From: Escherichia coli | Lineage (GTDB): Bacteria > Pseudomonadota > Gammaproteobacteria > Enterobacterales > Enterobacteriaceae | Assembly (NCBI RefSeq): GCF_016026235.1 | Contig: NZ_CP065613.1 | DNA length: 64,000 nt | Direction: 5' to 3' (one strand) | In this document: positions 1-64,000 of the stretch, one piece after another | How the letters are laid out: each line of letters begins with the position of its first letter | How positions within the stretch are numbered: the first letter of the stretch is position 1 | Translations under genes and position numbers: made by a program | The notes under the pieces: model-generated | Seen by the model: the letters and a program-made list of their open reading frames with translations, nothing else | Told to the model about the DNA's origin: nothing | The model's database searches: none

Positions 1-1376
1 GCGTACAGCACTTCGCTAAAACCATGCGGGCCAGGGTTGAGCATGGCGCTACGTCCGGCGTCGGTCATCATTGCCAGCGCCGCGCCCATCAGCACCAGCG
101 TCGGGGTGACCAGAATCGCCAGTGCAGTCAGTTTCATCTCACGTACGTCGATTTTTTTACCCAGATATTCCGGTGTACGACCAATCATCAGCCCGGCAAT
201 AAACACCGCCAGCAGGACAAACAGCATCATGCCGTAAAGACCAGAACCGACACCGCCGAATACCACTTCACCAATTTGCATCAGCCACATCGGCACCATG
301 CCACCGAGAGCGGTAAACGAATCATGCATCGCAATCACCGCGCCACAGGACGCCGCCGTAGTCACGACCGCAAACAGGCTACTGACCAGCACGCCGAAAC
401 GGCTCTCTTTACCTTCCATATTGATGCTGCTGTCTGCGCCGAGCGCCAGCAGATGAGGATTACCCTGAACTTCTGCCCACATCACCACGCCTACGCAGAT
501 GACAAAAATCACTGACATCGCCCACAGCAACATGCGCCCCTGGCGGCGATCGCCCGTCACTTCACCAAAGGCAAAGCACAGCGCTGTTGGGATCAAGAAG
601 ATCGCCAGCATCTGCACGAAGTTGGTCAGTGCGGTTGGGTTTTCAAACGGATGCGACGAGTTGGCATTAAAGAAGCCACCGCCGTTAGTACCGAGCATCT
701 TGATCGCTTCCTGAGAAGCTACTGGCCCCATGGGTAACAGCTGTTGCGCTCCTTCAACGGTATTCACTGCCTGATAGGGCAGAAAGTTTTGCAGCGCACC
801 TTGTTGAATAAAAAACAGTGCGATCAACAACGCCACAGGGACTAGCACCCATAACGTGATGCGTAGCAGATCGACCCAGGCATTCCCGAGTGTGCTCATG
901 CTCTGGCGGGTAAATGCACGGATGAAGGCAAAAATCACCGCAATCCCGCTGGCGGCAGAAAGAAAGTTTTGCACCGTTAAGCCCGCCATCTGGCTGAAAT
1001 AGCTCAACGTGGTTTCACCGCTATAAGATTGCCAGTTGGTATTGGTGACAAAGCTGACGGCGGTATTCAGCGCCAGATCCCACGACAGCCCCGGCAACTG
1101 CTGTGGATTAAGCGGCAGATAGTGCTGACCGAGCAACATAAAAAACAGCACCGCCAGCCCCAGCATGTTCAGGCCGAGAATGGCACAAAGATATTGCTTC
1201 CAGTTCATCTCATGGTCAGAGACGCCAGGTAAACGAAAGAGTATACGTTCAACGCCCGCTGTACCTGGAAGAGGAATGTCATTAATCAGCCGCGCCAGCC
1301 CGCTGCCTAAAGGACGCGCCAGCACCATTAACACCAGTAAAAACGTGGCGATCAGTAAGAACCCTTGCGCAGCCAT
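1..1376 (-). CDS. kdpA: Potassium-transporting ATPase subunit A (KdpA), N-terminal ~458 codons; gene continues past the window start
   Basis: Minus-strand ATG at 1374-1376 reads MAAQGF...; open frame runs to position 1; start overlaps kdpF stop (ATGA). Absent from the ORF track because its stop is outside the window. Confidence 0.85.
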
Positions 1377-1465
1377 CAGAACGCCTCCGCATTGATCAGG
1401 GCATAAACCAGATAACCCAGTAATAAAAACACCAGCAATACGCCGGTTATCACGCCTGCACTCAC
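1376..1465 (-). CDS. kdpF: KdpF, 29-aa membrane subunit of the Kdp complex
   Basis: C-terminal 29 residues of track ORF 1376..1579 are [29 protein letters not shown] (GTG start at 1463-1465); sits immediately upstream of kdpA. Confidence 0.85.
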
Positions 1466-1545
1466 AGTGCACCTCCAGTGGCCTAAAAGTGATACCGGAA
1501 GGGTAGAATTCTGGCTGCAAAGATTTCGCAAAAATCTGCGGACGG

Positions 1546-1565
1546 GGTGTAAAAAAAGTATAAAA
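1546..1565 (-). promoter_or_regulatory. Probable KdpE response-regulator binding site in the kdpFABC promoter
   Basis: Minus-strand sequence TTTTATACTTTTTTTACACC about 80 nt upstream of the kdpF start, in an AT-rich promoter region; matches my memory of the KdpE box. Confidence 0.45.
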
Positions 1566-1777
1566 ATGGCAAAAGCCATGATTTAACTAATGTTTAGTAT
1601 TAATTTAACTTTTGTGTAACTTAATTACAGGGTGAATGTAAATAAACCATCAATAAGCAAAAATAAGTGGTCGGATGAGTAGTAAAATTACACAAAAGGC
1701 GGTACTATTTTCATCAGATAAACAAATTCATTTTTCCGGTGCTATTCACCGGGTAGATACAAAAGGGGGAGAAAAGT

Positions 1778-1984
1778 ATGGAACTCTACAGAGAATATCC
1801 TGCATGGCTTATCTTTTTACGCCGTACTTATGCGGTTGCAGCGGGCGTTCTGGCGCTGCCTTTCATGCTTTTCTGGAAAGACCGCGCCCGCTTTTACAGC
1901 TACCTGCACCGCGTCTGGTCGAAAACCAGCGACAAACCGGTGTGGATGGATCAGGCCGAAAAGGCAACCGGTGATTTTTACTGA
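1778..1984 (+). CDS. ybfA: Small conserved protein YbfA (DUF2517), 68 aa
   Basis: Track ORF 1778..1984, [49 protein letters not shown]...; hydrophobic segment; followed by a hairpin and T-tract. Confidence 0.8.
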
Positions 1985-2004
1985 TTGCTGAGTTTTGAAT
2001 ACAT

Positions 2005-2041
2005 TGAAAACCGCTAGTGGAAACGCTGGCGGTTTTTTTCT
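2005..2041 (+). terminator. Rho-independent terminator after ybfA
   Basis: GC stem (ccgctag...ctggcgg) followed by a run of 7 T at about 2034-2040. Confidence 0.5.
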
Positions 2042-2085
2042 TATCGCCGTCTACACTTACTCCTGTAAACCGTTCAGGAGCAGTA

Positions 2086-2595
2086 ATGAATCAGCAACGA
2101 TTTGATGACAGCACCCTAATCCGTATCTTCGCCCTTCATGAGTTACATCGACTGAAAGAACATGGCTTAACGCGCGGGGCGCTTCTCGATTATCACAGCC
2201 GCTATAAACTCGTCTTTCTGGCTCATTCCCAGCCGGAATACCGCAAACTTGGCCCGTTCGTGGCTGATATTCACCAGTGGCAAAATCTGGATGACTATTA
2301 CAACCAGTACCGCCAACGCGTAATTGTTTTGCTTTCTCATCCCGCCAACCCGCGCGATCACACCAACGTTTTGATGCACGTTCAGGGGTATTTTCGCCCG
2401 CATATTGATTCCACAGAACGCCAGCAGCTGGCGGCGCTTATCGACAGTTATCGCCGTGGCGAGCAACCGCTTCTTGCGCCGCTGATGCGTATCAAACACT
2501 ATATGGCGCTTTATCCTGACGCCTGGCTTTCAGGGCAGCGTTATTTCGAACTTTGGCCGCGTGTGATTAACTTGCGCCATTCAGGAGTTTTATGA
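2086..2595 (+). CDS. ybgA: DUF1722 protein YbgA, first gene of the ybgA-phr operon
   Basis: Internal Met of track ORF 2017..2595 (MNQQRFDDSTLIRIFALHELHRLKEHG...); stop overlaps the phr start (ATGA at 2592-2595). Confidence 0.8.
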   Translation: MNQQRFDDSTLIRIFALHELHRLKEHGLTRGALLDYHSRYKLVFLAHSQPEYRKLGPFVADIHQWQNLDDYYNQYRQRVIVLLSHPANPRDHTNVLMHVQGYFRPHIDSTERQQLAALIDSYRRGEQPLLAPLMRIKHYMALYPDAWLSGQRYFELWPRVINLRHSGVL

Positions 2596-4010
2596 CTACT
2601 CATCTGGTCTGGTTTCGCCAGGATTTACGTCTGCACGATAATCTCGCGCTGGCTGCCGCCTGCCGCAATTCGTCTGCACGCGTGCTGGCGTTGTATATCG
2701 CTACACCACGCCAGTGGGCGGCGCATAACATGTCGCCGCGTCAGGCTAAACTTATCAATGCTCAACTGAATGGGCTACAAATCGCGCTGGCGGAAAAAGG
2801 TATTCCTTTATTGTTCCGTGAAGTGGATGACTTTGTCGCCAGCGTCGAAATAGTTAAACAGGTGTGCGCGGAAAACAGCGTTACTCATCTTTTTTATAAC
2901 TATCAGTATGAGGTGAATGAGCGGGCGCGGGATGTGGAAGTTGAAAGAGCGCTGCGTAACGTGGTGTGTGAAGGATTTGATGACAGCGTGATCCTGCCGC
3001 CTGGCGCGGTGATGACCGGCAATCATGAGATGTACAAAGTCTTTACGCCTTTTCAAAATGCCTGGCTGAAACGGCTGCGGGAAGGGATGCCGGAGTGCGT
3101 CGCTGCACCAAAAGTTCGTAGTAGCGGATCGATAAAGCCCGCGCCATCCATTACGCTGAATTATCCTCGTCAGTCTTTCGATACTGCGCATTTCCCGGTG
3201 GAAGAAAAAGAGGCGATTGCGCAATTACGCCAGTTTTGCCAGAACGGTGCCGGAGAATATGAGCAACAACGAGATTTTCCTGCAGTGGAAGGCACCAGTC
3301 GTTTGTCCGCCAGCCTGGCAACGGGCGGGTTATCGCCTCGCCAGTGTTTGCATCGCTTGTTGGCGGAACAGCCGCAGGCGCTGGACGGTGGGGCCGGTAG
3401 TGTCTGGCTTAGTGAGCTGATCTGGCGCGAGTTCTACCGTCATCTGATGACGTATTACCCCTCGTTGTGTAAACATTGTCCGTTTATTGCCTGGACGGAT
3501 CGTGTGCAGTGGCAAAGCAATCCCGCCCATTTAAAGGCCTGGCAGGAAGGCATAACGGGATACCCGATTGTCGATGCTGCCATGCGTCAGCTTAATAGCA
3601 CTGGCTGGATGCATAACCGGCTACGGATGATTACAGCCAGTTTTCTGGTGAAAGATTTATTGATCGACTGGCGCGAAGGCGAGCGATATTTCATGTCGCA
3701 GCTGATTGATGGTGATTTGGCAGCCAATAACGGTGGCTGGCAGTGGGCGGCTTCTACGGGTACTGATGCAGCGCCGTATTTTCGTATTTTCAACCCGACA
3801 ACCCAGGGCGAGAAATTTGACCGCGAAGGCGAGTTTATCCGCCAGTGGCTACCGGAACTGCGCGATGTACCGGGGAAATCGGTGCATGAGCCGTGGAAGT
3901 GGGCTGAGAAAGCAGGTGTGAAGCTGGATTATCCGCAACCGATAGTCGAGCACAAAGAGGCGAGAGTACAAACGTTGGCAGCGTATGAGGCGGCGCGGAA
4001 GGGGAAATAA
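2592..4010 (+). CDS. phr: Deoxyribodipyrimidine photolyase (CPD photolyase)
   Basis: 472-aa ORF MTTHLVWFRQDLRLHDNLALAAA...; photolyase N-terminal alpha/beta domain and FAD-binding C-terminal motifs (WREFY, GWMHNRLRM). Confidence 0.95.
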   Translation: MTTHLVWFRQDLRLHDNLALAAACRNSSARVLALYIATPRQWAAHNMSPRQAKLINAQLNGLQIALAEKGIPLLFREVDDFVASVEIVKQVCAENSVTHLFYNYQYEVNERARDVEVERALRNVVCEGFDDSVILPPGAVMTGNHEMYKVFTPFQNAWLKRLREGMPECVAAPKVRSSGSIKPAPSITLNYPRQSFDTAHFPVEEKEAIAQLRQFCQNGAGEYEQQRDFPAVEGTSRLSASLATGGLSPRQCLHRLLAEQPQALDGGAGSVWLSELIWREFYRHLMTYYPSLCKHCPFIAWTDRVQWQSNPAHLKAWQEGITGYPIVDAAMRQLNSTGWMHNRLRMITASFLVKDLLIDWREGERYFMSQLIDGDLAANNGGWQWAASTGTDAAPYFRIFNPTTQGEKFDREGEFIRQWLPELRDVPGKSVHEPWKWAEKAGVKLDYPQPIVEHKEARVQTLAAYEAARKGK

Positions 4011-4024
4011 CAGACGCGTCAGGC

Positions 4025-4147
4025 AATCGAGCCCAGATGCCGGATGCGGCGTGAACGCCTTATCCAGCCTACAAATTTGTGCAAATTCAATAAATTGCAG
4101 GAAATACGTAGGCCTGATAAGACGCGTCAAGCGTCGCATCAGGCATC
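4025..4147. repeat. REP/BIME palindromic units in the phr-dtpD convergent intergenic region
   Basis: gccggatgcggcgtgaacgccttatccagcctaca and gtaggcctgataagacgcgtcaagcgtcgcatcaggc; imperfect GC-rich palindromes of the REP family. Confidence 0.8.
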
Positions 4148-4159
4148 GGTGCTGGCCTA

Positions 4160-5824
<1,665 letters not shown>

Positions 5825-5911
5825 TTAATATGTCAAAAGATTGGCTATCGACGAACAGGCGAGGTAACGCTATGTTAACGGTGTAGCTATCAGAATACGG
5901 AAGGCGCGAAG

Positions 5912-6655
5912 ATGAAAAACACCGAACTGGAACAACTGATTAACGAAAAACTGAACAGCGCGGCGATTAGTGATTACGCGCCGAATGGTTTGCAGGTGGA
6001 AGGCAAAGAGACGGTGCAAAAAATTGTTACCGGTGTCACCGCCAGCCAGGCTTTGCTCGATGAGGCAGTGCGTCTGGGCGCGGATGCGGTCATTGTGCAT
6101 CATGGCTACTTCTGGAAAGGCGAATCTCCGGTCATTCGCGGAATGAAGCGTAACCGTTTAAAAACGTTGCTGGCAAATGATATCAACCTGTATGGCTGGC
6201 ATTTGCCGCTTGACGCACATCCTGAGCTGGGCAATAACGCACAGCTGGCGGCGTTACTGGGGATCACGGTCATGGGCGAAATTGAGCCGTTGGTGCCGTG
6301 GGGTGAGCTGACCATGCCTGTGCCGGGACTGGAGCTGGCTTCCTGGATTGAAGCGCGCCTGGGACGTAAGCCGTTATGGTGTGGCGATACCGGACCTGAG
6401 GTGGTCCAGCGTGTTGCCTGGTGCACGGGCGGCGGGCAAAGTTTTATCGATAGCGCCGCGCGTTTTGGCGTGGATGCTTTTATTACTGGCGAAGTTTCTG
6501 AACAGACCATTCATTCAGCCCGCGAGCAGGGATTGCATTTTTATGCTGCGGGTCACCATGCCACTGAACGCGGTGGTATTCGCGCGTTGAGCGAGTGGCT
6601 GAATGAAAATACCGATCTTGATGTGACCTTTATTGATATTCCTAATCCTGCATAA
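5912..6655 (+). CDS. ybgI: NIF3-family metal-binding protein (GTP cyclohydrolase 1 type 2 homolog)
   Basis: 247-aa ORF MKNTELEQLINEKLNSAAISDYAPNGLQVEGKE... Confidence 0.9.
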   Translation: MKNTELEQLINEKLNSAAISDYAPNGLQVEGKETVQKIVTGVTASQALLDEAVRLGADAVIVHHGYFWKGESPVIRGMKRNRLKTLLANDINLYGWHLPLDAHPELGNNAQLAALLGITVMGEIEPLVPWGELTMPVPGLELASWIEARLGRKPLWCGDTGPEVVQRVAWCTGGGQSFIDSAARFGVDAFITGEVSEQTIHSAREQGLHFYAAGHHATERGGIRALSEWLNENTDLDVTFIDIPNPA

Positions 6656-6677
6656 CGAATAATCAGAGGGATCGAAA

Positions 6678-7334
6678 GTGCAACGAGCGCGTTGTTATCT
6701 GATAGGTGAAACGGCGGTAGTGCTGGAACTGGAACCGCCGGTGACGCTGGCTAGCCAGAAACGGATCTGGCGACTGGCGCAGCGTCTGGTGGATATGCCG
6801 AATGTGGTTGAAGCCATTCCCGGCATGAACAATATCACGGTGATTTTGCGTAATCCTGAGTCGCTGGCGCTGGATGCCATAGAGCGTTTGCAACGCTGGT
6901 GGGAGGAGAGCGAGGCCCTGGAACCTGAGTCTCGCTTTATTGAAATTCCGGTGGTTTACGGTGGTGCAGGCGGACCGGATTTGGCGGTGGTCGCGGCGCA
7001 TTGCGGGTTGAGCGAAAAACAGGTTGTTGAATTGCACTCCTCCGTGGAATACGTGGTCTGGTTTTTAGGTTTTCAACCGGGCTTCCCGTATCTCGGGAGT
7101 TTGCCGGAACAACTACACACGCCACGGCGCGCTGAACCGCGCTTGCTCGTTCCGGCAGGTTCTGTCGGGATCGGCGGGCCGCAGACTGGTGTTTATCCGC
7201 TGGCAACGCCGGGTGGCTGGCAGTTGATTGGTCATACCTCTCTCAGCCTGTTTGATCCGGCGCGTGACAAACCCATCTTATTACGTCCGGGAGACAGCGT
7301 GCGCTTTGTACCGCAAAAGGAGGGGGTATGCTGA
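6678..7334 (+). CDS. pxpB: 5-oxoprolinase subunit B (allophanate hydrolase subunit 1 family)
   Basis: 218-aa ORF with alternative start; [22 protein letters not shown]...; operon with pxpC/pxpA. Confidence 0.88.
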
Positions 7335-8260
7335 AGATTATTCGTGCGGGCATGTATACCACTGTGCAGGATGGCGGTCGTCACGGTTTTCGCCAGTCGG
7401 GTATCAGCCACTGCGGCGCACTGGATATGCCCGCGTTACGCATTGCTAACCTACTGGTGGGTAATGACGCCAATGCCCCCGCGCTGGAGATCACGCTCGG
7501 TCAGTTAACGGTTGAGTTCGAAACTGATGGGTGGTTTGCTCTGACGGGTGCCGGTTGCGAAGCGCGGCTGGATGATAATGCCGTCTGGACCGGCTGGCGA
7601 TTGCCGATGAAAGCAGGCCAGCGTTTAACGCTTAAACGCCCGCAGCACGGGATGCGCAGTTATCTGGCGGTCGCGGGTGGTATTGATGTTCCGCCGGTAA
7701 TGGGGTCATGCAGCACCGATCTCAAAGTGGGGATTGGCGGGCTGGAAGGCCGTTTACTGAAGGATGGTGACCGACTCCCGATTGGCAAATCGAAGCGTGA
7801 TTTTATGGAAGCGCAGGGCGTTAAACAGCTGCTGTGGGGCAACCGCATTCGCGCCTTGCCGGGGCCGGAATATCATGAGTTCGATCGCGCCTCGCAGGAT
7901 GCATTCTGGCGTTCGCCCTGGCAGCTTAGCTCGCAAAGTAACCGCATGGGCTATCGCTTACAGGGGCAAATTTTAAAACGTACCACCGATCGCGAACTGT
8001 TATCTCACGGTTTGTTACCGGGCGTGGTGCAGGTGCCGCATAACGGGCAGCCCATTGTGTTGATGAACGACGCACAGACCACCGGTGGTTACCCGCGTAT
8101 TGCCTGTATCATTGAGGCTGATATGTACCATCTGGCGCAAATTCCGCTCGGTCAGCCGATTCATTTTGTCCAGTGTTCATTGGAAGAGGCACTGAAAGCG
8201 CGGCAAGATCAGCAACGTTATTTCGAACAATTAGCGTGGCGGCTGCACAATGAAAATTGA
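7328..8260 (+). CDS. pxpC: 5-oxoprolinase subunit C (allophanate hydrolase subunit 2 family)
   Basis: 310-aa [36 protein letters not shown]...; overlaps pxpB by 7 nt. Confidence 0.88.
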
Positions 8261-8984
8261 CCTGAACGCCGATCTGGGCGAAGGCTGCACCAGCGACGCA
8301 GAGCTATTAACGCTGGTTTCCTCTGCCAATATTGCCTGTGGATTTCATGCAGGCGATGCGCAAACCATGCAGGCTTGCGTGCGTGAAGCAATAAAAAATG
8401 GTGTCGCGATTGGCGCTCATCCGAGTTTTCCCGACAGGGAAAATTTTGGTCGCAGCGCTATGCAGCTGCCGCCAGAAACCGTTTACGCCCAGACGCTGTA
8501 TCAAATTGGCGCGCTGGCAACGATTGCCCGTGCGCAAGGCGGCGTAATGTGTCATGTCAAACCGCACGGCATGTTGTACAACCAGGCGGCGAAAGAAGCA
8601 CAACTGGCAGACGCCATCGCCAGAGCGGTATACGCTTGCGATCCAGCATTGGTTCTCGTTGGGCTGGCAGGAAGCGAGCTGATTCGTGCAGGCAAGCAAT
8701 ATGGCCTGACAACGCGCGAGGAAGTGTTTGCCGATCGCGGTTATCAGGCTGACGGCTCGCTGGTGCCGCGAAATCAGCCAGGCGCGTTGATTGAAAACGA
8801 AGAACAGGCGTTGGCGCAAACGCTGGAGATGGTGCAACACGGCAGAGTCAAAAGTATCACCGGCGAATGGGCAACGGTCACGGCGCAAACGGTCTGCCTG
8901 CATGGCGACGGCGAGCACGCACTGGCGTTCGCCCGCCGACTACGCTCTGCATTTGCCGAAAAGGGGATTGTTGTCGCAGCATAA
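8250..8984 (+). CDS. pxpA: 5-oxoprolinase subunit A (LamB/YcsF family)
   Basis: 244-aa [39 protein letters not shown]...; overlaps pxpC by 11 nt. Confidence 0.88.
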
Positions 8985-9019
8985 CCCCGATTAATAAAGA
9001 ATGAAAAAAGGATATCACC

Positions 9020-9811
9020 ATGCCTGAAGGCCCGGAGATCCGCCGTGCAGCGGATAACCTGGAGGCGGCGATCAAAGGCAAACCACTAACTGATGTCTGG
9101 TTTGCCTTCCCGCAGTTAAAAACTTATCAATCACAACTTATCGGTCAACACGTTACCCATGTGGAAACGCGTGGTAAGGCGTTGTTAACTCATTTTTCCA
9201 ACGACTTAACGCTCTACAGCCATAATCAGCTTTATGGCGTCTGGCGCGTGGTTGATACCGGCGAAGAGCCGCAGACCACGCGAGTATTGCGGGTAAAACT
9301 GCAAACGGCTGACAAAACCATTCTGCTTTATAGCGCCTCGGATATTGAGATGTTGACCCCGGAACAACTGACCACGCATCCGTTTTTACAACGCGTTGGT
9401 CCCGATGTGCTGGATCCGAATCTGACGCCGGAGGTGGTGAAAGAACGGTTATTGTCGCCGCGCTTTCGTAACCGTCAGTTTGCTGGATTACTGCTCGATC
9501 AGGCGTTTCTGGCTGGGCTTGGCAATTATTTGCGTGTGGAGATCCTCTGGCAGGTTGGGTTGACTGGAAATCATAAAGCGAAAGACCTCAATGCGGCGCA
9601 ACTGGATGCACTCGCACACGCGTTACTGGATATTCCTCGGTTTTCTTACGCTACGCGGGGGCAGGTGGATGAGAATAAGCATCATGGGGCGCTGTTTCGC
9701 TTTAAGGTTTTTCATCGTGATGGCGAACTGTGCGAACGCTGTGGCGGCATCATTGAGAAAACCACGCTGTCATCTCGCCCGTTTTACTGGTGTTCGGGCT
9801 GCCAGCACTAG
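9020..9811 (+). CDS. nei: Endonuclease VIII (Fpg/Nei family DNA glycosylase/AP lyase)
   Basis: 263-aa ORF beginning MPEGPEIRR (catalytic N-terminal Pro after Met) and ending with a zinc finger CERCGG...CSGCQH. Confidence 0.95.
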
Positions 9812-10854
9812 GCCGTACGTTTCGGCGCATAGGTTGAAATAAACCGCGCAATGGCAGGCCCTGTCAGCAAAATACTGAACAGGCGCAGGGTTTGCATCGC
9901 CATAATGAGCGCCATATCGGCATTGCTCCCTGCGGCGATGACCGCCACGGTATCAAGCCCGCCGGGGCTGGTGGCGAGGTAGGCAGTCATAAAATCAATG
10001 TGCATAAACCGGGTCAGTCCCCACGCCATACCCGCACAAATAGCCAGCAGAGCAAAAATCGACAGCAGGATTTGTGGTAGCGGGCGTAGTGCCCGCAGTA
10101 AGATTTGTTTATCGAAACCAAGACCAATCCGCCAGCCAATTGCCATATACGCCATCGCCAGCAGCCATTCCGGTAGTTCGATGGTGATGAGCTGACCAGA
10201 CTGGAGCACTGCGCCCGCCAGCATCGGGATGAGCATCGTGCCGGAAGGAAGACGCAGCAGGCATCCCACTGTACCGGCAACGACCGCGAGCAAAATAGTA
10301 AGCAGGAGATTAATGCTCACTGGCGGGAACCAGACGATATGCTGGTTAACCGCTTCAGCGTTATCGCCCAGCATCATTCGCGTGACCAGAACTGCGGCCC
10401 CCGCGACAAACAGCACTCGCAGATACTGCATAAACGCCACCAGGCGGATATCTGCGCCGTAATCCTGCGCCATCGCGACCATTGCCGCCGCCCCGCCAGG
10501 CGAGGAGCCCCAGGCACCAGTATTTCCGGGCAGTGAGCTATAGCGCACCAGTAGCCATCCCACGATAGCGCTGGAAAGCAACGTCACCAGTAAAATAGCT
10601 AACACAATCGGCCAGTTAACCGCCAGCGTGGTCAGGATCGAACCGGTCAAGTTTTGCGCAATCATGCAGCCAAGAATGGCCTGCGCGGCGAGAAAAGCGG
10701 AGCGGGGGAGTTGCAGGGTAACCCCGCGCATACTAAAGATGATCCCGGCGATCATCGGCCCAAGTAATAATGCCGCCGGGAGATGTACCGCGAGGAAACC
10801 AATAGAAAGGAGAAGTGATAGCACACATAACATTCCCCACTGCAAAACTGGCAT
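9808..10854 (-). CDS. abrB: AbrB-family membrane protein (putative regulator/transporter)
   Basis: Track ORF 9808..10932; likely start at the internal Met ([23 protein letters not shown]...), giving about 348 aa; highly hydrophobic; convergent with nei, overlapping by 4 nt. Confidence 0.8.
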
Positions 10855-11005
10855 CCTTTGCTCCCTCATTATTTTCTCTTTGGTGTATCGATACAGCATA
10901 AAGAAAGCCGGGCCAGGAAAAAATAACAGCAATCAAGGAAAAGGGGAAAATCAGCAATTTTCTGAAAGAGATGCCCTTTCCGGCTGCAAAGGGCATCATG
11001 GCAAG

Positions 11006-12067
11006 TCAGTTATAGTTAATCTTAAAAAGCACCACTGTATCGAAGGGGCCAGCCTCGATGGGGGTGCCTGCAATGGACGAAAGTTCAGCCGTATAGGTTT
11101 TTTCGTAGATCAGCATATCGCTGGTGAAATCGGCGTATTCAGTATATTTATTGAATGTATAAGGCGAGGCGTTTTCATCCAGCAAACGTAGCTTCAGACC
11201 ATTACCAATCAACAATGCTTTATCTTCTTCAACCAACGTTTCTTCGGTATAAAAGGAGGAACTGACTTTAAATCCGTCGGTGCATTGGTCATTTTGTGAT
11301 TTTGTCGTCTTAATACTGAATGTTTTCGACATTGTGTGGCGACGAATATCCAGCAAATTAAATTTACCAAAATCAATCACCTGTGTTTCCGGTGAAATGG
11401 AAAAATTGACGCTGCAATCCAGCACGCGAATGTTTTCCAGACCGGTAATATGATATTTCAGGTTTTGGGCAGTAGGATCTTCGTTAACGCTACCGGCACC
11501 GTCAAATTGCACGACGATATAGTCGCTAAGCGTACTTTGATAATCATGCGGCGGCATTTCTCGTATTTTGACGTATAACCGCATGCGAGCGAGAAAGGTA
11601 CGCGACATGTGAATATTAGCGGGATCACCCGAGCAAATTTTGTTCTGCCATCCCATCGCGATAATCTGCTCAGGGGTATAAATGTCAATGTTCTTACTGT
11701 CGATACACTGGTTAGTGTCGATGCGGCTTTTTCCCTGGTTGGCGTCATAATCAACGCCATTGTAAGTTACGCCGAGTTGATAATAGCGATCTTGCACCCC
11801 CGGGTAGGGGTTTACCCAGGCGTAAACATGCTCACTTTCAAAATTGCCGTTGGTATTGTTGTCACAATAGACGGGAATTTTAATATCGTCAGATTCCCAA
11901 ATCTTATCGCCGGGTTTGGCATTGCCTGGTACAGCAAAAGGTTGAATCACTTCTGATTTTTCTACCGAACCACCGGATGAACCAAAGTAGCAGTTCAGGG
12001 CAAGCGCAGACTTCAACGGCAGAAATAACAGACAGATGACGAGCAACACTCCCTTGCCAGCACTCAT
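11006..12067 (-). CDS. ybgO: Fimbrial adhesin-like tip protein of a chaperone-usher operon
   Basis: Track ORF 11006..12097; signal-peptide-like N-terminus ([23 protein letters not shown]); last gene of the ybgD-Q-P-O cluster. Confidence 0.75.
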
Positions 12068-12795
12068 TTCTTCGCCTCTACGGCTTGTAAACGGCATTGT
12101 CCGCTGCAGTTGAGCGTCGTCATGCGTAACGCGCCGTAATCATCCATATAACCGAGATAAAACTGGCTGCCGCTATAATTTCCGGTGTTTGTGTTGACCG
12201 TACTAAAAGGCGCAACCATCACGGTTTTGAAGCCGGGGAGAACGCCTTTTTCATTTCGTCCCAGGTAGGCAATGGTCAGATAATACGCGGTAGGATTTTT
12301 CAGTGTCAGTTGGTTGCCCTGCTGGCTGACCTGTAACTGCAGTTCGACCTTTTCTCCTGCTTTCTTGCGTAATGCAGCCGGTCGCCAGAACACCTTGATA
12401 CGACTCTGAATGGCGACTTGCAGAACGGCATGGTCGCTGTTTTTTTCCGGGGCGGGAGGAATTTCACGCATATTGTAGAAAAATAGCGTTTCGCGATCGC
12501 CCGGTAATTTTGTGGTCGAGGCTTGCTTTACTATCCGTACCTGCGTTGTTGCTTTCGGTTCCAGACGTTGTATCGGTGGCAGGGCGACCAGAAGATCATC
12601 GCTTTTCTCCCCTTTTTCATTTTCGAGCCAGGAATAAGCGAGGTAGGGGAGTTTATCGCTACGATTATCCACGCGCAGACTGGTAGCTTTATCATTAGCG
12701 TTAAACACAATACGAGTGCGATCGGGTTGTAGTGCAGCGTGGCTGCACAGACTGGCAACCAACAACAAAAGGGGTAGTCCTTTCATAAATGTCAT
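12064..12795 (-). CDS. ybgP: Periplasmic fimbrial chaperone (PapD-like)
   Basis: Track ORF 12064..12819; signal peptide [17 protein letters not shown]; start choice between 12795 and 12819 is uncertain; overlaps ybgO start. Confidence 0.8.
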
Positions 12796-12809
12796 TTTCA
12801 TTTCCTTAA

Positions 12810-24612: not shown

Positions 24613-25830
24613 ATGAGTAGCGTAGATATTCTGGTCCCTGACCTGCCTGAATCCGTAGCCGATGCCACCGTCGCAACCTGGCATAAAAAACCCGGCGACG
24701 CAGTCGTACGTGATGAAGTGCTGGTAGAAATCGAAACTGACAAAGTGGTACTGGAAGTACCGGCATCAGCAGACGGCATTCTGGATGCGGTTCTGGAAGA
24801 TGAAGGTACAACGGTAACGTCTCGTCAGATCCTTGGTCGCCTGCGTGAAGGCAACAGCGCCGGTAAAGAAACCAGCGCCAAATCTGAAGAGAAAGCGTCC
24901 ACTCCGGCGCAACGCCAGCAGGCATCTCTGGAAGAGCAAAACAACGATGCGTTAAGCCCGGCGATCCGTCGCCTGCTGGCTGAACACAATCTCGACGCCA
25001 GCGCCATTAAAGGCACCGGTGTGGGTGGTCGTCTGACTCGTGAAGATGTGGAAAAACATCTGGCGAAAGCCCCGGCGAAAGAGTCTGCTCCGGCAGCGGC
25101 TGCTCCGGCGGCGCAACCGGCTCTGGCTGCACGTAGTGAAAAACGTGTCCCGATGACTCGCCTGCGTAAGCGTGTGGCAGAGCGTCTGCTGGAAGCGAAA
25201 AACTCCACCGCCATGCTGACCACGTTCAACGAAGTCAACATGAAGCCGATTATGGATCTGCGTAAGCAGTACGGTGAAGCGTTTGAAAAACGCCACGGCA
25301 TCCGTTTGGGCTTTATGTCCTTCTACGTGAAAGCGGTGGTTGAAGCCCTGAAACGTTACCCGGAAGTGAACGCGTCTATCGACGGCGATGACGTGGTTTA
25401 CCACAACTATTTCGACGTCAGCATGGCGGTTTCTACGCCGCGCGGCCTGGTGACGCCGGTATTGCGTGATGTCGATACCCTCGGCATGGCAGACATCGAG
25501 AAGAAAATCAAAGAGCTGGCAGTTAAAGGCCGTGACGGCAAGCTGACGGTTGAAGATCTGACCGGTGGTAACTTCACCATCACCAACGGTGGTGTGTTCG
25601 GTTCCCTGATGTCTACGCCGATCATCAACCCGCCGCAGAGCGCAATTCTGGGTATGCACGCTATCAAAGATCGTCCGATGGCGGTGAATGGTCAGGTTGA
25701 GATCCTGCCGATGATGTACCTGGCGCTGTCCTACGATCACCGTCTGATTGATGGTCGCGAATCCGTGGGCTTCCTGGTAACGATCAAAGAGTTGCTGGAA
25801 GATCCGACGCGTCTGCTGCTGGACGTGTAG
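24613..25830 (+). CDS. sucB: Dihydrolipoyllysine-residue succinyltransferase (E2 of 2-oxoglutarate dehydrogenase)
   Basis: 405-aa [52 protein letters not shown] (lipoyl domain), Ala/Pro-rich linker, catalytic domain with DHRLIDG. Confidence 0.97.
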
Positions 25831-25847
25831 TAGTTTAAGTTTCACCT

Positions 25848-26035
25848 GCACTGTAGACCGGATAAGACATTATCGCCTTCTCCGGCAATTGAAGCCTGAT
25901 GCGACGCTTAACGCGTCTTATCAGGCCTACGGGAAGCACCGATGTAGGTCGGATAAGGCGCTCGCGCCGCATCCGACAAGCGATGCCAGATGCGACGCTT
26001 ACACGTCTTATCAGGCCTACGGGTGACCGACAATA
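25848..26035. repeat. REP/BIME cluster between sucB and sucC
   Basis: At least four palindromic units (gcctgatgcgacgcttaacgcgtcttatcaggcctac, gtaggtcggataaggcgctcgcgccgcatccgac, and others) within about 190 bp. Confidence 0.8.
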
Positions 26036-26105
26036 CCCGGAAGCGATACGAAATATTCGGTCTACGGTTTAAAAGATAACGATTACTGAAGGATGGACAG
26101 AACAC

Positions 26106-27272
26106 ATGAACTTACATGAATATCAGGCAAAACAACTTTTTGCCCGCTATGGCTTACCAGCACCGGTGGGTTATGCCTGTACTACTCCGCGCGAAGCAGA
26201 AGAAGCCGCTTCAAAAATCGGTGCCGGTCCGTGGGTAGTGAAATGTCAGGTTCACGCTGGTGGCCGCGGTAAAGCGGGCGGTGTGAAAGTTGTAAACAGT
26301 AAAGAAGACATCCGTGCTTTTGCAGAAAACTGGCTGGGCAAGCGTCTGGTAACGTATCAAACAGATGCCAATGGCCAACCGGTTAACCAGATTCTGGTTG
26401 AAGCGGCGACCGATATCGCTAAAGAGCTGTATCTCGGTGCCGTTGTAGACCGTAGTTCCCGTCGTGTGGTCTTTATGGCCTCCACCGAAGGCGGCGTGGA
26501 AATCGAAAAAGTGGCGGAAGAAACTCCGCACCTGATCCACAAAGTTGCGCTTGATCCGCTGACTGGCCCGATGCCGTATCAGGGACGCGAGCTGGCGTTC
26601 AAACTGGGTCTGGAAGGTAAACTGGTTCAGCAGTTCACCAAAATCTTCATGGGCCTGGCGACCATTTTCCTGGAGCGCGACCTGGCGTTGATCGAAATCA
26701 ACCCGCTGGTCATCACCAAACAGGGCGATCTGATTTGCCTCGACGGCAAACTGGGCGCTGATGGCAACGCACTGTTCCGCCAGCCTGATCTGCGCGAAAT
26801 GCGTGACCAGTCGCAGGAAGATCCACGTGAAGCACAGGCTGCACAGTGGGAACTGAACTACGTTGCGCTGGACGGTAACATCGGTTGTATGGTTAACGGC
26901 GCAGGTCTGGCGATGGGTACGATGGACATCGTTAAACTGCACGGCGGCGAACCAGCTAACTTCCTTGACGTTGGCGGCGGCGCAACCAAAGAACGTGTAA
27001 CCGAAGCGTTCAAAATCATCCTCTCTGACGACAAAGTGAAAGCCGTTCTGGTTAACATCTTCGGCGGTATCGTTCGTTGCGACCTGATCGCTGACGGAAT
27101 CATCGGCGCGGTAGCGGAAGTGGGTGTTAACGTACCGGTCGTGGTACGTCTGGAAGGTAACAACGCCGAACTCGGCGCGAAGAAACTGGCTGACAGCGGC
27201 CTGAATATTATTGCAGCAAAAGGTCTGACGGATGCAGCTCAGCAGGTTGTTGCCGCAGTGGAGGGGAAATAA
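26106..27272 (+). CDS. sucC: Succinyl-CoA ligase (ADP-forming) beta subunit
   Basis: 388-aa [66 protein letters not shown]... Confidence 0.97.
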
Positions 27273-28141
27273 TGTCCATTTTAATTGATAAAAACACCAA
27301 GGTTATCTGCCAGGGCTTTACCGGTAGCCAGGGGACTTTCCACTCAGAACAGGCTATTGCATACGGCACTAAAATGGTTGGCGGCGTAACCCCAGGTAAA
27401 GGCGGCACCACCCACCTCGGCCTGCCGGTGTTCAACACCGTGCGTGAAGCTGTTGCTGCTACTGGCGCTACCGCTTCTGTTATCTACGTACCAGCACCGT
27501 TCTGCAAAGACTCCATTCTGGAAGCCATCGATGCAGGCATCAAACTGATTATCACCATCACTGAAGGCATCCCGACGCTGGATATGCTGACCGTGAAAGT
27601 GAAGCTGGATGAAGCAGGCGTTCGTATGATCGGCCCGAACTGCCCAGGCGTTATCACTCCGGGTGAATGCAAAATCGGTATCCAGCCTGGTCACATTCAC
27701 AAACCGGGTAAAGTGGGTATCGTTTCCCGTTCCGGTACACTGACCTATGAAGCGGTTAAACAGACCACGGATTACGGTTTCGGTCAGTCGACCTGTGTCG
27801 GTATCGGCGGTGACCCGATCCCGGGCTCTAACTTTATCGACATTCTCGAAATGTTCGAAAAAGATCCGCAGACCGAAGCGATCGTGATGATCGGTGAGAT
27901 CGGCGGTAGCGCTGAAGAAGAAGCTGCTGCGTACATCAAAGAGCACGTTACCAAGCCAGTTGTGGGTTACATCGCTGGTGTGACTGCGCCGAAAGGCAAA
28001 CGTATGGGCCACGCGGGTGCCATCATTGCCGGTGGGAAAGGGACTGCGGATGAGAAATTCGCTGCTCTGGAAGCTGCAGGCGTGAAAACCGTTCGCAGCC
28101 TGGCGGATATCGGTGAAGCACTGAAAACTGTTCTGAAATAA
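27272..28141 (+). CDS. sucD: Succinyl-CoA ligase (ADP-forming) alpha subunit
   Basis: 289-aa [48 protein letters not shown]...; start overlaps sucC stop. Confidence 0.97.
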
Positions 28142-28214
28142 ATATCTGTAATAAGAAATAGCCCTCGCCGCTTCCCTCTACAGGAATGGCGAAGGGCTGT
28201 CGGTTTCGACATGG
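28142..28214 (+). ncRNA. sdhX: 5' portion of the sucD 3'-UTR sRNA region (SdhX/RybD), cut off from its terminator by IS1
   Basis: Begins right after the sucD stop and contains the hairpin gccctcgccgcttccctctacaggaatggcgaagggc; in uninterrupted loci this region runs on to the terminator now found at 28994-29018. Assignment rests on my memory of SdhX position, not on a covariance model. Confidence 0.4.
28206..28214. repeat. Left copy of the 9-bp IS1 target-site duplication (tcgacatgg)
   Basis: Identical 9-mer recurs at 28983-28991, immediately flanking both IS1 ends. Confidence 0.85.
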
Positions 28215-28269
28215 GGTAATGCTGCCAACTTACTGATTTAGTGTATGATGGTGATTTTAAGGTGCTTGC

Positions 28270-28545
28270 GTGGCTTCCATTTCCATCAGATGTCCTTCCT
28301 GCTCCGCTACTGAAGGCGTGGTGCGTAACGGCAAAAGCACTGCCGGACATCAGCGCTATCTCTGCTCTCATTGCCGTAAAACATGGCAACTACAGTTCAC
28401 TTACACCGCCTCTCAGCCCGGTACGCACCAGAAAATCATTGATATGGCCATGAATGGCGTCGGATGTCGCGCCAGTGCACGCATTATGGGCGTTGGCCTC
28501 AACACGGTTTTACGTCACTTAAAAAACTCAGGCCGCAGTCGGTAA
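28270..28545 (+). CDS. insA: IS1 InsA (transposition repressor; N-terminal part of the InsAB' transposase)
   Basis: 91-aa [43 protein letters not shown]... (zinc-finger and HTH). Confidence 0.93.
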
Positions 28546-28967
28546 CCTCGCGCATACAACCGGGCAGTGATGTGATTGTCTGCGCTGAAATGGACGAACA
28601 GTGGGGCTACGTCGGTGCTAAATCACGTCAGCGCTGGCTGTTTTACGCGTATGACAGGATACGGAGGACGGTTGTGGCGCACGTCTTCGGTGAACGCACT
28701 CTGGCCACACTGGAGCGTCTTCTGAGCCTGCTGTCGGCCTTTGAGGTCGTGGTATGGATGACGGATGGCTGGCCGCTGTATGAATCACGCCTGAAGGGAA
28801 AGCTGCACGTTATCAGCAAGCGTTACACTCAGCGCATTGAGCGACATAATCTGAATCTGAGACAACATCTGGCAAGGCTGGGACGGAAGTCACTGTCGTT
28901 CTCAAAATCGGTGGAGCTGCATGACAAGGTCATCGGGCATTATCTGAACATAAAACACTATCAGTAA
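28464..28967 (+). CDS. insB: IS1 InsB reading frame (expressed as the InsAB' transposase by -1 frameshift)
   Basis: 167-aa ORF in the -1 frame relative to insA, overlapping it; slippery ttaaaaaactc motif near 28520-28530. Confidence 0.9.
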
Positions 28968-28982
28968 GTTGGAGTCATTACC

Positions 28983-28991
28983 TCGACATGG
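28983..28991. repeat. Right copy of the 9-bp IS1 target-site duplication (tcgacatgg)
   Basis: Identical to 28206-28214. Confidence 0.85.
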
Positions 28992-28993
28992 TT

Positions 28994-29018
28994 GGCCATC
29001 GTATGATGGCCTTTTTTG
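28994..29018. terminator. Native sucD/SdhX intrinsic terminator, now downstream of IS1; bidirectional with mngR
   Basis: Hairpin ggccatcgtatgatggcc followed by TTTTTT; lies 4 nt before the mngR stop on the opposite strand. Confidence 0.7.
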
Positions 29019-29021
29019 TGC

Positions 29022-29744
29022 TTATCGCGATGATTTTCGCTGCGCTATCAGGGTAAATTTATAGTCATCGGTATTAAAAGCGTTGCGGCTATATTCAAAC
29101 ACCCGACCATCAACTAAATATCCACGCGATACTTTTTCAAGAATCGGCTTTGTCTGGCTGATATTAAGCAGACGGCTCATCTCTTCGGTTGGCATCAGAG
29201 GAATGATTTCCTGTTCGCTACGATCGATAACCATCTTCTTCACTTCTTCAATAAAGTGATATTTCGAATTTTCCATGACCTGCCAGGTGAGATCCGGGAA
29301 CAACGCAAGCGGCATCCAGGTTTCTTCCAGCGCCATTGGCTTTTGCTTGCGATAGCGCACGCGCTTCACATGCCACACACGATCCTGCGCGGTGATTTGT
29401 AGCTGTTGCTGAAGAAAATCGTCAGCCGGAATCACTTCAAATATCAGGACTTCACTGTGTGTATCGACGTGACGGTCCGACAGTTTTTCATCAAAACTGG
29501 TTAACTGAAAAATATCGTAATTGACCCGCTCTTCTTTGACGTAAGTCCCGCTGCCCTGAATGCTTTCGAGGATCTGTTGCTCGACTAACTGGCGCAAAGC
29601 CTGACGCACCGTAACCCGGCTGACGCCAAACTCTGTTTGTAATGCCGATTCGGTAGGTAACGCATCGCCAGGTTTAAGCTCGCCACGCGCAATTTGTTCA
29701 CGAATGCGATCGGCAATCTGCCGGTATAAGGGCTTGTGTCCCAT
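29022..29744 (-). CDS. mngR: GntR/HutC-family transcriptional repressor of the mannosyl-D-glycerate operon
   Basis: 240-aa ORF MGHKPLYRQIADRIREQIARGELKPGDALPTESALQTEFGVSRVTVRQALRQL (winged HTH) plus UTRA effector domain. Confidence 0.92.
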   Translation of the reverse strand: MGHKPLYRQIADRIREQIARGELKPGDALPTESALQTEFGVSRVTVRQALRQLVEQQILESIQGSGTYVKEERVNYDIFQLTSFDEKLSDRHVDTHSEVLIFEVIPADDFLQQQLQITAQDRVWHVKRVRYRKQKPMALEETWMPLALFPDLTWQVMENSKYHFIEEVKKMVIDRSEQEIIPLMPTEEMSRLLNISQTKPILEKVSRGYLVDGRVFEYSRNAFNTDDYKFTLIAQRKSSR

Positions 29745-29852
29745 TTTTAGTATCTCATTAATACGAATTTAGCCATTATGCCCGATAAATTCATCCTGTA
29801 AATAATACAAATACAATACAAATAATTTCAATCAAGTGAAATTGATCACATA

Positions 29853-31829
29853 ATGGTATTGTTTTATCGGGCACACTGGCGCGACTATAAAAACGATCAA
29901 GTGAGGATCATGATGAATCTGACGACTCTGACCCACCGCGATGCGTTGTGTCTGAATGCGCGCTTTACCAGCCGTGAAGAGGCCATCCACGCGTTGACTC
30001 AACGTCTTGCTGCTCTGGGGAAAATTTCCAGTACTGAGCAATTTCTGGAAGAAGTGTATCGCCGTGAAAGCCTTGGCCCGACCGCCTTAGGTGAAGGGTT
30101 GGCTGTGCCGCATGGCAAAACTGCTGCGGTAAAAGAAGCGGCGTTTGCGGTCGCCACACTCAGCGAGCCGCTTCAGTGGGAAGGCGTGGATGGCCCGGAA
30201 GCGGTTGATTTAGTGGTGTTGCTGGCGATTCCCCCCAATGAAGCGGGTACTACGCACATGCAACTGCTGACAGCGCTGACCACGCGCCTGGCTGATGATG
30301 AGATCAGGGCGCGTATACAGTCGGCGACGACGCCTGATGAATTGCTCTCGGCGCTGGATGACAAGGGAGGCTCGCAACCTTCTGCCTCTTTTTCCAACGC
30401 GCCAACTATCGTTTGCGTAACGGCCTGTCCGGCGGGTATTGCTCACACCTATATGGCTGCGGAATATCTGGAAAAAGCCGGACGCAAACTCGGCGTAAAT
30501 GTTTACGTTGAAAAACAAGGTGCTAACGGCATTGAAGGGCGTTTAACGGCGGATCAACTCAATAGTGCAACCGCCTGTATTTTTGCGGCTGAAGTCGCCA
30601 TCAAGGAGAGTGAGCGTTTTAATGGCATTCCCGCGCTTTCAGTGCCTGTTGCCGAGCCGATTCGCCATGCAGAAGCGTTGATCCAACAAGCGCTTACCCT
30701 CAAGCGTAGCGATGAGACGCGTACCGTACAGCAAGATACGCAACCGGTGAAAAGTGTCAAAACGGAGCTGAAACAGGCACTGTTGAGCGGAATCTCTTTT
30801 GCCGTACCGTTGATTGTCGCGGGGGGCACGGTGCTGGCGGTTGCAGTATTACTGTCGCAAATCTTCGGGCTACAAGATTTGTTTAATGAAGAAAACTCCT
30901 GGCTGTGGATGTACCGCAAACTGGGCGGCGGGATGCTCGGGATTTTGATGGTGCCGGTGCTCGCGGCCTATACCGCCTATTCACTGGGTGATAAACCGGC
31001 GTTAGCGCCAGGCTTTGCGGCTGGACTTGCCGCCAACATGATCGGTTCCGGGTTTCTCGGCGCGGTCGTTGGCGGATTGATAGCCGGTTACTTGATGCGC
31101 TGGGTGAAAAATCACTTGCGTCTTAGCAGTAAATTCAATGGCTTCCTGACTTTTTATCTCTACCCGGTGCTCGGTACATTGGGAGCGGGCAGTCTGATGC
31201 TGTTTGTGGTGGGGGAACCTGTCGCCTGGATCAATAACTCGCTTACCGCCTGGCTGAACGGTCTGTCAGGAAGTAACGCGCTGTTGCTGGGTGCCATTCT
31301 CGGTTTTATGTGTTCCTTTGACCTTGGAGGGCCAGTGAATAAAGCCGCTTATGCATTCTGCCTGGGCGCAATGGCGAACGGCGTTTACGGCCCGTATGCC
31401 ATTTTCGCCTCCGTCAAAATGGTTTCGGCATTTACCGTAACCGCTTCCACGATGCTCGCACCGCGCCTGTTTAAAGAGTTTGAAATTGAGACCGGGAAAT
31501 CCACCTGGCTGTTAGGGCTGGCAGGTATTACCGAAGGGGCGATCCCGATGGCGATTGAAGATCCGCTGCGGGTTATTGGTTCGTTTGTGCTGGGCTCTAT
31601 GGTAACGGGCGCTATTGTCGGTGCGATGAATATCGGCCTTTCGACACCCGGTGCCGGCATTTTCTCGCTCTTTTTACTTCATGATAATGGCGCGGGCGGT
31701 GTTATGGCGGCAATTGGCTGGTTTGGCGCGGCATTGGTGGGGGCTGCAATCTCGACTGCAATTCTCCTGATGTGGCGGCGTCACGCGGTTAAGCATGGCA
31801 ACTATCTGACTGATGGCGTAATGCCATAA
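29853..31829 (+). CDS. mngA: PTS 2-O-alpha-mannosyl-D-glycerate-specific EIIABC component
   Basis: 658-aa ORF with N-terminal EIIA-like domain, EIIB Cys motif ([16 protein letters not shown]) and a large membrane EIIC domain. Confidence 0.9.
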
Positions 31830-31846
31830 ACAAAAAGGAAACGACG

Positions 31847-34480
31847 ATGAAAGCAGTATCTCGCGTTCACATCACCCCGCATATGCACTGGGATCGGGAG
31901 TGGTATTTCACCACCGAAGAGTCACGCATTCTGCTGGTCAATAATATGGAAGAGATCCTGTGCCGACTGGAACAGGACAACGAATACAAATATTACGTAC
32001 TCGACGGGCAAACGGCGATCCTCGAAGATTATTTCGCGGTGAAACCGGAAAACAAAGACCGCGTGAAGAAACAGGTAGAAGCCGGCAAGTTGATTATCGG
32101 CCCCTGGTATACCCAGACCGATACCACGATTGTTTCTGCGGAATCCATCGTCCGTAATCTGATGTACGGAATGCGTGACTGCCTCGCGTTTGGCGAGCCG
32201 ATGAAAATAGGTTATTTACCAGATTCCTTTGGCATGTCCGGGCAACTGCCGCATATCTACAATGGATTTGGCATTACCCGCACCATGTTCTGGCGCGGAT
32301 GTTCGGAGCGCCACGGTACTGATAAAACCGAGTTTTTGTGGCAAAGCAGTGACGGTAGCGAAGTGACGGCGCAGGTGCTGCCGCTGGGCTACGCCATCGG
32401 TAAGTACTTACCTGCCGACGAAAACGGATTACGTAAACGCCTCGACAGTTATTTTGACGTGCTGGAAAAAGCGTCTGTAACCAAAGAGATTTTGCTGCCG
32501 AATGGTCATGACCAGATGCCATTGCAGCAAAATATCTTCGAAGTGATGGATAAGCTACGTGAGATCTACCCTCAACGTAAGTTTGTGATGAGCCGCTTTG
32601 AAGAGGTATTTGAGAAGATCGAAGCGCAGCGTGAAAGTCTGGCCACCCTGAAAGGTGAATTTATCGATGGCAAATATATGCGCGTACATCGCACCATCGG
32701 TTCCACGCGCATGGATATCAAAATTGCCCACGCACGTATTGAAAATAAGATTGTTAATCTGCTGGAACCGCTGGCAACGCTGGCCTGGACGTTGGGTTTT
32801 GAATACCACCACGGCTTGCTGGAGAAAATGTGGAAAGAGATCTTAAAAAATCATGCCCACGACAGTATCGGTTGTTGTTGCAGTGACAAAGTTCATCGCG
32901 AAATTGTCGCCCGCTTCGAACTGGCTGAAGACATGGCGGATAATCTGCTGCGTTTCTACATGCGCAAAATTGCCGATAACATGCCACAGAGTGATGCCGA
33001 CAAACTCGTGCTGTTTAACCTGATGCCCTGGCCGCGGGAAGAAGTTATTAACACCACTGTGCGGCTGCGCGCCAGCCAGTTTAATCTACGAGACGATCGC
33101 GGTCAGCCTGTACCGTATTTTATTCGCCATGCCCGTGAGATCGATCCAGGCCTAATCGATCGGCAAATAGTTCATTACGGTAATTACGATCCCTTTATGG
33201 AGTTTGATATACAGATCAACCAGATTGTCCCTTCTATGGGCTATCGCACGCTTTATATCGAAGCGAATCAGCCTGGCAACGTGATTGCGGCAAAAAGTGA
33301 CGCTGAAGGGATACTGGAAAATGCTTTCTGGCAAATTGCGCTCAATGAGGATGGTTCTCTGCAACTGGTAGATAAAGACAGCGGTGTGCGCTATGACCGG
33401 GTATTGCAAATTGAAGAAAGCTCTGATGATGGTGATGAATATGACTATTCACCCGCAAAAGAAGAGTGGGTAATTACCGCAGCGAACGCGAAACCGCAAT
33501 GCGATATTATTCATGAAGCCTGGCAGAGCAGGGCTGTTATCCGCTATGACATGGCAGTGCCGCTCAATTTGTCAGAACGCAGCGCCCGGCAATCCACTGG
33601 CAGAGTAGGGGTGGTGTTGATTGTCACTCTTAGTCATAACAGCAGGCGTATTGATGTGGATATCAACCTTGATAACCAGGCTGACGATCATCGCCTTCGT
33701 GTCCTGGTCCCTACACCTTTTAACACCGACAGTGTTCTGGCAGATACGCAGTTTGGTTCGCTAACGCGCCCCGTGAACGACAGTGCAATAAACAACTGGC
33801 AGCAAGAAGGCTGGAAAGAAGCGCCGGTTCCGGTATGGAATATGCTCAACTATGTTGCCTTACAGGAAGGGCGTAACGGCATGGCTGTCTTTAGCGAAGG
33901 GTTACGTGAATTTGAAGTCATCGGTGAAGAGAAGAAAACCTTTGCCATTACGTTGCTGCGTGGCGTGGGCTTACTGGGCAAAGAAGATCTGCTTTTAAGG
34001 CCTGGGAGGCCTTCGGGAATTAAAATGCCAGTCCCGGACTCACAACTACGTGGTCTGCTTTTTTGTCGCCTAAGTTTATTGAGTTATACCGGTACGCCAA
34101 CCGCCGCTGGTGTAGCTCAGCAGGCGCGAGCATGGCTGACTCCAGTACAGTGTTACAACAAAATCCCATGGGATGCGATGAAGCTCAACAAAGCCGGATT
34201 CAACGTGCCGGAAAGTTATAGTTTGTTGAAAATGCCCCCAGTGGGATGCCTGATAAGCGCACTTAAGAAAGCTGAAGACCGACAAGAAGTGATTTTACGG
34301 CTGTTTAATCCGGCTGAATCAGCAACCTGTGATGCGACTGTTGCTTTCAGTCGCGAGGTGATTTCTTGCTCAGAAACGATGATGGATGAACACATTACCA
34401 CCGAGGAAAATCAAGGTTCAAATCTATCGGGGCCTTTTTTACCCGGCCAGTCACGGACGTTCAGTTACCGGCTTGCCTGA
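31847..34480 (+). CDS. mngB: Mannosylglycerate hydrolase (GH38 alpha-mannosidase)
   Basis: 877-aa [41 protein letters not shown]... (GH38 N-terminal metal-binding motif). Confidence 0.92.
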
Positions 34481-34977
34481 ATAGCAATCAAACCGAAGCC
34501 ACATATGCGCGGCCAGATTGTTGACAAAGGGCGCTTTGTTCATGCCGGATACGGCATGAACGCTTTATTCGGTCTACAAAAGCAGGCAAATTCAATATAT
34601 TGCAGAGATGATGTAGACACTGGCAAGCGTAGTGCATCAGGTAATTTTGCGTTTATCTTCACTCTCAAGCCACGTATATGTGGCTTTATTTTTAACAAAA
34701 TAATAACCCTGGGTGAGTTAATTATAATATAATTATAAGTTAATTAAATGTTAATATTGGCGGGGTGGATTTATGCCTTTATTAGTAATCCTGAAACTCT
34801 GCGTCGTATTAGCCAGTGACCAAAAAAAGAATTAAGGTCAACCGTGCTGTTTTTGCTTCGTCTCTTTTTATCTTTAATTGCCAACCGAAACTAATTTCAG
34901 CCTTATAACTCACACATTTTAAACATAAATGTCACTAAAGTTACCTTATTGAAACATGATTAACATAATTTGTAGGA

Positions 34978-34991
34978 ATTGATATTTATCA
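34978..34991. promoter_or_regulatory. Perfect FNR/CRP-family palindrome TTGAT-ATTT-ATCAA in the cydA upstream region
   Basis: Exact match to TTGATnnnnATCAA about 340 nt upstream of the cydA start; cydAB is known to be FNR/ArcA regulated. Confidence 0.55.
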
Positions 34992-35326
34992 ATGTATAAG
35001 TCTTGGAAATGGGCATCAAAAAGAGATAAATTGTTCTCGATCAAATTAGCTGAAAGGCGGTAATTTAGCTATAAATTGATCACCGTCGAAAAATGCAAAT
35101 TTGCTTCAACAAAAACCTGTTTATTGTAAGGATTTTGCGGCGTAATATATACGTGGGATCAATTTGAGTTTTTATTAACATGTTTGCAACCTTTCTTTAC
35201 GCCGTTTTTGTGTGCATTCACATGGTATGATGAAAGTGTTCAAACAAATTTCTATTGGGGCATGCGTGTGACCCTTTCTAACGGGGTTCACTCTCGGAGT
35301 CTTCATGCGATGAGCAAGGAGTCATG

Positions 35327-36895
35327 ATGTTAGATATAGTCGAACTGTCGCGCTTACAGTTTGCCTTGACCGCGATGTACCACTTCCTTTTTGTGCCACT
35401 GACGCTCGGTATGGCGTTCCTGCTGGCCATTATGGAAACGGTCTACGTCCTCTCCGGCAAACAGATTTATAAAGATATGACCAAGTTCTGGGGCAAGTTG
35501 TTTGGTATCAACTTCGCTCTGGGTGTGGCTACCGGTCTGACCATGGAGTTCCAGTTCGGGACTAACTGGTCTTACTATTCCCACTATGTAGGGGATATCT
35601 TCGGTGCGCCGCTGGCAATCGAAGGTCTGATGGCCTTCTTCCTCGAATCCACCTTTGTAGGTCTGTTCTTCTTCGGTTGGGATCGTCTGGGTAAAGTTCA
35701 GCATATGTGTGTCACCTGGCTGGTGGCGCTCGGTTCAAACCTGTCCGCACTGTGGATTCTGGTTGCGAACGGCTGGATGCAAAACCCAATCGCGTCCGAT
35801 TTCAACTTTGAAACTATGCGTATGGAGATGGTGAGCTTCTCCGAGCTGGTGCTTAACCCGGTTGCTCAGGTGAAATTCGTTCACACTGTAGCGTCTGGTT
35901 ATGTGACTGGCGCGATGTTCATCCTCGGTATCAGCGCATGGTATATGCTGAAAGGTCGTGACTTCGCCTTCGCTAAACGCTCCTTTGCTATCGCTGCCAG
36001 CTTCGGTATGGCTGCTGTTCTGTCTGTTATTGTTCTGGGTGATGAATCCGGCTACGAAATGGGCGACGTGCAGAAAACCAAACTGGCTGCTATTGAAGCC
36101 GAGTGGGAAACGCAACCTGCGCCTGCTGCCTTTACTCTGTTCGGCATTCCTGATCAGGAAGAGGAGACGAACAAATTTGCGATTCAGATCCCTTACGCAC
36201 TGGGCATCATTGCAACGCGTTCCGTGGATACCCCGGTTATCGGCCTGAAAGAGCTGATGGTGCAGCATGAAGAACGCATTCGTAACGGGATGAAGGCGTA
36301 CTCTCTGCTCGAACAACTGCGTTCTGGTTCTACCGACCAGGCGGTTCGTGACCAGTTCAATAGCATGAAGAAAGACCTCGGTTACGGTCTGCTGCTGAAA
36401 CGCTATACGCCAAACGTGGCTGATGCGACTGAAGCGCAGATTCAACAGGCAACCAAAGACTCCATCCCGCGTGTAGCGCCGCTGTACTTTGCGTTCCGTA
36501 TCATGGTGGCGTGTGGCTTCCTGCTTCTGGCAATCATCGCGCTCTCTTTCTGGAGTGTCATCCGCAACCGCATTGGCGAGAAAAAATGGCTTCTGCGCGC
36601 CGCGCTGTACGGTATTCCGCTGCCGTGGATTGCTGTAGAAGCGGGCTGGTTCGTGGCTGAATATGGCCGCCAACCGTGGGCTATCGGTGAAGTGCTGCCG
36701 ACAGCTGTGGCGAACTCGTCACTGACCGCAGGCGATCTCATCTTCTCAATGGTGCTGATTTGCGGCCTGTATACTCTGTTCCTGGTGGCAGAATTGTTCT
36801 TAATGTTCAAGTTTGCACGCCTCGGCCCAAGCAGCCTGAAAACCGGTCGCTATCACTTTGAGCAGTCTTCCACGACTACTCAGCCGGCACGCTAA
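35327..36895 (+). CDS. cydA: Cytochrome bd-I ubiquinol oxidase subunit I
   Basis: Track ORF 35324..36895; start at [38 protein letters not shown]..., 522 aa. Confidence 0.96.
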
Positions 36896-36910
36896 GACAG
36901 GAGTCGTCAA

Positions 36911-38050
36911 ATGATCGATTATGAAGTATTGCGTTTTATCTGGTGGCTGCTGGTTGGCGTTCTGCTGATTGGTTTTGCAGTCACTGACGGTTTCGACATG
37001 GGGGTGGGCATGCTCACCCGTTTCCTCGGTCGTAACGACACCGAGCGTCGAATTATGATTAACTCCATTGCACCACACTGGGACGGTAACCAGGTTTGGC
37101 TGATCACCGCGGGCGGCGCACTCTTTGCTGCCTGGCCGATGGTCTATGCCGCTGCGTTCTCCGGCTTCTATGTGGCGATGATCCTCGTGCTGGCGTCTTT
37201 GTTCTTCCGTCCGGTCGGTTTTGACTACCGCTCCAAGATTGAAGAAACCCGCTGGCGTAACATGTGGGACTGGGGCATCTTCATTGGTAGCTTCGTTCCG
37301 CCGCTGGTAATTGGTGTAGCGTTCGGTAACCTGTTGCAGGGCGTACCGTTCAACGTTGATGAATATCTGCGTCTGTACTACACCGGTAACTTCTTCCAGT
37401 TGCTCAACCCGTTCGGCCTGCTGGCAGGCGTGGTGAGCGTAGGGATGATCATTACTCAGGGCGCAACCTATCTGCAAATGCGTACCGTGGGCGAACTGCA
37501 CCTGCGTACCCGTGCAACGGCTCAGGTGGCTGCGCTGGTGACACTGGTCTGTTTCGCACTGGCTGGCGTATGGGTGATGTACGGTATCGATGGTTATGTC
37601 GTGAAATCGACAATGGACCATTACGCAGCCTCTAACCCACTGAATAAAGAAGTGGTTCGTGAAGCTGGCGCATGGCTGGTTAACTTCAACAACACGCCAA
37701 TTCTGTGGGCTATTCCGGCACTGGGTGTGGTTCTGCCGCTGCTGACCATCCTGACTGCACGTATGGATAAAGCCGCGTGGGCGTTTGTGTTCTCCTCCCT
37801 GACGCTGGCCTGCATCATCCTGACAGCCGGTATCGCAATGTTCCCGTTTGTGATGCCGTCCAGCACCATGATGAACGCAAGTCTGACAATGTGGGATGCA
37901 ACTTCCAGCCAGCTGACGCTTAACGTCATGACCTGGGTTGCGGTGGTTCTGGTACCGATCATTCTGCTCTACACCGCCTGGTGTTACTGGAAAATGTTCG
38001 GTCGTATCACCAAAGAAGATATTGAACGTAACACCCACTCTCTGTACTAA
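36911..38050 (+). CDS. cydB: Cytochrome bd-I ubiquinol oxidase subunit II
   Basis: 379-aa ORF MIDYEVLRFIWWLLVGVLLIGFAVTDGFDMGVGML... Confidence 0.96.
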   Translation: MIDYEVLRFIWWLLVGVLLIGFAVTDGFDMGVGMLTRFLGRNDTERRIMINSIAPHWDGNQVWLITAGGALFAAWPMVYAAAFSGFYVAMILVLASLFFRPVGFDYRSKIEETRWRNMWDWGIFIGSFVPPLVIGVAFGNLLQGVPFNVDEYLRLYYTGNFFQLLNPFGLLAGVVSVGMIITQGATYLQMRTVGELHLRTRATAQVAALVTLVCFALAGVWVMYGIDGYVVKSTMDHYAASNPLNKEVVREAGAWLVNFNNTPILWAIPALGVVLPLLTILTARMDKAAWAFVFSSLTLACIILTAGIAMFPFVMPSSTMMNASLTMWDATSSQLTLNVMTWVAVVLVPIILLYTAWCYWKMFGRITKEDIERNTHSLY

Positions 38051-38064
38051 GTAAGGAGCTAAAA

Positions 38065-38178
38065 ATGTGGTATTTCGCATGGATTCTGGGAACGCTTCTT
38101 GCCTGTTCGTTTGGGGTAATCACCGCGCTGGCGCTTGAACACGTCGAATCAGGCAAAGCCGGTCAAGAAGACATCTGA
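38065..38178 (+). CDS. cydX: Cytochrome bd-I accessory subunit CydX, 37 aa
   Basis: Read by eye: gtaaggagctaaaa-ATG then MWYFAWILGTLLACSFGVITALALEHVESGKAGQEDI; SD 8 nt upstream; stop overlaps ybgE start (TGATG). Below the ORF-track length cut-off. Confidence 0.85.
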   Translation: MWYFAWILGTLLACSFGVITALALEHVESGKAGQEDI

Positions 38179-38471
38179 TGAGTAAGATTATCGCGACCTT
38201 GTATGCGGTAATGGACAAGCGCCCCCTGCGGGCGCTTTCCTTCGTGATGGCGCTTCTGTTAGCAGGATGTATGTTTTGGGACCCATCTCGTTTTGCCGCG
38301 AAGACCAGTGAACTGGAAATCTGGCATGGTTTATTGCTGATGTGGGCCGTCTGTGCTGGTGTGATTCACGGCGTGGGCTTTCGTCCGCAGAAGGTTCTTT
38401 GGCAAGGGATTTTTTGCCCATTGCTTGCCGATATTGTTCTCATTGTCGGGCTGATTTTCTTCTTCTTTTAA
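38178..38471 (+). CDS. ybgE: Small membrane protein YbgE (cyd operon protein, function unknown)
   Basis: 97-aa ORF MSKIIATLYAVMDKRPLRALSFVMALLLAGCMFWDPSRF...; hydrophobic. Confidence 0.85.
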   Translation: MSKIIATLYAVMDKRPLRALSFVMALLLAGCMFWDPSRFAAKTSELEIWHGLLLMWAVCAGVIHGVGFRPQKVLWQGIFCPLLADIVLIVGLIFFFF

Positions 38472-38489
38472 ATCAGAATTCTCTTTAAA

Positions 38490-38523
38490 AAATTATGGGC
38501 CGCTCCAGGCCCATAAATTTTTA
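38490..38523 (+). terminator. Rho-independent terminator of the cydABX-ybgE operon
   Basis: Hairpin atgggccgctccaggcccat followed by aaattttta. Confidence 0.7.
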
Positions 38524-38620
38524 CGCTCCCTTAACTTGCCCTCATTCCCAAACCTCAATCGCGCGCGTATAGTAGCAGCGTTTAAAAGCTCTAACTTTTG
38601 TTGCATTACCGGGATGTAAA

Positions 38621-39714
<1,094 letters not shown>

Positions 39715-39717
39715 GCC

Positions 39718-40146
39718 ATGGCCAGAGCGCGTGGACGAGGTCGTCGCGATCTCAAGTCCGAAATCAACATTGTACCGTTGCTGGACGTACTGCTGGTGCT
39801 GTTGCTGATCTTTATGGCGACAGCGCCCATCATCACCCAGAGCGTGGAGGTCGATCTGCCAGACGCTACTGAATCACAGGCGGTGAGCAGTAACGATAAT
39901 CCGCCAGTGATTGTTGAAGTGTCTGGTATTGGTCAGTACACCGTGGTGGTTGAGAAAGATCGCCTGGAGCGTTTACCACCAGAGCAGGTGGTGGCGGAAG
40001 TGTCCAGCCGTTTCAAGGCCAACCCGAAAACGGTCTTTCTGATCGGTGGCGCAAAAGATGTGCCTTACGATGAAATAATTAAAGCACTGAACTTGTTACA
40101 TAGTGCGGGTGTGAAATCGGTTGGTTTAATGACGCAGCCTATCTAA
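39718..40146 (+). CDS. tolR: Tol-Pal system protein TolR (ExbD family)
   Basis: 142-aa ORF MARARGRGRRDLKSEINIVPLLDVLLVLLLIFMATAPIITQS... Confidence 0.96.
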   Translation: MARARGRGRRDLKSEINIVPLLDVLLVLLLIFMATAPIITQSVEVDLPDATESQAVSSNDNPPVIVEVSGIGQYTVVVEKDRLERLPPEQVVAEVSSRFKANPKTVFLIGGAKDVPYDEIIKALNLLHSAGVKSVGLMTQPI

Positions 40147-40210
40147 ACATCTGCGTTTCCCTTGCTTGAAAGAGAGCGGGTAACAGGCGAACAGTTTTTG
40201 GAAACCGAGA

Positions 40211-41476
40211 GTGTCAAAGGCAACCGAACAAAACGACAAGCTCAAGCGGGCGATAATTATTTCAGCAGTGCTGCATGTCATCTTATTTGCGGCGCTGATC
40301 TGGAGTTCGTTCGATGAGAATATAGAAGCTTCAGCCGGAGGCGGCGGTGGTTCGTCCATCGACGCTGTTATGGTTGATTCAGGTGCGGTAGTTGAGCAGT
40401 ACAAACGCATGCAAAGCCAGGAATCAAGTGCGAAGCGTTCTGATGAACAGCGCAAGATGAAGGAACAGCAGGCTGCTGAAGAACTGCGTGAGAAACAAGC
40501 GGCTGAACAGGAACGCCTGAAGCAACTTGAGAAAGAGCGGTTAGCTGCTCAGGAACAGAAAAAGCAGGCTGAAGAAGCCGCAAAACAGGCCGAGTTAAAG
40601 CAGAAGCAAGCGGAAGAGGCGGCAGCGAAAGCGGCGGCAGATGCTAAAGCGAAGGCCGAAGCGGATGCTAAAGCTGCGGAAGATGCAGCGAAGAAAGCGG
40701 CTGCAGATGCGAAGAAAAAAGCAGAAGCAGAAGCCGCCAAAGCCGCAGCCGAAGCGCAGAAAAAAGCCGAGGCAGCCGCTGCGGCGCTGAAGAAGAAAGC
40801 GGAAGCGGCAGAAGCAGCTGCAGCTGAAGCAAGAAAGAAAGCGGCAACTGAAGCTGCTGAAAAAGCCAAGGCAGAAGCTGAGAAGAAAGCGGCTGCTGAA
40901 AAGGCTGCAGCTGATAAGAAAGCGGCAGCAGAGAAAGCTGCAGCCGACAAAAAAGCAGCAGAAAAAGCGGCTGCTGAAAAGGCAGCAGCTGATAAGAAAG
41001 CAGCGGCAGAAAAAGCCGCCGCAGACAAAAAAGCGGCAGCGGCAAAAGCTGCAGCTGAAAAAGCCGCTGCAGCAAAAGCGGCCGCAGAGGCAGATGATAT
41101 TTTCGGTGAGCTAAGCTCTGGTAAGAATGCACCGAAAACGGGGGGAGGGGCGAAAGGGAACAATGCTTCGCCTGCCGGGAGTGGTAATACTAAAAACAAT
41201 GGCGCATCAGGGGCCGATATCAATAACTATGCCGGGCAGATTAAATCTGCTATCGAAAGTAAGTTCTATGACGCATCGTCCTATGCAGGCAAAACCTGTA
41301 CGCTGCGCATAAAACTGGCACCCGATGGTATGTTACTGGATATCAAACCTGAAGGTGGCGATCCCGCACTTTGTCAGGCTGCGTTGGCAGCAGCTAAACT
41401 TGCGAAGATCCCGAAACCACCAAGCCAGGCAGTATATGAAGTGTTCAAAAACGCGCCATTGGACTTCAAACCGTAA
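40211..41476 (+). CDS. tolA: Tol-Pal system protein TolA
   Basis: 421-aa ORF with GTG start; N-terminal TM anchor, long Ala/Lys/Glu-rich helical domain II, C-terminal domain III. Confidence 0.95.
   Translation: MSKATEQNDKLKRAIIISAVLHVILFAALIWSSFDENIEASAGGGGGSSIDAVMVDSGAVVEQYKRMQSQESSAKRSDEQRKMKEQQAAEELREKQAAEQERLKQLEKERLAAQEQKKQAEEAAKQAELKQKQAEEAAAKAAADAKAKAEADAKAAEDAAKKAAADAKKKAEAEAAKAAAEAQKKAEAAAAALKKKAEAAEAAAAEARKKAATEAAEKAKAEAEKKAAAEKAAADKKAAAEKAAADKKAAEKAAAEKAAADKKAAAEKAAADKKAAAAKAAAEKAAAAKAAAEADDIFGELSSGKNAPKTGGGAKGNNASPAGSGNTKNNGASGADINNYAGQIKSAIESKFYDASSYAGKTCTLRIKLAPDGMLLDIKPEGGDPALCQAALAAAKLAKIPKPPSQAVYEVFKNAPLDFKP
40550..41090 (+). repeat. Low-complexity tandem-repeat coding region of tolA domain II
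   Basis: Reiterated gct/gca/gaa/aaa codon blocks (e.g. gaaaaggctgcagctgataagaaagcggcagcagagaaagctgcagccgacaaaaaagc...) encoding (KKAAAEKAAAD)n-like repeats. Confidence 0.8.
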
Positions 41477-41608
41477 TCGCGATGTTGACTGTTCGGACGG
41501 TCAACATCAGGCACCGGTTGCCACGGGGTTCTGGTAGTTTTGTGTATTTTAGTTTGTTAACATTCTGCTAAATTATCGTGGGCCATCGGTCCAGATAAGG
41601 GAGATATG

Positions 41609-42901
41609 ATGAAGCAGGCATTACGAGTAGCATTTGGTTTTCTCATACTGTGGGCATCAGTTCTGCATGCTGAAGTCCGCATTGTGATCGACAGCGGTGT
41701 AGATTCCGGTCGTCCTATTGGTGTTGTTCCTTTCCAGTGGGCGGGGCCTGGTGCGGCACCTGAAGATATTGGCGGCATCGTTGCTGCTGACTTGCGTAAC
41801 AGCGGTAAATTTAATCCGTTAGATCGCGCTCGTCTGCCACAGCAGCCGGGTAGTGCGCAGGAAGTACAACCAGCTGCATGGTCCGCACTGGGCATTGACG
41901 CTGTAGTTGTCGGTCAGGTCACTCCGAATCCGGATGGTTCTTACAATGTTGCTTATCAACTTGTTGACACTGGCGGCGCACCGGGTACTGTACTTGCTCA
42001 GAACTCGTACAAAGTGAACAAGCAGTGGCTGCGTTATGCTGGTCATACCGCCAGTGATGAAGTGTTTGAAAAACTGACCGGCATTAAAGGTGCGTTCCGT
42101 ACCCGTATTGCCTACGTTGTTCAGACCAACGGCGGTCAGTTCCCGTATGAACTGCGCGTATCTGACTATGACGGTTACAACCAGTTTGTCGTTCACCGTT
42201 CACCGCAGCCGCTGATGTCTCCGGCGTGGTCACCAGACGGTTCTAAACTGGCTTATGTGACCTTCGAAAGCGGTCGTTCCGCGCTGGTTATTCAGACGCT
42301 GGCAAATGGCGCTGTACGTCAGGTGGCTTCATTCCCGCGTCACAACGGTGCACCTGCATTCTCGCCAGACGGCAGCAAACTGGCATTCGCCTTGTCGAAA
42401 ACCGGTAGTCTGAACCTGTACGTAATGGATTTGGCTTCTGGTCAGATCCGCCAGGTGACTGATGGTCGCAGTAACAATACCGAACCGACCTGGTTCCCGG
42501 ATAGCCAGAACCTGGCATTTACTTCTGACCAGGCCGGTCGTCCGCAGGTTTATAAAGTGAATATCAACGGCGGTGCGCCACAACGTATTACCTGGGAAGG
42601 TTCGCAGAACCAGGATGCGGATGTCAGCAGCGACGGTAAATTTATGGTAATGGTCAGCTCCAATGGTGGGCAGCAGCACATTGCCAAACAAGATCTGGCA
42701 ACGGGAGGCGTACAAGTTCTGTCGTCCACGTTCCTGGATGAAACGCCAAGTCTGGCACCTAACGGCACTATGGTAATCTACAGCTCTTCTCAGGGGATGG
42801 GATCCGTGCTGAATTTGGTTTCTACAGATGGGCGTTTCAAAGCGCGTCTTCCGGCAACTGATGGACAGGTCAAATTCCCTGCCTGGTCGCCGTATCTGTG
42901 A
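41609..42901 (+). CDS. tolB: Tol-Pal system periplasmic beta-propeller protein TolB
   Basis: Track ORF 41606..42901; start at [21 protein letters not shown] (signal peptide), 430 aa. Confidence 0.95.
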
Positions 42902-42911
42902 TAATAATTAA

Positions 42912-43457
<546 letters not shown>

Positions 43458-43466
43458 GAGAATTGC

Positions 43467-44258
43467 ATGAGCAGTAACTTCAGACATCAACTATTGAGTC
43501 TGTCGTTACTGGTTGGTATAGCGGCCCCCTGGGCCGCTTTTGCTCAGGCACCAATCAGTAGTGTCGGCTCAGGCTCGGTCGAAGACCGCGTCACTCAACT
43601 TGAGCGTATTTCTAATGCTCACAGCCAGCTTTTAACCCAACTCCAGCAACAACTTTCTGATAATCAATCCGATATTGATTCCCTGCGTGGTCAGATTCAG
43701 GAAAATCAGTATCAACTGAATCAGGTCGTGGAGCGGCAAAAGCAGATCCTGTTGCAGATCGACAGCCTCAGCAGCGGTGGTGCAGCGGCGCAATCAACCA
43801 GCAGCGATCAAAGCGGTGCGGCGGCATCAACGACGCCGACAGCTGATGCTGGTACTGCGAATGCTGGCGCGCCGGTGAAAAGCGGTGATGCAAACACGGA
43901 TTACAATGCAGCTATTGCGCTGGTGCAGGATAAATCCCGCCAGGATGACGCAATGGTGGCATTTCAGAATTTCATCAAAAATTACCCTGATTCAACTTAC
44001 CTGCCAAACGCCAATTATTGGCTGGGTCAGTTAAACTACAACAAGGGTAAAAAAGATGATGCGGCGTACTATTTTGCTTCGGTAGTGAAAAACTATCCGA
44101 AGTCACCAAAGGCTGCTGATGCGATGTTTAAAGTCGGCGTCATCATGCAGGACAAAGGTGACACCGCAAAAGCGAAAGCCGTATACCAGCAGGTTATCAG
44201 TAAATACCCTGGTACTGATGGCGCTAAACAGGCACAAAAACGTCTGAACGCGATGTAA
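43467..44258 (+). CDS. cpoB: Cell division coordinator CpoB (YbgF), TPR-repeat periplasmic protein
   Basis: 263-aa ORF MSSNFRHQLLSLSLLVGIAAPWAAFAQAPISS... with coiled-coil and TPR region. Confidence 0.93.
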   Translation: MSSNFRHQLLSLSLLVGIAAPWAAFAQAPISSVGSGSVEDRVTQLERISNAHSQLLTQLQQQLSDNQSDIDSLRGQIQENQYQLNQVVERQKQILLQIDSLSSGGAAAQSTSSDQSGAAASTTPTADAGTANAGAPVKSGDANTDYNAAIALVQDKSRQDDAMVAFQNFIKNYPDSTYLPNANYWLGQLNYNKGKKDDAAYYFASVVKNYPKSPKAADAMFKVGVIMQDKGDTAKAKAVYQQVISKYPGTDGAKQAQKRLNAM

Positions 44259-44261
44259 TGC

Positions 44262-44302
44262 ATAACACACGACCAGAAGTCGCATTATTTCTGGTCGTGT
44301 CG
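44262..44302 (+). terminator. Rho-independent terminator after cpoB
   Basis: Hairpin acacgaccagaa...ttctggtcgtgt immediately after the cpoB stop. Confidence 0.6.
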
Positions 44303-44422
44303 TGCGAATCATAAGCAGTTGAGTGATCTGCATCGAAATTTTTGTTGCGCTCAAGTCTGAAATCAGTAATATATGCCGCCGTTGCCACGGGATATCAAAC
44401 AAACCGAAAGCAACGAAAAAGT

Positions 44423-44498
44423 GGGTCGTTAGCTCAGTTGGTAGAGCAGTTGACTTTTAATCAATTGGTCGCAGGTTCGAATCCTGCACGACCCACCA
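44423..44498 (+). tRNA. lysT: tRNA-Lys (anticodon UUU)
   Basis: gggtcgttagctcagttggtagagcagttgacttttaatcaattggtcgcaggttcgaatcctgcacgacccacca; cloverleaf with TTT anticodon and encoded CCA. Confidence 0.95.
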
Positions 44499-44526
44499 AT
44501 CGCTAAGGTGGAAGCGGTAGTAAAAC

Positions 44527-44598
44527 GTGAAGGATAACGTTGCATCAGCAACGGCCCGAAGGGCGAGACGAAGTCGAGTCATCCTGCACGACCCACCA
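44527..44598 (+). repeat. Spacer repeat copy 1 ending in a pseudo-tRNA-Lys 3' end
   Basis: gtgaaggataacgttgcatcagcaacggcccgaagggcgagacgaagtcgagtcATCCTGCACGACCCACCA; last 18 nt identical to the 3' end of tRNA-Lys. Confidence 0.8.
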
Positions 44599-44633
44599 CT
44601 AACATAGTTAGTTGTAGTATCCAGCGTAGTATT

Positions 44634-44709
44634 GGGTGATTAGCTCAGCTGGGAGAGCACCTCCCTTACAAGGAGGGGGTCGGCGGTTCGATCCCGTCAT
44701 CACCCACCA
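44634..44709 (+). tRNA. valT: tRNA-Val (anticodon UAC)
   Basis: gggtgattagctcagctgggagagcacctcccttacaaggagggggtcggcggttcgatcccgtcatcacccacca. Confidence 0.95.
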
Positions 44710-44711
44710 CC

Positions 44712-44787
44712 GGGTCGTTAGCTCAGTTGGTAGAGCAGTTGACTTTTAATCAATTGGTCGCAGGTTCGAATCCTGCACGACCCACCA
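44712..44787 (+). tRNA. lysW: tRNA-Lys (anticodon UUU)
   Basis: Identical to the lysT sequence; starts 2 nt after valT. Confidence 0.95.
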
Positions 44788-44815
44788 GTTTTAGCATCGA
44801 AGACAGATGTTAAGC

Positions 44816-44885
44816 GTGTAGGATAACGTTGCGTCAGCAACGGCCCGTAGGGCGAGCGAAGCGAGTCATCCTGCACGACCCACCA
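44816..44885 (+). repeat. Spacer repeat copy 2 ending in a pseudo-tRNA-Lys 3' end
   Basis: Near-identical to copy 1, with a few substitutions. Confidence 0.8.
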
Positions 44886-44936
44886 CTAATTACGGTGGGT
44901 TCGGTGGAAGTAGTTTGTAGTATCCAGCGCAGTATC

Positions 44937-45012
44937 GGGTGATTAGCTCAGCTGGGAGAGCACCTCCCTTACAAGGAGGGGGTCGGCGGTTCGATCCCGT
45001 CATCACCCACCA
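44937..45012 (+). tRNA. valZ: tRNA-Val (anticodon UAC)
   Basis: Identical to the valT sequence. Confidence 0.95.
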
Positions 45013-45015
45013 CTC

Positions 45016-45091
45016 GGGTCGTTAGCTCAGTTGGTAGAGCAGTTGACTTTTAATCAATTGGTCGCAGGTTCGAATCCTGCACGACCCACCA
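45016..45091 (+). tRNA. lysY: tRNA-Lys (anticodon UUU)
   Basis: Identical to the lysT sequence; 3 nt after valZ. Confidence 0.95.
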
Positions 45092-45119
45092 ATTTTAACA
45101 TCAAACTCAGATGTTAAGC

Positions 45120-45189
45120 GTGAAGGATAACGTTGCGCCAGCAACGGCCCGAAGGGCGAGCGAAGCGAGTCATCCTGCACGACCCACCA
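45120..45189 (+). repeat. Spacer repeat copy 3 ending in a pseudo-tRNA-Lys 3' end
   Basis: Near-identical to copies 1 and 2. Confidence 0.8.
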
Positions 45190-45237
45190 ATCTTAAAGAT
45201 TGGCCCCGAGTAAAAATCTTTCAGGTAACACCCGTAT

Positions 45238-45313
45238 GGGTCGTTAGCTCAGTTGGTAGAGCAGTTGACTTTTAATCAATTGGTCGCAGGTTCGAATCCT
45301 GCACGACCCACCA
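45238..45313 (+). tRNA. lysZ: tRNA-Lys (anticodon UUU)
   Basis: Identical to the lysT sequence. Confidence 0.95.
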
Positions 45314-45346
45314 TCCTGAATGATTAAAGCAGCATAATCCCGCAAG

Positions 45347-45422
45347 GGGTCGTTAGCTCAGTTGGTAGAGCAGTTGACTTTTAATCAATTGGTCGCAGGT
45401 TCGAATCCTGCACGACCCACCA
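45347..45422 (+). tRNA. lysQ: tRNA-Lys (anticodon UUU)
   Basis: Identical to the lysT sequence; last gene of the array. Confidence 0.95.
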
Positions 45423-45424
45423 AT

Positions 45425-45455
45425 GTAAAAAAGCGCCCTAAAGGCGCTTTTTTGC
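45425..45455 (+). terminator. Rho-independent terminator of the tRNA array
   Basis: aaaaaagcgccctaaaggcgcttttttg, a perfect hairpin with T-tract 3 nt after lysQ. Confidence 0.8.
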
Positions 45456-45609
45456 TATTCAGGCATCTCTCAATTTCAATTCTTGACCCTGATGACATAC
45501 TCCGCGCTTGCTGCGTAAACAACTTTACGTCGGAGGAATAAGACGCAAAGTGTGGCATTCGGCATCTCATACGTAATTCGAGTGACTTTTCCCCACCATT
45601 CGACTATCT

Positions 45610-45627
45610 TGTTTAGCATATAAAACA
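45610..45627. promoter_or_regulatory. Probable NadR operator upstream of nadA
   Basis: TGTTTA-gcatat-AAAACA, close to the TGTTTA-N6-TAAACA palindrome, about 75 nt upstream of the nadA start. Confidence 0.5.
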
Positions 45628-45699
45628 AATCACGCCGATAACAGCGAATATCACGCTAATGTCGGTTTTAACGTTAAGCCTGTAAAACGAGATGGTAAG

Positions 45700-46743
45700 A
45701 TGAGCGTGATGTTTGATCCAGACACGGCGATTTATCCTTTCCCCCCGAAGCCGACGCCGTTAAGCATTGATGAAAAAGCGTATTACCGCGAGAAGATAAA
45801 ACGTCTGCTAAAAGAACGTAATGCGGTGATGGTTGCCCACTACTATACCGATCCCGAAATTCAACAACTGGCAGAAGAAACCGGTGGCTGTATTTCTGAT
45901 TCTTTGGAAATGGCGCGCTTCGGTGCAAAGCATCCCGCCTCTACGTTGTTAGTCGCTGGGGTGAGATTTATGGGAGAAACCGCCAAAATTCTCAGTCCGG
46001 AAAAAACAATTCTGATGCCGACACTTCAGGCTGAATGTTCACTGGATCTCGGCTGCCCTGTTGAAGAATTTAACGCATTTTGCGATGCCCATCCCGATCA
46101 TACTGTCGTCGTCTACGCCAACACTTCTGCTGCGGTAAAAGCGCGGGCAGATTGGGTGGTAACTTCAAGCATTGCCGTCGAACTTATTGATCATCTGGAT
46201 AGTTTGGGTGAAAAAATCATCTGGGCACCCGACAAACATCTGGGGCGTTACGTGCAAAAACAGACGGGCGCAGACATTTTATGCTGGCAGGGTGCCTGCA
46301 TTGTGCATGATGAATTTAAGACTCAGGCGTTAACCCGCTTGCAAGAAGAATACCCGGATGCTGCCATACTGGTGCATCCAGAATCACCACAAGCTATTGT
46401 CGATATGGCGGATGCGGTCGGTTCCACCAGTCAACTGATCGCTGCTGCGAAAACATTGCCACATCAGAGGCTTATTGTGGCAACCGATCGGGGTATTTTC
46501 TACAAAATGCAGCAGGCGGTGCCAGATAAAGAGTTACTGGAAGCACCAACCGCGGGTGAGGGCGCAACCTGCCGCAGCTGCGCGCATTGTCCGTGGATGG
46601 CCATGAATGGCCTTCAGGCTATCGCAGAGGCATTAGAACAGGAAGGAAGTAATCACGAGGTTCATGTCGATGAGAGGCTGCGAGAGAGGGCGCTGGTGCC
46701 GCTCAATCGTATGCTGGATTTTGCGGCTACACTACGTGGATAA
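45700..46743 (+). CDS. nadA: Quinolinate synthase A
   Basis: 347-aa [66 protein letters not shown]... Confidence 0.96.
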
Positions 46744-46780
46744 CGAATAATAAGGCGTAACGTTACGCTTTGGGGGAAAG

Positions 46781-47500
46781 ATGGATTTTTTTAGTGTGCA
46801 GAATATCCTGGTACATATACCAATAGGGGCGGGCGGTTATGATCTCTCATGGATCGAAGCGGTAGGCACGATCGCCGGGTTGCTGTGTATTGGCCTTGCC
46901 AGTCTGGAGAAGATCAGCAACTACTTCTTTGGCCTGATCAACGTCACCTTGTTTGGCATTATTTTCTTTCAGATTCAGCTGTATGCCAGCCTGCTATTAC
47001 AGGTGTTTTTCTTTGCCGCGAATATTTACGGTTGGTATGCGTGGTCGCGACAAACCAGTCAGAACGAGGCGGAGTTGAAAATTCGCTGGTTGCCATTGCC
47101 GAAGGCGCTAAGCTGGTTGGCGGTTTGCGTTGTTTCGATTGGTCTGATGACGGTATTTATCAATCCGGTGTTTGCATTTTTGACCCGCGTGGCAGTCATC
47201 ATCATGCAAGCATTAGGATTACAGGTTGTAATGCCTGAACTGCAACCGGACGCTTTCCCGTTCTGGGATTCATGCATGATGGTGTTATCTATCGTGGCAA
47301 TGATTCTGATGACGCGTAAGTATGTGGAAAACTGGCTGTTGTGGGTGATTATTAACGTGATTAGCGTCGTTATTTTTGCACTTCAGGGCGTTTACGCCAT
47401 GTCTCTGGAGTACATCATCCTGACCTTTATTGCGCTCAACGGCAGCCGGATGTGGATCAACAGCGCACGTGAAAGAGGCTCACGCGCGCTGTCCCATTAA
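46781..47500 (+). CDS. pnuC: Nicotinamide riboside transporter PnuC
   Basis: 239-aa hydrophobic [47 protein letters not shown]...; downstream of nadA. Confidence 0.93.
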
Positions 47501-48438
47501 TGGTGATGATGTGAATGGCCAGACACCCCTTCATTCAGGTGGCAGTCTGGCCCATGACAAGGTTGATATTCCATCTGAATGGTGGCGTGCTCAATCTGAT
47601 AGTGATCCATCAGGTAGTGTTGGATCTGATCCAACAAGGCATCGTGATCGTGTGGCGGGATCACCTGCACATGCAACGTCATCACCGGCTTCTCGCCTAC
47701 CATCCATACATGCACATGGTGCACATTGCGGACTTCCGGGATTTCCCGGCACATACGACGCTTCAGTTCAGCGATATCCAGCGATACCGGTGCACCCTCA
47801 AGTAATTCATTCACGCTATCTTTCAACAGTCGCCACGCGCTACGCAGAACCAGAAGCGACACCAGTATCGAGAGAATGGGGTCAGCAGGTGTCCAGCCGG
47901 TCCAGATAATAATCAACGCGGCAATAATAGCCCCAACCGAACCCAGCAGGTCCCCGAGCACATGCAGTGCCGCTGCGCGCACGTTGAGGTTTTTCTCTTC
48001 GCTGCCGTGATGAAGTAACCAGAAAGAAAGTATATTTGCCAGCAACCCAGCCACGGCAATTGCCATCATCATGCCGCCCTCGACCGGACGCGGCGTGCGG
48101 AAGCGTTCAATCGCCTCCCAGACAATCAAAATGGTAATTACCACGAGGGCGATGGCATTCACAAACGCCGCGAGCGTGGTCAGTCTTAGCCAACCGAAAG
48201 TGTGGCGAATGGTGGGAGGACGACGTGAAAATTGCACGGCGAGTAGGGCGAAAAGCAGGGCGGCAGTATCGGTCAACATATGACCCGCATCGGCCAGCAA
48301 AGCCAGAGAACCAGAAAGAAAACCACCAATGACTTCTACCAGCATAAACCCGGCAGTCACGCCGAAAGCATACAACAAGCGACGAGCATTATTATCTTCT
48401 GGCAGGTGTGAGGACGTGTGTGAGTGTGAGTGCGCCAT
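47497..48438 (-). CDS. zitB: Zinc efflux transporter ZitB (cation diffusion facilitator family)
   Basis: 313-aa [60 protein letters not shown]... with His-rich termini; 3' end overlaps the pnuC 3' end by 4 nt. Confidence 0.93.
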
Positions 48439-48551
48439 GACGAGTCATCCCTTAATTATTCTCACTTAACTTTATGACATCTTACTGCTTTTAGAAGGGA
48501 AAAATTAAAAGGGAGAGACTCCGCTCTCCCATTATTGGCTATTTTGCAGGG

Positions 48552-48932
48552 TTACTGCGTAGTACCGTCGGTTTTGGTATCGACATCATTATTGATGCCA
48601 TCACCGGTTTGTACCTTTTTATTGATATCCGGGCAGCGACCATCTTTGCACATGGTGTTCTTGTGCTCTTCATATTTGGTCATGCCATCATTGTTCATTG
48701 AAGAACCATCCGGATGCAGCATAGTGCCGCCAGAACCGGTATTTACCCCGTTATTGTCGACGTTATTTGGCGCGACATTTTCACGGGCGTCAGGGGCTAC
48801 CTGGCCCGCATCAGCTGCGGCGTTTGCCTGGCCGTTATTGGTTTGCGCTCCGCTATCGGCAGCCAGTGCGGCACCGCTGGCAAGGCTTAGAGTGGCAGTC
48901 AGAAATAGTGTGGCCAGTTTTGTCATTTTCAT
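48552..48932 (-). CDS. ybgS: Secreted low-complexity protein YbgS (function unknown)
   Basis: 126-aa [27 protein letters not shown] (signal peptide), Asn/Gly/Asp-rich mature region. Confidence 0.85.
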
Positions 48933-49159
48933 AGGATGCTCCTGTTATGGTCGTTATGTCGGATAACCTCTTCCAACAGTGCATTTGCAGGTGAATATAA
49001 GGCATTGGTTTAAGATTTCAGCCAGGCAAAGAAATCCAGCAGAGAATCTTGAAATAATTAACAAACAAAGGAGTTACAGTTAGAAATTGTAGGAGAGATC
49101 TCGTTTTTCGCGACAATCTGGCGTTTTTCTTGCTAATTCCAGGATTAATCCGTTCATAG

Positions 49160-49177
49160 TGTAAAACCCCGTTTACA
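49160..49177. promoter_or_regulatory. TyrR box in the aroG promoter
   Basis: TGTAAA-accccg-TTTACA, perfect match to TGTAAA-N6-TTTACA, about 70 nt upstream of the aroG start. Confidence 0.7.
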
Positions 49178-49247
49178 CATTCTGACGGAAGATATAGATT
49201 GGAGGTATTGCATTCACTAAGATAAGTATGGCAACACTGGAACAGAC

Positions 49248-50300
49248 ATGAATTATCAGAACGACGATTTACGCATCAAAGAAATCAAAGAGTTACTTCC
49301 TCCTGTCGCATTGCTGGAAAAATTCCCCGCTACTGAAAATGCCGCGAATACGGTTGCCCATGCCCGAAAAGCGATCCATAAGATCCTGAAAGGTAATGAT
49401 GATCGCCTGTTGGTGGTGATTGGCCCGTGCTCAATTCATGATCCTGTCGCGGCTAAAGAGTATGCCACTCGCTTGCTGGCGCTGCGTGAAGAGCTGAAAG
49501 ATGAGCTGGAAATCGTAATGCGCGTCTATTTTGAAAAGCCGCGCACCACGGTGGGCTGGAAAGGGCTGATTAACGATCCGCATATGGACAATAGCTTCCA
49601 GATCAACGACGGTTTGCGTATTGCCCGTAAATTGCTGCTCGATATTAACGACAGCGGTCTGCCAGCTGCGGGTGAATTCCTCGATATGATCACTCCTCAG
49701 TATCTCGCTGACCTGATGAGCTGGGGCGCAATTGGTGCACGTACCACGGAATCGCAGGTGCACCGCGAACTGGCGTCTGGTCTTTCTTGTCCGGTAGGTT
49801 TTAAAAATGGCACAGACGGTACGATTAAAGTGGCTATCGATGCCATTAATGCCGCCGGTGCGCCGCACTGCTTCCTGTCCGTAACTAAATGGGGGCATTC
49901 GGCGATTGTGAATACCAGCGGTAACGGCGATTGCCATATCATTCTGCGCGGCGGTAAAGAGCCTAACTACAGCGCGAAGCACGTTGCTGAAGTGAAAGAA
50001 GGGCTGAACAAAGCAGGTCTGCCAGCTCAGGTGATGATCGATTTCAGCCATGCTAATTCGTCCAAACAATTCAAAAAGCAGATGGATGTTTGTGCTGACG
50101 TTTGCCAGCAGATTGCCGGTGGCGAAAAGGGCATTATCGGTGTGATGGTGGAAAGTCATCTGGTTGAAGGCCATCAGAGCCTGGAGAGCGGGGAGCCGCT
50201 GGCCTATGGTAAGAGCATCACCGATGCCTGCATTGGCTGGGAAGATACCGATGCTCTGTTACGTCAACTGGCGAACGCAGTGAAAGCGCGTCGCGGGTAA
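49248..50300 (+). CDS. aroG: Phe-sensitive 3-deoxy-7-phosphoheptulonate (DAHP) synthase
   Basis: 350-aa ORF MNYQNDDLRIKEIKELLPPVALLEKFPATENAANTVAHARKAIHKILKGNDDRLLVVIGPCSIHDP... Confidence 0.96.
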   Translation: MNYQNDDLRIKEIKELLPPVALLEKFPATENAANTVAHARKAIHKILKGNDDRLLVVIGPCSIHDPVAAKEYATRLLALREELKDELEIVMRVYFEKPRTTVGWKGLINDPHMDNSFQINDGLRIARKLLLDINDSGLPAAGEFLDMITPQYLADLMSWGAIGARTTESQVHRELASGLSCPVGFKNGTDGTIKVAIDAINAAGAPHCFLSVTKWGHSAIVNTSGNGDCHIILRGGKEPNYSAKHVAEVKEGLNKAGLPAQVMIDFSHANSSKQFKKQMDVCADVCQQIAGGEKGIIGVMVESHLVEGHQSLESGEPLAYGKSITDACIGWEDTDALLRQLANAVKARRG

Positions 50301-50315
50301 GGTTTCATTGTTGGA

Positions 50316-50400
50316 TGCGCCGCATGGATGGCGCATCCGATGAATAACCGTAGGTCTGATAATATGCGAGCGTCGCATCAGGCAGTGCTTCGTGGTTAGC
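50316..50400. repeat. REP/BIME palindromic units after aroG
   Basis: gatgcgccgcatggatggcgcatc and gtaggtctgataatatgcgagcgtcgcatcaggc. Confidence 0.75.
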
Positions 50401-50407
50401 GACGAAA

Positions 50408-50450
50408 AACAAAAAAGCCGACTCATTTGCAGTCGGCTTTCTCATTTTTA
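50408..50450. terminator. Bidirectional intrinsic terminator between convergent aroG and gpmA
   Basis: aaaaaagccgactcatttgcagtcggctttctcattttt; hairpin flanked by A-run and T-run. Confidence 0.75.
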
Positions 50451-50462
50451 AGCGAATAACGT

Positions 50463-51215
50463 TTACTTCGCTTTACCCTGATTAGCAACCGCCGCTGCTT
50501 TCGCCGCGATCTCGTCAGCATTACCCAGATAATAACGTTTCAGCGGTTTGAAGTTCTCGTCGAACTCATATACCAGCGGCACGCCAGTCGGGATATTCAG
50601 CTCAAGAATCTCTTCTTCGCTCATGTTATCGAGATATTTCACCAGCGCACGTAACGAGTTACCGTGTGCAGCGATGATTACGCGCTCACCGCTCTTCATA
50701 CGCGGCAGAATGGTTTCATTCCAGTAAGGGATCACGCGGTCAATAGTCAGCGCCAGGCTTTCAGTCAGCGGCAGCTCTTTCTCGCTTAGTTTCGCGTAAC
50801 GCGGATCGTGACCCGGATAACGCTCATCATCTTTGGTCAGTTCCGGCGGAGTCACTGCAAAACCACGACGCCACTGTTTCACCTGCTCGTCGCCATACTT
50901 TTCAGCAGTTTCCGCTTTGTTCAGACCCTGCAACGCACCGTAGTGACGTTCGTTCAGTTTCCAGGATTTCTCAACGGGCAGCCATGCCTGATCCAGTTCG
51001 TCCAGCACATTCCACAGGGTATGGATAGCACGTTTCAGCACAGAGGTGTAAGCAAAGTCAAAGCTGTAACCTTCCTCTTTCAGCAGCTTACCTGCTGCTT
51101 TTGCTTCGCTTACGCCTTTCTCAGACAGATCCACGTCGTACCAACCGGTGAAACGGTTTTCTTTGTTCCACTGACTTTCGCCATGACGAACCAGAACCAG
51201 CTTAGTTACAGCCAT
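50463..51215 (-). CDS. gpmA: 2,3-bisphosphoglycerate-dependent phosphoglycerate mutase
   Basis: Track ORF 50463..51230; start at [25 protein letters not shown] (catalytic His in the RHGE motif), 250 aa. Confidence 0.96.
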
Positions 51216-51240
51216 ATACTTACTCCTCAAATCATCTTTT

Positions 51241-51261
51241 AATGATAATAATTCTCATTAT
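51241..51261. promoter_or_regulatory. Probable Fur box upstream of gpmA
   Basis: aatgataataattctcattat resembles the GATAATGATAATCATTATC consensus; 25-45 nt upstream of the gpmA start. Confidence 0.55.
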
Positions 51262-51417
51262 ATTGCCGTGACGAAGCAACAGCAATGCTTACGCATAACC
51301 ATAGCGAAAATAGTGTCGCAGTGTAAGGTTGTTGTGAATATTGAGTTGCAAATATGTCGGTGTTTGCTGGTGATTTGAACAATACAAGGGGAAAGCCCTC
51401 ATCGCGAGGGCTTAAAC

Positions 51418-52458
51418 TTACTCAGCAATAAACTGATATTCCGTCAGGCTGGAATACTCTTCACCAGGATGCAGGAAGCAGTCCGGTTGCGGCCATTCAG
51501 GGTGGTTCGGGCTGTCCGGCAGAAACTCGCTTTCCAGAGCCAGCCCTTGCCAGTCGGCGTAAGGTTCGGTTCCCCGCGACGGTGTGCCGCCGAGGAAGTT
51601 GCCGGAGTAGAATTGCAGAGCCGGAGCGGTGGTGTAGACCTTCAACTGCAATTTTTCATCTGCTGACCAGAGATGTGCCGCCACTTTTTTGCCATCGCCT
51701 TTGGCCTGTAACAAGAACGCGTGATCGTAACCTTTCACTTTGCGCTGATCGTCGTCGGCAAGAAACTCACTGGCGATGATTTTGGCGCTGCGGAAATCAA
51801 AAGACGTTCCGGCGACAGATTTCAGGCCGTCGTGCGGAATGCCGCCTTCATCAACCGGCAGATATTCGTCCGCCAGAATCTGCAACTTGTGATTGCGCAC
51901 GTCAGACTGCTCGCCGTCAAGATTGAAATAGACGTGATTAGTCATATTCACCGGGCAAGGTTTATCAACTGTGGCGCGATAAGTAATGGAGATACGGTTA
52001 TCGTCGGTCAGACGATATTGCACCGTCGCGCCGAGATTACCCGGGAAGCCCTGATCGCCATCATCTGAACTCAGGGCAAACAGCACCTGACGATCGTTCT
52101 GGTTCACAATCTGCCAGCGACGTTTGTCGAACCCTTCCGGGCCGCCGTGCAATTGGTTGACGCCCTGACTTGGCAACAGCGTCACGGTTTCACCGTCAAA
52201 GGTATAACGGCTATTGGCGATGCGGTTAGCATAACGACCAATAGAGGCCCCCAGAAACGCGGCCTGATCCTGATAGCATTCCGGGCTGGCACAGCCGAGC
52301 AGCGCCTCGCGGACGCTGCCATCGGAAAGCGGAATACGGGCTGAAAGTAAAGTCGCACCCCAGTCCATCAGCGTGACTACCATCCCTGCGTTGTTACGCA
52401 AAGTTAACAGTCGGTACGGCTGACCATCGGGTGCCAGTGCGGGAGTTTCGTTCAGCAC
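51418..52458 (-). CDS. galM: Aldose 1-epimerase (galactose mutarotase)
   Basis: 346-aa [59 protein letters not shown]... Confidence 0.95.
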
Positions 52459-53600
52459 TGTCCTGCTCCTTGTGATGGTTTACAAACGTAAAAAGTCTCT
52501 TTAATACCTGTTTTTGCTTCATATTGTTCAGCGACAGCTTGCTGTACGGCAGGCACCAGCTCTTCCGGGATCAGCGCGACGATACAGCCGCCAAATCCGC
52601 CGCCGGTCATGCGTACGCCACCTTTGTCGCCAATCACAGCTTTGACGATTTCAACCAGAGTGTCAATTTGCGGCACGGTGATTTCGAAATCATCGCGCAT
52701 AGAGGCATGAGACTCCGCCATCAACTCGCCCATACGTTTCAGGTCGCCTTGCTCCAGCGCGCTGGCAGCTTCAACGGTACGGGCGTTTTCAGTCAGGATA
52801 TGACGCACGCGTTTCGCCACGATTGGGTCCAGCTCATGTGCAACAGCGTTGAACTCTTCAATGGTGACATCGCGCAGAGCTGGCTGCTGGAAGAAACGCG
52901 CACCGGTTTCGCACTGTTCACGACGGGTGTTGTATTCGCTGCCAACCAGGGTACGTTTGAAGTTACTGTTGATGATGACGACAGCCACACCTTTCGGCAT
53001 GGAAACTGCTTTGGTCCCCAGTGAGCGACAGTCAATCAGCAAGGCGTGATCTTTTTTGCCGAGCGCGGAAATAAGCTGATCCATGATCCCGCAGTTACAG
53101 CCAACAAACTGGTTTTCTGCTTCCTGACCGTTAAGCGCGATTTGTGCGCCGTCCAGCGGCAGATGATAAAGCTGCTGCAATACGGTTCCGACCGCCACTT
53201 CCAGTGAGGCGGAAGAACTTAACCCGGCACCCTGCGGCACGTTGCCGCTGATCACCATGTCCACGCCGCCGAAGCTGTTGTTACGCAGTTGCAGATGTTT
53301 CACCACGCCACGAACGTAGTTAGCCCATTGATAGTTTTCATGCGCGACAATGGGCGCATCAAGGGAAAACTCGTCAAGCTGATTTTCATAATCGGCTGCC
53401 ATTACGCGAACTTTACGGTCATCGCGTGGTGCACAGCTGATCACGGTTTGATAATCAATCGCGCAGGGCAGAACGAAACCGTCGTTGTAGTCGGTGTGTT
53501 CACCAATCAAATTCACGCGGCCAGGCGCCTGAATGGTGTGAGTGGCAGGGTAGCCAAATGCGTTGGCAAACAGAGATTGCGTTTTTTCTTTCAGACTCAT
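52452..53600 (-). CDS. galK: Galactokinase
   Basis: 382-aa [52 protein letters not shown]... (GHMP kinase). Confidence 0.96.
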
Positions 53601-53603
53601 TTC

Positions 53604-54650
53604 TTACACTCCGGATTCGCGAAAATGGATATCGCTGACTGCGCGCAAACGCTCTGCTGCCTGTTCTGCCGTCAGATCACGCTGGGTTTCTGCCAGCATT
53701 TCATAACCGACCATAAATTTACGTACGGTGGCGGAGCGCAACAGAGGCGGATAAAAGTGCGCGTGCAGCTGCCAGTGTTGATTCTCTTCGCCATTAAATG
53801 GCGCGCCGTGCCAGCCCATAGAGTAGGGGAAGGAGCACTGGAAGAGGTTGTCATAACGACTGGTCAGCTTTTTCAACGCCAGCGCCAGATCGCTGCGCTG
53901 GGCGTCGGTCAAATCGGTGATCCGTAAAACGTGGGCTTTGGGCAGCAGTAGCGTTTCGAACGGCCAGGCAGCCCAGTAAGGCACTACGGCTAACCAGTGT
54001 TCGGTTTCAACAACGGTACGGCTACCGTCTGCCAGCTCGCGCTGAACATAATCCACCAGCATTGGTGATTTCTGCTCGGCAAAATATTCTTTTTGCAGGC
54101 GGTCTTCGCGCTCAGCTTCGTTAGGCAGGAAGCTATTTGCCCAAACCTGTCCGTGCGGATGCGGGTTAGAGCAGCCCATCGCCGCGCCTTTATTTTCAAA
54201 GACCTGCACCCATGGGTACGTTTTCCCCAGTTCTGCGGTTTGCTCCTGCCAGGTTTTGACGATTTCCGTCAATGCCGCAACACTGAGCTCTGGCAGCGTT
54301 TTACTGTGATCCGGTGAAAAGCAGATCACCCGGCTGGTACCGCGCGCGCTCTGGCAACGCATCAAAGGATCGTTGCTTTCTGGCGCATCTGGCGTGTCAG
54401 ACATCAAGGCCGCAAAGTCATTAGTGAAAACGTAAGTCCCGGTGTAATCGGGGTTTTTATCGCCTGTCACCCGCACATTACCTGCGCAGAGGAAGCAATC
54501 TGGATCGTGCGCAGGTAACACCTGTTTGGCTGGCGTTTCCTGCGCCCCCTGCCAGGGGCGCTTAGCGCGGTGCGGTGAAACCAGAATCCATTGCCCGGTG
54601 AGCGGGTTGTAGCGGCGATGTGGATGATCAACGGGATTAAATTGCGTCAT
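53604..54650 (-). CDS. galT: Galactose-1-phosphate uridylyltransferase; its own ATG and RBS are intact but the upstream galE frame runs into it
   Basis: C-terminal 348 residues of the 704-aa track ORF 53604..55718, beginning [35 protein letters not shown]... with the HPH active-site motif. Confidence 0.9.
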
Positions 54651-54659
54651 GGTCGTTCC

Positions 54660-55676
54660 TTTATCGGGATATCCCTGTGGATGGCGTGACTGCCAGTGCC
54701 AGGTGTCCTGCGCCATTTCATCGAGTGTGCGCGTTACGCGCCAGTTCAGTTCACGGTCGGCTTTGCTGGCGTCCGCCCAGTAGGCCGGAAGGTCGCCCTC
54801 GCGACGCGGTGCAAAATGATAGTTAACCGGTTTGCCGCAGGCTTTGCTGAAGGCATTAACCACGTCCAGCACGCTGCTGCCTACGCCAGCACCGAGGTTG
54901 TAGATGTGTACGCCTGGCTTGTTCGCCAGTTTTTCCATCGCCACGACGTGACCGTCCGCCAGATCCATTACGTGGATGTAATCGCGTACGCCAGTACCGT
55001 CTTCGGTCGGATAATCGTTACCAAAAATCGCCAGCGAGTCGCGACGGCCTACAGCAACCTGGGCGATGTATGGCATCAGGTTATTCGGAATGCCTTGCGG
55101 ATCTTCGCCCATATCGCCCGACGGATGCGCGCCAACCGGGTTGAAGTAGCGCAGCAGGGCAATGCTCCAGTCCGGCTGGGCTTTTTGCAGATCGGTGAGG
55201 ATCTGTTCCACCATCAGCTTGCTTTTGCCGTAAGGGCTTTGCGGTGTGCCGGTCGGGAAGCTTTCAACGTATGGAATTTTGGGCTGATCGCCATAAACGG
55301 TGGCGGAGGAGCTAAAAATAAAGTTTTTGACGTTAGCGGCGCGCATGGCGCTAATCAGGCGCAGAGTACCGTTGACATTGTTGTCGTAATATTCCAGCGG
55401 TTTTTGTACCGATTCGCCAACGGCTTTCAGCCCGGCGAAGTGGATCACGGTGTCGATAGCGTGATCGTGCAGGATCTCGGTCATCAACGCTTCGTTACGG
55501 ATATCGCCTTCAACAAACGTTGGATGTTTGCCGCCTAAACGCTCGATAACAGGCAGTACGCTGCGCTTACTGTTACAGAGGTTATCAAGAATGATGACAT
55601 CATGACCGTTTTGCAGTAATTGCACACAGGTATGACTTCCAATGTAACCGCTACCACCGGTGACCAGAACTCTCAT
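54660..55676 (-). CDS. galE: UDP-glucose 4-epimerase reading frame with no stop codon (continues in frame into galT)
   Basis: Residues 15-352 of the 704-aa track [24 protein letters not shown] (NAD Rossmann motif) to ...[13 protein letters not shown], then KGTT, then the GalT start Met; the expected stop position 54660-54662 is a sense codon (AAA). Confidence 0.85.
55642..55657. promoter_or_regulatory. gal internal operator OI (GalR/GalS site) inside the galE coding region
   Basis: Minus-strand GTGGTAGCGGTTACAT about 20-35 nt into galE. Confidence 0.7.
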
Positions 55677-55754
55677 AATTCGCTCCATTAGGCTTATGGT
55701 ATGAAATAACCATAGCATAACAAAGATGCGAAAAGTGTGACATGGAATAAATTA

Positions 55755-55770
55755 GTGGAATCGTTTACAC
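55755..55770. promoter_or_regulatory. gal external operator OE (GalR/GalS site) in the galP1/P2 promoter region
   Basis: Minus-strand GTGTAAACGATTCCAC about 80-95 nt upstream of the galE start; spacing to OI about 113 bp. Confidence 0.7.
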
Positions 55771-55937
55771 AAGAGTTTAGCCATTTTTTATGTGCGATTA
55801 AGTGATTATAAAACAGAGGCTTTATGAATGATTGCGCTTTTTATCTGAAAAAAAGACGCGGTTTCATGTCTGCATGCGTCGAACCGTTGGCCGGATAGGG
55901 CGCTTAGGCCGCCTCCGGCAAGGTCAGCACTACCGAC

Positions 55938-57410
55938 TCAATATATTTTTGTCAGCACATAGCGATAGAGTCCACCGTCCGGCACGAACTCAAGACGATG
56001 GGTAATACAGGCAGGCGCATCTTCAGCGTGGTGCGAAACAAACAACAATTGCGTTTCACCTTCGCTAATCAGCACATCAACAAAACGGCGGATAAGCTGG
56101 CGATTCAGCGGATCAAGCCCCTGTAGTGGTTCATCGAGAATAAGCAACGTCGGATGTTTCACCAGTGCGCGGACAATCAGCGCCAGACGCTGCTGTCCCC
56201 AGGAAAGACTATGGAACGGAGCGTCAGCCGTGCGTTTATCAATGCCGAGAATATCCAGCCACTGCTGCACCAGTTTTTGCTGGCGATCCGAAACGGCCTG
56301 ATAAATGCCAATCGAATCAAAATAGCCAGAAAGAATCACATTACGCACAGTAGTACTGACCCGGTAATCCAGATGCAAACTACTGCTGACGTAACCGATA
56401 TGCTTTTTGATATCCCAGATGGTTTCGCCGCTGCCACGACGTCGTCCGAAAAGCGTCAAATCGTTGCTGTAACCTTGCGGATGATCGCCAGTAATCAGGC
56501 TTAATAACGTCGATTTTCCCGCGCCATTTGGCCCGATAATTTGCCAGTGTTCACCTGGATTCACCTGCCAGCTAAGGTTATTAAGAATGGGGCGATCGTT
56601 ATAAGAAACCACGCCATTATTCAGCACAATGCGCGGTTCGTTGGCGGGTAAGGCGTGACGTGCTGAAGGTTCATCCGGCTCCGGCAGTTGCACACCTTCA
56701 AGCTGTTCACTATGCGCCAGTTGCGCGACGAGTGCTTGTTGGAGCAGCTCCTCTTTAGCGCCAGTTTCCGCTAACGTGCAATCCGCCAGCACGCCAGCAA
56801 ACTGGACAAATTCCGGGATCTCATCGAAGCGATTGAGCACCAGTACCAGAGTAATACCGGACTGATGTAACGAGGCGAGTCGCTCAGCCAGCTGCTGACG
56901 TGAGGCAACATCCAGGCCATCGAACGGCTCATCAAGAATCAACAAGTCAGGCTCCGACATCAGCGCCTGACACAGCAGGGTTTTTCGCGTCTCGCCAGTG
57001 GAAAGGTATTTAAAGCGTCGGTCGAGGAGGGCGGTAATACCGAACTGCTGTGCCAGTTGCATGCAGCGCGGTGCATCCTTTACTTCATCCTGAATAATCT
57101 CAGCCGTAGAGCGTCCGGTGTCATCTTCGCCAGGGCCGAGCATATCGGTGTTATTCCGCTGCCATTCGTCGCTGACGAGCTTTTGCAATTGCTCGAAGGA
57201 GAGACGAGTGATGTGGGAAAACTGGCTTTGCCGTTCACCTTTCAAAAGCGGAAGTTCCCCCGCCAGCGCGCGGGCCAGCGCCGATTTCCCGCTTCCATTC
57301 GAACCGACAAACGCCCAACTATCCCCCGCGTTTAACGTTAGCTGAGGCAATTGCAGCGTTTTTGTGTCGCCAAGACGAAACGTGCCTTGCAAGATTTGCA
57401 ATGATGACAT
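55938..57410 (-). CDS. modF: ABC-type ATPase ModF (two ATP-binding cassettes)
   Basis: Track ORF 55938..57422; start at MSSLQILQGTFRLGDTKTLQLPQLTLNAGDSWAFVGSNGSGKS (Walker A); second Walker A GPNGAGKST. Confidence 0.9.
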   Translation of the reverse strand: MSSLQILQGTFRLGDTKTLQLPQLTLNAGDSWAFVGSNGSGKSALARALAGELPLLKGERQSQFSHITRLSFEQLQKLVSDEWQRNNTDMLGPGEDDTGRSTAEIIQDEVKDAPRCMQLAQQFGITALLDRRFKYLSTGETRKTLLCQALMSEPDLLILDEPFDGLDVASRQQLAERLASLHQSGITLVLVLNRFDEIPEFVQFAGVLADCTLAETGAKEELLQQALVAQLAHSEQLEGVQLPEPDEPSARHALPANEPRIVLNNGVVSYNDRPILNNLSWQVNPGEHWQIIGPNGAGKSTLLSLITGDHPQGYSNDLTLFGRRRGSGETIWDIKKHIGYVSSSLHLDYRVSTTVRNVILSGYFDSIGIYQAVSDRQQKLVQQWLDILGIDKRTADAPFHSLSWGQQRLALIVRALVKHPTLLILDEPLQGLDPLNRQLIRRFVDVLISEGETQLLFVSHHAEDAPACITHRLEFVPDGGLYRYVLTKIY

Positions 57411-57477
57411 TTTATATCCCATTTTGTGCAGCGATTACTGACAGGGATACGTGTTTCATAACAAATTGTCAACACGC

Positions 57478-58266
57478 TTAGCACAGCGTGGCGATAATCA
57501 CGCTGTCGGCATTAAAGTAGGCCGTGACATTCTGTCCTTGCTGAAGAGAAGTCGCTTCATTTACCGGCACTGTGGCGCACAGTGTTTGCCCGTCCGGTAG
57601 TGCCATTAATACTTCGCACTGCTCTGCGCCGCGCTCAATATGGCTAATAATACCCGGTAATTGGTTGTCAGCGTTTTGCGCGACCGCTTCGTCCTGAGTA
57701 ATGCCTACCCACGGCGCTTTTAGCAATATCAACACTTCTTTGCCTTCATCCAGCCCCAGACGCGCGCCGCTTTGTGCGGTAATTGCGACTTTCAGGCGTG
57801 TTTTTCCATCAGCCAGTAAGACATCAACATGCTGTTGAACGTCATCATGATCGCGGGCGGTGATGGTACCGAACCACTGGTTACGGGCGCTGGTTTGCAG
57901 TGAAAAACGTGAGATCGCGGCCAGCAGGCTGTTCAGCGGCAGGGCGTCATCGTAACTTAACACATCAAAGGCTTTTTGCTGGATTTGCGCCAGTAAGTCA
58001 TAGAGCTGAATCAGTCGCTGACCATAGCGGGTCAGTACTGCGCCGCCGCCACCTTTACCGCCTGTTGCGCGCTCGACCAGAATATGCTCACTTAACTGAT
58101 TCATCTCGTTAATGGCATCCCAGGCGCTTTTATAGCTGATACCGGCATCTTTCGCTCCCTGGCTAATGGAACCGGAAAGCGCAATGTGTTTTAGTAGCGA
58201 AATGCGGCGCGGGTCGGCGAATAATTTTTGTTGGAGCTTAAGGGTGAGAAGGATTTCGGCCTGCAT
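57478..58266 (-). CDS. modE: Molybdate-responsive transcriptional regulator ModE
   Basis: 262-aa ORF MQAEILLTLKLQQKLFADPRRISLLKHIALSGSISQGAKDAGISYKSAWDAINEMNQ (HTH) plus two Mop domains. Confidence 0.95.
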   Translation of the reverse strand: MQAEILLTLKLQQKLFADPRRISLLKHIALSGSISQGAKDAGISYKSAWDAINEMNQLSEHILVERATGGKGGGGAVLTRYGQRLIQLYDLLAQIQQKAFDVLSYDDALPLNSLLAAISRFSLQTSARNQWFGTITARDHDDVQQHVDVLLADGKTRLKVAITAQSGARLGLDEGKEVLILLKAPWVGITQDEAVAQNADNQLPGIISHIERGAEQCEVLMALPDGQTLCATVPVNEATSLQQGQNVTAYFNADSVIIATLC

Positions 58267-58376
58267 AACAATGTCCTGGCAAAAGTCTTATTGTGACGGA
58301 AAACGAACGCCACGCAAAGCTGACCGCACAAAAGGGGAGTGCTTTTCTGTGCTTAGCGGTTAGAATAGTCTCATGA

Positions 58377-58544
<168 letters not shown>

Positions 58545-64000: not shown

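Follow-up and report, generated by a model that had tools for sequence, protein, structure and literature searches.

An empty allele of the RhsC insertion site between ybfA and ybgA in an Escherichia coli genome

In Escherichia coli K-12 the RhsC element occupies a chromosomal locus whose content is different in the DNA analyzed here, a stretch of 64,000 nucleotides from another E. coli genome (contig NZ_CP065613.1, hereafter the window), in which ybfA and ybgA are separated by a gap of exactly 101 bp (1985-2085). This raises the question of whether the gap descends from a site that an Rhs island never entered, from a site that has lost its island, or from an error of assembly, and of how other genomes came to hold islands at the same place. 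The features that define the site and its flanks in the window are the following.

1..1376, minus strand: 5' part of kdpA, the window starting inside the gene (tblastn with K-12 KdpA, 98% identity over 1376..3)
1376..1465, minus strand: kdpF (tblastn, 100% identity to K-12 KdpF over 1465..1379)
1778..1984 including the stop codon, plus strand: ybfA, 68 aa, DUF2517, left of the site (Pfam PF10725, E 2.9e-34)
2006..2039, plus strand: predicted intrinsic terminator of ybfA, with 5' arm 2006-2019, GAAA loop 2020-2023, 3' arm 2024-2037 and T7 run 2033-2039 (terminator scan, RNA fold, cross-genus conservation)
2040..2048, no strand: nine-nt spacer CTTATCGCC, the interval of island insertion in other genomes
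2049..2059, plus strand: conserved box GTCTACACTTA, the right-hand edge of every sampled island
2076..2080, plus strand: Shine-Dalgarno sequence AGGAG of ybgA (read from the sequence; 5 nt before the ATG at 2086)
2086..2595, plus strand, ATG start: ybgA, 169 aa, DUF1722, right of the site (Pfam PF08349, E 5.4e-35)
2592..4010, plus strand: phr (phrB), deoxyribodipyrimidine photolyase (open reading frame and annotation)

Reading rightward from ybfA, the gap holds the ybfA terminator, the spacer CTTATCGCC, the TCTACACTTA box and the ybgA ribosome-binding site. The only open reading frame that fits within it is a 5' extension of the ybgA frame, and an Rfam scan of 1300-2800 returned only a meaningless match to mir-498 (E 0.33), leaving no known RNA in the intergenic regions. 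YbfA of the window is 100% identical to K-12 YbfA. On the right-hand side the start of phr overlaps the stop of ybgA by 4 nt, placing the two genes in the same operon, and dtpD follows phr on the minus strand. The kdpA stretch forms the left-hand conserved flank, over which the window is colinear with K-12 727357-729394. A patch near the 5' end of kdpA (1213-1266) has about 11 substitutions in 54 bp relative to K-12 and is hypervariable, with different combinations of substitutions in every other strain compared.

The candidate terminator at 2006-2039 has the properties expected of a Rho-independent terminator, namely a GC-rich hairpin, a U run, a position downstream of a stop codon and a conserved structure. 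Its 14 pairs close on a GAAA loop with a folding energy of -21.8 kcal/mol (z = -2.8 relative to shuffled sequences). Citrobacter, Enterobacter and Trabulsiella have the hairpin and T run as well, in part with other stem sequences, and 2 of 13 hairpin pairs show compensatory changes across these genera. The window has T2015 and T2018 in the terminator arm where the occupied alleles that we read have C, and both still pair, as G.U. The ybfA 3' untranslated stretch just ahead of the hairpin (about 1990-2005) exists in two deeply different versions, TGAGTTTTGAATACATTG in the window, K-12, the O157-like strain and SCPM, and a CAAACATGACGTTTAAAG-like version in B2 strains, E69 and strain 405; these versions are not strictly linked to occupancy of the site.

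The original prediction had described ybfA and ybgA as lying about 100 bp apart with a terminator between them and no Rhs element or island genes, and had placed an RhsC element and several ybf genes at this point in K-12. The length of the gap and the hairpin at 2006-2037 with its T run bear out the first part, and tblastn with K-12 RhsC (1,397 aa) and with YbfD of the H-repeat found no match in the whole 64-kb window, which also contains no immunity gene. The K-12 arrangement that it described proved accurate as well, since rhsC, ybfB, ybfO (a pseudogene), ybfC, ybfQ, ybfL (a pseudogene) and ybfD lie between ybfA and ybgA in MG1655; adjacency of the two genes in K-12 would have told against the prediction, and a 9.57-kb island is found there instead.

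Alignment with K-12 and other E. coli genomes, as had been proposed, places the island boundaries at 2038 and 2048 of the window. Specifically, the blastn alignment with K-12 ends at window 2038 (K-12 729394) and resumes at window 2048 (K-12 738963), so that K-12 729395-738962 is missing from the window. The K-12 island (9,569 bp) has its left edge after GGCGGTTTTTT, begins with GTATCAGGAAGATG, and ends on the right with ...CACAAATATCATTTCTCAAC abutting GTCTACACTTA. We considered the GTATC at the K-12 left junction as a possible remnant of the ancestral spacer and rejected this, since the placement of IS200C in strain 405 assigns GTATC to the left end of the island. The locus is the rhs 'position 5' (kdpA-phr) of Jackson et al. 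(2009, BMC Genomics 10:584; PMC2935791), who found it present, a pseudogene, a relic or absent depending on the strain, and the same polymorphism is covered as locus b0699-b0706 in the E. coli W genome paper (PMC3032704).

Outside this locus the window follows the order of K-12 727357-792000 throughout, the only departures being an IS1 and slightly different spacing within a tRNA array. The IS1 is a complete 768-bp copy at 28215-28982, just downstream of sucD, with InsA at 28270-28545, InsB' at 28464-28967, 23-nt terminal inverted repeats and a 9-bp target duplication TCGACATGG at 28206-28214 and 28983-28991. Its insertion point corresponds to K-12 765114-765122, which lies inside the sdhX small-RNA gene (765050-765150), and SdhX is therefore probably disrupted in the window strain. 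The tRNA array at 44423-45422 (lysT-valT-lysW-valZ-lysY-lysZ-lysQ) has the same seven genes as K-12, and the spacer before the last tRNA-Lys measures 33 nt in the window versus 132 nt in K-12.

We next examined how the site is occupied across the species, using a 1,321-bp stretch around it as query against 5,426 complete E. coli genomes, of which 5,424 have the locus. The query is contiguous, as in the window, in 1,310 of these 5,424 genomes (24%), and it is interrupted at the same point in about 4,100 of them, with splits at query positions 659-660 and 655-669 that correspond to window 2038-2048. An intact K-12-type left junction, where the ybfA terminator runs into the rhsC leader, occurs in 3,695 genomes, and an intact K-12-type right junction, where ybfD meets ybgA, in 3,096. 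These counts establish what the original prediction had called an unoccupied insertion site: genomes of the species are polymorphic for the presence or absence of an island here, and window 1985-2085 shows the unoccupied (null) form. One complete genome, FDAARGOS_943, is 100% identical to the window over the 1,321 bp and is the only one to be so across the site; RefSeq annotates ybfA and ybgA as neighbors in it, along with kdpF. Elsewhere in FDAARGOS_943 kdpA is split by an IS5-family element and dtpD is truncated beside an IS1, both genes being intact in the window, which thus comes from a related strain with fewer IS elements. Over 20 kb the best match among complete E. coli genomes is the O18ac:H14 strain 873.10 (99.8%).

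Junctions were read in 10 occupied genomes. The fillers range from 1.7 to 15.7 kb. Among them are RhsC-type islands that differ in their toxin tips, relics in a state of decay, an island with a larger and different Rhs, and an island of immunity genes only. Representative occupants are given below, with intervals measured from the ybfA stop to the ybgA ATG.

YJ1, 9.0 kb: K-12-like composite
110 (O157-like), 7.9 kb: Rhs core with another tip and orphan immunity genes
GPEC403-625, 5.1 kb: an Rhs gene and one small open reading frame only
O8:H8 16F5M1D1: core joined to a ybfC-type tip
405, 7.3 kb: IS200C between the terminator and the Rhs leader
G3/10: relic reduced to an N-terminal piece of Rhs (DUF6531), one more fragment and ISEc1
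FCI1, 15.7 kb: larger, different Rhs, SymE toxins and three ISAs1 copies
DG343-1, 1.7 kb: no Rhs; an ERIC-like repeat and three small genes

The RhsC-type islands at the site belong to clade I and are of several compositions. All sampled Rhs-type islands share the left end GTATCAGGAAGATG and a right end of the form CACAAA..TCATTT.C.A.C abutting GTCTACACTTA. The DG343-1 island (1.66 kb) is of another kind. One of its genes has a strong CdiI_3 match, one a weak SMI1_KNR4 match and one has no assignment, so that it looks like a stand-alone immunity-gene cassette, and islands of this type are present in 170 of the 5,426 genomes. Its left junction reads T9-GGTTAGGATCGC with an ERIC-like repeat and its right junction reads ...TTTTTTCAATACTGCC followed by GTCTAC, both differing from the Rhs-type ends, while its right side keeps the T run, the spacer and the GCC before GTCTAC that are typical of the empty allele. 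For these reasons we rejected the idea that it is a deletion derivative of an Rhs island; its own junctions and the retained empty-type sequence instead indicate an independent insertion into the empty allele. There are therefore at least two independent insertions in the same interval of about 10 nt, the Rhs type and the DG343-1 immunity island, and the label of a hot spot for Rhs/island integration that the original prediction gave to this place is justified by the finding of different cargo with different end sequences at one interval. The FCI1 island departs from both types, in that its left junction lies directly after the ybfA stop, with replacement of the terminator of that gene. Its 1,552-aa Rhs follows a DcrB-related fragment, and the rest of the cargo comprises orphan tips, two SymE toxins, one HNH toxin and the three ISAs1 copies. 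The island recalls the clade-III rhs reported at position 5 in Shigella flexneri (Jackson et al., 2009; PMC2935791).

To which state the ancestor belonged was said at the outset to be beyond what the window could decide. That is fair for the window taken by itself, and outgroups settle the matter of adjacency at the level of the family. A scan with YbgA as query, taking one genome per species, returned 21 loci. The order kdpA-(kdpF)-ybfA-ybgA-phr with a gap of 100-170 bp is found in six Citrobacter species, in Enterobacter sp. JUb54 and in Trabulsiella odontotermitis, and the gap in these genera holds a hairpin, a run of T7-8, 8-11 variable nt and (G)TCTACACTTA, in the same order as in the window. 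More distantly, ybfA lies 0.5-0.8 kb upstream of ybgA in Erwinia, Dickeya, Pragia and Budvicia and about 2.2 kb upstream in Samsonia, with no RhsC or YbfD match at the loci of these five genera. Contiguous outgroup loci with a homologous junction layout thus point to adjacency of ybfA and ybgA as the ancestral state for Enterobacteriaceae.

Within Escherichia both states occur. The site is unoccupied in two species-level lineages that bear the label E. coli (E69 and SCPM-O-B-8794), and the SCPM spacer ATGTACGCC resembles that of Citrobacter, ATGCACGGAC. An Rhs-type right end abutting GTCTACACTTA is also found in E. albertii, E. whittamii, Escherichia sp. E1V33 and MOD1-EC7003; in these and other Escherichia drafts it is the right junction that could be read, as the contigs break in or just upstream of the island. 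A complete rhs at position 5 of E. albertii has been described, and the ancestral E. coli has been reconstructed as occupied there (Jackson et al., 2009; PMC2935791). Since the same right end recurs in E. albertii, E. whittamii and two further Escherichia lineages, the Rhs insertion appears to be old, and the shared ends of the islands fit a single old insertion followed by internal turnover.

The allele in the window can be traced further by markers that separate empty from occupied sequences. At the nucleotide level the nine-nt spacer is absent from the occupied alleles that were read and is carried by empty alleles only, so that the exact insertion point is known to within about 10 nt. Likewise, every empty allele has TCG(C/G)CG ahead of TCTACAC, and no occupied allele does. 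T2015, T2018 and the spacer form CTT(A/T)TCGCC recur together in FDAARGOS_943, PapRG-04-4, Combat11I9, PE164 and MB53, all of them empty, and are absent from K-12, YJ1, 110, GPEC403-625, DG343-1 and 405, all six of them occupied. The ends of the Rhs-type island, GTATCAGGAAGATG on the left and CACAAA..TCATTT.C.A.C on the right, do not occur in the window, which reads T7-CTTATCGCC-GTCTACACTTA and bears no deletion scar; the decay product in G3/10, by comparison, keeps both island ends and fragments between the same flanks. Because these markers are common only to empty alleles and no scar is present, we infer that the window allele is of never-occupied descent.

The explanation that best accommodates these results, and that we consider highly probable as a whole, is that the window carries the null allele of position 5 in an arrangement ancestral to the Enterobacteriaceae. 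A single Rhs toxin/immunity island would have been inserted in early Escherichia between the T run and the G of GTCTACACTTA. Its interior would since have been turned over by displacement of toxin tips, gain of orphan modules, H-repeat/ISAs1 copies, IS insertions and decay, with the ends staying fixed. Empty and occupied alleles would have existed side by side from that time onward, with homologous recombination in the flanks carrying them from one background to another, and the allele in the window descending from the never-occupied form and not from a deletion derivative.

Simple vertical retention of this allele is argued against by the flanks. Beyond about 100 bp from the site they are 98-99% identical to those of occupied genomes (K-12, 110), and genomes of the B2 type, the commonest of the empty ones (Nissle 1917 is an example), show 15, 8 and 15 mismatches to the window in three 100-bp bins around the site. 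Flanks that resemble occupied genomes and do not resemble B2-type empties suggest that recombination has uncoupled the occupancy state from its surroundings, and for the lineage of the window, vertical retention of the empty allele and its re-acquisition by recombination fit these data equally well. The same flanks lend some weight to secondary loss, according to which an ancestor of the window strain had RhsC and lost it by precise excision or by replacement with an imported empty allele. Flanks near-identical to those of occupied A/B1/E-type genomes (0-5 mismatches per 100 bp) are what such a history would leave; only about 226 of some 4,340 non-B2-like genomes appear empty, as judged from identity bands in which the B2-type empties are assumed to be the 1,084 best matches at 90-95% identity; G3/10 and O8:H8 16F5M1D1, whose 20-kb flanks are close to the window, hold a relic or an island; and the occupied ancestral E. 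coli inferred by Jackson et al. (2009; PMC2935791) points the same way. Precise excision is nevertheless unlikely, as there are no flanking repeats beyond chance and no integrase, and a deletion could not regenerate the spacer and the two terminator substitutions, which are absent from the occupied alleles read. Replacement by recombination is compatible with our main explanation, in that the imported allele would itself still be of never-occupied descent. We therefore regard secondary loss as a doubtful, if quite conceivable, account. Assembly error can be given practically no credence. It would require that the multi-copy Rhs core had been collapsed or skipped while the element was really present, and draft assemblies do break at this locus, the contigs of E. 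albertii, MOD1-EC7003 and E1V33 ending 124-2,150 bp upstream of ybgA. A collapse would however leave island ends, of which the window has none; its junction is colinear with the outgroups; and 1,310 complete genomes are contiguous at the site, one of them identical throughout the query.

The repeated use of the interval could also be ascribed to a dedicated recombinase or transposase for which 2033-2059 serves as an attB-like site. Such a site would account for the arrival of the Rhs type and the DG343-1 island, with their different ends, within the same roughly 10 nt; ISAs1/H-repeat transposase genes are present at the right end of many islands; and in strain 405 IS200C landed immediately after the T run. 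The original prediction had thought it worth searching the junction for short direct repeats or for what might be left of an Rhs core, and neither was found: tblastn gave no match to the core, and in five occupied genomes no direct or terminal inverted repeats beyond chance bound the islands and no target-site duplication was seen. The longest words common to both junctions are 6-7 nt, in the range of shuffled controls (mean 5.3-5.4, maximum 8-10). This absence of target-site duplications and terminal inverted repeats argues against a dedicated enzyme, as does the minimal island in GPEC403-625 (rhs and a small open reading frame), which contains neither transposase nor integrase, and the gap between terminator and promoter may simply be one of the few places that tolerate insertion, IS200 being known to prefer sites next to terminators. 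An attB-like site is accordingly an improbable explanation in our estimation.

The box that forms the right-hand edge of the islands may have a function of its own. About 27 nt separate TCTACACTTA from the ATG of ybgA downstream of it. The sequence does not vary among the sampled E. coli alleles, nor in Citrobacter and Enterobacter; Trabulsiella and the SCPM lineage each differ from it at a single base. Taking the sigma-S -10 consensus as KCTAYRCTTAA, TCTACACTTAC at 2050-2060 matches it at 10 of 11 positions, and TACACT at 2052-2057 is likely the -10 element of the sigma-S-type promoter ybgAp1. ybgAp1 is listed among 169 sigma-38 promoters and noted as one of two with a detectable -35 in K-12 (bioRxiv 10.1101/2020.02.05.936344), and ybgA has been used as an RpoS-regulated qPCR target (PMC3306417). 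A literature search on the ybgA-phr promoter found nothing specific. Since a generic sigma-70 promoter scan of 1380-2700 gave no site in the ybfA-ybgA gap, it is conservation and the literature listing that carry the assignment.

If the assignment is correct, an island inserted directly upstream of this -10 box would exchange everything upstream of -14 according to occupancy. K-12 has a -35-like hexamer, TTCACA, at a distance of 19 nt upstream from TACACT, and this hexamer is part of the RhsC island, at its right end; in empty alleles the sequence at that position is the ybfA terminator. Over the 200 bp on either side of the site B2 strains diverge from other E. coli by up to 15%, equal to the divergence between species. 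A comparison of B2 genomes with the window gives a similar picture, with up to 15% difference in the 100-bp bins beside the site, as much as is seen for other Escherichia species. We would offer it only as an unlikely conjecture that occupancy could heritably alter photolyase expression in stationary phase or under stress, and that the two states could be a long-lived polymorphism that crosses species and not a neutral gain and loss.

The locus, its variable occupancy and its age have been published, and what the window shows is an ordinary instance of a known polymorphism. Our additions are small ones: coordinates for the junctions, a frequency based on 5,424 genomes, the colinearity with outgroups that settles ancestry for the family, the allele markers that speak against deletion, the independent immunity-only island and the placement of the island against a conserved candidate promoter box. 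They refine the published scenario of gain and loss at position 5 on three points, namely that the empty allele has the same order as the outgroups, that the ends of the island stay fixed from one Escherichia species to another, and that at least two independent insertions fall in one 10-nt interval. A genome without RhsC and its linked immunity genes is also relevant to predicting which Rhs toxins a strain delivers or resists, and the state of the site is a convenient marker for strain typing.

When compared with known systems, the closest counterpart of the site is the K-12 RhsC element (b0700-b0706), which has the same chromosomal locus and flanking genes; it differs in that the window is without rhs core, tips and H-repeat. 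Jackson et al. (2009; PMC2935791) read absence at this position as loss, whereas our nucleotide comparison indicates that the empty allele is of pre-insertion descent. In other genomes the site is filled by orphan immunity genes and by rhs-CT/immunity modules, in which respect its occupants resemble the orphan toxin/immunity arrays of polymorphic toxin loci (Poole et al., 2011; PMC3150448). K-12 provides an example in ybfO-ybfC, and DG343-1 another in its SMI1_KNR4-like and CdiI_3 genes; the window has none of this. Island attachment sites of the tRNA/integrase type are similar in being a fixed point that is either empty or filled with variable cargo, but unlike them the ybfA-ybgA site has no tRNA, integrase or bounding direct repeats. 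Finally, C. W. Hill's laboratory reportedly described, in the 1990s, Rhs-null ('Rhs degree') sites in natural E. coli isolates of the ECOR collection, with Rhs elements said to be present or cleanly absent by lineage in a pattern that correlates with population structure. The window shares the concept of these Rhs-null sites, as a locus from which the element is cleanly absent.

Follow-up and report, generated by a model that had tools for sequence, protein, structure and literature searches.

The question raised by the ybgA–phrB locus is why YbgA, among the few remaining Escherichia coli core-genome proteins of unknown function, should be encoded on the same mRNA as a textbook DNA-repair enzyme. 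In the window analysed here, a stretch of 64,000 nucleotides of E. coli DNA, both genes lie on the + strand: ybgA at positions 2086–2595, coding for a 169-residue stand-alone DUF1722 protein (Pfam, NCBIfam and RefSeq annotation), and phrB at positions 2592–4010, coding for the CPD photolyase of 472 residues (Pfam PF00875 and PF03441 and RefSeq annotation). A preliminary description of this DNA placed the end of ybgA at position 2600, which is 5 nt beyond the actual stop codon, and called its product uncharacterised. The latter is outdated, a 2024 study of the 4-thiouridine desulfidase RudS having identified DUF1722 as the part that binds tRNA, with YbgA itself included in the assays (PMC11417400). 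The identity of ybgA as a remnant of rudS is already known; what is shown here is that in the Escherichia lineage an internal in-frame deletion took out the TudS domain and left the whole DUF1722 domain. The reading that we favour, with moderate confidence, is that this remnant probably encodes a non-catalytic tRNA or RNA binder made together with photolyase under stress.

RudS is a fusion of the TudS [4Fe-4S] desulfidase that removes 4-thiouridine (s4U8) from tRNA (PMC11417400, NAR 2024); its DUF1722 domain binds the tRNA anticodon arm, and rudS genes sit in light-responsive operons with photolyase (PMC11417400). YbgA matches the Pfam profile of DUF1722 (PF08349) from position 1 to 117 of 117 (E = 5.4e-35; 120.6 bits, cut-off 22.5) and the NCBIfam equivalog NF007549 from position 1 to 169 of 169 (350.3 bits, cut-off 237), a whole-domain match above the curated cut-off that assigns it to the DUF1722/YbgA family. 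The C-terminal domain of RudS is therefore present in YbgA, and the N-terminal one is not: there is no match to PF04463 (TudS/DUF523), the protein begins at the domain boundary, and the three Cys ligands, the catalytic Glu and the Ser are missing with the TudS domain. Relatives of YbgA, among the best 150 of 1733 matches in 1.84 billion representative proteins, are mostly ~315–330 residues long, and YbgA aligns to residues ~160–318, the C-terminal half, of full-length RudS homologues. Its DUF1722 domain is homologous to that of enterobacterial RudS over the full length, with 55–64% identity. An AlphaFold2 model of YbgA is all-helical, with ten helices (pLDDT 96.5) arranged in two compact groups, as described for the RudS domain (PMC11417400), so that YbgA and RudS (for example P. 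putida PP_0741 and Salmonella STM1389) are alike in both domain and helical fold description. A sequence search of the PDB with YbgA returned no homologue (best E 0.26), and solved structures thus offer no YbgA homologue as an independent clue to function. Stand-alone TudS, the DUF523 thiouracil/4-thio-UMP desulfidase that constitutes the other half of RudS and shares its evolutionary origin with the fusion, has no sequence in common with YbgA; its structures are in the PDB, and none matches YbgA.

The association of DUF1722 with photolyase genes proved to be widespread. A genome scan with a 10-sequence DUF1722 alignment gave 478 hits, the best 80 of which, all from Enterobacterales species, were considered. 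In all of these 80 loci a photolyase gene lies directly downstream of the DUF1722 gene, which in 63 of them is a full-length rudS (a TudS–DUF1722 fusion of about 318 residues), and in most of them a homologue of ybfA lies on the 5′ side. Wider context was obtained from 12 single locus look-ups. The pairing with photolyase extends to distant relatives with 30–42% identity (L085, L089, L092 and L098), including a stand-alone DUF1722 gene of 31% identity (L085). In P0122 at L086 and P0133 at L098 a decayed TudS domain accompanies a DUF1722 domain retained beside the photolyase gene. The DUF1722 genes at L084, L087 and L096 have no photolyase neighbour. The same pairing has been reported for Shewanella (PMC4336711) and Pseudomonas (PMC11417400), where the DUF1722 gene is co-transcribed with the CPD photolyase gene, as in E. 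coli, in the operons SO_3386 ybgA–phrB–cfa (under RpoE2) and phrB–litR–rudS (under LitR), respectively. Unlike these operons, the E. coli locus has no adjacent LitR/MerR or ChrR/ECF regulator; its neighbours are kdpFA, ybfA, dtpD and ybgI, none of them a regulator gene, and the adjacent MerR-family B12-dependent regulator that typifies LitR/CarH-type light-inducible operons is absent. The preliminary description had named a lack of linkage outside Enterobacteriaceae, together with the lack of a UV phenotype, as what would speak against a photolyase-associated role. The linkage is conserved and reaches beyond that family, and this part of the proposal stands; it is best read, however, as ancient and inherited from an ancestral rudS–phrB operon, and does not argue for an action of YbgA on photolyase or in concert with it.

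The steps by which the stand-alone gene arose can be followed in the related loci. In-frame deletions of the TudS domain are found in Escherichia, the Citrobacter freundii complex, Klebsiella, Trabulsiella and Yersinia, and in a tree of PhrB the stand-alone lineages fall at at least four to five separate places. The deletions spare the ancestral promoter-like element, the ribosome-binding site and the start codon, so that enterobacterial rudS and ybgA are alike in these elements and in their position 5′ of phrB. The genes of the C. freundii complex still carry the RudS N-terminus (MSKRIPVGI..C, about 14 relic residues) fused to the DUF1722 domain, and share with Escherichia the downstream junction FDDSTL, the upstream TCTACACTTA, the ribosome-binding site and the ATG. 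The stand-alone genes of the C. freundii complex, Klebsiella/Enterobacter JUb54, Trabulsiella and Yersinia occupy the same ybfA–DUF1722 gene–phrB locus and resemble ybgA in the in-frame loss of TudS and in being under purifying selection, but are separated from phrB by a gap of 3–27 nt instead of the ATGA overlap. Where the fusion is unbroken, 60 of 61 proteins keep all three cysteine ligands of the [4Fe-4S] cluster together with the catalytic Glu (pattern CCES[ST]C), the exception being the Samsonia locus L058, in which the second Cys is replaced by Ser.

At the junction itself, the phrB start codon (2592–2594) and the ybgA stop codon TGA (2593–2595) overlap in an ATGA at 2592–2595 (+ strand), as the preliminary description had noted, and the phrB Shine–Dalgarno sequence AGGAG lies in the last ybgA codons (2583–2587, + strand), 4 nt from the ATG. 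RefSeq annotates the identical two coding sequences with the identical 4-nt overlap. The pair thus has the architecture of translationally coupled genes, with the stop of the first overlapping the start of the second and the ribosome-binding sequence of the second inside the first. Of 5426 complete E. coli genomes, 5422 have this junction, and every Escherichia locus (the six species-level genomes retrieved and the window) keeps the −4 overlap. In 66 of the 79 measurable loci, on the other hand, DUF1722 gene and phrB are separated by 3–30 nt, and the ATGA overlap, as read from these junctions, is mainly an Escherichia detail that appears as a local tightening of the gap seen in other genera. 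It is also ordinary operon architecture: an annotated 50-kb stretch of the closest RefSeq genome contains three 4-nt same-strand overlaps (ybgC–tolQ, ybgP–ybgO and ybgA–phrB) and about ten overlaps of 1–11 nt between neighbours. Folding of the ybgA–phrB junction RNA gave no significant structure hiding the Shine–Dalgarno sequence (MFE z = −0.9). With phrB having its own unmasked ribosome-binding sequence and 4-nt overlaps being common, the earlier view of the overlap as a special stoichiometric tie is not supported. Co-expression of the two genes, by contrast, is supported: they are adjacent, a terminator scan found no terminator between them, and in E. coli O157 in early stationary phase they rise together more than fourfold (PMC2241611).

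The region 5′ of ybgA suggests how the pair is switched on. The conserved upstream neighbour ybfA (DUF2517, 68 residues; 1778–1984, + strand; Pfam PF10725, E = 2.9e-34) stops just 101 nt before the ybgA start codon (ATG, 2086–2088), which is preceded by an AGGAG at 2076–2080 as read in the sequence. The terminator scan found an intrinsic-terminator-like hairpin ending ybfA at 2006–2037 (+ strand; 14 bp stem and T run), 49 nt before the ybgA start; the RNA fold of 1985–2120 has an energy of −37.9 kcal/mol (z = −3.0). Downstream of it, cross-genus conservation singles out TCTACACTTA (2050–2059, + strand) as a putative promoter −10 element of ybgA/rudS resembling the σS type: in many Enterobacteriaceae genera CTACACTT stands 26–29 nt before the start codon amid diverging flanks, whether the locus is fused or stand-alone, and an exact TACACT is found near the start in 53 of 84 sequences. 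The σS −10 consensus is KCTAYRCTTAA, with C at −13, and a good −35 is not needed; TCTACACTTAC (2050–2060) fits it at 10 of 11 positions, and a scan for σ70 promoters found nothing upstream of ybgA. In the literature ybgA is handled as RpoS-regulated and induced in stationary phase, and it is a member of a panel of RpoS-regulated genes. Control of ybgA–phrB therefore appears to be by RpoS and stationary phase.

The leftover gene is under purifying selection. Within Escherichia dN/dS is 0.144 for ybgA and 0.102 for phrB, and within the C. freundii complex 0.090 for the stand-alone DUF1722 gene and 0.069 for phrB; a decaying pseudogene is ruled out by these values, far below 1, and by the intactness of ybgA across a spread sample of E. 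coli. The fused DUF1722 domain has a dN/dS of 0.03–0.05, about three to five times lower than that of ybgA, and constraint on ybgA is therefore relaxed. The columns invariant in fused RudS are preserved in all Escherichia in 62 of 84 cases, and the net charge of Escherichia YbgA, +5 to +8, is close to the +7.1 of the fused domain. The changes include the counterpart of the tRNA contacts of RudS. In RudS_KT, S243 and R244 contact the anticodon region of tRNA (PMC11417400), and mapping through P0206 and Table 2 of the same paper places them in a loop, A-[ST]-R-R-N-H, that shows no variation among 61 fused enterobacterial RudS proteins. YbgA has no such conserved loop: by alignment its eroded counterpart is A-N-P-R-D at codons 87–91 (2344–2358, + strand), followed by H, with N at 88 and P, R, T or S at 89 across Escherichia. 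The A-[ST]-R motif lost in Escherichia is kept by the other stand-alone lineages except Yersinia (P-T-P-A-N). The N-terminal LRENF and the C-terminal tail PYPExLxLRYG, invariant in fusions, are decayed in all stand-alone lineages, YbgA thus differing from RudS in its tail as well as in its anticodon-contact loop.

Taken together, these observations suggest the following course of events. In Enterobacterales rudS stands directly 5′ of phrB in one operon, an ancestral module by which the erasure of UVA-sensitive s4U and light-driven DNA repair may have been switched on jointly; in the Escherichia lineage an in-frame deletion removed TudS while DUF1722, the start signals and the adjacency to phrB remained, and YbgA would retain the helical fold and the basic surface of the RudS domain. 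Our best guess is that YbgA is most likely to be a non-catalytic tRNA/RNA-binding protein co-produced with photolyase under stress. Against this count the change of the anticodon-contact loop to N-P in E. coli and its variability at position 89 among Escherichia, the relaxed constraint in comparison with the fused domain, and published assays in which overexpressed YbgA had no significant effect on s4U, hence no desulfidase activity, and no phenotype, while the gel shift for tRNA binding was performed with full-length RudS_KT and not with the DUF1722 domain alone (PMC11417400). In addition, the amount of protein is a consideration. A cell contains no more than tens of photolyase molecules, and a tRNA-binding protein produced in equal number from the shared mRNA would be expected to have little effect on the tRNA pool.

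Other explanations of the retained gene have to be weighed against this one. YbgA could have a photolyase-linked function of its own, for instance by binding photolyase or by bringing photolyase or another factor to UV-damaged RNA or tRNA. The persistence of DUF1722 directly 5′ of the photolyase gene through at least four to five independent TudS deletions, its retention beside decayed TudS domains (P0122 and P0133), the distant stand-alone gene followed by a photolyase gene at L085 and the purifying selection on YbgA all agree with such a function; yet inheritance of the operon explains the adjacency equally well, the photolyase neighbour is missing at L084, L087 and L096 and for the accessory RudS copies of E. 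coli, and a YbgA–photolyase interaction is unreported in the literature. An AlphaFold2 single-chain model of YbgA-(G4S)6-PhrB with 19 paired sequences, a weak negative, gave no confident interface (pTM 0.58, pLDDT 73.7), and we regard this function as unlikely. A related proposal, to which we attach a similarly low probability, is that DUF1722 is an autonomous light- or UV-stress module accompanying photolyase that might recognize UVA-crosslinked or UV-damaged tRNA or RNA and pass it to photolyase or to turnover, which would account for DUF1722 always being kept under purifying selection 5′ of phrB after at least four to five losses of the desulfidase domain.

That the ybgA frame serves chiefly as a leader whose translation benefits phrB, supplying promoter, ribosome-binding site, anti-polarity and ribosome delivery while the protein is functionless, would fit the in-frame nature of every TudS deletion, with the ancestral start and the tight phrB junction preserved, as well as the location of the phrB Shine–Dalgarno sequence within ybgA with the stop overlapping the start, the silent overexpression and the relaxed constraint. 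It is nevertheless improbable, since a dN/dS of 0.09–0.14 over all 169 codons, in several independent lineages and near the phrB value, means that selection acts on the amino-acid sequence of YbgA and goes beyond keeping a frame open; 62 of the 84 RudS-invariant positions survive, phrB has a strong Shine–Dalgarno sequence of its own with no masking RNA structure, and most genera have a 3–30 nt gap in place of an overlap. Far less probable still is a split RudS, of which YbgA would be the half that binds tRNA in trans for a separately encoded TudS-type desulfidase. A split of RudS into stand-alone TudS and DUF1722 genes was raised as a possibility in the RudS paper (PMC11417400), and 70 of 5426 E. 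coli genomes do contain a gene with a TudS domain. These accessory genes, however, are full-length DUF523+DUF1722 fusions and not stand-alone TudS, they lie on plasmids, islands and phages, K-12-type E. coli is reported to be without any TudS or RudS homologue (PMC11417400), the TudS part was deleted from the ybgA locus and not relocated, and the LRENF and PYPExLxLRYG segments have decayed in every stand-alone lineage.

The placement of ybgA as a relic of rudS turns a protein of unknown function into a testable biochemical hypothesis, the binding of RNA or tRNA without catalysis, and leaves knowledge of photolyase unchanged. The s4U8 of tRNA is the near-UV sensor behind the UVA growth delay, and it is crosslinked by the same wavelengths that drive photoreactivation. 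Loss of TudS may help to explain why this delay is stronger in E. coli than in relatives that keep RudS. That the Fe–S catalytic domain was lost repeatedly while the binding domain was kept also constitutes a natural experiment in the conversion of enzymes to non-catalytic proteins.

Within ybgA, an antisense open reading frame of 110 residues (2167–2499) was considered to be a chance frame in a conserved coding gene. Between the −10-like element and the start codon, a short inverted repeat, CTCCTG (2060–2065) and CAGGAG (2075–2080), can fold into a 6-bp hairpin (2060–2080, + strand) whose 3′ arm is the ybgA Shine–Dalgarno sequence. RNAalifold found no consensus structure in the 5′-UTR and covariation of the hairpin is weak, its pairs being formed in 66% of cases where shuffled sequences gave 62.5% (3 of 500); the hairpin may be untranscribed if the transcription start falls just after the −10 element. 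Analogous hairpins of other sequence are present in other genera.

The pairing of ybgA with the photolyase gene phrB is that of a known, annotated operon, and had been correctly observed. On the + strand, ybgA (2086–2595) starts at the ATG at 2086–2088 behind a Shine–Dalgarno AGGAG (2076–2080), and its TGA stop (2593–2595) shares an ATGA with the start codon (2592–2594) of phrB (2592–4010), the AGGAG of which (2583–2587) lies within the final ybgA codons. The 169-residue YbgA is matched over its full length by Pfam DUF1722 and the NCBIfam YbgA equivalog, and the following open reading frame contains both photolyase domains. Positions 1600–4100 are 100% identical to strain FDAARGOS_943, in which the RefSeq genes are ybfA, ybgA and phrB. 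The reported overlap is confirmed, since the junction occurs in 5422 of 5426 complete E. coli genomes and the 4 nt overlap in all Escherichia species genomes retrieved. Such an overlap is statistically unremarkable; among same-strand neighbours along 50 kb of annotated sequence from the closest RefSeq genome, three pairs overlap by 4 nt and about ten by 1–11 nt.

The preliminary description of the DUF1722 gene as uncharacterised is outdated, having missed the characterization of the domain family in 2024 (Jamontas et al., NAR 2024; PMC11417400). Roughly three quarters of DUF1722 domains occur joined to a TudS [4Fe-4S] desulfidase domain. The fused enzyme, RudS, erases 4-thiouridine (s4U8) from tRNA, contacts the anticodon arm through its DUF1722 domain, shortens UVA-induced growth delay and is often encoded in light-responsive operons together with photolyase (PMC11417400). 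Overexpression of E. coli YbgA, a stand-alone DUF1722 protein, left both s4U levels and growth on thiouracils unchanged (PMC11417400). An exhaustive HMMER search returned 1733 relatives of YbgA, the best 150 of which are mostly 315–330 residues long and align with YbgA through their C-terminal half.

In a neighbourhood scan using one genome per species, a photolyase gene lies directly 3′ of the DUF1722 gene in all of the best 80 of 478 loci, which are all from Enterobacterales. The two genes are separated by 3–30 nt in 66 of these loci and by more than 30 nt in four, share the ATGA overlap (−4 nt) in eight, and have an unclear spacing in two. Full-length fusions of about 318 residues occupy 63 loci (two being frameshifted in the assemblies), and the Cys/Cys/Glu/Ser/[Ser or Thr]/Cys catalytic pattern is intact in 60 of the 61 unbroken fusions, the exception being Samsonia (second Cys to Ser; locus L058). 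The remaining 17 are stand-alone forms from Escherichia, the C. freundii complex, Klebsiella with Enterobacter JUb54, and Trabulsiella; most Yersinia also carry a stand-alone form. Outside Enterobacterales, photolyase follows in four of seven informative look-ups (loci L085, L089, L092 and L098), once with a 4 nt overlap, and does not follow in L084, L087 and L096. These four cases and the linkage published for Shewanella and Pseudomonas (PMC4336711, PMC11417400) show that the association extends beyond Enterobacteriaceae. The upstream neighbour in most Enterobacterales of the 80 loci (L004–L083) is ybfA (1778–1984 in the window; DUF2517, a small hydrophobic protein), which in E. coli is separated from ybgA–phrB by a terminator.

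Comparison of the upstream DNA showed that fused and stand-alone Enterobacteriaceae loci have in common a conserved TCTACACTTA element (2050–2059), the ribosome-binding site and the start codon. Genes of the C. freundii complex still begin with the RudS N-terminus MSKRIPVGI..C, in frame with the DUF1722 domain. Escherichia has this complex's downstream junction, FDDSTL, but no longer the relic residues (MNQQR-FDDSTL), and Trabulsiella starts at a different junction (M-C-ENF). In the PhrB tree, stand-alone lineages occupy at least four to five distinct positions, and within Citrobacter they are interspersed with fused ones. The upstream comparison and the tree together show repeated in-frame excision of the TudS domain, with the DUF1722 frame and its place before phrB surviving each time. 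Three further proteins, P0122 (L086:5001–5960), P0133 (L098:1799–2533) and P0124 (L096:4001–4741), carry N-terminal extensions that have lost the Cys ligands and score below the TudS Pfam cutoff or not at all; their DUF1722 parts score undiminished, and photolyase is adjacent in two of the three. These extensions are decayed TudS domains. In P0122 (319 residues), whose gene immediately precedes phrB at the syntenic position, the Cys triad has become S/S/D and the TudS match is only 19 bits, and P0133, also next to a photolyase gene, retains an unrecognizable 80-residue N-terminal stub; both represent intermediate states of TudS loss. Many more decayed-TudS forms occur among distant homologues. 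The derivation of ybgA from rudS is well supported.

Purifying selection clearly acts on the stand-alone protein sequence. Pairwise Nei–Gojobori dN/dS values for the DUF1722 gene and phrB are 0.144 and 0.102 in Escherichia, and 0.090 and 0.069 in the C. freundii complex; in fused lineages they are 0.03–0.05 for the DUF1722 domain and 0.06–0.07 for phrB, so that constraint on stand-alone forms is approximately three to five times more relaxed. Of 84 columns at least 95% invariant across 61 fused sequences, 62 are the same in all Escherichia, and the net charge is kept (+5 to +8 versus +7.1 in fusions). The changed positions form three clusters: the N-terminal LRENF segment, the loop A-[ST]-R-R-N and the C-terminal PYPExLxLRYG tail, whose loss in every stand-alone lineage suggests that it packs against TudS. 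The Ser and Arg of the loop correspond to Ser243 and Arg244 of RudS_KT, the DUF1722 residues with the strongest activity reduction on mutation (PMC11417400); in E. coli YbgA the loop reads A-N-P-R-D. Codon 89 (2350–2352), an Arg invariant in fused RudS, encodes Pro, Arg, Thr or Ser among Escherichia species-level genomes, which makes this position unusually variable for a protein otherwise under constraint. What the present analysis adds is the origin of ybgA by in-frame deletion within a syntenic rudS, the repeated, independent loss of the TudS domain, and evidence that the remnant is still under selection.

Upstream of ybgA, a strong terminator hairpin (2006–2037, + strand; terminator scan and RNA folding) ends ybfA, no σ70 promoter was predicted, and the TCTACACTTA element fits the σS-type −10 consensus. 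The proposed co-expression is borne out by the joint, more than fourfold rise of ybgA and phrB in early stationary phase in O157:H7 (PMC2241611); ybgA also belongs to an RT-PCR panel of 22 RpoS-regulated genes. The claim of stoichiometric coupling overread the overlap, which is a lineage-specific tightening of a junction already compact beforehand. Since the junction RNA contains no structure masking the phrB Shine–Dalgarno (z = −0.9), reinitiation after ybgA termination is plausible, though phrB translation need not depend on it.

We consider it rather probable that ybgA represents the tRNA-binding half of RudS, orphaned by loss of the TudS domain. Under RpoS control of the ancestral operon, YbgA would be produced along with photolyase; it would be incapable of tRNA desulfurization and would probably still bind tRNA or another RNA non-catalytically. 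The case for RNA binding, which we infer, suffers from the erosion of the anticodon loop in E. coli YbgA and from a copy number that is likely to be low, as well as from the lack of an overexpression phenotype (PMC11417400). The preliminary interpretation is partly right, as regards conserved linkage, but puts too much weight on the overlap; a genuine photolyase-partner function seems unlikely, for although DUF1722 is repeatedly kept beside phrB, several DUF1722 genes have no photolyase neighbour and a single-chain AlphaFold2 test (YbgA–linker–PhrB) gave a pTM of 0.58. Equally doubtful is a mere translated leader for phrB, with which the strictly in-frame deletions agree but a dN/dS of about 0.1 does not. 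It is highly improbable that YbgA is half of a split enzyme with its TudS partner encoded elsewhere, the sole TudS-domain genes found in E. coli being full-length accessory rudS (70 of 5426 genomes) and those of lambdoid phages.

The accessory genes (DUF523 plus DUF1722; for example in NZ_CP100950.1, L101:4953–5912) lie on plasmids in 56 complete genomes and on chromosomal islands in 14; 12 lambdoid Escherichia phages carry full-length rudS (for example NC_049947.1, L102:3012–3971), which in the one examined, 1H12, lies between the Q antiterminator and lysis genes. No photolyase gene was adjacent in the two contexts examined. A Keio-collection screen with the leucyl-tRNA synthetase inhibitor epetraborole scored the ybgA deletion as hypersusceptible; this may be a tRNA-related phenotype, but the hit is one of dozens and could be polar on phrB (PMC12457515).

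Within 2060–2080, sequence immediately after the conserved TACACTTA element can pair with the ybgA/rudS Shine–Dalgarno region; similar pairing occurs in many Enterobacteriaceae (L001–L082), with stems differing by genus and weak covariation, and transcription may start downstream of the 5′ arm. In Rahnella (for example L026, L040 and L046) and Hafnia, the TACACTTA element is replaced by a conserved palindrome, GTATAAC-N-GTTATAC, about 60–90 nt upstream of the rudS start, possibly an operator for a different regulator. Directly 3′ of phrB (4011–4160) are REP/BIME-like palindromic repeats, owing to which a 2.5 kb query gave a median of 23 matches per E. coli genome, and an Rfam ES036 (CssrF) sRNA match (4073–4115; 75 bits). 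In NZ_CP065615.1, the best-matching RefSeq strain, kdpA contains an IS5 and dtpD is truncated by IS1; compared over 1–800 and 4160–5641, the window has an intact dtpD reading frame (493 residues) and therefore stems from another strain, even though ybfA–ybgA–phrB is 100% identical.

Follow-up and report, generated by a model that had tools for sequence, protein, structure and literature searches.

The window considered here is a stretch of 64,000 nucleotides of Escherichia coli DNA (GCF_016026235.1, NZ_CP065613.1), in which a complete IS1 element lies between sucD, the last gene of the sdhCDAB-sucABCD operon, and the convergent gene mngR. The interval is occupied in K-12 MG1655 by sdhX (b4764), the gene of the Hfq-dependent, RNase E-processed small RNA SdhX (RybD), which is annotated as 101 nt directly after the sucD stop codon. 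The features of the interval, with positions counted from the first letter of the window, are as follows.

27272-28141, + strand: sucD, a 289-aa ORF colinear with K-12, the stop codon ending at 28141
28142-28214, + strand: left part of sdhX, nt 1-73, identical to nt 1-73 of K-12 sdhX
28206-28214, + strand: left copy of the target-site duplication, TCGACATGG (SdhX nt 65-73), from the repeat finder
28215-28982, + strand: IS1, IS1F type, complete, 768 bp, 99.35% identity to K-12 IS1F
28215-28237, + strand: left terminal inverted repeat (IRL), from the repeat finder, overlapping the promoter-like CTGCCA-16-TATGAT at 28222-28249
28270-28545, + strand: insA, 91 aa, GTG start, intact in the ORF list
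28521-28527, + strand: A6C motif of the -1 programmed frameshift, AAAAAAC, read directly from the sequence
28270-28967, + strand: insAB' transposase frames, 232 aa after the -1 frameshift, intact as a reconstructed fusion
28960-28982, + strand: right terminal inverted repeat (IRR), from the repeat finder
28983-28991, + strand: right copy of the target-site duplication, TCGACATGG, forming with 28992 the seed copy UCGACAUGGU
28992-29019, + strand: right part of sdhX, nt 74-101, identical to K-12
28994-29011, + strand: terminator stem-loop, followed by a T6 run at 29012-29017
29022-29744, - strand: mngR, intact and convergent, its stop codon 2 nt past the sdhX 3' end

Structure and type of the IS1 element

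A complete 768-bp IS1 with intact insA and insB and both inverted repeats had been described in a first-pass annotation of this DNA, and the repeat finder, the open reading frames and the domain models all bear this description out. Members of the IS1 family are about 768 bp long and carry imperfect terminal inverted repeats of about 23 bp starting GGTRATG; in the window element the repeats comprise 23 nt that are 87% complementary, and both ends start GGTAATG. Its first bases, from 28215, are GGTAATGCTGCCAACTTACTG and its last bases, up to 28982, are AGTTGGAGTCATTACC, after which the sequence continues with TCGACATGGTTGGCCATCGTATGATGGCCTTTTTTGT. The IRL, with its promoter-like sequence, is the end in which the IS1 transposase promoter is known to lie. 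The InsB frame is present as a 167-aa ORF ending at 28967, and the 232-aa InsAB' fusion scored 245 bits against NCBIfam NF033558 (cutoff 100), with the Pfam domains Zn_ribbon_InsA, HTH_Tnp_IS1 and DDE_Tnp_IS1 all full-length (DDE_Tnp_IS1 over model positions 1-131 of 131). Length, inverted repeats, the InsAB' frameshift, a 9-bp target duplication and isoform identity all agree, at the level of the sequence, with the IS1 family.

Based on its identity to the K-12 isoforms, the element belongs to the IS1F type, since the value of 99.35% for IS1F compares with 91.3% for IS1A and 91.0% for IS1B, so that it is 9% diverged from the two elements that are commonly studied. It resembles K-12 IS1F in its 768 bp, its imperfect repeats of about 23 bp, its insA and insB' joined by an A6C frameshift and its 9-bp duplication; it differs in that insB of K-12 IS1F is annotated as a pseudogene, whereas the InsAB' frames in the window are intact. 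An IS1 copy of the genome FDAARGOS_943 is 99.87% identical to it (1 nt apart). No other IS1 copy is present within the 64-kb window.

Division of sdhX and duplication of its seed

The flanks of the element are colinear with both K-12 and FDAARGOS_943, and their overlap of 9 bp in subject coordinates is the target duplication. The two 9-mers, reported earlier as perfect repeats at 28206-28214 and 28983-28991, are 100% identical, for which the chance at fixed positions is 4^-9, or about 4e-6; target duplications in the IS1 family measure 9 bp, occasionally 8 bp. It had also been proposed that removal of the element and one repeat copy would restore a continuous sucD 3'UTR, and the window without the IS1 and one copy is in fact exactly identical to K-12 sdhX. 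An IS1F-type IS1 has transposed into the sucD 3'UTR, between sdhX nt 73 and 74, and is oriented with the operon inside the sRNA region, as the first-pass annotation had it, within the annotated gene b4764. SdhX nt 1 corresponds to 28142, the first base past the sucD stop codon, and nt 101 to 29019; the region limits proposed previously (28142-29020) stand as coordinates, but the annotated sdhX ends at 29019 and not at 29020.

The insertion had been placed between the body of SdhX and its terminator. It does lie upstream of the terminator, but alignment to the IS-free references K-12 and FDAARGOS_943 puts it inside the seed of the sRNA, which is UUCGACAUGGU, nt 64-74, and directly precedes the terminator stem-loop (Miyakoshi et al., 2019; PMC6393394). 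It was reported that the core CGACAU of SdhX pairs with ackA codons 1-2, and that RNase E cleavage in a UUU tract gives rise to the 38-nt SdhX2, which is sufficient for ackA repression (PMC6393394). In E. coli, G62 of SdhX is reported to be needed for fdoG and a variable region around C34 for katG (PMC6393394, PMC9438474). The ackA start region of K-12 is ttCCATGTCGAgt, in which positions -2 to +7 read CCATGTCGA; the target duplication is the exact complement of ackA -2 to +7 and comprises 9 of the 11 published seed nucleotides. The seed core, nt 65-73 (UCGACAUGG), was duplicated by the transposition, and each half of the split sdhX retains a seed copy.

The left piece contains the long stem-loop, the katG region around C34, G62, the RNase E UUU site at 28204-28206 and a seed copy, UUCGACAUGG (28205-28214), which holds 10 of the 11 seed nucleotides and adjoins the IS1. 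The right seed copy, UCGACAUGGU, likewise has 10 of 11 seed nucleotides and adjoins the terminator. From 28983 to 29019 the right piece corresponds to 37 of the 38 nt of SdhX2, terminator included, the first U of SdhX2 being replaced at the junction by the last base of IS1, a C, which adds a G-C pair with ackA G8. The terminator-proximal fragment that read-out from IS1 had been suggested to yield would accordingly be a near-complete SdhX2 rather than a bare terminator. The operon and the 5' part of the sRNA had been described as cut off from their terminator, which agrees with nt 1-73 lying left of the element and nt 74-101 right of it; the alternative raised with that description, an SdhX located entirely upstream or entirely downstream of the element, does not apply, as sdhX extends on both sides.

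Several attributes of sdhX are found at the locus, namely its position after the sucD stop codon, a seed beside the terminator and complementarity to ackA. The segment of about 101 nt, from which RNase E normally yields the ~101-nt and 38-nt forms of the sRNA, is no longer continuous, and the distance from the RNase E site to the terminator has gained 777 bases. Compared with the known SdhX, therefore, the locus is the same and the 101-nt sequence is identical once IS1 and one repeat are removed, whereas in the window IS1 breaks the gene after nt 73, ahead of nt 74, and the seed is present twice. A scan with Rfam 15 gave no match in the window and none in the intact K-12 sdhX locus either, and the latter result indicates that Rfam is without a usable SdhX model.

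Occurrence and age of the allele

Of 5426 complete E. coli genomes, 5425 gave an unbroken gene in a search with the 101-nt sdhX, and a search with the 1-kb region found IS1 inside sdhX in no complete E. coli genome. The four best-covering genomes of the region search, in which IS1 stands beside sucD, were set aside as cases of IS1A or IS1B past an intact sdhX terminator with the mngR region replaced. In NZ_CP178438.1 (1723-2490) an IS1A or IS1B lies about 80 bp beyond the intact terminator and mngR-mngAB is replaced by other DNA; in NZ_OZ546984.1 (2031-2798) the corresponding distance is about 390 bp, and mngR-mngAB is replaced as well.

The window is 96.8-99.2% identical to K-12. Its closest complete relative is FDAARGOS_943, with 99.93-99.96% identity over 27 kb (18 SNPs), and the two have an internal stop in ybgQ in common. 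The sdhX site of FDAARGOS_943 is empty, which implies that the insertion is later than the split from this genome and agrees with the earlier suggestion that it is recent. FDAARGOS_943 gave at least 40 matches in the 1-kb region search, as befits an IS1-rich lineage, and there is evidence that the IS1F type has recently been moving in this lineage.

Other features of the two genomes were recorded in passing. FDAARGOS_943 (NZ_CP065615.1) carries an IS1F-type copy in the opposite orientation, with a 9-bp duplication, between gltA and a ybgD-like fimbrial gene; this site corresponds to about 16007-16015 of the window, some 12 kb from sdhX, where the window has no IS1. The ybgQ fimbrial usher gene of the window (12810-15311, - strand) is split into ORFs of 501 and 325 aa, compared with the 815-aa K-12 gene, and the annotation of FDAARGOS_943 lists ybgQ as a pseudogene containing an internal stop. 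The 155-kb IncFII plasmid of FDAARGOS_943 (NZ_CP065616.1) carries phoC, a truncated gene for an NEL-type (IpaH-like) E3 ubiquitin ligase, ISSfl3, ISSso6 and many IS fragments; these features have a Shigella/EIEC-like flavour and are a hint of a possible enteroinvasive-type E. coli lineage with expanded IS content. Within the window, the galE stop codon TAA is changed to AAA (about 54660-54662), giving an in-frame galE-galT ORF of 704 aa (53604-55718, - strand); the 61-mer at this joint was matched in 5390 complete E. coli genomes, in none of them identically and at best with 1 mismatch, and the joining looks like a lineage-specific GalE-GalT fusion. Positions 1-2047 have no counterpart in the K-12 stretch that was fetched (the ybfQ/ybfL/ybfD H-repeat region upstream of ybgA). 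The lysT-valT cluster (44423-45700) has the same seven tRNAs as K-12, with the spacer of the last two tRNA-Lys genes about 100 bp and the tRNA-nadA spacer about 155 bp shorter than in K-12.

Three further public records, all labelled E. coli, were reached by exact matching of the MngB allele; each agrees with the window at 100% identity across 12-16.6 kb, including the junctions.

GCA_031665325.1: 3.45-Mb contig with sucD, IS1 and mngR; full insertion
GCA_008180225.1: 16.5-kb contig that starts inside the right end of IS1
SRR23545530: Logan contig of raw reads that starts 28 nt inside the IRR

At least three independent records with the allele were thus verified, and 21 further contigs were grouped by shared neighbours. 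The presence of an identical allele in at least three other E. coli records indicates that it is inherited in a clone. The MngR protein, in an exact look-up, proved to be too common an allele to be informative on the lineage, and all 10 loci among the matches listed were empty sites. The exact left and right junctions had 0 matches in JGI metagenome contigs. Among GTDB species representatives, the left junction gave one match, in Oceanobacillus, which was rejected as a chance 23-mer in an unrelated coding sequence (BLAST); by our own estimate, about 0.07 chance matches to this 23-mer are expected in the scan. The literature search found no paper on an IS within sdhX or the sucD-mngR interval, nor on the assembly accessions.

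These records also bear on the question of whether the IS1 copy was simply misplaced by the assembler. This lineage has multiple IS1 copies, and misassembly is often due to repeats, but the perfect 9-bp duplication fits the reconstructed empty site, the identical full insertion recurs in the 3.45-Mb contig of an independent assembly, and the identical right junction stands at the ends of two more independent contigs, one of them a Logan contig built from raw reads. We consider such an artefact extremely improbable.

Transcription across the insertion and SdhX output

The hairpin and T6 run at 28994-29017 form the only intrinsic-terminator-like site between 27800 and 29400 on either strand, from which it follows that + strand transcripts surviving passage through IS1 would end at the SdhX terminator. 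The terminator hairpin is present in every predicted fold of the right junction. On the + strand past the insA stop codon the GC skew profile is G-rich, with no C-rich stretch and no obvious Rho-loading region. A promoter facing outward from the right end of IS1 was considered and rejected: the sole + strand candidate (28822-28850) has 9 of 12 matches, and the 3 candidate promoter sites are no better than the 1.4 +/- 1.1 of shuffled sequences, so this candidate was not relied on. The predicted accessibility of the seed is 0.25-0.72 in chimeric RNAs, which overlaps the 0.52-0.65 of the wild type. Neither the promoter scan, nor the skew profile, nor the calculations of duplex formation and seed accessibility, all of them weak probes, told the competing models apart.

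Based on this arrangement, we think it probable that SdhX output is strongly reduced or rewired and no longer tightly coupled to transcription of the TCA operon, possibly with a residual chimeric IS1-SdhX2 RNA. The left piece remains on the sdh-suc transcript and has lost the terminator and the U-tail, which give the sRNA its 3' end and Hfq handle. The right piece, whose distance from the sucD stop codon has grown by 777 bp, depends on polymerases that traverse IS1 or initiate within it. Most operon transcripts would then deliver no RNA with both seed and terminator, and SdhX output would fall. Regulation of katG and fdoG should be lost because the nucleotides required for it lie on the terminator-less left side. 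Repression of ackA would be weakened, perhaps not abolished; it may persist at a low level because transcripts that read through IS1 or initiate in it would end at the SdhX terminator and carry the pairing core. TCA-operon transcription running into insA-insB' may also raise the activity of this IS1 copy, and rare precise excision to the wild type would be possible via the 9-bp repeats. What speaks against the reduced-output reading is that the right module keeps everything that has been published as sufficient for ackA repression, so ackA control might change little overall should read-through prove efficient. The lack of an obvious Rho-loading region, the overlap in predicted seed accessibility and the persistence of the allele in a repeatedly sampled clone, which indicates that it is not strongly deleterious, count against this reading as well.

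IS1 insertions are classically polar on downstream transcription, which argues against the proposal that function is largely retained, with transcription crossing IS1, a trimmed SdhX2-like RNA, possibly with some IRR sequence of IS1 at its 5' end, repressing ackA, and only the E. coli-specific regulation of katG and fdoG being lost. This proposal would draw on the strong sdh-suc promoters and the IS1 promoter as sources of transcription, and on trimming by RNase E or other nucleases. It is favoured by the right junction, which keeps UCGACAUGGU and the terminator and adds the pairing of the IS1 C with ackA G8, by the lack of an intrinsic terminator within IS1 and by the terminator hairpin in all folds. 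Read-through into other IS1 copies has been shown experimentally, and a lacZ fusion at the IRR revealed that transcription gets to the right end of IS1 (PMC12428005). Moreover, SdhX2 alone, an upstream-extended chimera with a foreign leader (ArcZ::SdhX2) and the unprocessed form produced by a processing-site mutant are all active when expressed, the chimera and the mutant repressing AckA (PMC6393394); these assays relied, however, on overexpression. Further points against retained function are that the native RNase E UUU site is 777 nt upstream of the right seed, that no clear RN|WUU-type site is seen at the new junction, and that seed accessibility is predicted to be lower, 0.25-0.33, in chimeras of 120-300 nt. 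On balance, large-scale retention of function seems rather unlikely.

The engineered SdhX variants of Miyakoshi et al. (2019; PMC6393394), namely delta-49, G41C, UUU->CCC and ArcZ::SdhX2, offer a close comparison. The right module resembles ArcZ::SdhX2 in that a foreign upstream RNA is joined to the seed and terminator, and the operon-linked part resembles delta-49 in that the terminator is no longer joined to the native 3'UTR. In contrast to these constructs, the leader in the window is a 768-nt insertion sequence with a weak autorepressed promoter and a translated ORF, and at the fusion point both the native RNase E site and the first U of the seed are lost.

It may also be asked whether the insertion acts mainly on its neighbours, either by destabilising sucCD mRNA or lowering SucD, through loss of the terminator next to the operon, or by turning IS1 into a hyperactive donor regulated with the TCA cycle, through operon transcription feeding insAB'. 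In Salmonella, deletion of the whole sucD 3'UTR including the terminator was reported, as data not shown, to lower SucD and to impair growth on acetate (PMC6393394), but in the window the long 3'UTR stem-loop is kept to the left of IS1, as are the RNase E sites at which processing sets the 3' end of the operon mRNA. With regard to the element itself, host transcription entering co-oriented IS1 copies increases insAB' transcription and transposition, and IS1 transposition falls when upstream transcription is blocked (PMC12428005); the lineage is IS1-rich, and FDAARGOS_943 has a nearby copy that differs by 1 nt. Against this stands the finding of Machida (1983), in the form in which it is cited in PMC12428005, that read-through represses IS1 cointegration. 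A main effect on the neighbours is, in our judgement, quite unlikely.

A more speculative consequence of the duplication is a chimeric IS1-SdhX RNA in which the transposase mRNA and the operon read-through would gain a working sRNA module as their 3' end, given the full ackA-pairing seed rebuilt beside the Hfq-binding terminator. We regard this as unlikely. If it is true, SdhX would be converted by the insertion rather than abolished, RNase E cutting at the retained UUU site would leave the second seed copy at the 5' end, control of ackA and of acetyl phosphate would be coupled to IS1 and TCA transcription, and Hfq would be brought onto a transposase mRNA, which would amount to a natural capture of an sRNA 3' module by a mobile element.

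The sdhX::IS1 locus is a new natural allele. Both of its components are textbook entities, altered expression through an IS in a functional 3'UTR was already known, and no new mechanism or system is indicated. A close precedent is rpiRc of S. aureus, where an IS in a functional 3'UTR likewise brings about regulatory variation at the strain level (Menendez-Gil et al., 2020; PMC7049690); the rpiRc 3'UTR is a cis-acting regulator of the mRNA that carries it, whereas the sucD 3'UTR is also the gene of a trans-acting sRNA, the seed of which is kept by the duplication. Through SdhX, transcription of the TCA-cycle genes is tied to the metabolism of acetate and acetyl phosphate, and the sRNA varies hardly at all within E. 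coli. The clonally inherited sdhX::IS1, together with the near-isogenic wild type FDAARGOS_943, is a ready natural experiment that could show the importance of SdhX outside the laboratory, whether a minimal seed-plus-terminator module works under foreign transcription, and what effect read-through from a highly expressed operon has on an IS1 copy. It also illustrates that a 9-bp duplication can keep a short seed intact while the gene around it breaks.

Follow-up and report, generated by a model that had tools for sequence, protein, structure and literature searches.

The closest described system is the FarR/MngR operator of Escherichia coli K-12 (Quail, Dempsey & Guest 1994; Sampaio et al. 2004). 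As reported by later papers that cite the original work, FarR, which is the same protein as MngR, binds direct repeats of TGTATTAWTT (Quail 1994, as cited in PMC4494728), and its primary site spans 21 bp and holds a pair of imperfect 10-bp direct repeats (bioRxiv 10.1101/2025.08.21.671446, citing Quail 1994). Both the control region studied here and its direct-repeat operator have been described before (Quail 1994; Sampaio 2004): the locus, the repeats and the divergent arrangement of a repressor gene and a PTS operon are the same, and the direct repeats are no different. A long-range inverted repeat, present in our sequence, is not part of the operator as these secondary sources describe it. 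Two other noncanonical GntR regulators, NagQ (TGGTATT) and NanR (TGGTATAW), use a box with a GTAT(T/A) core in tandem and not the usual palindrome, and the conserved mngR–mngA boxes likewise have a GTATT core, here with 11-bp phasing; the regulators and regulons are different, however, and mngR–mngA has a fourth box, in inverted orientation, that flanks a CRP-like site. Canonical HutC operators (NyGTMTAKACNy; for example, the DasR/NagR dre sites) are likewise served by a regulator with a GntR-type HTH and a UTRA domain. Unlike those palindromes, the inverted repeat at mngR–mngA is not dimer-sized, as 73 bp separate its arms.

The present study indicates that the region is probably the known divergent mngR–mngA promoter/operator, in which MngR binds the direct-repeat operator and the inverted repeat has no separate function. 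In the window, by which we mean the whole 64-kb stretch of DNA analyzed, the gene order is sucD, IS1, mngR (minus strand), mngA (plus strand), and mngB (Table 1), with the mngR ATG at 29744 on the minus strand. MngR matches NCBIfam PRK09764 with 525 bits and contains the Pfam domains GntR (HTH) and UTRA, and it is therefore a HutC-subfamily regulator, in agreement with the GntR/HutC-family regulator that an earlier sequence-only reading had proposed on the basis of the DNA letters and their open reading frames. MngA contains EIIA_2 and IIB domains. That reading had also named the locus correctly, as shown by the annotation and by the match of the spacer to that of K-12 MG1655, from which it is separated by a single base, at 29772. 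With a difference of only 1 nt, the K-12 literature is directly applicable to the window.

The extent of the control region depends on the start codon of mngA. The K-12 MG1655 record begins the gene at the ATG at 29853 (658 aa), whereas PGAP-annotated genomes begin it at 29913 (638 aa). The 108-bp spacer of the sequence-only reading follows the K-12 start. Alignment to mngA begins exactly at the Met at 29913 in 38/38 orthologues from other genera, and that codon is preceded by a GAGGA Shine-Dalgarno sequence. The in-frame ATG lying 20 codons farther upstream occurs in the K-12-type allele only: neither the ST131-type E. coli allele nor the other genera compared have an equivalent, and in several of those genera there is a stop within 4–8 codons in the region upstream of the Met. 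Taken together, the PGAP annotation, the 38 orthologues, the GAGGA element and the nonconserved upstream ATG argue that the real start is 29913, with the 658-aa start receiving no comparative support, and that the functional spacer is thus 168 bp long and holds both arms of the inverted repeat. The right arm falls within the 60 bp annotated as coding in K-12 (29853–29912), as do the predicted −10, the Shine-Dalgarno sequence and a putative MngR-like box in inverted orientation. This correction is a minor addition, a matter of annotation hygiene.

Two samples were used for comparison. Across genera, we aligned 38 mngR–mngA spacers from Citrobacter, Enterobacter, Kluyvera, Leclercia, Lelliottia, Buttiauxella, Pseudocitrobacter, Atlantibacter, Serratia, and Edwardsiella; the scan of genome contigs that supplied them gave no Escherichia locus, and variation within the species was taken from a collection of 5,426 complete E. 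coli genomes. The mngR–mngA locus is present in 3,867 of the 5,426 genomes. Allele frequencies there are those of identity bands combined with eight aligned spacers, the window counted in, and not of a per-site census: about 3,276 genomes carry a K-12-type spacer (at least 95% identity to the window), and about 550, including ST131, carry a second allele that is ∼88% identical to the window. In the 38 spacers from other genera, the invariant or nearly invariant blocks are AATACAAAT(N2)AATACAAA, GAAAnTGATCAC, GTAT, ATTAT(G), and the A..T of the mngA −10.

Table 1. Features of the mngR–mngA locus, in window coordinates
Feature	Position	Strand	Basis
sucD	27272–28141	+	
mngR (farR), GntR/HutC-family repressor, 240 aa	29022–29744	−	PRK09764, Pfam, RefSeq annotation
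mngR–mngA divergent control region, 168 bp, 31.5% G+C	29745–29912	.	Between both ATGs
mngR 15-codon uORF (MNLSGIMAKFVLMRY), ends 2 nt before the mngR ATG	29747–29794	−	PMC4965119 and sequence
Putative MngR-like box CGTATTAATG, 2 mismatches to TGTATTAWTT	29756–29765	−	Repeat family D3, alignment, motif scan
Second conserved mngR promoter-like element: −35 TTTACA (29802–29797), 16-bp spacer, −10 CATAAT (29780–29775)	29775–29802	−	
Inverted repeat, left arm TGCCCGATAAA (extended arm 29772–29789)	29779–29789	.	
Primary MngR/FarR operator, TGTATTGTAT-T-TGTATTATTT	29800–29820	−	Motif scan, repeat finder, literature
RegulonDB mngR promoter: −35 TTGAAA (29831–29826), 18-bp spacer, −10 TATTAT (29807–29802), TSS 29795	29802–29831	−	
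CRP-like site AGTGA-AATTGA-TCACA (AGTGAAATTGATCACA)	29835–29850	.	Motif scan and conservation
Putative inverted MngR-like box GGTATTGTTT	29855–29864	+	Repeat pair I2, alignment, motif scan
Inverted repeat, right arm TTTATCGGGCA (extended arm 29863–29880)	29863–29873	.	
Predicted mngA −10 hexamer CACACT	29872–29877	+	Conservation
mngA Shine-Dalgarno GAGGA, 5 nt before ATG 29913	29903–29907	+	Kept as GTGAGGATC in orthologues
mngA (PTS EIIABC for 2-O-alpha-mannosyl-D-glycerate), 638-aa form	29913–31829	+	PGAP start, orthologues, Pfam
mngB	From 31847 onward		

The ACAAATA-type direct repeats that had been noticed in the spacer are real: the repeat finder gives two copies of AATACAAATA, at 29804–29813 and 29815–29824, with a period of 11 bp, and a third, overlapping AATAC at 29810 is found in the K-12-type allele only. 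On the minus strand, TGTATTATTT at 29800–29809 matches TGTATTAWTT with 0 mismatches and TGTATTGTAT at 29811–29820 with 2, so that two such repeats lie within about 21 bp, and they are conserved in the orthologous spacers. The AATACAAAT-NN-AATACAAA tract is invariant or nearly so across the 38 genomes, from Citrobacter to Edwardsiella, and AATACAAAT...ATACAAA is invariant in all of them. The repeats are located in the spacer adjoining mngR, between the −35 and −10 of the promoter that starts at 29795. Judged by the secondary citations given above, the direct-repeat tract coincides with the experimentally determined primary FarR/MngR site, and the operator layout that the sequence-only reading had seen in the spacer thus holds for its direct repeats; for the inverted repeat, which it had taken as part of an operator pair, it is unsupported, as discussed below.

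The tandem boxes also vary within the species. In a comparison of the window with two of the aligned spacers (L002 and L046), the ST131-type allele is closer to the inter-genus consensus at these boxes (AATACAAATTTAATACAAAT). In strain MB06021 (L045), near window position ∼29803, the direct-repeat tract contains a 6-bp AATACA expansion, which suggests replication slippage in the operator.

On the mngR side, a σ70 promoter scan recovers the RegulonDB promoter, the hexamers of which are also given by Shimada et al. (PMC3946193). The 5′ end of the mngR mRNA, GATGAATTTATCGGGCATAAT, is given in the RegulonDB table in the supplement of PMC4965119 and maps to 29795 (minus strand), the start of this promoter; according to the same source, the mRNA carries a translated 15-codon 5′-uORF. 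Only the K-12-type allele has the TTGAAA −35 of the promoter, which is missing from the ST131-type allele; regulation of mngR–mngA may therefore differ between E. coli phylogroups. The second promoter-like element is the conserved one. Its spacer is fixed in length and variable in sequence among the orthologues, and its CATAAT hexamer is kept essentially unchanged in 34/34 ungapped orthologues. Just downstream of this conserved promoter lies a putative MngR-like box, 44 bp from the primary site, whose TAATAC core is kept in most genera.

On the mngA side, the predicted −10 reads CAnAAT in other genera, where it is mostly preceded by TGn, and the A at its position 2 (29873) and the T at its position 6 (29877) are invariant in 38/38 genomes. 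If this hexamer is taken as the −10, the mngA TSS would lie near 29884, and the CRP-like site, which is centered at 29842.5, would be 41.5 bp upstream of it; the −41.5 spacing thus fits a TSS that is itself derived from the conserved −10. A second putative MngR-like box, in inverted orientation, sits between the CRP-like site and the predicted −10. It reads TGTATTrTTT in most genera, with G115, T116 and T118 invariant and A117 nearly so. The conservation of the two outlying boxes suggests that MngR may bind there as well. Another mngA promoter that has been proposed, TTAATA-19-GATAAA (PMC3946193), was considered and rejected: its −10, GATAAA, lies inside the left arm of the inverted repeat and is not conserved.

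The CRP-like site is the single match in the 64-kb window to TGTGA-N6-TCACA with at most one mismatch. Its GAAAnTGATCAC block and its right half-site are invariant in the 38 genomes, and on these grounds it may serve CRP at mngA. Class II CRP-dependent catabolic promoters, which have the site centered at −41.5, provide the obvious comparison: here too there is a TGTGA-N6-TCACA site, with 1 mismatch and a conserved right half-site, a weak −10 that often has a TGn extension, and a PTS/catabolic operon downstream. One difference is that the central GAAAnTGATC is conserved beyond the level usual for CRP sites. Because its center is so conserved, the site may bind another factor, such as Cra (reading TGAAAnTGATCA). 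Neither the text of the genomic SELEX study of Shimada 2011 nor a full-text literature search provided evidence for CRP at mngA or an experimentally mapped mngA TSS.

Two further features of this part of the spacer were noted. The TGATCAC core of the CRP-like site (29842–29849) holds a GATC (Dam) site that is conserved in 38/38 genomes. In addition, there is an imperfect 18-nt direct repeat at 29822–29839 and 29887–29904 (ATAATTTCAATCAAGTGA and ATAAAAACGATCAAGTGA; 78% identical), which duplicates ATCAAGTGA, once in the left half of the CRP-like site and once just before the mngA Shine-Dalgarno sequence; its upstream copy is not conserved in other genera.

These elements can be combined in a simple model. 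MngR, a HutC-type GntR repressor, binds the tandem 10-bp repeats at 29800–29820, the step that has the backing of the literature. This site overlaps the RegulonDB mngR promoter at its −10 and spacer, and it abuts the −35 of the second mngR promoter-like element. The outlying boxes at 29756–29765 and 29855–29864 would probably extend repression to mngA, the inverted one being positioned within the predicted mngA core promoter, between the CRP-like site and the −10. MngR on the tandem site and the outlying boxes would thereby occlude both promoters, and mngA would additionally need an activator at the CRP-like site. Published experiments cover two parts of this model only, the binding of MngR to the tandem site and the MngR-dependent repression of mngAB; the remainder we infer from conservation. 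As the operator was mapped in 1994, the four-box and CRP-like architecture is a minor addition to a known system and has little significance beyond annotation hygiene, but the conserved arrangement in 38 genomes of tandem boxes, two outlying boxes, the CRP-like site and two −10 elements could guide a dissection of mngA regulation.

The inverted repeat itself exists and is slightly longer than had been described, with 11 bp perfect, 16/18 over the extended arms, and 73 nt between the arms; the bases that the sequence-only reading had placed at its flanks (a...c) are unpaired, and its right arm falls outside the 29745–29852 interval to which the repeat had been assigned. When the 168-bp spacer was shuffled 2000 times with dinucleotides preserved, a perfect inverted repeat of at least 11 bp arose in 0.75% of cases; such a repeat is unusual in a single spacer, but not once the many spacers of a 64-kb window have been scanned. 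The position of the arms is instructive. The left arm fills the spacer and the first two bases of the conserved CATAAT −10, and the right arm comprises the 9 bp upstream of the predicted CACACT −10 together with the first two bases of that hexamer. Read outward, the arms are TTTATCGGG-CATAAT-GGC on the mngR side and TTTATCGGG-CACACT-GGC on the mngA side, so that each extended arm consists of 9 bp of promoter spacer, a −10 hexamer and 3 bp.

The sequence-only reading had proposed a comparison with orthologous spacers and had named nonconservation of the inverted repeat as a result that would speak against it; in that comparison the inverted repeat is not conserved. In the 36 genomes that are not E. 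coli, the two sides have nothing in common beyond −10-type positions. Arm-to-arm identity in these genomes is 7.5/18 within the same genome vs. 7.4/18 across genomes, and in the 9-bp spacer part of the arms it is 2.28/9 vs. 2.30/9, which is random. Concerted evolution of the two arms was rejected, there being no signal in this comparison of same-genome with cross-genome identity. Within E. coli, the ST131-type allele carries a C to T change at 29782 and a G to A change at 29869, which are not pairing partners, and the repeat falls to 9/11 without compensation; one further strain has C to A at 29782 alone. An origin of the arms in a repeated element of the MITE or REP type was also rejected: the window contains one other near-copy of the arm motif, against 1.06 matches expected in the whole window, and the arms occupy conserved positions of the promoters.

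These observations bear directly on the possibility that the arms are auxiliary operator half-sites, for MngR or for an unknown E. coli factor, which would loop the intervening 84 bp and clamp both −10 regions. Such a loop would enclose the primary MngR site and the CRP-like site. The 11-bp perfect core, with its p of about 0.0075 in the shuffles, is what one would look for in such a pair, and so is the geometry, the arm centers being 84 bp, or about 8 helical turns, apart and both arms standing in the same register relative to their −10 hexamers. MngR is moreover an unusually strong repressor, with a fold-change that is almost equal at +1 and −103 (PMC11806353). Yet the arms showed no resemblance to TGTATTAWTT in the motif scan, their spacer part is random in the 36 other species, the two nonmatching substitutions occur in about 14% of mng-positive E. 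coli, and the count of near-copies is that expected by chance. We regard a looping pair of such half-sites as unlikely. The canonical HutC palindrome GTMTAKAC, allowing at most one mismatch, has 24 matches in the 64-kb window and 0 within 29745–29912. Because the arms are unlike the FarR box, are random outside E. coli, change without compensation in the ST131-type allele and lie on −10 regions in a spacer without a HutC palindrome, the inverted repeat as an operator is unsupported, and it appears to be a lineage-specific coincidence of the K-12-type allele over two core promoters.

The spacing of the arms and their common register remain the points that count against coincidence, and the register could reflect a shared factor in E. 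coli. It is somewhat less probable still, and in our view quite improbable, that in the K-12-type lineage the identical TTTATCGGGCA segments arose recently as paired sites, recognized by one factor or contacted by RNA polymerase, through which mngR and mngA expression would be coupled, for example by a loop of 84 bp that encloses the MngR and CRP sites. If true, this would add a lineage-specific layer to the known operator.

The inverted repeats of the spacer are nested (I1 outer; I2 and I6 inner), and they might be read as a regulatory RNA stem-loop or a DNA cruciform. The folding energies of the window sequence fit such a structure: the RNA MFE is −30.5 kcal/mol (z = −4.15), with 0/200 shuffles as stable, the DNA MFE is −19.8 kcal/mol (z = −4.45; 200 shuffles), and a separate RNA fold of the window region with 100 shuffles gave z = −4.8. 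The strong fold is limited, however, to the K-12-type allele, z being −0.2 in the ST131-type allele and −0.58 in the median of 36 orthologues, and compensatory changes in the arms were seen neither among the E. coli alleles nor among the orthologues. No known transcript contains both arms, as the mngR mRNA starts at 29795 and transcription of mngA can begin only downstream of the region that holds the mngR promoter. No Rfam family matched at E ≤ 1 over 28000–30200, and two oppositely oriented MngR boxes account for the inner stem I2. For a cruciform, a loop of 73 nt makes extrusion unfavorable. A hairpin or cruciform as a conserved feature was accordingly rejected after the folding of the orthologues and the second E. 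coli allele, and a functional structure of either kind is very unlikely in our estimate.

A further explanation places the arms in RNA: a shared leader motif, UUUAUCGGGCA, on both divergent mRNAs would be read posttranscriptionally by a protein or sRNA and so coregulate the repressor and the transporter. The left arm does correspond to +7 to +17 of the RegulonDB mngR mRNA, within the 15-codon uORF, the motif would lie at ∼+3 of the mngA mRNA if the K-12-specific CATAAT at 29849–29854 were the mngA −10, and CsrA has been reported to repress mngA (PMC5694010). That CATAAT is CATAAA or CGTAAA elsewhere, however, while the −10 conserved across genera would place the mngA TSS beyond the right arm, near 29884; in addition, the motif has no GGA core for CsrA and is not conserved. 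The leader-motif explanation thus has little to recommend it, and we give it as small a chance as the stem-loop. Coincidence over two core promoters, in a region whose operator is the direct-repeat tract, stays our preferred reading of the inverted repeat.

The flanking sequence also holds an insertion. A complete 768-bp IS1 (28215–28982), with its insA/insB ORFs on the plus strand, lies in the 103-bp tail-to-tail sucD–mngR spacer between the two copies of a 9-bp target duplication, TCGACATGG (28206–28214 and 28983–28991). The K-12 annotation places the sRNA gene sdhX here, in the 101 nt that immediately follow sucD. In the window, IS1 sits after about nt 73 of this gene and splits the first hairpin from the terminator hairpin GGCCATC...GATGGCC-T6, so that SdhX is probably disrupted in the window strain. 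The IS1 junction was found in one piece in 0 of the 5,426 complete E. coli genomes searched.

Finally, mngRAB is accessory within E. coli, the locus being missing from 1,559 of the 5,426 complete genomes. In strain E89 (L003, 1614–1656), a natural deletion of about 160 bp spans the 5′ end of mngR and nearly all of the control region, so that a gap of 37 bp is left in front of mngA, and in strain 1217KP (hit H60) the match is to the final 43 bp of the spacer only.

Follow-up and report, generated by a model that had tools for sequence, protein, structure and literature searches.

The gap in front of cydA raises a simple question: what fills the 846 bp between the end of mngB at 34480 and the annotated start of cydA at 35327, and do all E. 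coli carry the same DNA there? The window, the 64-kb stretch of E. coli DNA analysed here, is collinear with E. coli K-12 MG1655, and the spacer differs from the MG1655 sequence at three SNPs (34633, 34744 and 35048). No other intergenic gap in the overlapping 50 kb of MG1655 annotation is as long, in agreement with a sequence-only reading that had called the spacer non-coding and unusually long; no conserved protein-coding gene fills it. The GC content is 24-35% over 34650-35250 versus about 50% in the flanking genes. The non-coding stretch before cydA measures 630-800 bp in six other Enterobacterales, so the long control region is an old property and no oddity of this genome. It is close to certain that the interval consists of the mngB 3' flank followed by the classical cydABX regulatory region (Table 1). 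This control region is already known, and the palindrome within it is a documented FNR repressor site. As cydAB is among the best-characterised oxygen-responsive bacterial promoters, the palindrome and the spacer add nothing new in themselves.

The elements, their statistics and their conservation were computed here; in vivo occupancy and the direction of regulation were taken from the literature. Coordinates in U00096.2 were converted to window coordinates by subtracting 735,354, and the conversion was verified on the sequence of the cydA1 site of Park et al. The upstream regions of cydA were compared among other E. coli, four other Escherichia species and several Citrobacter collected by a 23-mer scan, and further in Yokenella, an Enterobacter, Pantoea, Serratia, Dickeya and one Salmonella-labelled genome. 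The last of these (L019, AP025685.1) is labelled Salmonella enterica serovar Choleraesuis. Identity to E. coli is only 88% for its CydA protein and 84% over the initial 600 nt of its cydA; the organism label may be wrong.

Table 1. Features of the mngB-cydA spacer and the start of cydA, in window coordinates.
Feature	Position	Strand	Details
75-aa ORF, ATG start, almost certainly spurious	34505-34732	+	Spans both REP-like elements and the terminator
REP-like element, degenerate, Y-type	34544-34577	+	85% identity over 34 nt to REP consensus
Partial REP-like element, inverted	34625-34641	-	Match over only 17 nt; BIME-like pair with 34544-34577
K-12-haplotype-specific segment	34660-35252	.	Right-hand divergence boundary at 35252
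Intrinsic terminator of mngAB	34667-34695	+	Hairpin AAGCCACGTATATGTGGCTT (34667-34686) followed by TATTTTTAAC; terminator scan
ArcA region I (cydA1, Park et al. 2013)	34727-34757	+	770081-770111 in U00096.2
ArcA region II (cydA2)	34906-34957	-	770260-770311 in Park 2013 supplement; overlaps ChIP-seq peak centre
FNR site 1, perfect palindrome TTGATATTTATCAA	34979-34992	.	Centred at -53.5 of promoter P1; 10/10 consensus positions
P1 core, putative	35003-35030	+	-35 TTGGAA 35003-35008; -10 GATAAA 35025-35030; start near 35039
FNR site 2, TTGTTCTCGATCAA	35031-35044	.	9/10 consensus positions; overlaps P1 start
Downstream promoter	35124-35155	+	-35-like TTGTAA 35124-35129; -10-like TATATA 35146-35151; mapped start 35155
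ArcA region III (cydA3)	35172-35202	-	770526-770556 in Park 2013 supplement
Ultra-conserved cydA leader, 74 nt	35253-35326	+	Hairpin 35268-35291; Shine-Dalgarno AAGGAG 35316-35321
21-codon uORF, not a conserved coding frame	35262-35327	+	ATG at 35262; TGA 35325-35327 overlaps cydA start
cydA, cytochrome bd-I subunit I	35327-36895	+	MG1655 annotation

The first 215 bp or so of the spacer (34481-34695) are the 3' flank of mngB and do not belong to cydA. Two segments in this flank look like decayed REP copies when scored against the REP consensus, which is borne out by perfect or near-perfect matches at 21543-21576 and 4039-4072 of the window. The DNA carrying the pair (34530-34650) folds at -36.9 kcal/mol with a z score of -2.5. 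Well-preserved REP clusters lie at 4039-4144, 21500-21617 and 25853-26020, in contrast to the decayed pair at 34544-34641. The mngAB terminator follows, with a hairpin of -10.2 kcal/mol (z -3.7). A hairpin is found at the same position after mngB in Citrobacter.

The palindrome matches the FNR consensus perfectly. The sequence-only reading had called it an exact FNR-type match, and that much holds; the position it gave (34978-34991) was 1 bp off. The window holds two copies of the pattern TTGAT-N4-ATCAA, where 0.12 would be expected. Seven taxa, namely both E. coli alleles, E. albertii, E. whittamii, Citrobacter, Yokenella and Enterobacter, have a perfect copy at -346 to -351 relative to the cydA start codon, with four variable bases at its centre. 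A constant position with a variable centre is the signature expected for the site of a dimeric regulator. The pattern of site 2, TTGT-N6-TCAA, is kept out to Serratia, Dickeya and Pantoea; its right end reads G/ATCAA in Enterobacteriaceae, Serratia and Pantoea, and GGTCAA in Dickeya.

Published data place FNR at this promoter in vivo. Table 1 of Myers et al. (2013) lists a cydAB FNR ChIP-seq peak at 770,404, which is window position 35050, with the top site at -53.5. The same work classes cydAB as directly and partially repressed by FNR, citing Cotter 1997 for FNR binding and Govantes 2000 for regulation. With site 1 centred at -53.5, the P1 start falls near 35039, and site 2 is in turn centred at -1.5. 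An FNR site at -1.5 of the cydAB promoter was reportedly described by Cotter et al. in 1997, and we take site 2, which lies 52 bp downstream of site 1, to be that site. Taken together with the occupancy and the direction of regulation known from the literature, the sequence supports the palindrome as a probable functional FNR site. The other exact TTGAT-N4-ATCAA of the window, TTGATCGAAATCAA, is at 26688-26701 in the sucB-sucC intergenic region (26609-26882).

The sequence-only reading had also attributed the AT-rich blocks to multiple promoters and to ArcA and H-NS sites. Three ArcA ChIP-seq regions and one mapped transcription start in the spacer bear out the first two, and a literature statement on cydAB bears out the third. 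Park et al. (2013) found the three ArcA regions upstream of cydA in line with earlier footprints, predicted three-repeat ArcA sites for cydA1 and cydA3, and concluded that ArcA activates cydAB mainly by disrupting H-NS repression. Judged by base composition, the spacer would probably be bound by H-NS. Region I contains a perfect 15-mer, GTTAATTAAATGTTA, at 34739-34753, a match that appeared in 0.02% of simulations and that provides the TGTTA-type direct repeat with a spacing of about 11 bp. The 15-mer consensus used for scoring is that of the ArcA box. The T at 34744 turns the published ArcA site AAGTTAACTAAATGTTAA into the perfect GTTAATTAAATGTTA; MG1655 has C at this position. The core of region III, TTAACAT-TTTG-AAC, is kept in the other E. 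coli allele. A promoter-like site on the minus strand, TTAACA-17-TATATT (10/12) at 34754-34726, points to mngB and overlaps region I.

Two promoters can be placed on the sequence. The hexamers given for P1 are those that suit the -53.5 position of FNR site 1 and a reading of the sequence, and they probably form its core; the other E. coli allele has TTGAAA and GATAAA. The downstream promoter has a mapped start. The supplement of Kim et al. (2012) gives a cydA transcription start at 770,509, equivalent to window position 35155, and its 50 nt of upstream sequence match the window. A transcript from this start would carry a 172-nt leader before the cydA ATG. E. albertii, E. whittamii, two further Escherichia species and several Citrobacter have exact copies of the block CCTGTTTATTGTAAGGATTTTGC, and the promoter block at about 35116-35138 is exact across Escherichia and Citrobacter. 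FNR site 2 and this -172 promoter block are kept across genera, whereas the surrounding sequence is only 73-83% identical. A sigma-70 consensus scan of the spacer found no more sites than in shuffled sequences and missed both P1 and the promoter that starts at 35155, for which reason it was given no weight. The cydAB region is said to hold five promoters, a layout credited to Cotter (1997) and Govantes (2000) and repeated in secondary citations.

The arrangement suggests how the region may work. After the mngAB terminator, about 550 bp of AT-rich DNA would carry several sigma-70 promoters and binding sites, which together would make the expression of cytochrome bd-I peak at low oxygen. Under anaerobic conditions active FNR would bind both the perfect site 1 (34979-34992) and the near-perfect site 2 (35031-35044), and, since the latter overlaps the P1 start, would partly repress transcription. 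Phosphorylated ArcA would bind at 34727-34757, 34906-34957 and 35172-35202 and activate, mainly by displacing H-NS from the AT-rich DNA. The last 74 nt of the transcripts before cydA would form a highly conserved leader.

This leader (35253-35326) is identical from E. coli, in both alleles, to the aligned C. sedlakii and C. amalonaticus, a range over which the first 600 nt of cydA itself differ by 7-8%. Within Escherichia and Citrobacter the only exceptions are E. albertii, with one substitution, and a Citrobacter MAG, with a 1-nt deletion. The hairpin at 35268-35291 has a folding energy of -9.7 kcal/mol (z -2.3), and three of its pairs show compensatory changes across the small sample of five sequences. 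The variable leader positions keep the hairpin paired, which points to a constraint at the RNA level. The fold of the whole 106-nt leader is not unusual (z = +0.9); only this sub-hairpin stands out. The hairpin that would sequester the Shine-Dalgarno sequence is invariant across the sequences and is no better than those of shuffles (z = -0.6). The leader also carries two GGAGUC motifs, and GGA stands at 35296-35298 and 35318-35320. CsrA was reported to activate the translation of cydABX 3.5-fold in Salmonella, and such activation is a plausible cause of the conservation. An extra in-frame ATG at 35324 precedes the annotated start of cydA at 35327; this first ATG is not conserved, other genera having AAGATG.

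Other explanations of these elements have to be weighed. A palindrome of this kind could be a chance match, since AT-rich DNA raises the odds of A/T-rich palindromes, or it could be a CRP site instead of an FNR site. However, a perfect site arose in only 0.4% of trials in first-order Markov simulations of the AT-rich spacer (P = 0.004), and it stays at a constant distance from cydA in the seven taxa while its flanks diverge. Its half-site is TTGAT and not TGTGA, the half-site consensus of CRP. With a published FNR ChIP-seq peak over the palindrome as well, neither chance nor CRP has any appreciable probability, and the FNR site remains the preferred reading. A small-protein gene at 34505-34732 is just as hard to credit. 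The 75-aa ORF begins with ATG, and only some RefSeq genomes list it, as 'hypothetical protein' WP_001324497.1. But it runs through two REP-like elements and the mngAB terminator, shows no visible Shine-Dalgarno sequence, is unannotated in MG1655, and matched no family in a Pfam scan, as was also true of a 47-aa ORF upstream of cydA. Its sequence is absent from 2249 of the 5426 complete E. coli genomes, which have the other allele, and from the aligned Citrobacter spacers. The sequence-only reading had likewise seen no Shine-Dalgarno sequence and judged the ORF probably not a gene, a judgement with which all of this agrees.

The same reading had left room for a small regulatory RNA or a leader peptide, and this caveat gained no support. 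An unannotated small RNA gene would suit the length of the spacer, the minus-strand promoter-like site at 34754-34726 and a weak Rfam match to ES036. This match, the best found, covers 18 nt (34586-34603) and scores 21.9 bits where the gathering threshold is 37.6 (E = 0.44); in a scan of 33500-36500 at a permissive E-value, no Rfam family reached its threshold. No ncRNA is annotated here in MG1655, though the nearby sdhX is, 41% of E. coli genomes lack the distal half of the spacer, and promoter-like sites are no more numerous than in shuffles. A small RNA gene in the spacer is thus very improbable. Somewhat less so, yet still unlikely, is a leader peptide, that is, translation of the 21-codon uORF that couples to or gates the translation of cydA. 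The uORF has its ATG where the conserved leader begins and its TGA shares bases with the cydA ATGATG; Escherichia and Citrobacter keep the frame open, and AP025685 has a 23-codon version. In Yokenella and the Enterobacter sp., however, a 1-nt indel cuts it to six codons despite about 90% nucleotide conservation of the leader, and Serratia, Dickeya and Pantoea lack the ATG. This loss of the frame in other genera makes the sole plausible uORF an unlikely source of a peptide. The variable positions preserve the hairpin, with its three compensatory pairs, in accord with constraint on the RNA, and the GGGG one base from the ATG would be poorly spaced as a Shine-Dalgarno sequence. A literature search found no paper linking cydA with a uORF or leader peptide, and the ribosome-profiling supplement of PMC10746267 has no entry for cydA or mngB. 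On the whole, the interpretation given by the sequence-only reading is supported in every part, its sole error being the 1-bp coordinate offset.

The second half of the question, whether all E. coli carry the same spacer, has a different answer. The K-12-type spacer is present at at least 95% identity in 3171-3177 of the 5426 complete E. coli genomes (about 59%), and at at least 99% in 3174. The remaining 41% or so match only the cydA-proximal 310-375 bp, at about 80%. The segment 34660-34960 was found in 3177 of the 5426 genomes and in none of the others, even by blastn. The alternative allele is about 22% divergent over the proximal 275 bp and has no homology further upstream. Between -350 and -76 the K-12 type is 76-82% identical to all alternative alleles, and 76-79% to the three alternative-allele E. 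coli that were aligned. The divergence stops abruptly, with the last differing base at 35252 and identity from 35253 onward. The first 600 nt of cydA are 99% identical between the allele classes, and both have the same CydA accession, WP_000884361.1. The locus therefore shows a near-identical core gene, a divergent upstream region and a sharp boundary, the pattern of a switched intergenic region.

K-12, ATCC 8739 and an O121 strain carry the K-12 type. The alternative allele is carried by O157:H7 Xuzhou21, O145 RM10425 and MS10711, a human urine isolate, and also by UPEC-labelled strains. The loci compared for the haplotypes were L003, L004, L005, L006, L009, L013, L016 and L017. Both FNR sites and the -172 promoter with its start at 35155 are kept in the two E. 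coli alleles, which differ in ArcA region I, in the sequence between the sites and in the downstream -10 (TATATA versus TATAAT). Such differences imply that the oxygen tuning of cytochrome bd-I could differ between the allele groups.

Comparison with other species bears on which allele is the older. Over -350 to -76 the K-12 type is 73-82% identical to every other sampled sequence of Escherichia, Citrobacter, Yokenella and Enterobacter. Over the same stretch the alternative allele has 93-98% identity to E. albertii, E. whittamii and two unnamed Escherichia species, and 79-83% to Citrobacter. As the alternative allele stands near the other Escherichia and the K-12 type stands at roughly inter-genus divergence, as far from the alternative as Citrobacter is, the alternative looks vertically inherited in the genus and the K-12 type looks like a replacement. 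On these identities we put the chances at about even that the K-12 cydAB promoter is a non-ancestral haplotype, which would have replaced the original between the 3' part of mngB and a point 75 nt before cydA. In that case the FNR sites and the -172 promoter would have survived the swap. Since the operators are kept in both alleles, the exchange would have brought in an orthologous promoter of genus-level divergence and not an unrelated one.

The left end of the divergent tract can be followed in strain TUM13770, which has both mngB and the alternative promoter. Its mngB (locus L004 750-3383, compared with window 31847-34480) is 95, 91, 84 and 82% identical to that of the window in successive quarters. 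The fall from 95% to 82% indicates that the divergent tract seems to begin inside mngB, and suggests either a mosaic gene or a recombination tract starting within it. As for a donor, none of the sampled Citrobacter, Yokenella and Enterobacter is closer than about 80% to the K-12 type; the single genome-collection scan, which supplied the Citrobacter and the other Escherichia, returned only species with an exact 23-mer. The adjacency of mngB and cydA in Citrobacter made that genus a candidate donor. It was discarded on the grounds that its identity to the K-12 type is only 78-81%, no better than to the Escherichia allele, and that its mngB 3' quarters are only 72-77% identical.

The wider sucD-cydA interval is a hotspot whose cargo differs by strain. 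Among the intervals compared (window 28919-35326, L003 1-6376, L004 1-6312 and L005 3699-6382), the cargo was mngR-mngA-mngB, mngAB with a frameshifted TPR gene, a TPR pseudogene alone, or a methylaspartate mutase/ammonia-lyase cluster with two hypothetical genes. An IS1A is inserted in the mngB-cydA spacer of USDA-ARS-USMARC-51688 (NZ_CP104112.1 1412825-1414447).

The promoter dimorphism is the only item at this locus that might merit follow-up. Mechanistic studies of cydAB have dealt almost entirely with the K-12 allele, whereas in about two-fifths of E. coli genomes roughly one promoter base in five is different. Cytochrome bd-I has a part in gut colonisation and nitric oxide resistance, which would give weight to any allele-specific regulation of cydAB. 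Horizontal regulatory transfer in E. coli was reportedly described by Oren et al. in 2014. Swapped intergenic regions are known in E. coli, and the cydA promoter dimorphism is without a description in the papers searched; the literature search turned up none that connects cydA to regulatory switching or phylogroup recombination. A recent survey reports high general conservation of E. coli regulatory regions, against which the cydA promoter locus is an outlier.

The nearest known system is the E. coli K-12 cydAB promoter itself (Cotter 1997; Govantes 2000; Myers 2013; Park 2013). It is the same locus with an identical gene order, and after coordinate conversion its FNR sites, three ArcA regions and mapped transcription start are the same as those in the window; the window spacer departs from MG1655 at the three SNPs given above. 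Among FNR targets, cydAB resembles the complex, ArcA-co-regulated class of direct repression described by Myers et al. (hdeD, gadE, hdeAB-yhiD, ompC and ompW), in which FNR represses from sites upstream of or overlapping the start and expression has a microaerobic optimum; ndh is the simple case. What sets cydAB apart from these operons is its pair of tandem FNR sites at a distance of 52 bp, the unusual length of its multi-promoter region and its three separate ArcA regions. The switched intergenic regions described by Thorpe et al. (2018, 'Piggy', PMC5890482) likewise place a core gene behind strongly divergent upstream regions. The cydA alleles differ from them in that both retain the key operator and promoter elements.

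Follow-up and report, generated by a model that had tools for sequence, protein, structure and literature searches.

The 37-codon cydX gene between cydB and ybgE in an Escherichia coli cyd operon and its putative translational coupling to ybgE

The 64,000-nt stretch of Escherichia coli DNA analyzed here (the window) carries on its + strand the genes cydA, cydB, cydX and ybgE, the third of which fits into the short interval between cydB and ybgE, and a terminator-like hairpin downstream of them (Table 1). Direct reading of the sequence places the ATG of cydX at 38065-38067 and its TGA at 38176-38178, and the peptide encoded by positions 38065-38178 (+) is MWYFAWILGTLLACSFGVITALALEHVESGKAGQEDI. 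The TAA of cydB (38048-38050) is separated from the cydX ATG by a 14-nt spacer containing the Shine-Dalgarno (SD) sequence TAAGGAG, for which the computed duplex with the 3' end of 16S rRNA amounts to -8.4 kcal/mol. An earlier note on this DNA had described here a 37-codon open reading frame (ORF) with a strong SD, lying exactly between cydB and ybgE, and this description holds base for base: the peptide is exactly as quoted, cydB ends at 38050 and ybgE begins at 38178, the ATG and the SD are both present, and no frame-disrupting difference occurs within 38065-38178. The same note had called the gene invisible to the ORF track, which is correct and reflects a length cut-off only, cydX having been missed because its 37 aa fall short of the 60-aa default of the ORF lister.

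Table 1. Features of the cyd locus and of other parts of the window, numbered from the first nucleotide of the window.
Feature	Position	Strand	Description	Basis
kdpF	1376-1465	-	29 aa; GTG start	confirmed from RefSeq genome
ybgV	17749-17781	-	10 aa; overlaps ybgU	DNA K-12-identical; annotated in K-12
ybgU	17765-17872	-	35 aa; between gltA and sdhC	DNA K-12-identical; annotated in K-12
cydA	35327-36895	+	cytochrome bd-I subunit I; 522 aa from K-12 start	PF01654 E=1.9e-171; K-12-identical protein
cydB	36911-38050	+	cytochrome bd-I subunit II; 379 aa	PF02322 E=1.7e-110; K-12-identical protein
SD of cydX	38052-38058	+	TAAGGAG; 6 nt before ATG	sequence; duplex with 16S 3' end
cydX (formerly ybgT)	38065-38178	+	37-aa single-helix membrane subunit of cytochrome bd-I	ORF; family models; K-12 identity
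TGATG junction	38176-38180	+	cydX TGA and ybgE ATG (38178-38180) share base 38178	
ybgE	38178-38471	+	97 aa, "cyd operon protein YbgE"; membrane protein with three predicted TM helices	PF09600, NF007881, TIGR02112
terminator-like hairpin	38493-38516	+	GC-rich hairpin, then ATTTTTA; bidirectional; 22 nt after ybgE stop	consensus scan only
CpoB/ybgF thermometer element	43358-43496	+		Rfam, 142 bits
tRNA cluster	44423-45419	+	seven tRNA genes and three RtT repeats	Rfam
acrZ	58395-58544	+	49 aa	protein K-12-identical; annotated in K-12
integrase	62289-63416	-	375 aa; prophage or integrative-element edge	
excisionase-like ORF	63301-63525	-	74 aa; prophage or integrative-element edge	
RalR-like ORF	63630-63824	-	64 aa; prophage or integrative-element edge	
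RalA sRNA	63634-63812	+	antisense to RalR-like ORF	Rfam RF02694, 216 bits

Two adjacent ATG codons are available for cydA, the ORF lister starting at 35324 (MML...) and the K-12 annotation at 35327. The SD sequence CAAGGAGU pairs at -8.0 kcal/mol for the start at 35327 versus -2.7 kcal/mol for that at 35324, and we place the start at 35327 because the SD spacing fits this codon and not the other. At the opposite end of the operon, the product of ybgE displays both of the properties by which YbgE proteins are recognized, being encoded after cydX in the cyd operon and scoring above the curated cut-offs of its families (PF09600, E=9e-34 and 116 bits against 25.2; TIGR02112, 141.8 bits against 89.55; NF007881, 185.2 bits against 116). 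The hairpin beyond ybgE is likely to mark, as far as a consensus scan can suggest, the end of the cydABX-ybgE transcript, and its position is consistent with a four-gene transcript of that composition. A sigma-70-like site can be discerned at 38545-38573 (+), ahead of ybgC, and hairpin and site taken together suggest a transcriptional boundary between the cyd and the ybgC-tol-pal operons.

The identification of the small ORF as cydX, put forward in the earlier note, is upheld by family models, by DNA identity to K-12, by the PDB and by RefSeq annotation. The peptide matches PF08173 (YbgT_YccB; E=1.8e-14, 53.9 bits, cut-off 26.2) and the NCBIfam equivalog TIGR02106, "cytochrome bd-I oxidase subunit CydX" (70.7 bits, cut-off 31.6), and is identical in 37 of 37 residues to chain X of PDB entries 6RKO (6rko_X) and 6RX4 and of seven others. 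By identity to this cryo-EM chain, and by that only, the peptide would belong physically to the CydAB complex. The 114 nt of cydX are 100% identical to b4515 of E. coli K-12 MG1655, a single mismatch separates the 600 nt around the gene from K-12, and the CydA, CydB and YbgE proteins are all identical to their K-12 counterparts. RefSeq annotates cydB, cydX and ybgE under the matching stretch, cydX is likewise annotated in MG1655, and this stretch of 701 nt is found in 5425 of 5426 complete E. coli genomes. The cydX genes of the window and of K-12 hence share DNA, protein, place after cydB, SD and TGATG overlap with ybgE, and do not differ in the gene itself, whereas the host strain does differ elsewhere in the window.

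The locus also agrees with what is expected of a cydX gene. The criterion of Allen et al. (2014; PMC4325964) is an ORF of about 30-50 codons immediately after cydB in the cydAB operon, and at 38065-38178 such a short ORF lies directly 3' of cydB and possesses its own ribosome-binding site. Its product combines a single hydrophobic helix (maximum 19-residue Kyte-Doolittle mean of 2.05) with the conserved N-terminal motif (M-W-Y-F-x-W...G) and the variable polar tail of CydX proteins.

For comparison we used the genomic contexts of eleven YbgE representatives, which are 26-61% identical to the YbgE of the window. Most CydX homologues keep the N-terminal MWYFAWILG motif, which the most divergent possess in altered form, and their polar tails vary; the shorter MWYF.W motif is common to 10 of the 11 homologues from these loci, the divergent peptide of locus L011 starting with MLYVVW. 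When the first 26 codons of cydX are compared with homologues from other taxa, most differences lie at third codon positions, for example 12 of 14 nucleotide differences in one comparison and 15 of 23 in another, synonymous codon changes outnumbering non-synonymous ones by 9 to 3 and by 13 to 4. Against the closer homologues the differences are thus mostly synonymous or at third positions, a pattern that points to purifying selection on cydX. An SD of comparable strength (-5.7 to -12.0 kcal/mol) precedes cydX in each of the 10 further loci for which it was scored. Within the window, the six-frame scan with a 20-aa minimum and scoring of ribosome-binding sites that the earlier note had proposed recovers cydX, the SD of which ranks 15th in strength among the 1764 start/stop combinations of 20-59 aa and joint third among the 13 intergenic ORFs whose SD is at least as strong as -5 kcal/mol.

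Short length alone, together with the sheer number of start/stop combinations in this size range (1764 in the window), might lead one to regard the ORF as a chance open frame in the cydB-ybgE spacer that is never translated. Such a reading is refuted, and its probability practically negligible, given that PF08173 and TIGR02106 pass their curated cut-offs, that the peptide is resolved in cryo-EM structures, that third codon positions take a disproportionate share of the substitutions relative to the closer homologues, that the strong SD is conserved in other taxa, and that both Ribo-seq (PMC8921622) and genetics (PMC6005532) have been published for the gene. The ORF could also be taken for AppX/CbdX, the paralogous small subunit of cytochrome bd-II, on the basis of a weak similarity to PDB 7ose_C (E=0.015) and of a score of 21.7 bits with the CbdX model NF011333. 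This score, however, falls well short of the CbdX cut-off of 57, whereas the CydX equivalog is matched at 70.7 bits against 31.6; moreover, the gene comes after cydA and cydB, the products of which are identical to CydA and CydB of K-12, and the peptide equals chain X of the bd-I structures. A bd-II identity is accordingly refuted too and must be deemed exceedingly improbable. We regard it as virtually certain that the ORF at 38065-38178 is cydX, encoding the small third subunit of cytochrome bd-I, and are very highly confident that the best explanation as a whole is that of cydX as the third gene of a cydABX-ybgE operon. Since it does not differ from its K-12 counterpart, nor its product from a chain in solved structures, cydX is here an ordinary gene, known and annotated before, and there is nothing new in its identity.

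The function of CydX is well documented. It is a bd-I subunit required for activity, and its deletion leads to slow growth, sensitivity towards reductants and diminished oxidase activity (PMC6005532); it binds transmembrane (TM) helices 1, 4, 5, 6 and 7 of CydA and plays a crucial part in assembly, stability and activity (PMC8951039). In E. coli Ribo-seq data the gene bears the label "translated" (PMC8921622), and CydX homologues have been catalogued in about 300 proteobacterial genomes, where many were unannotated at the time (PMC4325964). Among related subunits, AppX/CbdX of bd-II (PDB 7OSE, 7OY2) is a paralogous single helix with the N-terminal MWY..W motif that binds AppC as CydX binds CydA (PMC8951039), but it is encoded in the app operon, and the peptide reported here scores below the CbdX cut-off. 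CydS of the Geobacillus thermodenitrificans bd oxidase and CydH/CydY (ynhF) of E. coli bd-I are likewise single-TM accessory subunits (PMC8951039). The former is slightly tilted on CydA relative to CydX, whereas the latter sits on the side of CydA opposite to CydX, blocks an oxygen access site and has its gene outside the operon.

The suspicion voiced in the earlier note that other microproteins below 60 aa could be missed in the window proved justified, since kdpF, ybgU, ybgV and acrZ are also annotated there, bringing to five the annotated proteins of that size in 64 kb. A very strong SD (GGAGGUG, -10.6 kcal/mol) precedes kdpF, and the stop codon of this gene shares a TGATG with the start of kdpA, the same arrangement as that of cydX and ybgE. 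KdpF and AcrZ, respectively a subunit of the Kdp K+-ATPase and an accessory microprotein of AcrB, resemble CydX in being single-helix membrane microproteins (29 and 49 aa) that join large membrane complexes, but they are unrelated to it in sequence and have other partners, the Kdp ATPase and the AcrB efflux pump. All three membrane microproteins, and nothing else, are recovered by a simple filter that asks for an intergenic ATG or GTG ORF no shorter than 20 codons, an SD at least as strong as -5 kcal/mol and a 19-residue stretch that is hydrophobic: 13 intergenic ATG/GTG ORFs pass the SD filter, and a hydrophobic 19-mer of at least 2.05 occurs in kdpF, cydX and acrZ, the last being the most hydrophobic small ORF of the window. 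The ybgU gene would be missed by a scan based on ribosome-binding sites because its SD is weak (-4.3 kcal/mol). An ORF cut-off of 60 aa therefore hides functionally important membrane microproteins, and the window may serve as a calibration point for genome scanning.

The junction between cydX and ybgE exhibits two of the features by which coupled gene pairs are recognized. The upstream stop overlaps the downstream start in TGATG, one base (38178) being shared just as the earlier note had stated, and the downstream gene itself has no effective SD: ahead of ybgE, SD-like pairing reaches -2.4 kcal/mol at best, versus -8.4 for cydX, -8.0 for cydA and -6.9 for cydB. A PF08173-type or CydX-like small ORF lies directly upstream of ybgE in each of the 11 other loci, and hence in 12 of 12 with the window included, and cydB precedes cydX in all loci whose contig reaches that far. 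Across the 12 junctions the two genes overlap by 1-20 nt in nine and are separated by a gap of 1-11 nt in three; for locus L015 the in-frame ATG at 2549 was used, the start chosen by the gene caller giving a 47-nt overlap. Of the 11 loci scored, eight give ybgE a weak SD (no stronger than -3.8 kcal/mol). The adjacency of cydX and ybgE persists where the downstream ybgC-tolQR genes have been replaced by unrelated genes, so that YbgE goes with the oxidase operon rather than with tol-pal.

In light of the overlap, the weak SD of ybgE and the preservation of the junction, it seems reasonably probable that translation of ybgE is coupled to that of cydX. Translation of cydX starts from its own strong SD within the 14-nt spacer after cydB, and its product, as established elsewhere, forms one TM helix lying against CydA within the cytochrome bd-I quinol oxidase; ribosomes terminating at the cydX TGA may then re-initiate at the overlapping ybgE ATG, for which there is no effective SD. 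Were this so, synthesis of YbgE would be tied to that of CydX and probably lower. The coupling claimed in the earlier note is in this manner strengthened, as a probable mechanism, by the overlap, by the weak ybgE SD and by the tight junction in 11 other loci; a literature search returned no published test of the dependence of ybgE on cydX translation, most matches referring to an unrelated Bacillus aminotransferase of the same name.

It is also possible, though in our view rather doubtful, that ybgE is translated independently of cydX, the overlap being a product of operon compaction and ribosomes loading de novo at AAGAAG, an A-rich and weakly SD-like sequence 7 nt upstream of the ybgE ATG. 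Short overlaps are generally common in compact operons, which counts against a functional need for coupling. In three of the other loci ybgE has a moderate to strong SD (-6.4, -6.9 and -9.3 kcal/mol), and the 11-nt spacer found in one locus, which favors independent translation as well, indicates that overlap is not obligatory. Folding of the junction RNA (38120-38230) revealed no unusual structure (z = -1.06); it thus yields no evidence for a regulatory RNA structure at the junction, and the lack of a predicted inhibitory structure there favors independent translation. In addition, separating cydX from ybgE by a kanamycin cassette had no phenotypic effect, either on growth or with beta-mercaptoethanol (PMC6005532), a result congruent with independent translation and from which it follows that, under the conditions of that study, bd-I activity does not require coupled synthesis of YbgE. 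On the other hand, the duplex of only -2.4 kcal/mol in the window speaks against de novo loading, as do the SDs no stronger than -3.8 kcal/mol in eight of 11 loci and the placement of ybgE, which overlaps the cydX stop or lies within 11 nt of it in all 12 loci.

The role of YbgE itself invites speculation. It is a conserved, predicted three-TM protein encoded directly after cydX in all loci examined; its AlphaFold model (pLDDT 91.6; helices at residues 15-34, 48-66 and 81-96) comprises a short N-terminal helix followed by three TM helices, and a Foldseek search of this model against the PDB returned no structural relative (best E=5.5). The solved bd-I complexes contain CydA, CydB, CydX and CydH/CydY, and YbgE is absent from them (PMC8951039). 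We would tentatively, and with little confidence, entertain that YbgE is a biogenesis factor specific to bd-I or else a fifth component, bound loosely and in sub-stoichiometric amounts, and that re-initiation after CydX sets its synthesis. The constant adjacency of cydX and ybgE, seen also where the ybgC-tol genes have been replaced, is compatible with this. Coupling to cydX might deliver YbgE next to nascent CydX and CydA, where it could, for instance, help to insert CydX or to load haem, and as a component of bd-I it could have escaped both the solved structures and standard phenotype assays. Predicted proteins of 130-135 aa that carry both PF08173 and PF09600 are found in public raw assemblies (P0002-P0005, P0012 and P0018), and such CydX-YbgE fusions were considered as Rosetta-stone evidence for a physical link. 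They were rejected as such and look like assembly indels, since the frameshift point within the cydX tail differs each time and most of them are singletons. One of the set, P0018, is an in-frame cydX-ybgE fusion.

Several differences from K-12 can be observed elsewhere in the window. At its left end (1-2600), kdpA, kdpF, ybfA and ybgA are contiguous, without the rhsC/ybfC/ISAs1 island present in K-12 and in strain 2013C-4974, and the complete E. coli genome that matches best over the first 6 kb does so at only 99.0% identity, so that the source strain is not closely represented among complete genomes. Rfam models identify a CpoB/ybgF thermometer element and a tRNA cluster, the latter arranged differently from the lysT-valT-lysW-valZ-lysYZQ cluster of K-12. 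Finally, the edge of a prophage or integrative element extends from 62289 to 64000, after ybhA, where K-12 has pgl, and includes the integrase, the excisionase-like ORF and the RalR-like ORF with its antisense RalA sRNA, the last two forming a type I toxin-antitoxin pair that is known in the rac prophage.

Follow-up and report, generated by a model that had tools for sequence, protein, structure and literature searches.

The tRNA-linked repeats (TLRs; Rfam family RtT RNA) go back to an observation by Egan and Landy in 1978, and Rudd compiled a catalogue of them in 1999 (Stenum et al. 2021, PMC8144298). K-12 carries 22 of them at ten loci, with one to five per locus, and their hallmark is an identity of the terminal 18-19 bp with the 3' end of the adjoining upstream tRNA or 5S gene (PMC8144298). 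RtT, from tyrT, and the 5S-linked RrA/B/F are reported to yield stable fragments, and the involvement of RNase E has been proposed for RrB (PMC8144298). Covariation support and a tandem GA motif have been reported for RtT (PMC7657543), and the role in the stringent response that was once claimed for it (Bosl and Kersten 1991) was withdrawn in 1994 (PMC8144298). A strain with all 22 TLRs deleted (delta-22-TLR) has been listed, the first deletion being that of lysW/Y/Z/Q and valT/Z together with the TLRs of that locus (PMC8144298). The family is dispensable in the laboratory. It is more than 40 years old and lies within some of the most highly transcribed enterobacterial operons.

We analysed a 64,000-nt stretch of Escherichia coli DNA (hereafter the window), in which the order of the tRNA genes called by ARAGORN at 44423-45422, Lys-Val-Lys-Val-Lys-Lys-Lys, is that of the E. 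coli lysT tRNA operon. The K-12 record and more than 5,400 E. coli genomes corroborate the region. All features given here are on the plus strand. The array opens with lysT, a tRNA-Lys(UUU) gene (44423-44498) called by ARAGORN and by the Rfam tRNA model (79.2 bits) and annotated in K-12; its last 18 nt (44481-44498) reappear as a copy in which every element described below ends. A 28-nt leader (44499-44526) separates lysT from the first of these elements, the 72-nt copy 1 (44527-44598), which is supported by the Rfam RtT model, its fold, and covariation. Leader and element together make a 100-nt module, present or absent in other genomes, that has the 18-nt direct repeat as its bounds; the last base of the leader, C44526, opens the closing helix of copy 1. 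The array continues with valT, a tRNA-Val(UAC) gene (44634-44709), lysW, tRNA-Lys(UUU) (44712-44787), and the 70-nt copy 2 (44816-44885, with its pseudo-tRNA-Lys 3' end at 44868-44885), and then with valZ, tRNA-Val(UAC) (44937-45012), lysY, tRNA-Lys(UUU) (45016-45091), and the 70-nt copy 3 (45120-45189, pseudo-end at 45172-45189). Copies 2 and 3 are likewise supported by the Rfam RtT model and by their fold, and the tRNA genes downstream of lysT by ARAGORN. Two further tRNA-Lys(UUU) genes, lysZ (45238-45313) and lysQ (45347-45422), have no element 3' of them in this strain. [quoted passage not shown]

The RefSeq K-12 record has nothing annotated in these three spacers, and a PGAP label is found only on a long-form copy 3' of lysQ that is present in some strains. 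A promoter scan of 44200-45600 returned no sigma-70-like site, even upstream of lysT, where the operon promoter is expected. Because this expected promoter was also missed, the scan is uninformative either way about internal promoters. Three terminator-like matches at the locus were rejected as minus-strand artefacts of a hairpin of the elements (hairpin 1, below).

The initial annotation had described three near-identical elements of about 70 nt after lysT, lysW, and lysY that differ by few substitutions and end in a pseudo-tRNA-Lys 3' end with its CCA. This description is accurate. The elements measure exactly 72, 70, and 70 nt, and each starts 29 nt past a tRNA-Lys gene, inside the lysT operon. 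Pairwise alignment of the copies gives 63-67 matches, 3-7 mismatches, and one 2-nt indel. The last 18 nt, ATCCTGCACGACCCACCA, including CCA, are identical to the tRNA-Lys 3' end in all three copies, and the window holds eight instances of this sequence: five are the 3' ends of the tRNA-Lys genes, and the other three lie at 44581, 44868, and 45172. A search of the 64-kb window with a 20-nt core pattern, GCRACGRCCCGWAGGGYGAR, allowing up to 2 mismatches, gave 3 matches, against 0.02 expected from shuffles. The differences between the copies either fall in hairpin loops or preserve pairing: with the A>T change at 44819, U.G replaces an A.G mismatch, and both strands of hairpin 3 are altered. The elements are also found in other E. 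coli and in Citrobacter, Pluralibacter, Phytobacter, Pseudescherichia, and others. Their presence in these other genomes means that they are no assembly artefact, the concern for which conservation in related genomes had been proposed as a check.

Judged by their sequence, the lysT spacer elements are already-known TLR/RtT repeats, in a short form, and the published definition fits them: each lies just 3' of a stable-RNA gene in a tRNA operon, and the 18-nt identity is found in three of three copies. With the upstream tRNA included, the Rfam model RF00391 (RtT RNA; curated gathering score of 45 bits) scores copies 1, 2, and 3 at 60.2, 54.9, and 57.8 bits, respectively, and there are no other RtT matches in the window. 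These scores above 45 depend on cmscan laying the 5' half of the model over the tRNA-Lys body. The lysT-valT spacer alone scores 42 bits (E = 2e-7, model positions 51-130). We regard the 5' half of the full-length alignment, placed on the tRNA-Lys body, as spurious; the real relation is a deletion of about 41 nt relative to the RtT of tyrT. The 5' hairpins A and B of RtT (GAGAACCUUCG..AAGGUUCGA..GAGCG..CGAGA), in the 5' third of the model, are missing from all three lysT copies, in which GGAU runs straight into AACGUUGC. Since the missing ~41 nt are those of two 5' hairpins, the lys element is a short form of RtT, and this form without hairpins A and B is common to the lys and Arg(ACG) spacers.

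The lys copies retain the conserved 3' core and the closing helix of RtT (model positions ~15-23 and 66-130). They keep the 5' strand, which reads CGUGAAGGAU in Lys versus GGGGAAGGAU in Tyr, the whole 3' core (AACGUUGC-loop-GCAACGGCCCGAAGGGCGAG-small hairpin-CGAGUNAUCC), and, as a third part, the copy of the local tRNA 3' end. The tyrT locus of K-12 holds four RtT copies (133-137 bits) with the same core, which end in the tRNA-Tyr 3' end. Given the match to RF00391 and to the definition of the TLRs, the finding is the rediscovery of a known family.

Each element is predicted to fold alone into a closing helix of 10 bp and three hairpins, with energies of -27.7 kcal/mol for copy 1 (z -3.6), -30.7 for copy 2 (z -3.0), and -25.5 for copy 3 (z -2.0). 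In copy 1, the closing helix joins 44526-44535 to 44581-44590: its 5' strand, CGUGAAGGAU, pairs with the copied 3' strand of the T stem and the first three acceptor nucleotides, AUCCUGCACG. It encloses hairpin 1 (44538-44543 with 44548-44553, CGUUGC/GCAACG), hairpin 2 (44554-44557 with 44561-44564, GCCC/GGGC), and a short, GA-flanked hairpin 3 (44567-44569 with 44573-44575). The pseudo-tRNA-Lys 3' end of this copy spans 44581-44598, and its 3' tail of 8 nt, ACCCACCA, is unpaired in the predicted fold.

We analysed covariation in 31 distinct short-form elements from other genomes, 16 of them behind tRNA-Lys and 15 behind tRNA-Arg(ACG). In these 31 elements, 95% of the cells pair, compared with 88.3% in shuffles (none of 500 reached 95%), and pairing falls to only 27-50% when the partners are slid. 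Changes on both sides are found at five pairs. Pair 47-54 of hairpin 3 is GC in 16 elements, CG in 7, AU in 5, and UA in 1, and at pair 7-68 of the closing helix the elements behind Lys have U-A and those behind Arg have G-C. The closing helices of Tyr and Lys also differ by a compensatory exchange of G-C for U-A. The element is an old, conserved, structured RNA module. It does not have the T-arm/acceptor-like structure for which folding had been suggested as a check: the T loop and the 5' strand of the acceptor are absent from the predicted fold, and the element is therefore not what is usually meant by a tRNA mimic. Both ARAGORN and the Rfam tRNA model call only the seven real tRNAs at the locus and find no tRNA-likeness in the elements. 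The proposal that they act as decoy RNase P sites thus finds no support, and the absence of both a tRNA-model match and an acceptor stem led us to rule out a tRNA pseudogene as well as an RNase P decoy.

The copy rule was checked INDEPENDENTLY with a core-pattern scan of the representative genomes of 100,044 species, which gave at least 120 matching stretches. Among the matches listed, 101 have a tRNA within 700 nt upstream, and 81 of these end in the exact last 18 nt of that tRNA (Lys(UUU) 36, Tyr 27, Arg(ACG) 13, Pro 4, and Ser(UGA) 1). Seven more of the 101 do so with 1-2 mismatches, and those that remain of the 101 mostly look like degraded copies. The hosts among the matches listed are mostly Enterobacterales, along with Orbaceae, Thioalkalivibrio, Marinobacterium, and other Gammaproteobacteria. 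Some 20 of the 120 listed matches were discarded as chance hits: they fall in GC-rich DNA from unrelated phyla, without a tRNA in the vicinity. About nine further copies, in several genera, end in AACTGCCAGGCAT, the 3' end of 5S rRNA, and sit right after a 5S gene wherever upstream sequence was available. These copies ending in AACTGCCAGGCAT correspond to the rrA/rrB/rrF class of PMC8144298.

In Citrobacter youngae, the element behind a variant tRNA-Lys gene (...ACGCCCCACCA; acceptor GGGGCGU/ACGCCCC) carries that variant in its pseudo-end, and the element behind the neighbouring standard gene has a standard one. Each pseudo-end thus follows the gene it belongs to, which points to local gene conversion or local duplication. 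At the other extremity, the first 20 nt of long-form copies resemble an inverted copy of the cognate T arm (17/21 in Tyr, 19/21 in one Lys copy, 16/21 in Ser). One could imagine the TLRs as a self-propagating or locally templated module that takes the local 3' end and a complementary 5' strand and acts in cis on the maturation or folding of the neighbouring tRNA; we consider this unlikely. The basis cited for it is the occurrence of the rule in five tRNA species and 5S rRNA, the tracking by the pseudo-end, and the covariation of the 5' strand, all of which may reflect function, gene conversion, or a transposition-like mechanism.

The array itself varies widely. Units 1 and 2 of the window (Lys-element-Val) are tandem duplicates, and unit 3 lacks Val. 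Among the E. coli genomes covered here, the arrays range from five Lys and two Val genes, through 4/2, 3/2, 3/1, and 2/1, down to a single Lys. The 100-nt module is present or absent at each Lys gene across strains and genera, and the spacer beyond it is conserved. E. coli SCPM-O-B-8794 has the arrangement Lys-35-Val-2-Lys-51-Val-3-Lys-element-48-Lys-element-33-Lys, Citrobacter werkmanii has an element solely after the first Lys, and Pseudescherichia vulneris solely after the last. A hairpin-3 variant of copy 1, GACGAAGTC, is common to E. coli and Citrobacter, so that copy 1 predates the split between the two. Strain 13TMH22 has 155 bp inserted after lysQ: a long-form RtT (47 bits), with a 54-bp direct repeat made of the tRNA-Lys end and the terminator on its flanks. 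E. coli lysV, in the valU operon, is followed by a long-form RtT, and since the terminators of the two operons are identical (PMC4176162), an exchange between the lysT and valU loci explains this insertion.

Overall, arrays and 100-nt modules are gained and lost by recombination. The initial annotation had seen in the elements the footprints of an unequal recombination that amplified the tRNA-Lys genes, and had suggested comparing array architecture across genomes. Unequal recombination at the array is borne out by the tandem units, the range of copy numbers, and the gain and loss of modules at the 18-nt repeat, and the comparison across genomes shows the same variation of arrays and modules. 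Recombination as the origin of the element is not borne out: the element belongs to a known family, shows compensatory changes, and has its core behind Tyr, Arg, Pro, and Ser tRNAs and 5S rRNA.

Taken jointly, the best explanation, and in our view a very probable one, is that the elements are short-form TLRs that fold in the lysT precursor, would be processed to a fragment, and recombine at the DNA level. They are transcribed within the lysT polycistronic precursor, each as a compact domain. RNase P would cut where the following tRNA begins, and the AU-rich leader may be attacked by RNase E or by exonucleases, with a discrete element fragment of about 70-100 nt as the expected outcome. The 3' end of this fragment would presumably be handled like that of a tRNA, because the helix and CCA would stop the trimming. 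In the DNA, unequal recombination and gene conversion would be driven by the 18-nt copy together with the identical tRNA genes; these two processes may hold each pseudo-end equal to the tRNA it belongs to, and may insert or delete modules and whole Lys-Val units. Stable fragments with a tRNA-like 3' end, which the initial annotation had envisaged, would agree with what has been published for the relatives of the lys elements. A Northern study of the lysT operon with probes in these spacers makes no mention of the repeats and describes no stable small species in the wild type (PMC4176162).

The alternatives differ in how much of this they retain. If the elements were functionless scars, partial duplications of the tRNA-Lys 3' end left by unequal crossing-over, one would expect the tandem duplication of units 1 and 2, the wide variation of array length among E. 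coli genomes, and modules gained or lost exactly at the 18-nt repeat, and one could accommodate a listed strain without all 22 TLRs (PMC8144298). But a scar of the Lys genes does not explain why one core of some 45 nt recurs after tRNAs for Tyr, Arg, Pro, and Ser, as well as after 5S rRNA, in several orders of Gammaproteobacteria, nor does it produce compensatory changes in two helices or confine inter-copy substitutions to loops. The variant GACGAAGTC, shared by E. coli and Citrobacter, shows in addition that copy 1 is old and conserved, and we hold the scar explanation to be unlikely. Still less probable, and in our judgement extremely so, is that the elements are what remains, or a miniature, of a mobile or integrative element targeting the 3' ends of stable-RNA genes, with the 18 nt as attachment or target-site repeat. 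The module of about 100 nt is indeed flanked by direct repeats of the target 3' end, a single conserved core is found behind many different genes, there is insertion/deletion polymorphism (including the 155-bp insertion of 13TMH22 with its 54-bp repeat), and the repeat begins in the T loop, as it likewise does in one class of tRNA-targeting integrases. Against this, no integrase or other gene is associated: the direct repeats enclose no cargo but 82 nt, with ORFs of 20-54 aa that overlap the tRNAs and whose start and frame are not conserved. The repeat stops exactly at the mature CCA in most copies, and the element also occurs at 5S rRNA genes. Its 5' strand changes in step with the local tRNA, a match that an incoming element would not carry, and the case after lysQ is more simply explained by exchange with the lysV end. 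We therefore ruled out an attachment-site remnant as the main reading on the 5S copies, the CCA end, the lack of cargo, and the match of the 5' strand to the local tRNA.

A role as regulatory small RNAs acting in trans, or as protein sponges, in the manner of the 5S-linked RrA/B/F is also very unlikely for the elements. These relatives undergo processing, and in vitro they bind both Hfq and CsrA (PMC8144298), and Pasteurellaceae homologues of RtT have been detected as expressed small RNAs (PMC4986893). However, all 19 TLRs of tRNA operons score below 0.01 for CsrA binding with InvenireSRNA (PMC8144298), which makes a role as CsrA sponge unlikely. The sole GGA motif of the lys elements is buried in the closing helix of the predicted fold, and the claim of a stringent-response role for RtT was withdrawn (PMC8144298). 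A small protein was considered as well: the tpr product of tyrT, MRSFDQGSTRAPARERCRRQRPEGRSAQR, has RQRPEGR in common with ORFs of 26-37 aa over the lys elements. We rejected a tpr-like protein on the variation of starts (TTG or GTG) and lengths between the copies, and take RQRPEGR as a by-product of the GC-rich core.

As short-form TLRs, the elements contribute nothing beyond published knowledge, and the practical consequence is one of annotation: the three spacers should be labelled as short-form TLR/RtT elements. Natural strains that lack single modules and have intact flanking spacers are ready deletion controls for any effect of the modules on the maturation of tRNA-Lys and tRNA-Val. The interest that remains is in the match of each copy to its own upstream gene.

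Among the described systems, one parallel is 3'ETS-leuZ, along with other small RNAs from tRNA spacers (Lalaouna et al. 2015, via PMC8144298), which are also spacer or trailer RNAs made from a tRNA precursor by processing. They share no sequence relationship with the lys elements, and 3'ETS-leuZ base-pairs to RyhB and RybB, whereas no such target is known or predicted for the lys elements. The 5S-linked rrA/rrB/rrF, located between the dual terminators of rrnA, rrnB, and rrnD (PMC8144298), share the family, the core, and the 18-nt rule, but have a 5' part of their own with exposed GGA motifs; RrA/B/F bind CsrA and Hfq, whereas the TLRs of tRNA operons are predicted not to bind CsrA (PMC8144298). 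The RtT of RF00391 (rttR, in the tyrT operon) is another parallel. Its 3' two-thirds are those of the lys copies, including the hairpin CGUUGC/GCAACG, GCCCGAAGGGC, the GA-flanked hairpin, GAGUNAUCC, and the cognate tRNA end, and in both the 5' strand forms a closing helix with the pseudo-T-stem/acceptor strand. The lys copies differ in lacking about 41 nt (model ~24-65, hairpins A and B) and in ending like tRNA-Lys, where the tyrT copies end like tRNA-Tyr; the release of a stable RNA is documented for the tyrT copy only. The TLRs of K-12 as a whole likewise lie in tRNA operons directly 3' of a tRNA gene, in several copies per locus, with the cognate 18-nt end and the core. The lysT copies are short forms of about 70 nt, compared with about 130-170 nt for the tyrT copies, and nothing essential differs.

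In the Citrobacter youngae ATCC 29220 locus (L100, reverse strand 300-480), a variant tRNA-Lys gene (GGGGCGU.../...ACGCCCCACCA) is followed by a tRNA-linked repeat (TLR) whose pseudo-end, the last 18 nt that copy the 3' end of a stable-RNA gene, carries the same variant, and the adjacent tRNA-Lys gene and its element both have the standard sequence. The pseudo-end varies with its own upstream gene.

In long-form TLRs the first ~20 nt closely resemble the reverse complement of the T arm of the cognate tRNA (K-12 tyrT locus, L003 1067-1495; also the stretches L012 and L121), with 17 of 21 positions matching for Tyr and 19 of 21 in one Lys copy. Because of this inverted T-arm copy, the sequence of a long-form TLR reads like the 3' third of a tRNA whose T loop has gained an insert of ~60 nt, with an inverted copy placed in front.

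Some E. coli strains have a 155-bp insertion 3' of lysQ, the last tRNA-Lys gene of the operon, e.g., 13TMH22 (L001 2654-2779). In that strain the insertion is a long-form RtT (47 bits), which PGAP annotates as 'RtT sRNA'. A 54-bp direct repeat, which combines the tRNA-Lys 3' end with the operon terminator, borders it on both sides. The insertion is absent from the window strain, where the corresponding point lies after 45458. Complete E. coli genomes (hits H11-H50) differ in the size of the array itself, which ranges between Lys x5/Val x2 and a single tRNA-Lys. Its make-up is Lys x3/Val x1 in O157:H7 strains and Lys x4/Val x2 in several laboratory derivatives of K-12.

Three arginine-rich small ORFs of 26-37 aa with GTG/TTG starts (plus strand, 44527-44607, 44829-44942, and 45133-45213) overlap the elements of the window. 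They and tpr, the 'protamine-like' ORF of the tyrT repeat, have the motif RQRPEGR in common, probably as a by-product of the shared GC-rich core.

Rfam identified other RNA features in the window. RalA, the small RNA that acts as antitoxin in the type I toxin-antitoxin pair RalR/RalA (63634-63812, plus strand, 216 bits), suggests by its presence that DNA lying downstream of the tRNA operon, ~18 kb away, is prophage-derived. The CpoB/ybgF intercistronic RNA thermometer (43358-43496, plus strand, 142 bits) sits between pal and cpoB, as expected at that locus. There are also two copies of naRNA4, a REP-derived nucleoid-associated RNA family (21503-21573, minus strand; 25947-26017, plus strand), and the ES036 small RNA (4073-4115, plus strand). 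A YrlA (Y RNA-like) match from lysZ to lysQ (45258-45398, plus strand) scores 44 bits, below the gathering score of 69; its most likely source is the alignment of real tRNAs to the tRNA-like module of that model.

Copies of the core are also found directly behind 5S rRNA genes, where they end in the 5S rRNA 3' end AACTGCCAGGCAT; among the matches listed, they occur in L030, L032, L033, L051, L052, L061, L072 (E. coli), L080, and L093. The gene order in L080 is 23S-5S-element-tRNA-5S. These 5S-ending copies, which score under the Rfam RtT threshold, are the counterparts of the published rrA, rrB, and rrF TLRs.

Follow-up and report, generated by a model that had tools for sequence, protein, structure and literature searches.

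Convergent pnuC and zitB genes of Escherichia coli share a stop tetramer and carry a conserved stem-loop past each stop codon, within the partner's coding sequence

The convergent E. coli genes pnuC and zitB overlap at their stop codons, and past each stop, inside the coding sequence of the partner, there is a conserved stem-loop that lacks a U-tract. The pair forms an ordinary, compact and evolutionarily stable convergent junction and is not a one-strain accident. With moderate confidence, we favor an explanation in which this compact junction is served by Rho-dependent or diffuse termination within the partner gene, and the 3' ends of the two mRNAs are trimmed back to the protective stems. 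The analysis used a 64,000-nucleotide stretch of E. coli DNA (NCBI RefSeq assembly GCF_016026235.1, contig NZ_CP065613.1), referred to here as the window, and positions are numbered from its first letter. The junction is made up of the following features:

46781-47500, plus strand: pnuC coding sequence (nicotinamide riboside transporter, 239 aa), with the stop codon TAA at 47498-47500; from the open reading frame (ORF) list, Pfam and RefSeq.
47497-48438, minus strand: zitB coding sequence (CDF zinc exporter, 313 aa); from the ORF list, Pfam and RefSeq.
47497-47500, unstranded: stop tetramer TTAA common to both coding sequences (4-nt overlap), read in the sequence.

The zitB stop codon, TAA read from 47499 to 47497, appears as TTA at 47497-47499 on the plus strand (sequence and ORF list). 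An earlier reading of the letters and ORFs alone (the sequence-only reading) had reported that the two stop codons overlap, and this was confirmed: they do so in the TTAA tetramer, with no intergenic spacer. Because the tetramer is common to both genes, there is no intergenic DNA that could hold a terminator. The identity of the genes is clear. PnuC matches Pfam NMN_transporter (PF04973) over residues 23-226 (1.6e-49), and ZitB matches Cation_efflux (PF01545) and ZT_dimer (PF16916) (7.2e-51) and is homologous to the ZnT8 and FieF structures. In the K-12 RefSeq annotation the geometry of pnuC/zitB, and of a second tail-to-tail pair, modC/ybhA, is identical to that in the window, and pnuC and zitB are annotated in the same way in other RefSeq genomes. 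An annotation artefact was ruled out; the stops are unambiguous, the alignment of each protein to its family extends up to the tail, and an overlap found in more than one species is not a product of annotation.

Of 5426 complete E. coli genomes, 5425 contain the pnuC/zitB region. For comparison beyond the species, 80 Enterobacterales loci were fetched from 386 relatives found, which together with the window gave 81 sequences. The tail-to-tail junction was kept in all 80 related loci, with a spacing of -7 to +3; counting the window, the spacing was -4 in 69 of the 81 sequences, 0 in nine, -7 in two and +3 in one. The junction position in the relatives reads TTAA, TTAG, CTAA or CTAG, or else is a 0, -7 or +3 variant.

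Four nucleotides is the geometric minimum for a convergent overlap. The four-base strings CTAA, TTAA, CTAG and TTAG make overlap-length distributions rise abruptly at length 4, and this class is the modal convergent overlap; the count for E. coli came to 58 convergent overlaps, and mutation of a stop codon is their accepted origin (PMC2174442). The pnuC/zitB pair belongs to this class, being a pair of real tail-to-tail genes that share one of the four tetramers in multiple species. It resembles the class of Lillo & Krakauer 2007 (PMC2174442) in its tail-to-tail arrangement, in an overlap that consists of the two stop codons only and in the occurrence of all four tetramers among the relatives; there is no essential difference, except that the junction is unusually stable across the related loci. 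The overlap is already known: RefSeq annotates it, its class is well described and a published excludon catalogue lists it. Another case in the window, overlooked by the sequence-only reading, is nei/abrB, which shares CTAG at 9808-9811.

Canonical terminators, defined as a stem with at least 5 T in 8, were sought over positions 45500-49300, and none was found near the pnuC/zitB junction. The closest hits of the scan were the terminator of ybgS (48530-48511) and, between nadA and pnuC, a weak palindrome (46755-46768). An Rfam scan of the whole window gave no RNA family at the pnuC/zitB or modC/ybhA junction. The claim that the genes meet with no terminator therefore needs to be divided: no hairpin followed by a U-tract is present, but a conserved U-less stem-loop does lie past each stop, within the coding sequence of the partner. 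The two stem-loops are as follows:

47459-47493, minus strand: stem-loop A, candidate 3'-end hairpin of the zitB mRNA, inside the terminal 13 codons of pnuC, a few nucleotides past the zitB stop.
47517-47552, plus strand: stem-loop B, candidate 3'-end hairpin of the nadA-pnuC mRNA, inside the terminal ~18 codons of zitB, 16 nt past the pnuC stop.

Both were found by folding and by an inverted-repeat search. Stem A has 15 bp on the minus strand (arms 47479-47493 and 47459-47473), no U-tract, and a fold z of -4.88 against dinucleotide shuffles of the window sequence. Stem B consists of an outer stem, GGCCAGAC paired with GTCTGGCC (47517-47524 with 47545-47552), and additional inner pairs; it too is free of a U-tract, and its fold z is -3.95. 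A larger symmetric DNA element centered on TTAA was ruled out, as stem A lies 4 nt and stem B 17 nt from the tetramer; the stems are also not halves of a symmetric element, as their sequences are unrelated to each other. A single stem-loop no more than 85 nt from each stop was present in 81/81 sequences, with stems of 15-19 bp that are GC-rich and median dG values of -20.6 and -25.6 kcal/mol, compared with -11.5 and -13.7 for internal antisense windows of the same two genes. In size and energy, as in being GC-rich, the stem-loops are similar to canonical intrinsic terminators; they differ in being sited within coding sequence and in having no U-rich tract directly 3' of the stem. The 8-nt tails contain a median of 2 U; 5 or more U occur in 0/81 sequences for zitB and in 1/81 for pnuC.

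Both stems could in principle be by-products of the amino acids encoded and of GC-rich codons, with no function in RNA, with diffuse transcript ends and with an overlap produced by neutral compaction through stop-codon drift. We regard this as very unlikely, although stem A speaks in its favor. Across 79 distinct sequences, 85% of the cells in stem A are paired, but the stem is nearly invariant and its covariation is marginal, with a score of 0.122 compared with 0.110 in shuffles and 6/500 shuffles reaching the observed value. RNAalifold returned only a 7-bp core in region A, with hardly any covariation. Stem A also encodes a conserved peptide, SARERGSRA, to which it could owe its conservation largely, and the accepted origin of convergent overlaps in stop-codon mutation (PMC2174442) would fit neutral drift as well. 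Relative to synonymous recodings, stem A nonetheless has greater stability on the minus strand than on the plus strand (median z -1.78 and -0.85, respectively), and it is the more stable on the minus strand in 60/81 sequences.

Stem B is harder to reconcile with a lack of RNA function. Its paired cells amount to 87%, compared with 76.6% in shuffles, a level that 0/500 shuffles reached, and controls in which the pairing was slid along the alignment gave far lower values (22-49%). Its covariation score was 0.32 against 0.148 in shuffles, again reached by 0/500. The covarying pair, alignment columns 32-77, corresponds to two Gly third-codon positions, between which G-C, C-G and A-U are exchanged; such covariation at synonymous sites suggests that stem B is under selection beyond protein coding. 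The pairing was specified by hand for this test, after RNAalifold had given no consensus structure for the plus-strand alignment of region B, made with MAFFT, in which indels of His codons upset the columns. The shuffle statistics for both stems overstate independence because the 81 sequences are kin. Stem B is more stable on the plus strand in 77/81 sequences, a preference that may partly stem from the G+U-rich composition opposite the His codons. For each stem, wobble pairs and minimum free energy favor the strand on which the stem is downstream of a stop codon.

The junction median dG was reached by 8% of the internal antisense pnuC windows, as a by-product of coding would allow, but by no internal antisense zitB window. 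Compared with their synonymous recodings, both terminal windows carry significantly more structure, and this excess is larger than in the internal windows (Mann-Whitney p 0.003 and 0.0002). The codons involved are terminal in both proteins: in PnuC the Pfam domain stops short of the tail, and in ZitB the variable end, rich in His, has the conserved GPDC codons as its pairing partner.

A second possibility is that the stems themselves terminate transcription, either as intrinsic terminators of a weak, non-canonical type or as the positioning hairpins of collision-driven bidirectional termination, in which case neither Rho nor trimming would be needed. Collision-driven bidirectional termination at convergent E. 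coli genes was reportedly described by Ju et al. in 2019. It was also described by Wang et al. in 2022, and the published elements occupy the DNA separating the two genes (bioRxiv 10.1101/2022.10.23.513370). The pnuC/zitB pair resembles the systems of both groups (Ju et al. 2019; Wang et al.) in being convergent, in having signals unlike intrinsic terminators and in having stem-loops near the gene boundary; it differs in lacking a spacer and in having its stems, two separate ones, within the coding sequences, whereas the published elements are intergenic. No terminator element between convergent genes is therefore available at pnuC/zitB, where intergenic DNA is absent and both stems are coding. 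In favor of termination by the stems are their length and GC content and the finding that 23 of 116 E. coli genes in convergent overlaps have a predicted rho-independent terminator within the coding sequence of the partner (PMC2174442). Against it are the near-complete lack of U-tracts on both sides and the absence of a single common element; the collision route would also require frequent convergent transcription, which would be unlikely if the genes are weakly expressed.

The modC/ybhA pair bears on the same question:

60176-61234, plus strand: modC coding sequence, with the stop codon TGA at 61232-61234.
61235-62053, minus strand: ybhA coding sequence, with the stop codon TAA read from 61237 to 61235 (TTA on the plus strand) and zero spacer to modC.
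61227-61247, unstranded: near-palindrome CCGCCTGATTAAATCAGGTGG across the modC and ybhA stops, forming a 9-bp hairpin on the plus strand (sequence and fold).
61134, minus strand: published primary 3' end of the ybhA mRNA (K-12 797512/797513; PMC10687069 supplement), placed by exact sequence match.

The zero-spacer, tail-to-tail arrangement ascribed to this pair by the sequence-only reading is correct, as the coding sequences meet at 61234/61235. Its single near-palindromic hairpin across both stops speaks for termination by the stem-loops. The ybhA 3' end, however, maps ~101 nt beyond the gene's own stop, within modC (PMC10687069), and since this is 101 nt beyond the straddling hairpin, the hairpin does not stop ybhA transcription. 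The pair thus does not behave as a bidirectional terminator, despite having one near-palindrome that straddles the stops. We consider termination by the stems themselves to be unlikely.

Termination by Rho, which we prefer, agrees with what has been described elsewhere. In Rho-dependent E. coli transcripts, 3' ends occur right after stable stem-loops without a U-tract, even within downstream coding regions, and there is a mild enrichment of C over G downstream of these ends (PMC6061677). Past both stems, the read-through RNAs have a similar composition:

47553-47850, plus strand: antisense-zitB RNA from pnuC read-through, with C/G of 1.6-2.0 in 78-nt windows starting 78-234 nt past stem B.
47200-47458, minus strand: antisense-pnuC RNA from zitB read-through, with C/G of 1.5-3.0 in 78-nt windows starting 52-130 nt past stem A.

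These C-over-G stretches, which start 50-100 nt past the two stems, are rut-like, and they count as weak evidence for Rho because the antisense strands of pnuC and zitB are generally C-rich. The junction therefore shares with the stem-loops of Dar & Sorek 2018 (PMC6061677) a stable U-less stem just past the gene, a location in the coding sequence of the neighbor and, weakly, an excess of C over G downstream. It differs in that the arrangement is reciprocal, each gene hosting the stem of the other, and in being known here from sequence, whereas the published ends are those of transcripts. No 3' end of pnuC or zitB was found in the Adams 2021, SMRT-Cappable-seq or TRS 2023 tables, among the rows listed, and Adams 2021 gives no Rho-termination region for either gene. 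Placement of the mRNA 3' ends at stems A and B is thus inferred, and the proposed dependence on Rho derives from base composition.

Under the preferred explanation, RNA polymerase that passes either stop would run antisense into the partner gene. Because the ribosome has departed at the stop, this antisense RNA, untranslated and rich in C, would be a substrate for Rho, and transcription would end diffusely, within roughly 100-300 nt. Exonucleases working 3' to 5' would next degrade the RNA as far as the stem-loop, leaving the latter as the stable 3' end. The modC/ybhA pair offers an analogy, as the mapped ybhA end lies 101 nt within modC, comparable with the ends proposed here within the partner. 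If the ends do lie at stems A and B, the mature pnuC and zitB mRNAs would be perfectly complementary to each other over ~95 nt at their 3' ends (47459-47552), and by definition such an overlap would make them a convergent excludon.

The sequence-only reading had also argued that each transcript reads antisense into the other gene. This follows from the overlapping stops, the missing spacer and the missing hairpin-plus-U-tract terminator, and it has already been published: ExcludonFinder called 165 convergent excludons that recur in at least half (50%) of the 58 RNA-seq samples of MG1655, and pnuC-zitB, modC-ybhA and nei-abrB are all on that list (NAR 2025, PMC12288877). The pair is like the other convergent excludons in the overlapping 3' transcription of neighbors. 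It differs in that its overlap is forced by the geometry of the coding sequences and not by long 3' UTRs, and in that it was listed from transcript overlap and not from exclusive expression or RNase III processing (PMC12288877). Because the coding sequences overlap by 4 nt, the call is near automatic when both genes are transcribed.

A functional excludon, the possibility raised in the sequence-only reading as mutual antisense interference, would go further, in that transcription of one gene would lower expression of the other by polymerase collision or by RNase III cleavage of the duplex; nicotinamide riboside uptake would then possibly be coupled inversely to zinc efflux. To our knowledge, no functional link exists between NAD salvage and zinc efflux. 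The listing of both the pnuC-zitB and modC-ybhA pairs in at least half of the samples (PMC12288877) and the strict conservation of the junction in 80/80 related loci would be expected of such a switch, and a complementary overlap of ~95 nt would, we reason, be long enough for RNase III. The listing, however, follows automatically from co-transcription of overlapping coding sequences, and conservation is accounted for just as well if no pressure exists for a spacer to be inserted. Capture of dsRNA with p19 failed to validate convergent excludons (PMC12288877), and our literature search found no locus-specific regulation experiment on pnuC/zitB. In addition, both genes are missing from the 3'-end tables searched, which hints at low expression, and at low expression collisions and duplexes would be rare. 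A functional excludon at this locus is improbable. More improbable still is the idea that the reciprocal stems, kept with compensatory changes across the Enterobacteriaceae, might constitute a selected antisense module of ~95 nt through which nadA-pnuC, under NadR control, and zitB antagonize each other. Were it true, RNA structure would have a larger part than protein function in shaping the C-terminal tails of the two proteins.

Under the preferred explanation, the overlap results mainly from compaction and is no dedicated regulatory switch, and any cross-talk between the genes is probably weak. Cross-regulation, if real, would link NAD salvage to zinc homeostasis, and nothing here points there. 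Beyond bookkeeping the importance of the junction is small; its added value is as a worked example, in which stems lie in the C-terminal codons of the partner and one of them covaries. The absence of an intergenic terminator is not the absence of a 3'-end signal. A convergent junction with zero spacer can still give defined mRNA 3' ends, and the protein tails encoded beside such junctions can be under constraint at the level of RNA.

The window is a segment of the E. coli chromosome carrying tolB-pal, the lysT tRNA cluster, nadA-pnuC, zitB-ybgS, aroG, gal, mod and ybhA. Positions 46700-48500 were matched in 5425 of 5426 complete E. coli genomes, with annotation there as nadA, pnuC and zitB, and Pfam assigned NMN_transporter to PnuC and Cation_efflux and ZT_dimer to ZitB. 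The sequence-only reading had described a stop-codon overlap at pnuC/zitB and a zero spacer at modC/ybhA; every coordinate proved right by ORFs, sequence and K-12 RefSeq annotation.

Coding-sequence ends at the two convergent junctions
46781-47500, + strand, pnuC ORF, stop TAA at 47498-47500
47497-48438, - strand, zitB ORF, stop appearing as TTA on the + strand at 47497-47499
61234, + strand, end of modC, stop TGA
61235, - strand, end of ybhA, stop appearing as TTA on the + strand

Because of these stop positions, the pnuC and zitB coding sequences share TTAA, and the modC/ybhA spacer is zero because the two ends abut. The geometry is the same in K-12 MG1655 (RefSeq: pnuC 783166-783885, zitB 783882-784823, modC end 797612, ybhA start 797613).

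Four nucleotides is the minimum possible convergent overlap, and such an overlap is not unusual: E. coli has 58 convergent overlaps by a published count (PMC2174442), and the K-12 stretch matching the window contains seven convergent pairs with CDS spacers of 149, -4 (nei/abrB), 103, -4, 157, 0 and 40 nt. The nei/abrB pair, absent from the sequence-only reading, is a third case, a convergent 4-nt stop overlap in which nei (+, 9020-9811) and abrB (-, low end 9808) both stop at TAG and have CTAG in common at 9808-9811, with K-12 annotated alike. SdhX, an sRNA derived from the 3' UTR at the sucD end, finishes 2 nt from the stop of convergent mngR (K-12 765050-765153; L082:29051-29154), an essentially spacer-less junction in K-12 of sRNA terminator and CDS; the window has no identical copy of this segment.

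Antisense read-through at pnuC/zitB, raised from the sequence alone, is unavoidable and already catalogued. The pnuC-zitB, modC-ybhA and nei-abrB pairs are all among 165 E. coli MG1655 convergent excludons (neighboring genes with overlapping antisense transcription), called in at least 50% of 58 RNA-seq samples; in 146 of the 165, predicted terminators lie within the neighbor's transcription unit, and p19 dsRNA capture could not validate convergent excludons (PMC12288877). Lillo and Krakauer had already asked where terminators lie in convergently overlapping genes; of 116 such E. coli genes, 23 had a rho-independent terminator predicted within the CDS of the partner (PMC2174442).

The claim that the junction has no terminator held in part: a consensus terminator scan found no hairpin-plus-U-tract site at pnuC/zitB, but the claim misses conserved 3' stem-loops inside the coding sequences. 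When 200 nt around the junction were folded, structure far exceeded that of dinucleotide shuffles (z -3.95 on +, -4.88 on -), mainly because of two inverted repeats.

Stem-loops flanking the shared stop
47459-47493, - strand, stem-loop A (fold and inverted repeat), inside the last 13 pnuC codons
47517-47552, + strand, stem-loop B (GGCCAGAC/GTCTGGCC plus inner pairs), inside the last ~18 zitB codons

Stem-loop A forms an unbroken 15-bp helix on the - strand, beginning a few nucleotides past the zitB stop; at the position of a G·U pair in this helix, the + strand has an A·C mismatch. On the + strand, stem-loop B begins 16 nt past the pnuC stop. The U-tract that defines an intrinsic terminator is missing after both stems.

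To follow the junction in relatives, a PnuC query was used with one genome per species, and 80 loci were fetched of 386 relatives found, from Escherichia, Citrobacter, Salmonella, Klebsiella, Raoultella, Enterobacter, Kosakonia, Kluyvera, Buttiauxella, Pluralibacter, Trabulsiella and others, including one Pantoea and one Erwinia MAG. zitB lay tail-to-tail with pnuC in all 80, and no lineage among them had acquired a real spacer; spacing, window included, was -4 in 69 sequences, 0 in nine, -7 in two and +3 in one, and all four stop tetramers occurred among the relatives. In 81/81 sequences a single stem-loop lay no more than 85 nt past each stop, with median dG of -20.6 (zitB side) and -25.6 kcal/mol (pnuC side) compared with -11.5 and -13.7 for random internal antisense windows. 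Five or more U in the 8 nt after the stem were found in 0/81 (zitB side) and 1/81 (pnuC side), so that, in line with the scan, the stems do not qualify as intrinsic terminators. Stem A was more stable on the - strand in 60/81 and stem B on the + strand in 77/81, in each case the strand on which the stem is downstream of a stop codon. Stem B had 557 paired cells on + and 509 on -, a preference to which G+U-rich sequence opposite His codons may contribute.

Across 80 distinct sequences, stem B showed standard pairs in 87.0% of cells versus 76.6% with 3' partners shuffled, and a covariation score of 0.320 versus 0.148 (0/500 shuffles reaching either value, counts that are not probabilities because the sequences are related); sliding the partner by 1-3 columns lowered pairing to 22-49%. 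Its most variable pair links two Gly codons at their third positions (G-C 30, C-G 17, U-G 9, G-U 8, A-U 4, unpaired 12), and Citrobacter alone has G-C, C-G and A-U there, so this is not a single inherited event. Stem A was paired in 85.3% of cells and hardly variable, with marginal covariation (0.122 versus 0.110; 6/500 shuffles); it encodes the conserved peptide SARERGSRA, outside the Pfam PnuC domain, which ends at residue 226 of 239. With the protein fixed and synonymous codons redrawn from each species' own usage, median z was -1.78 (-) versus -0.85 (+) for stem A, and -1.59 (+) and -1.65 (-) for stem B. In ten species, mean z was -1.37 and -1.24 in terminal windows versus -0.32 and +0.09 in internal windows of both genes (Mann-Whitney p 0.003 and 0.0002). 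The PnuC C-terminal tail (~residues 227-238) past the domain is encoded by stem-loop A, and in stem-loop B conserved GPDC codons of ZitB pair with codons of its variable His-rich tail. Structure in the opposite-strand RNA thus appears to constrain both protein tails.

Rho-dependent transcripts of E. coli have been described as ending, at steady state, in stable U-tract-less stem-loops just past the gene, sometimes within the next coding region, with mild C-over-G enrichment beyond the stem; these stems shield against PNPase and RNase II (PMC6061677). The pnuC/zitB junction is alike in its coding-embedded, U-less stems past each stop and in its composition, with C exceeding G (C/G 1.5-3.0) in windows that begin 50-100 nt past stems A and B. 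Given this match, Rho termination with exonuclease trimming is the best reading. Polymerase would pass each stop and enter the partner gene, Rho would end transcription on the untranslated antisense RNA, and exonucleases would trim zitB mRNA back to stem A and nadA-pnuC mRNA to stem B, leaving mature RNAs with ~95 nt of complementary 3' sequence in common (47459-47552). Collision-driven bidirectional termination is possible and fits less well because the stems are two and separate and both genes may be weakly expressed. No mapped pnuC or zitB 3' end was present among the rows listed of the Adams 2021, TRS 2023 and SMRT-Cappable-seq tables, which hints at low expression.

Between ybgS and zitB, a terminator-like hairpin with a T-tract (- strand, 48501-48530; GGGAGAGCGGAGTCTCTCCC and TTTTAATTTT) is the site of the ybgS Term-seq primary 3' end, which the Adams 2021 supplement places 67-68 nt upstream of zitB (K-12 784890/784891). 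Most zitB transcripts therefore probably carry that gene alone. The 37-nt nadA-pnuC spacer holds a palindrome, GCGTAACGTTACGC (46755-46768), then CTTATTATTC on the - strand, a weak match that is the first terminator-like site for an antisense transcript crossing the whole of pnuC.

At the analogous modC/ybhA junction, a 21-nt near-palindrome, CCGCCTGATTAAATCAGGTGG (61227-61247), spans both stops and forms a 9-bp hairpin on the + strand. Published mapping puts the primary 3' end of ybhA inside modC, ~101 nt beyond the ybhA stop codon (K-12 797512/797513; PMC10687069); in the window this is 61134, just before a UUUU run. The near-palindrome therefore evidently fails to halt transcription of ybhA. 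Next to ybhA on its 5' side, prophage-like genes occupy the K-12 pgl position (62289-63824): a 375-aa ORF (-, 62289-63416) annotated as a tyrosine recombinase/integrase in a near-identical genome, a 74-aa ORF (63301-63525) in a region annotated as excisionase in other genomes, and a full-length Rfam match to the RalA antitoxin sRNA (63634-63812, 216 bits). The other Rfam elements looked ordinary: the lysT-valT cluster with its seven tRNAs and three RtT repeats, the CpoB/ybgF thermometer, ES036 and two naRNA4 (REP-derived) copies.

Known RNA elements in the window (Rfam)
43358-45419, 4073-4115, 21503-21573 and 25947-26017, all together

The pnuC/zitB overlap is thus already known and ordinary. 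Of the earlier interpretation, antisense read-through stands, the absence of a terminator gives way to the coding-embedded 3' stem-loops it overlooked, and regulatory interference between the two genes is a mere possibility. The covarying coding-embedded stem-loop and the strictly kept zero-spacer junction are tidy details, not a new kind of system.

Follow-up and report, generated by a model that had tools for sequence, protein, structure and literature searches.

Does galE still end before galT in this strain of Escherichia coli and, if it does not, what protein and what RNA would the joined genes give? The gal operon serves in textbooks as a model for polarity within operons, for translational coupling and for Rho termination. 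The stretch of DNA analysed here (64,000 nucleotides of contig NZ_CP065613.1, assembly GCF_016026235.1; called the window in what follows) carries a gal operon in which the position of the galE stop codon reads as a sense codon.

Sequence of the galE–galT junction

The initial annotation located the loss of the stop at 54648–54665, and these coordinates span exactly GAT-AAA-GGA-ACG-ACC-ATG on the minus strand (54665..54648), within the wider junction ...CAG GGA TAT CCC GAT AAA GGA ACG ACC ATG ACG CAA.... The galE stop position, 54660–54662, is AAA (Lys339; TTT on the plus strand). The wild-type junction, which the annotation had given as GAT TAA GGA ACG ACC ATG, is the same in K-12 MG1655, O157:H7 TR01 and FDAARGOS_943. 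Alignment bears out its proposal of a single substitution from stop to lysine, since one T to A transversion, at the first base of the galE stop (54662, gal coordinate 1041), explains TAA versus AAA. Nine nucleotides further on comes the galT ATG, in frame with galE and with no stop in between.

The ORF listing has a single frame of 704 amino acids at 53604..55718 on the minus strand, made up of GalE, KGTT and GalT, and retranslation finds no stop between the two enzymes, as had been claimed. The 704-codon frame stands as an ORF but not as the length of the product. Its first 14 codons are an in-frame extension into the 5′ UTR that is present in K-12 too, and we rejected that start in favour of MRVLV at 55676, which gives 690 codons. 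The 690-residue version is present in the public protein collection, where versions of 704 and 694 residues are missing. The computed mass of the fusion from 55676 is 77.2 kDa (GalE 37.2 kDa, a four-residue linker and GalT 39.6 kDa), in agreement with the earlier estimate of ~77 kDa. As read from this frame, ribosomes on galE would have no termination point before the galT stop. The coding features are as follows.

53604..55676, minus strand: fused galE–galT frame, 690 codons plus the TAA stop at 53604–53606; GalE(1–338)-KGTT-GalT(1–348)
54663..55676, minus strand: galE moiety, codons 1–338 (MRVLV...QGYPD), amino acid sequence identical to WP_001265443.1
54660..54662, minus strand: former galE stop, now AAA, Lys339 (alignment with K-12, O157:H7 TR01 and FDAARGOS_943)
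54651..54662, minus strand: former intercistronic spacer, now the linker Lys-Gly-Thr-Thr (translation)
54657..54661, minus strand: galT Shine–Dalgarno core AAGGA, kept (AAAGGA here, UAAGGA pairing in the wild type)
53607..54650, minus strand: galT moiety, 348 codons (MTQFNPV...RESGV), with its own ATG at 54648–54650 (ORF and alignment)
52452..53600, minus strand: galK, 382 amino acids, intact (same length as in the K-12 and FDAARGOS_943 annotations)
51418..52458, minus strand: galM, 346 amino acids, intact (same length as in the K-12 and FDAARGOS_943 annotations)

Since galK and galM are both intact, the remainder of the gal operon is preserved.

Evidence for an inherited allele

The exact 690-residue product has the GenBank entry STL97467.1, and 16 contigs encode it: one of more than 1 Mb (the longest, 4.56 Mb) and 15 Logan short-read contigs of 10–50 kb. 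Over 8,073 bases one of the latter, SRR3000442_24, shows two differences from the window, at 58460 and 50756, and shares the AAA. Because it differs elsewhere from the window it is not the same assembly, and because it has the FDAARGOS_943 base at 58460 together with AAA, the stop was lost before a later SNP arose in the window's own line. A sequencing error had been left open by the initial annotation; with the AAA product on 15 independent short-read assemblies and no indel noise, comparison of these sequences makes a one-off error a very unlikely source of the AAA. We conclude that AAA is a real, inherited, lineage-specific fusion allele.

In an alignment of galE–galT from five sequences, AAA is found in the window and SRR3000442 and TAA in FDAARGOS_943, O157:H7 TR01 and K-12. 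Polarisation of the SNPs, which covers galE–galT only, gives TAA to AAA as the sole change in these two genes specific to the window's lineage. The remaining two galT differences from FDAARGOS_943, I7V and A150V, are derived in FDAARGOS_943 and not in the window; we therefore rejected additional damage to galE or galT.

To assess the rarity of the change, we searched with 55-mer probes that have the variant base in the middle, a length at which no 28-base megablast seed can miss it. The AAA, CAA and GAA probes matched in none of 5,426 complete E. coli genomes, and the TAA probe matched in 5,390 of the 5,391 among them that carry the region, a count that is compatible with selection against fusion. 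Metagenome contigs scanned for an exact 37-mer gave no match, and our searches found no other stop-loss GalE–GalT fusion of the E. coli type. The window's protein itself falls in a 90%-identity cluster represented by a GalE of 338 residues, and stop-loss fusions inside such GalE clusters are for this reason not countable from the representatives.

The closest complete genome is that of E. coli FDAARGOS_943, with 13 substitutions, TAA to AAA among them, and no indels over 18,062 bp. Over the whole window the two differ by ~41 substitutions in ~62 kb and by one 24-bp repeat indel in tolA. Several IS elements differ in presence: the window has an IS1 at 28214–28984 that is absent from FDAARGOS_943, and FDAARGOS_943 has further copies of IS1, IS5 and IS600, with dtpD and kdpA disrupted. 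An internal stop in ybgQ is common to both, and in the 18-kb gal–mod stretch 9 of the 12 coding differences are nonsynonymous. The window's lineage is thus IS-active and mildly decaying, which favours persistence of AAA by drift over adaptation. This lineage is so recent that secondary decay in the gal genes carries no information.

State of the two enzyme moieties

Aside from the stop codon, both moieties match ordinary alleles in amino acid sequence, and that of GalE is the WP_001265443.1 allele of FDAARGOS_943 and O157:H7 TR01. Residues 1–338 match E. coli GalE structures (1UDC/1XEL/1NAH-type) over 1–338 with E ~1e-234, and residues 343–690 match the E. coli GalT structures 1HXP/1HXQ/1GUP over 1–348 with E ~1e-245. 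Pfam matches on the 690-residue product include PF01370 (Epimerase) and, for GalT, PF01087 and PF02744. The GalE part has the NAD-binding GxxGxxG as GGSGYIG at 7–13, and S124, Y149 and K153, which we take from the established GalE literature to be the catalytic residues. The GalT part has C52, C55, H115, H164, H166, Q168, E182, H281, H296 and H298. Following the established GalT literature, we assume that His164-Pro-His166 is the nucleophile motif, acting with Gln168, and that the metal ligands are C52, C55 and H115 on the one hand and E182, H281, H296 and H298 on the other. The product is not a stand-alone GalE of 338 residues with its own stop codon, as the chain runs on into GalT.

Predicted structure and natural fusions of Leloir enzymes

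In an AF2 model of the monomer both domains are confidently predicted (mean pLDDT 89.8), and the pTM of 0.56 indicates no fixed interdomain orientation. Residues 341–348 have pLDDT <50, so the linker is predicted to be a flexible tether. On this model the GalE and GalT domains most likely fold independently, which supports, without proving, the survival of both activities. No solved structure of a GalE–GalT fusion was found in the PDB, where the nearest bifunctional relative is yeast Gal10.

Proteins of the same architecture occur naturally. A search of 1.84 billion representatives gave a GalE–GalT fusion of 722 amino acids, P0034, as well as GalK–GalT and GalE–GalM fusions, and a follow-up search gave dozens of 90%-identity clusters of GalE–GalT proteins of ~715–730 residues, down to ~50% identity. 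These clusters come from Latescibacterota, Poribacteria and Gemmatimonadetes, represented by MAGs, and from others, and there are smaller groups of other lengths. P0034-like proteins and the window's protein share one chain with Epimerase PF01370 followed by GalP_UDP_transf PF01087/PF02744 and a short join. The P0034-like family, however, is ancient and conserved, with an RVVQEE-like join of six residues and ~40 extra residues in the GalE part, whereas the window's fusion consists of the whole GalE C-terminus, the translated spacer and the whole GalT N-terminus, an accident that is days to centuries old. The spacing from GalE PxGY to GalT R(Y/F)NP is accordingly 6 residues in the main natural family and 18 in the window's protein. 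Alignment of the window's protein with the P0034-like family gives 33–36% identity; this, together with the unmodified E. coli termini at the join, shows that its origin is independent and the likeness only one of analogy.

Other fusions are more distant in kind. Yeast Gal10p (PDB 1Z45), a UDP-galactose 4-epimerase/aldose 1-epimerase, also has GalE as the N-terminal domain of a two-enzyme fusion, but its partner is a GalM-like mutarotase and not GalT, and it is eukaryotic and long-established; the GalE–GalM type is P0066. In the GalK–GalT fusions P0061, P0075 and P0024 adjacent Leloir enzymes are joined as in the window, here with GalK N-terminal and GalT C-terminal, unlike the GalE–GalT order of the window. 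Our literature search found no description of a natural galE–galT stop-loss allele or of GalE–GalT fusion enzymes.

Because a deep natural GalE–GalT family with a shorter join exists in other phyla, and because both moieties are otherwise wild-type in sequence, the window's fusion is probably active and probably keeps both activities. Two considerations weigh against an active fusion. The natural family is ~35% identical and has a specialised join, and so does not prove the point for an accidental fusion. GalE and GalT are each homodimeric in the solved E. coli structures, and two tethered homodimers can yield open-ended polymers or aggregates.

Comparison with the engineered galE stop0 mutation

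The same change has been built in the laboratory. ‘galE stop0’ (UAA to AAA) was constructed in the K-12 gal operon by the Lim laboratory (mBio 2022, PMC9239205). In that mutant galE mRNA 3′ ends were at 50% and galE mRNA at 60%, and the conclusion drawn was that uninterrupted translation over the junction inhibits Rho-dependent termination at +1183, which in the wild type ends ~10.7% of transcription (PMC9239205). We placed the published RNA features in the window by the conversion window = 55703 − gal coordinate, verified on the E-hairpin.

54664..54672, minus strand: RNase E-generated 5′ ends of galTKM mRNA (gal 1,031 and 1,039; PMC7681074)
54542–54561, minus strand: E-hairpin, GCGCCCCU-GGCA-GGGGGCGC, folded (PMC9239205)
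54531–54537, minus strand: 3′ ends of galE mRNA (PMC9239205)
54520, minus strand: Rho-dependent termination site, within early galT (PMC9239205)

From 54520 to 54561, that is, over the E-hairpin, the 3′ ends and the termination site, the sequence is identical to K-12, and between the synonymous differences at columns 939 and 1353 of the galE–galT alignment the window equals K-12 save for the SNP. The engineered mutant and the window thus have the identical base change, local context and fused frame, and in both the galT Shine–Dalgarno sequence and AUG, the E-hairpin and the termination region are unchanged. They differ in setting: for the study of transcription–translation coupling, galE stop0 was placed on a single-copy plasmid in a K-12 strain deleted for gal, with RNA 3′ ends and galE mRNA as the quantities measured, whereas the window's allele is chromosomal, natural and inherited. 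Since the window matches K-12 across the E-hairpin and the termination site, the RNA result should transfer, and by analogy the same suppression of Rho termination would be expected in the window's strain.

Initiation at galT and RNA processing

The galT Shine–Dalgarno sequence and ATG are both retained, as the initial annotation had it, with one flanking base pair lost from the duplex with the anti-Shine–Dalgarno sequence. The calculated energy of this duplex is −5.6 kcal/mol for AAAGGA versus −6.1 kcal/mol for the wild type, and the SNP causes only a small change in predicted accessibility at the galT start. With a pairing loss of 0.5 kcal/mol and minor shifts in accessibility, we rejected a weakened galT ribosome binding site or a refolded junction as a major factor.

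A further possible effect concerns RNase E. The galT Shine–Dalgarno sequence sits 5 nt downstream of gal position 1,039 (PMC7681074), and the SNP alters U1041, which in the RNase E consensus for the 1,039 cleavage is the U at +3, turning AUU into AUA. Judged from the consensus, cleavage at this site may therefore be weaker.

Discussion

The reading that we consider probable combines these results: the stop-loss is inherited, the product is a 690-residue fusion that probably keeps its activities, Rho termination is reduced, and the allele is near-neutral or mildly deleterious. The T to A change in the galE UAA gives AAA (Lys) and is inherited. Every ribosome translating galE would then pass through Lys-Gly-Thr-Thr into galT and be released, with a 690-residue, 77-kDa chain, at the galT stop. 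Free GalE would be gone except by proteolysis, and free GalT would arise only by internal initiation from the kept Shine–Dalgarno sequence and AUG, on mRNA crossed by elongating ribosomes. Early galT RNA would stay covered by ribosomes, roughly halving Rho termination at +1183 and the galE-only mRNA, so that more transcripts would continue into galTKM. Expression would become less polar, with GalT and GalE moieties 1:1 in each fusion. An allele of this kind would have been fixed, near-neutral or mildly deleterious, in a small IS-active E. coli lineage and would not be an adaptation.

In this allele a mutation already published as an engineered one occurs naturally, and the fusion is an independent, very recent case of an architecture that is old elsewhere. 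A natural strain with the exact galE stop0 change offers an in-genome test of plasmid-based conclusions, and the junction shows cleanly how one point mutation can turn neighbouring cistrons in the same frame into a multidomain protein. A strain without free GalE could be affected in its galactose phenotype, as the initial annotation suggested, in LPS galactosylation or in phage or serum sensitivity. Current understanding is unchanged unless the fusion has an unexpected phenotype; a distinct phenotype or a selective value would raise its importance. More tentatively, the single-nucleotide change to AAA might have given ‘birth’ to a bifunctional Leloir enzyme in E. coli, one that is functional and stably inherited, repeats the architecture of other phyla and flattens gal polarity. 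If that were true, it would be a natural system for how operon neighbours fuse, and for whether new fusions are neutral, costly or beneficial.

The 77-kDa chain could instead misfold, aggregate or, as tethered homodimers, polymerise, with loss of GalE and much GalT activity, and AAA would then count among the pseudogenising lesions that drift has fixed, in a strain that is Gal-negative, sensitive to galactose or altered in its LPS. Such a lesion would be in keeping with the IS1 and IS5 insertions and pseudogenes of the lineage (the shared ybgQ stop; dtpD and kdpA disrupted in FDAARGOS_943), with the 9 nonsynonymous changes among the 12 coding differences in the gal–mod stretch, with the absence of AAA from the complete genomes searched and with the expected lack of free GalE. 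We regard it as unlikely, however, since outside the stop codon the moieties are those of common, functional alleles, no catalytic residue among those checked is missing, galK and galM are intact, and several phyla have conserved natural fusions with the domains in this order and a shorter join. The AF2 model, moreover, has two well-folded domains and a flexible tether, and AAA has persisted while at least two distinguishable isolates diverged further.

An adaptive fusion, selected for the stoichiometry of GalE and GalT, for higher distal gal expression through less Rho termination or for transfer of UDP-hexose between active sites, seems less likely again. A deep natural family came to fix the architecture independently and has retained it, the identical laboratory mutation lowers premature termination in galT, and several sequenced isolates carry AAA, all of which would fit selection. 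Yet the allele is confined to one small clade, with none in the complete E. coli genomes or the metagenome scan, the 16 contigs may sample a single outbreak or strain collection, and no optimisation of the linker is evident in a lineage that is under relaxed selection.

An error of sequencing or assembly in the window, with TAA as the true codon, is scarcely credible: the difference is one base in one assembly and the STL97467.1 accession series presumably hints at the NCTC long-read project, but the exact product is called on 15 more short-read contigs, the DNA of one of which we read directly, and the 18 kb compared with FDAARGOS_943 are free of indels, whereas long-read sequencing errors are mostly indels.

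A minor observation concerns database names. STL97467.1 is labelled by its annotators merely as ‘galactose-1-phosphate uridylyltransferase’, and the P0034-like proteins bear no annotation beyond ‘UDP-glucose 4-epimerase’ or ‘galactose-1-phosphate uridylyltransferase’.

RNase E site at the galE–galT junction

The single-nucleotide change that removes the galE stop codon (T to A at 54662, TAA to AAA) also alters the RNase E consensus at gal 1,039 in gal operon numbering, from AUU to AUA (window 54662–54664, minus strand). This position is the published 5′ end of galTKM mRNA (PMC7681074). From the sequence, processing of the galE–galT junction may therefore also change, as an effect separate from stop-codon loss.

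Mobile elements

Compared with FDAARGOS_943, the closest complete E. coli genome, the window differs in IS content at the positions listed here.

845: kdpA, IS5-family element in FDAARGOS_943, none in the window
5548–6640: dtpD, N-terminus replaced by IS1 in FDAARGOS_943, no IS1 in the window
16007–16015: vicinity of gltA/ybgD, further IS1 in FDAARGOS_943, none in the window
28214–28984: IS1 copy in the window, inserted between sucD and mngR

Both kdpA and dtpD are intact in the window. FDAARGOS_943 lacks the sucD–mngR IS1 copy, which contains an InsB-like ORF (28464–28967). Where this copy is inserted, the alignment blocks on either side share 9 bp, as a target-site duplication would produce. 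Judged from the sequence comparison, IS activity has gone on since the split between the two genomes.

A recombinase gene lies near the end of the window.

62289–63416, minus strand: tyrosine-recombinase ORF, directly after ybhA

At this position next to ybhA, K-12 carries pgl. Similarity to FDAARGOS_943 stops at 63299, where that genome has IS600, and an integrated element probably has its edge in the recombinase region (62289–63416 and 63300–64000).

Coding divergence and repeats

Over an 18-kb stretch (45238–63299), the window and FDAARGOS_943 show 12 coding differences, of which 9 are nonsynonymous, among them modC C49R, modB G193S, galM Q306L, ybgS D87Y and pnuC V218A, with polarisation confined to the galE–galT sites; this proportion suggests either that the two diverged very recently or that purifying selection has been relaxed. 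In tolA (~40675) the two genomes differ by 24 bp in frame, a difference which we take to lie within the repetitive region of the gene. The fimbrial usher gene is interrupted.

12810–15311, minus strand: ybgQ, premature in-frame stop at 14334–14336

The stop leaves two ORFs of 325 and 501 residues, and ybgQ is likewise annotated as a pseudogene with an internal stop in FDAARGOS_943. Overlapping and offset BLAST blocks show that copies in the lysT–valT tRNA cluster (44400–45430) are arranged differently from those of FDAARGOS_943. This repeat is probably why short-read assemblies of this lineage show ~18-kb contig breaks.
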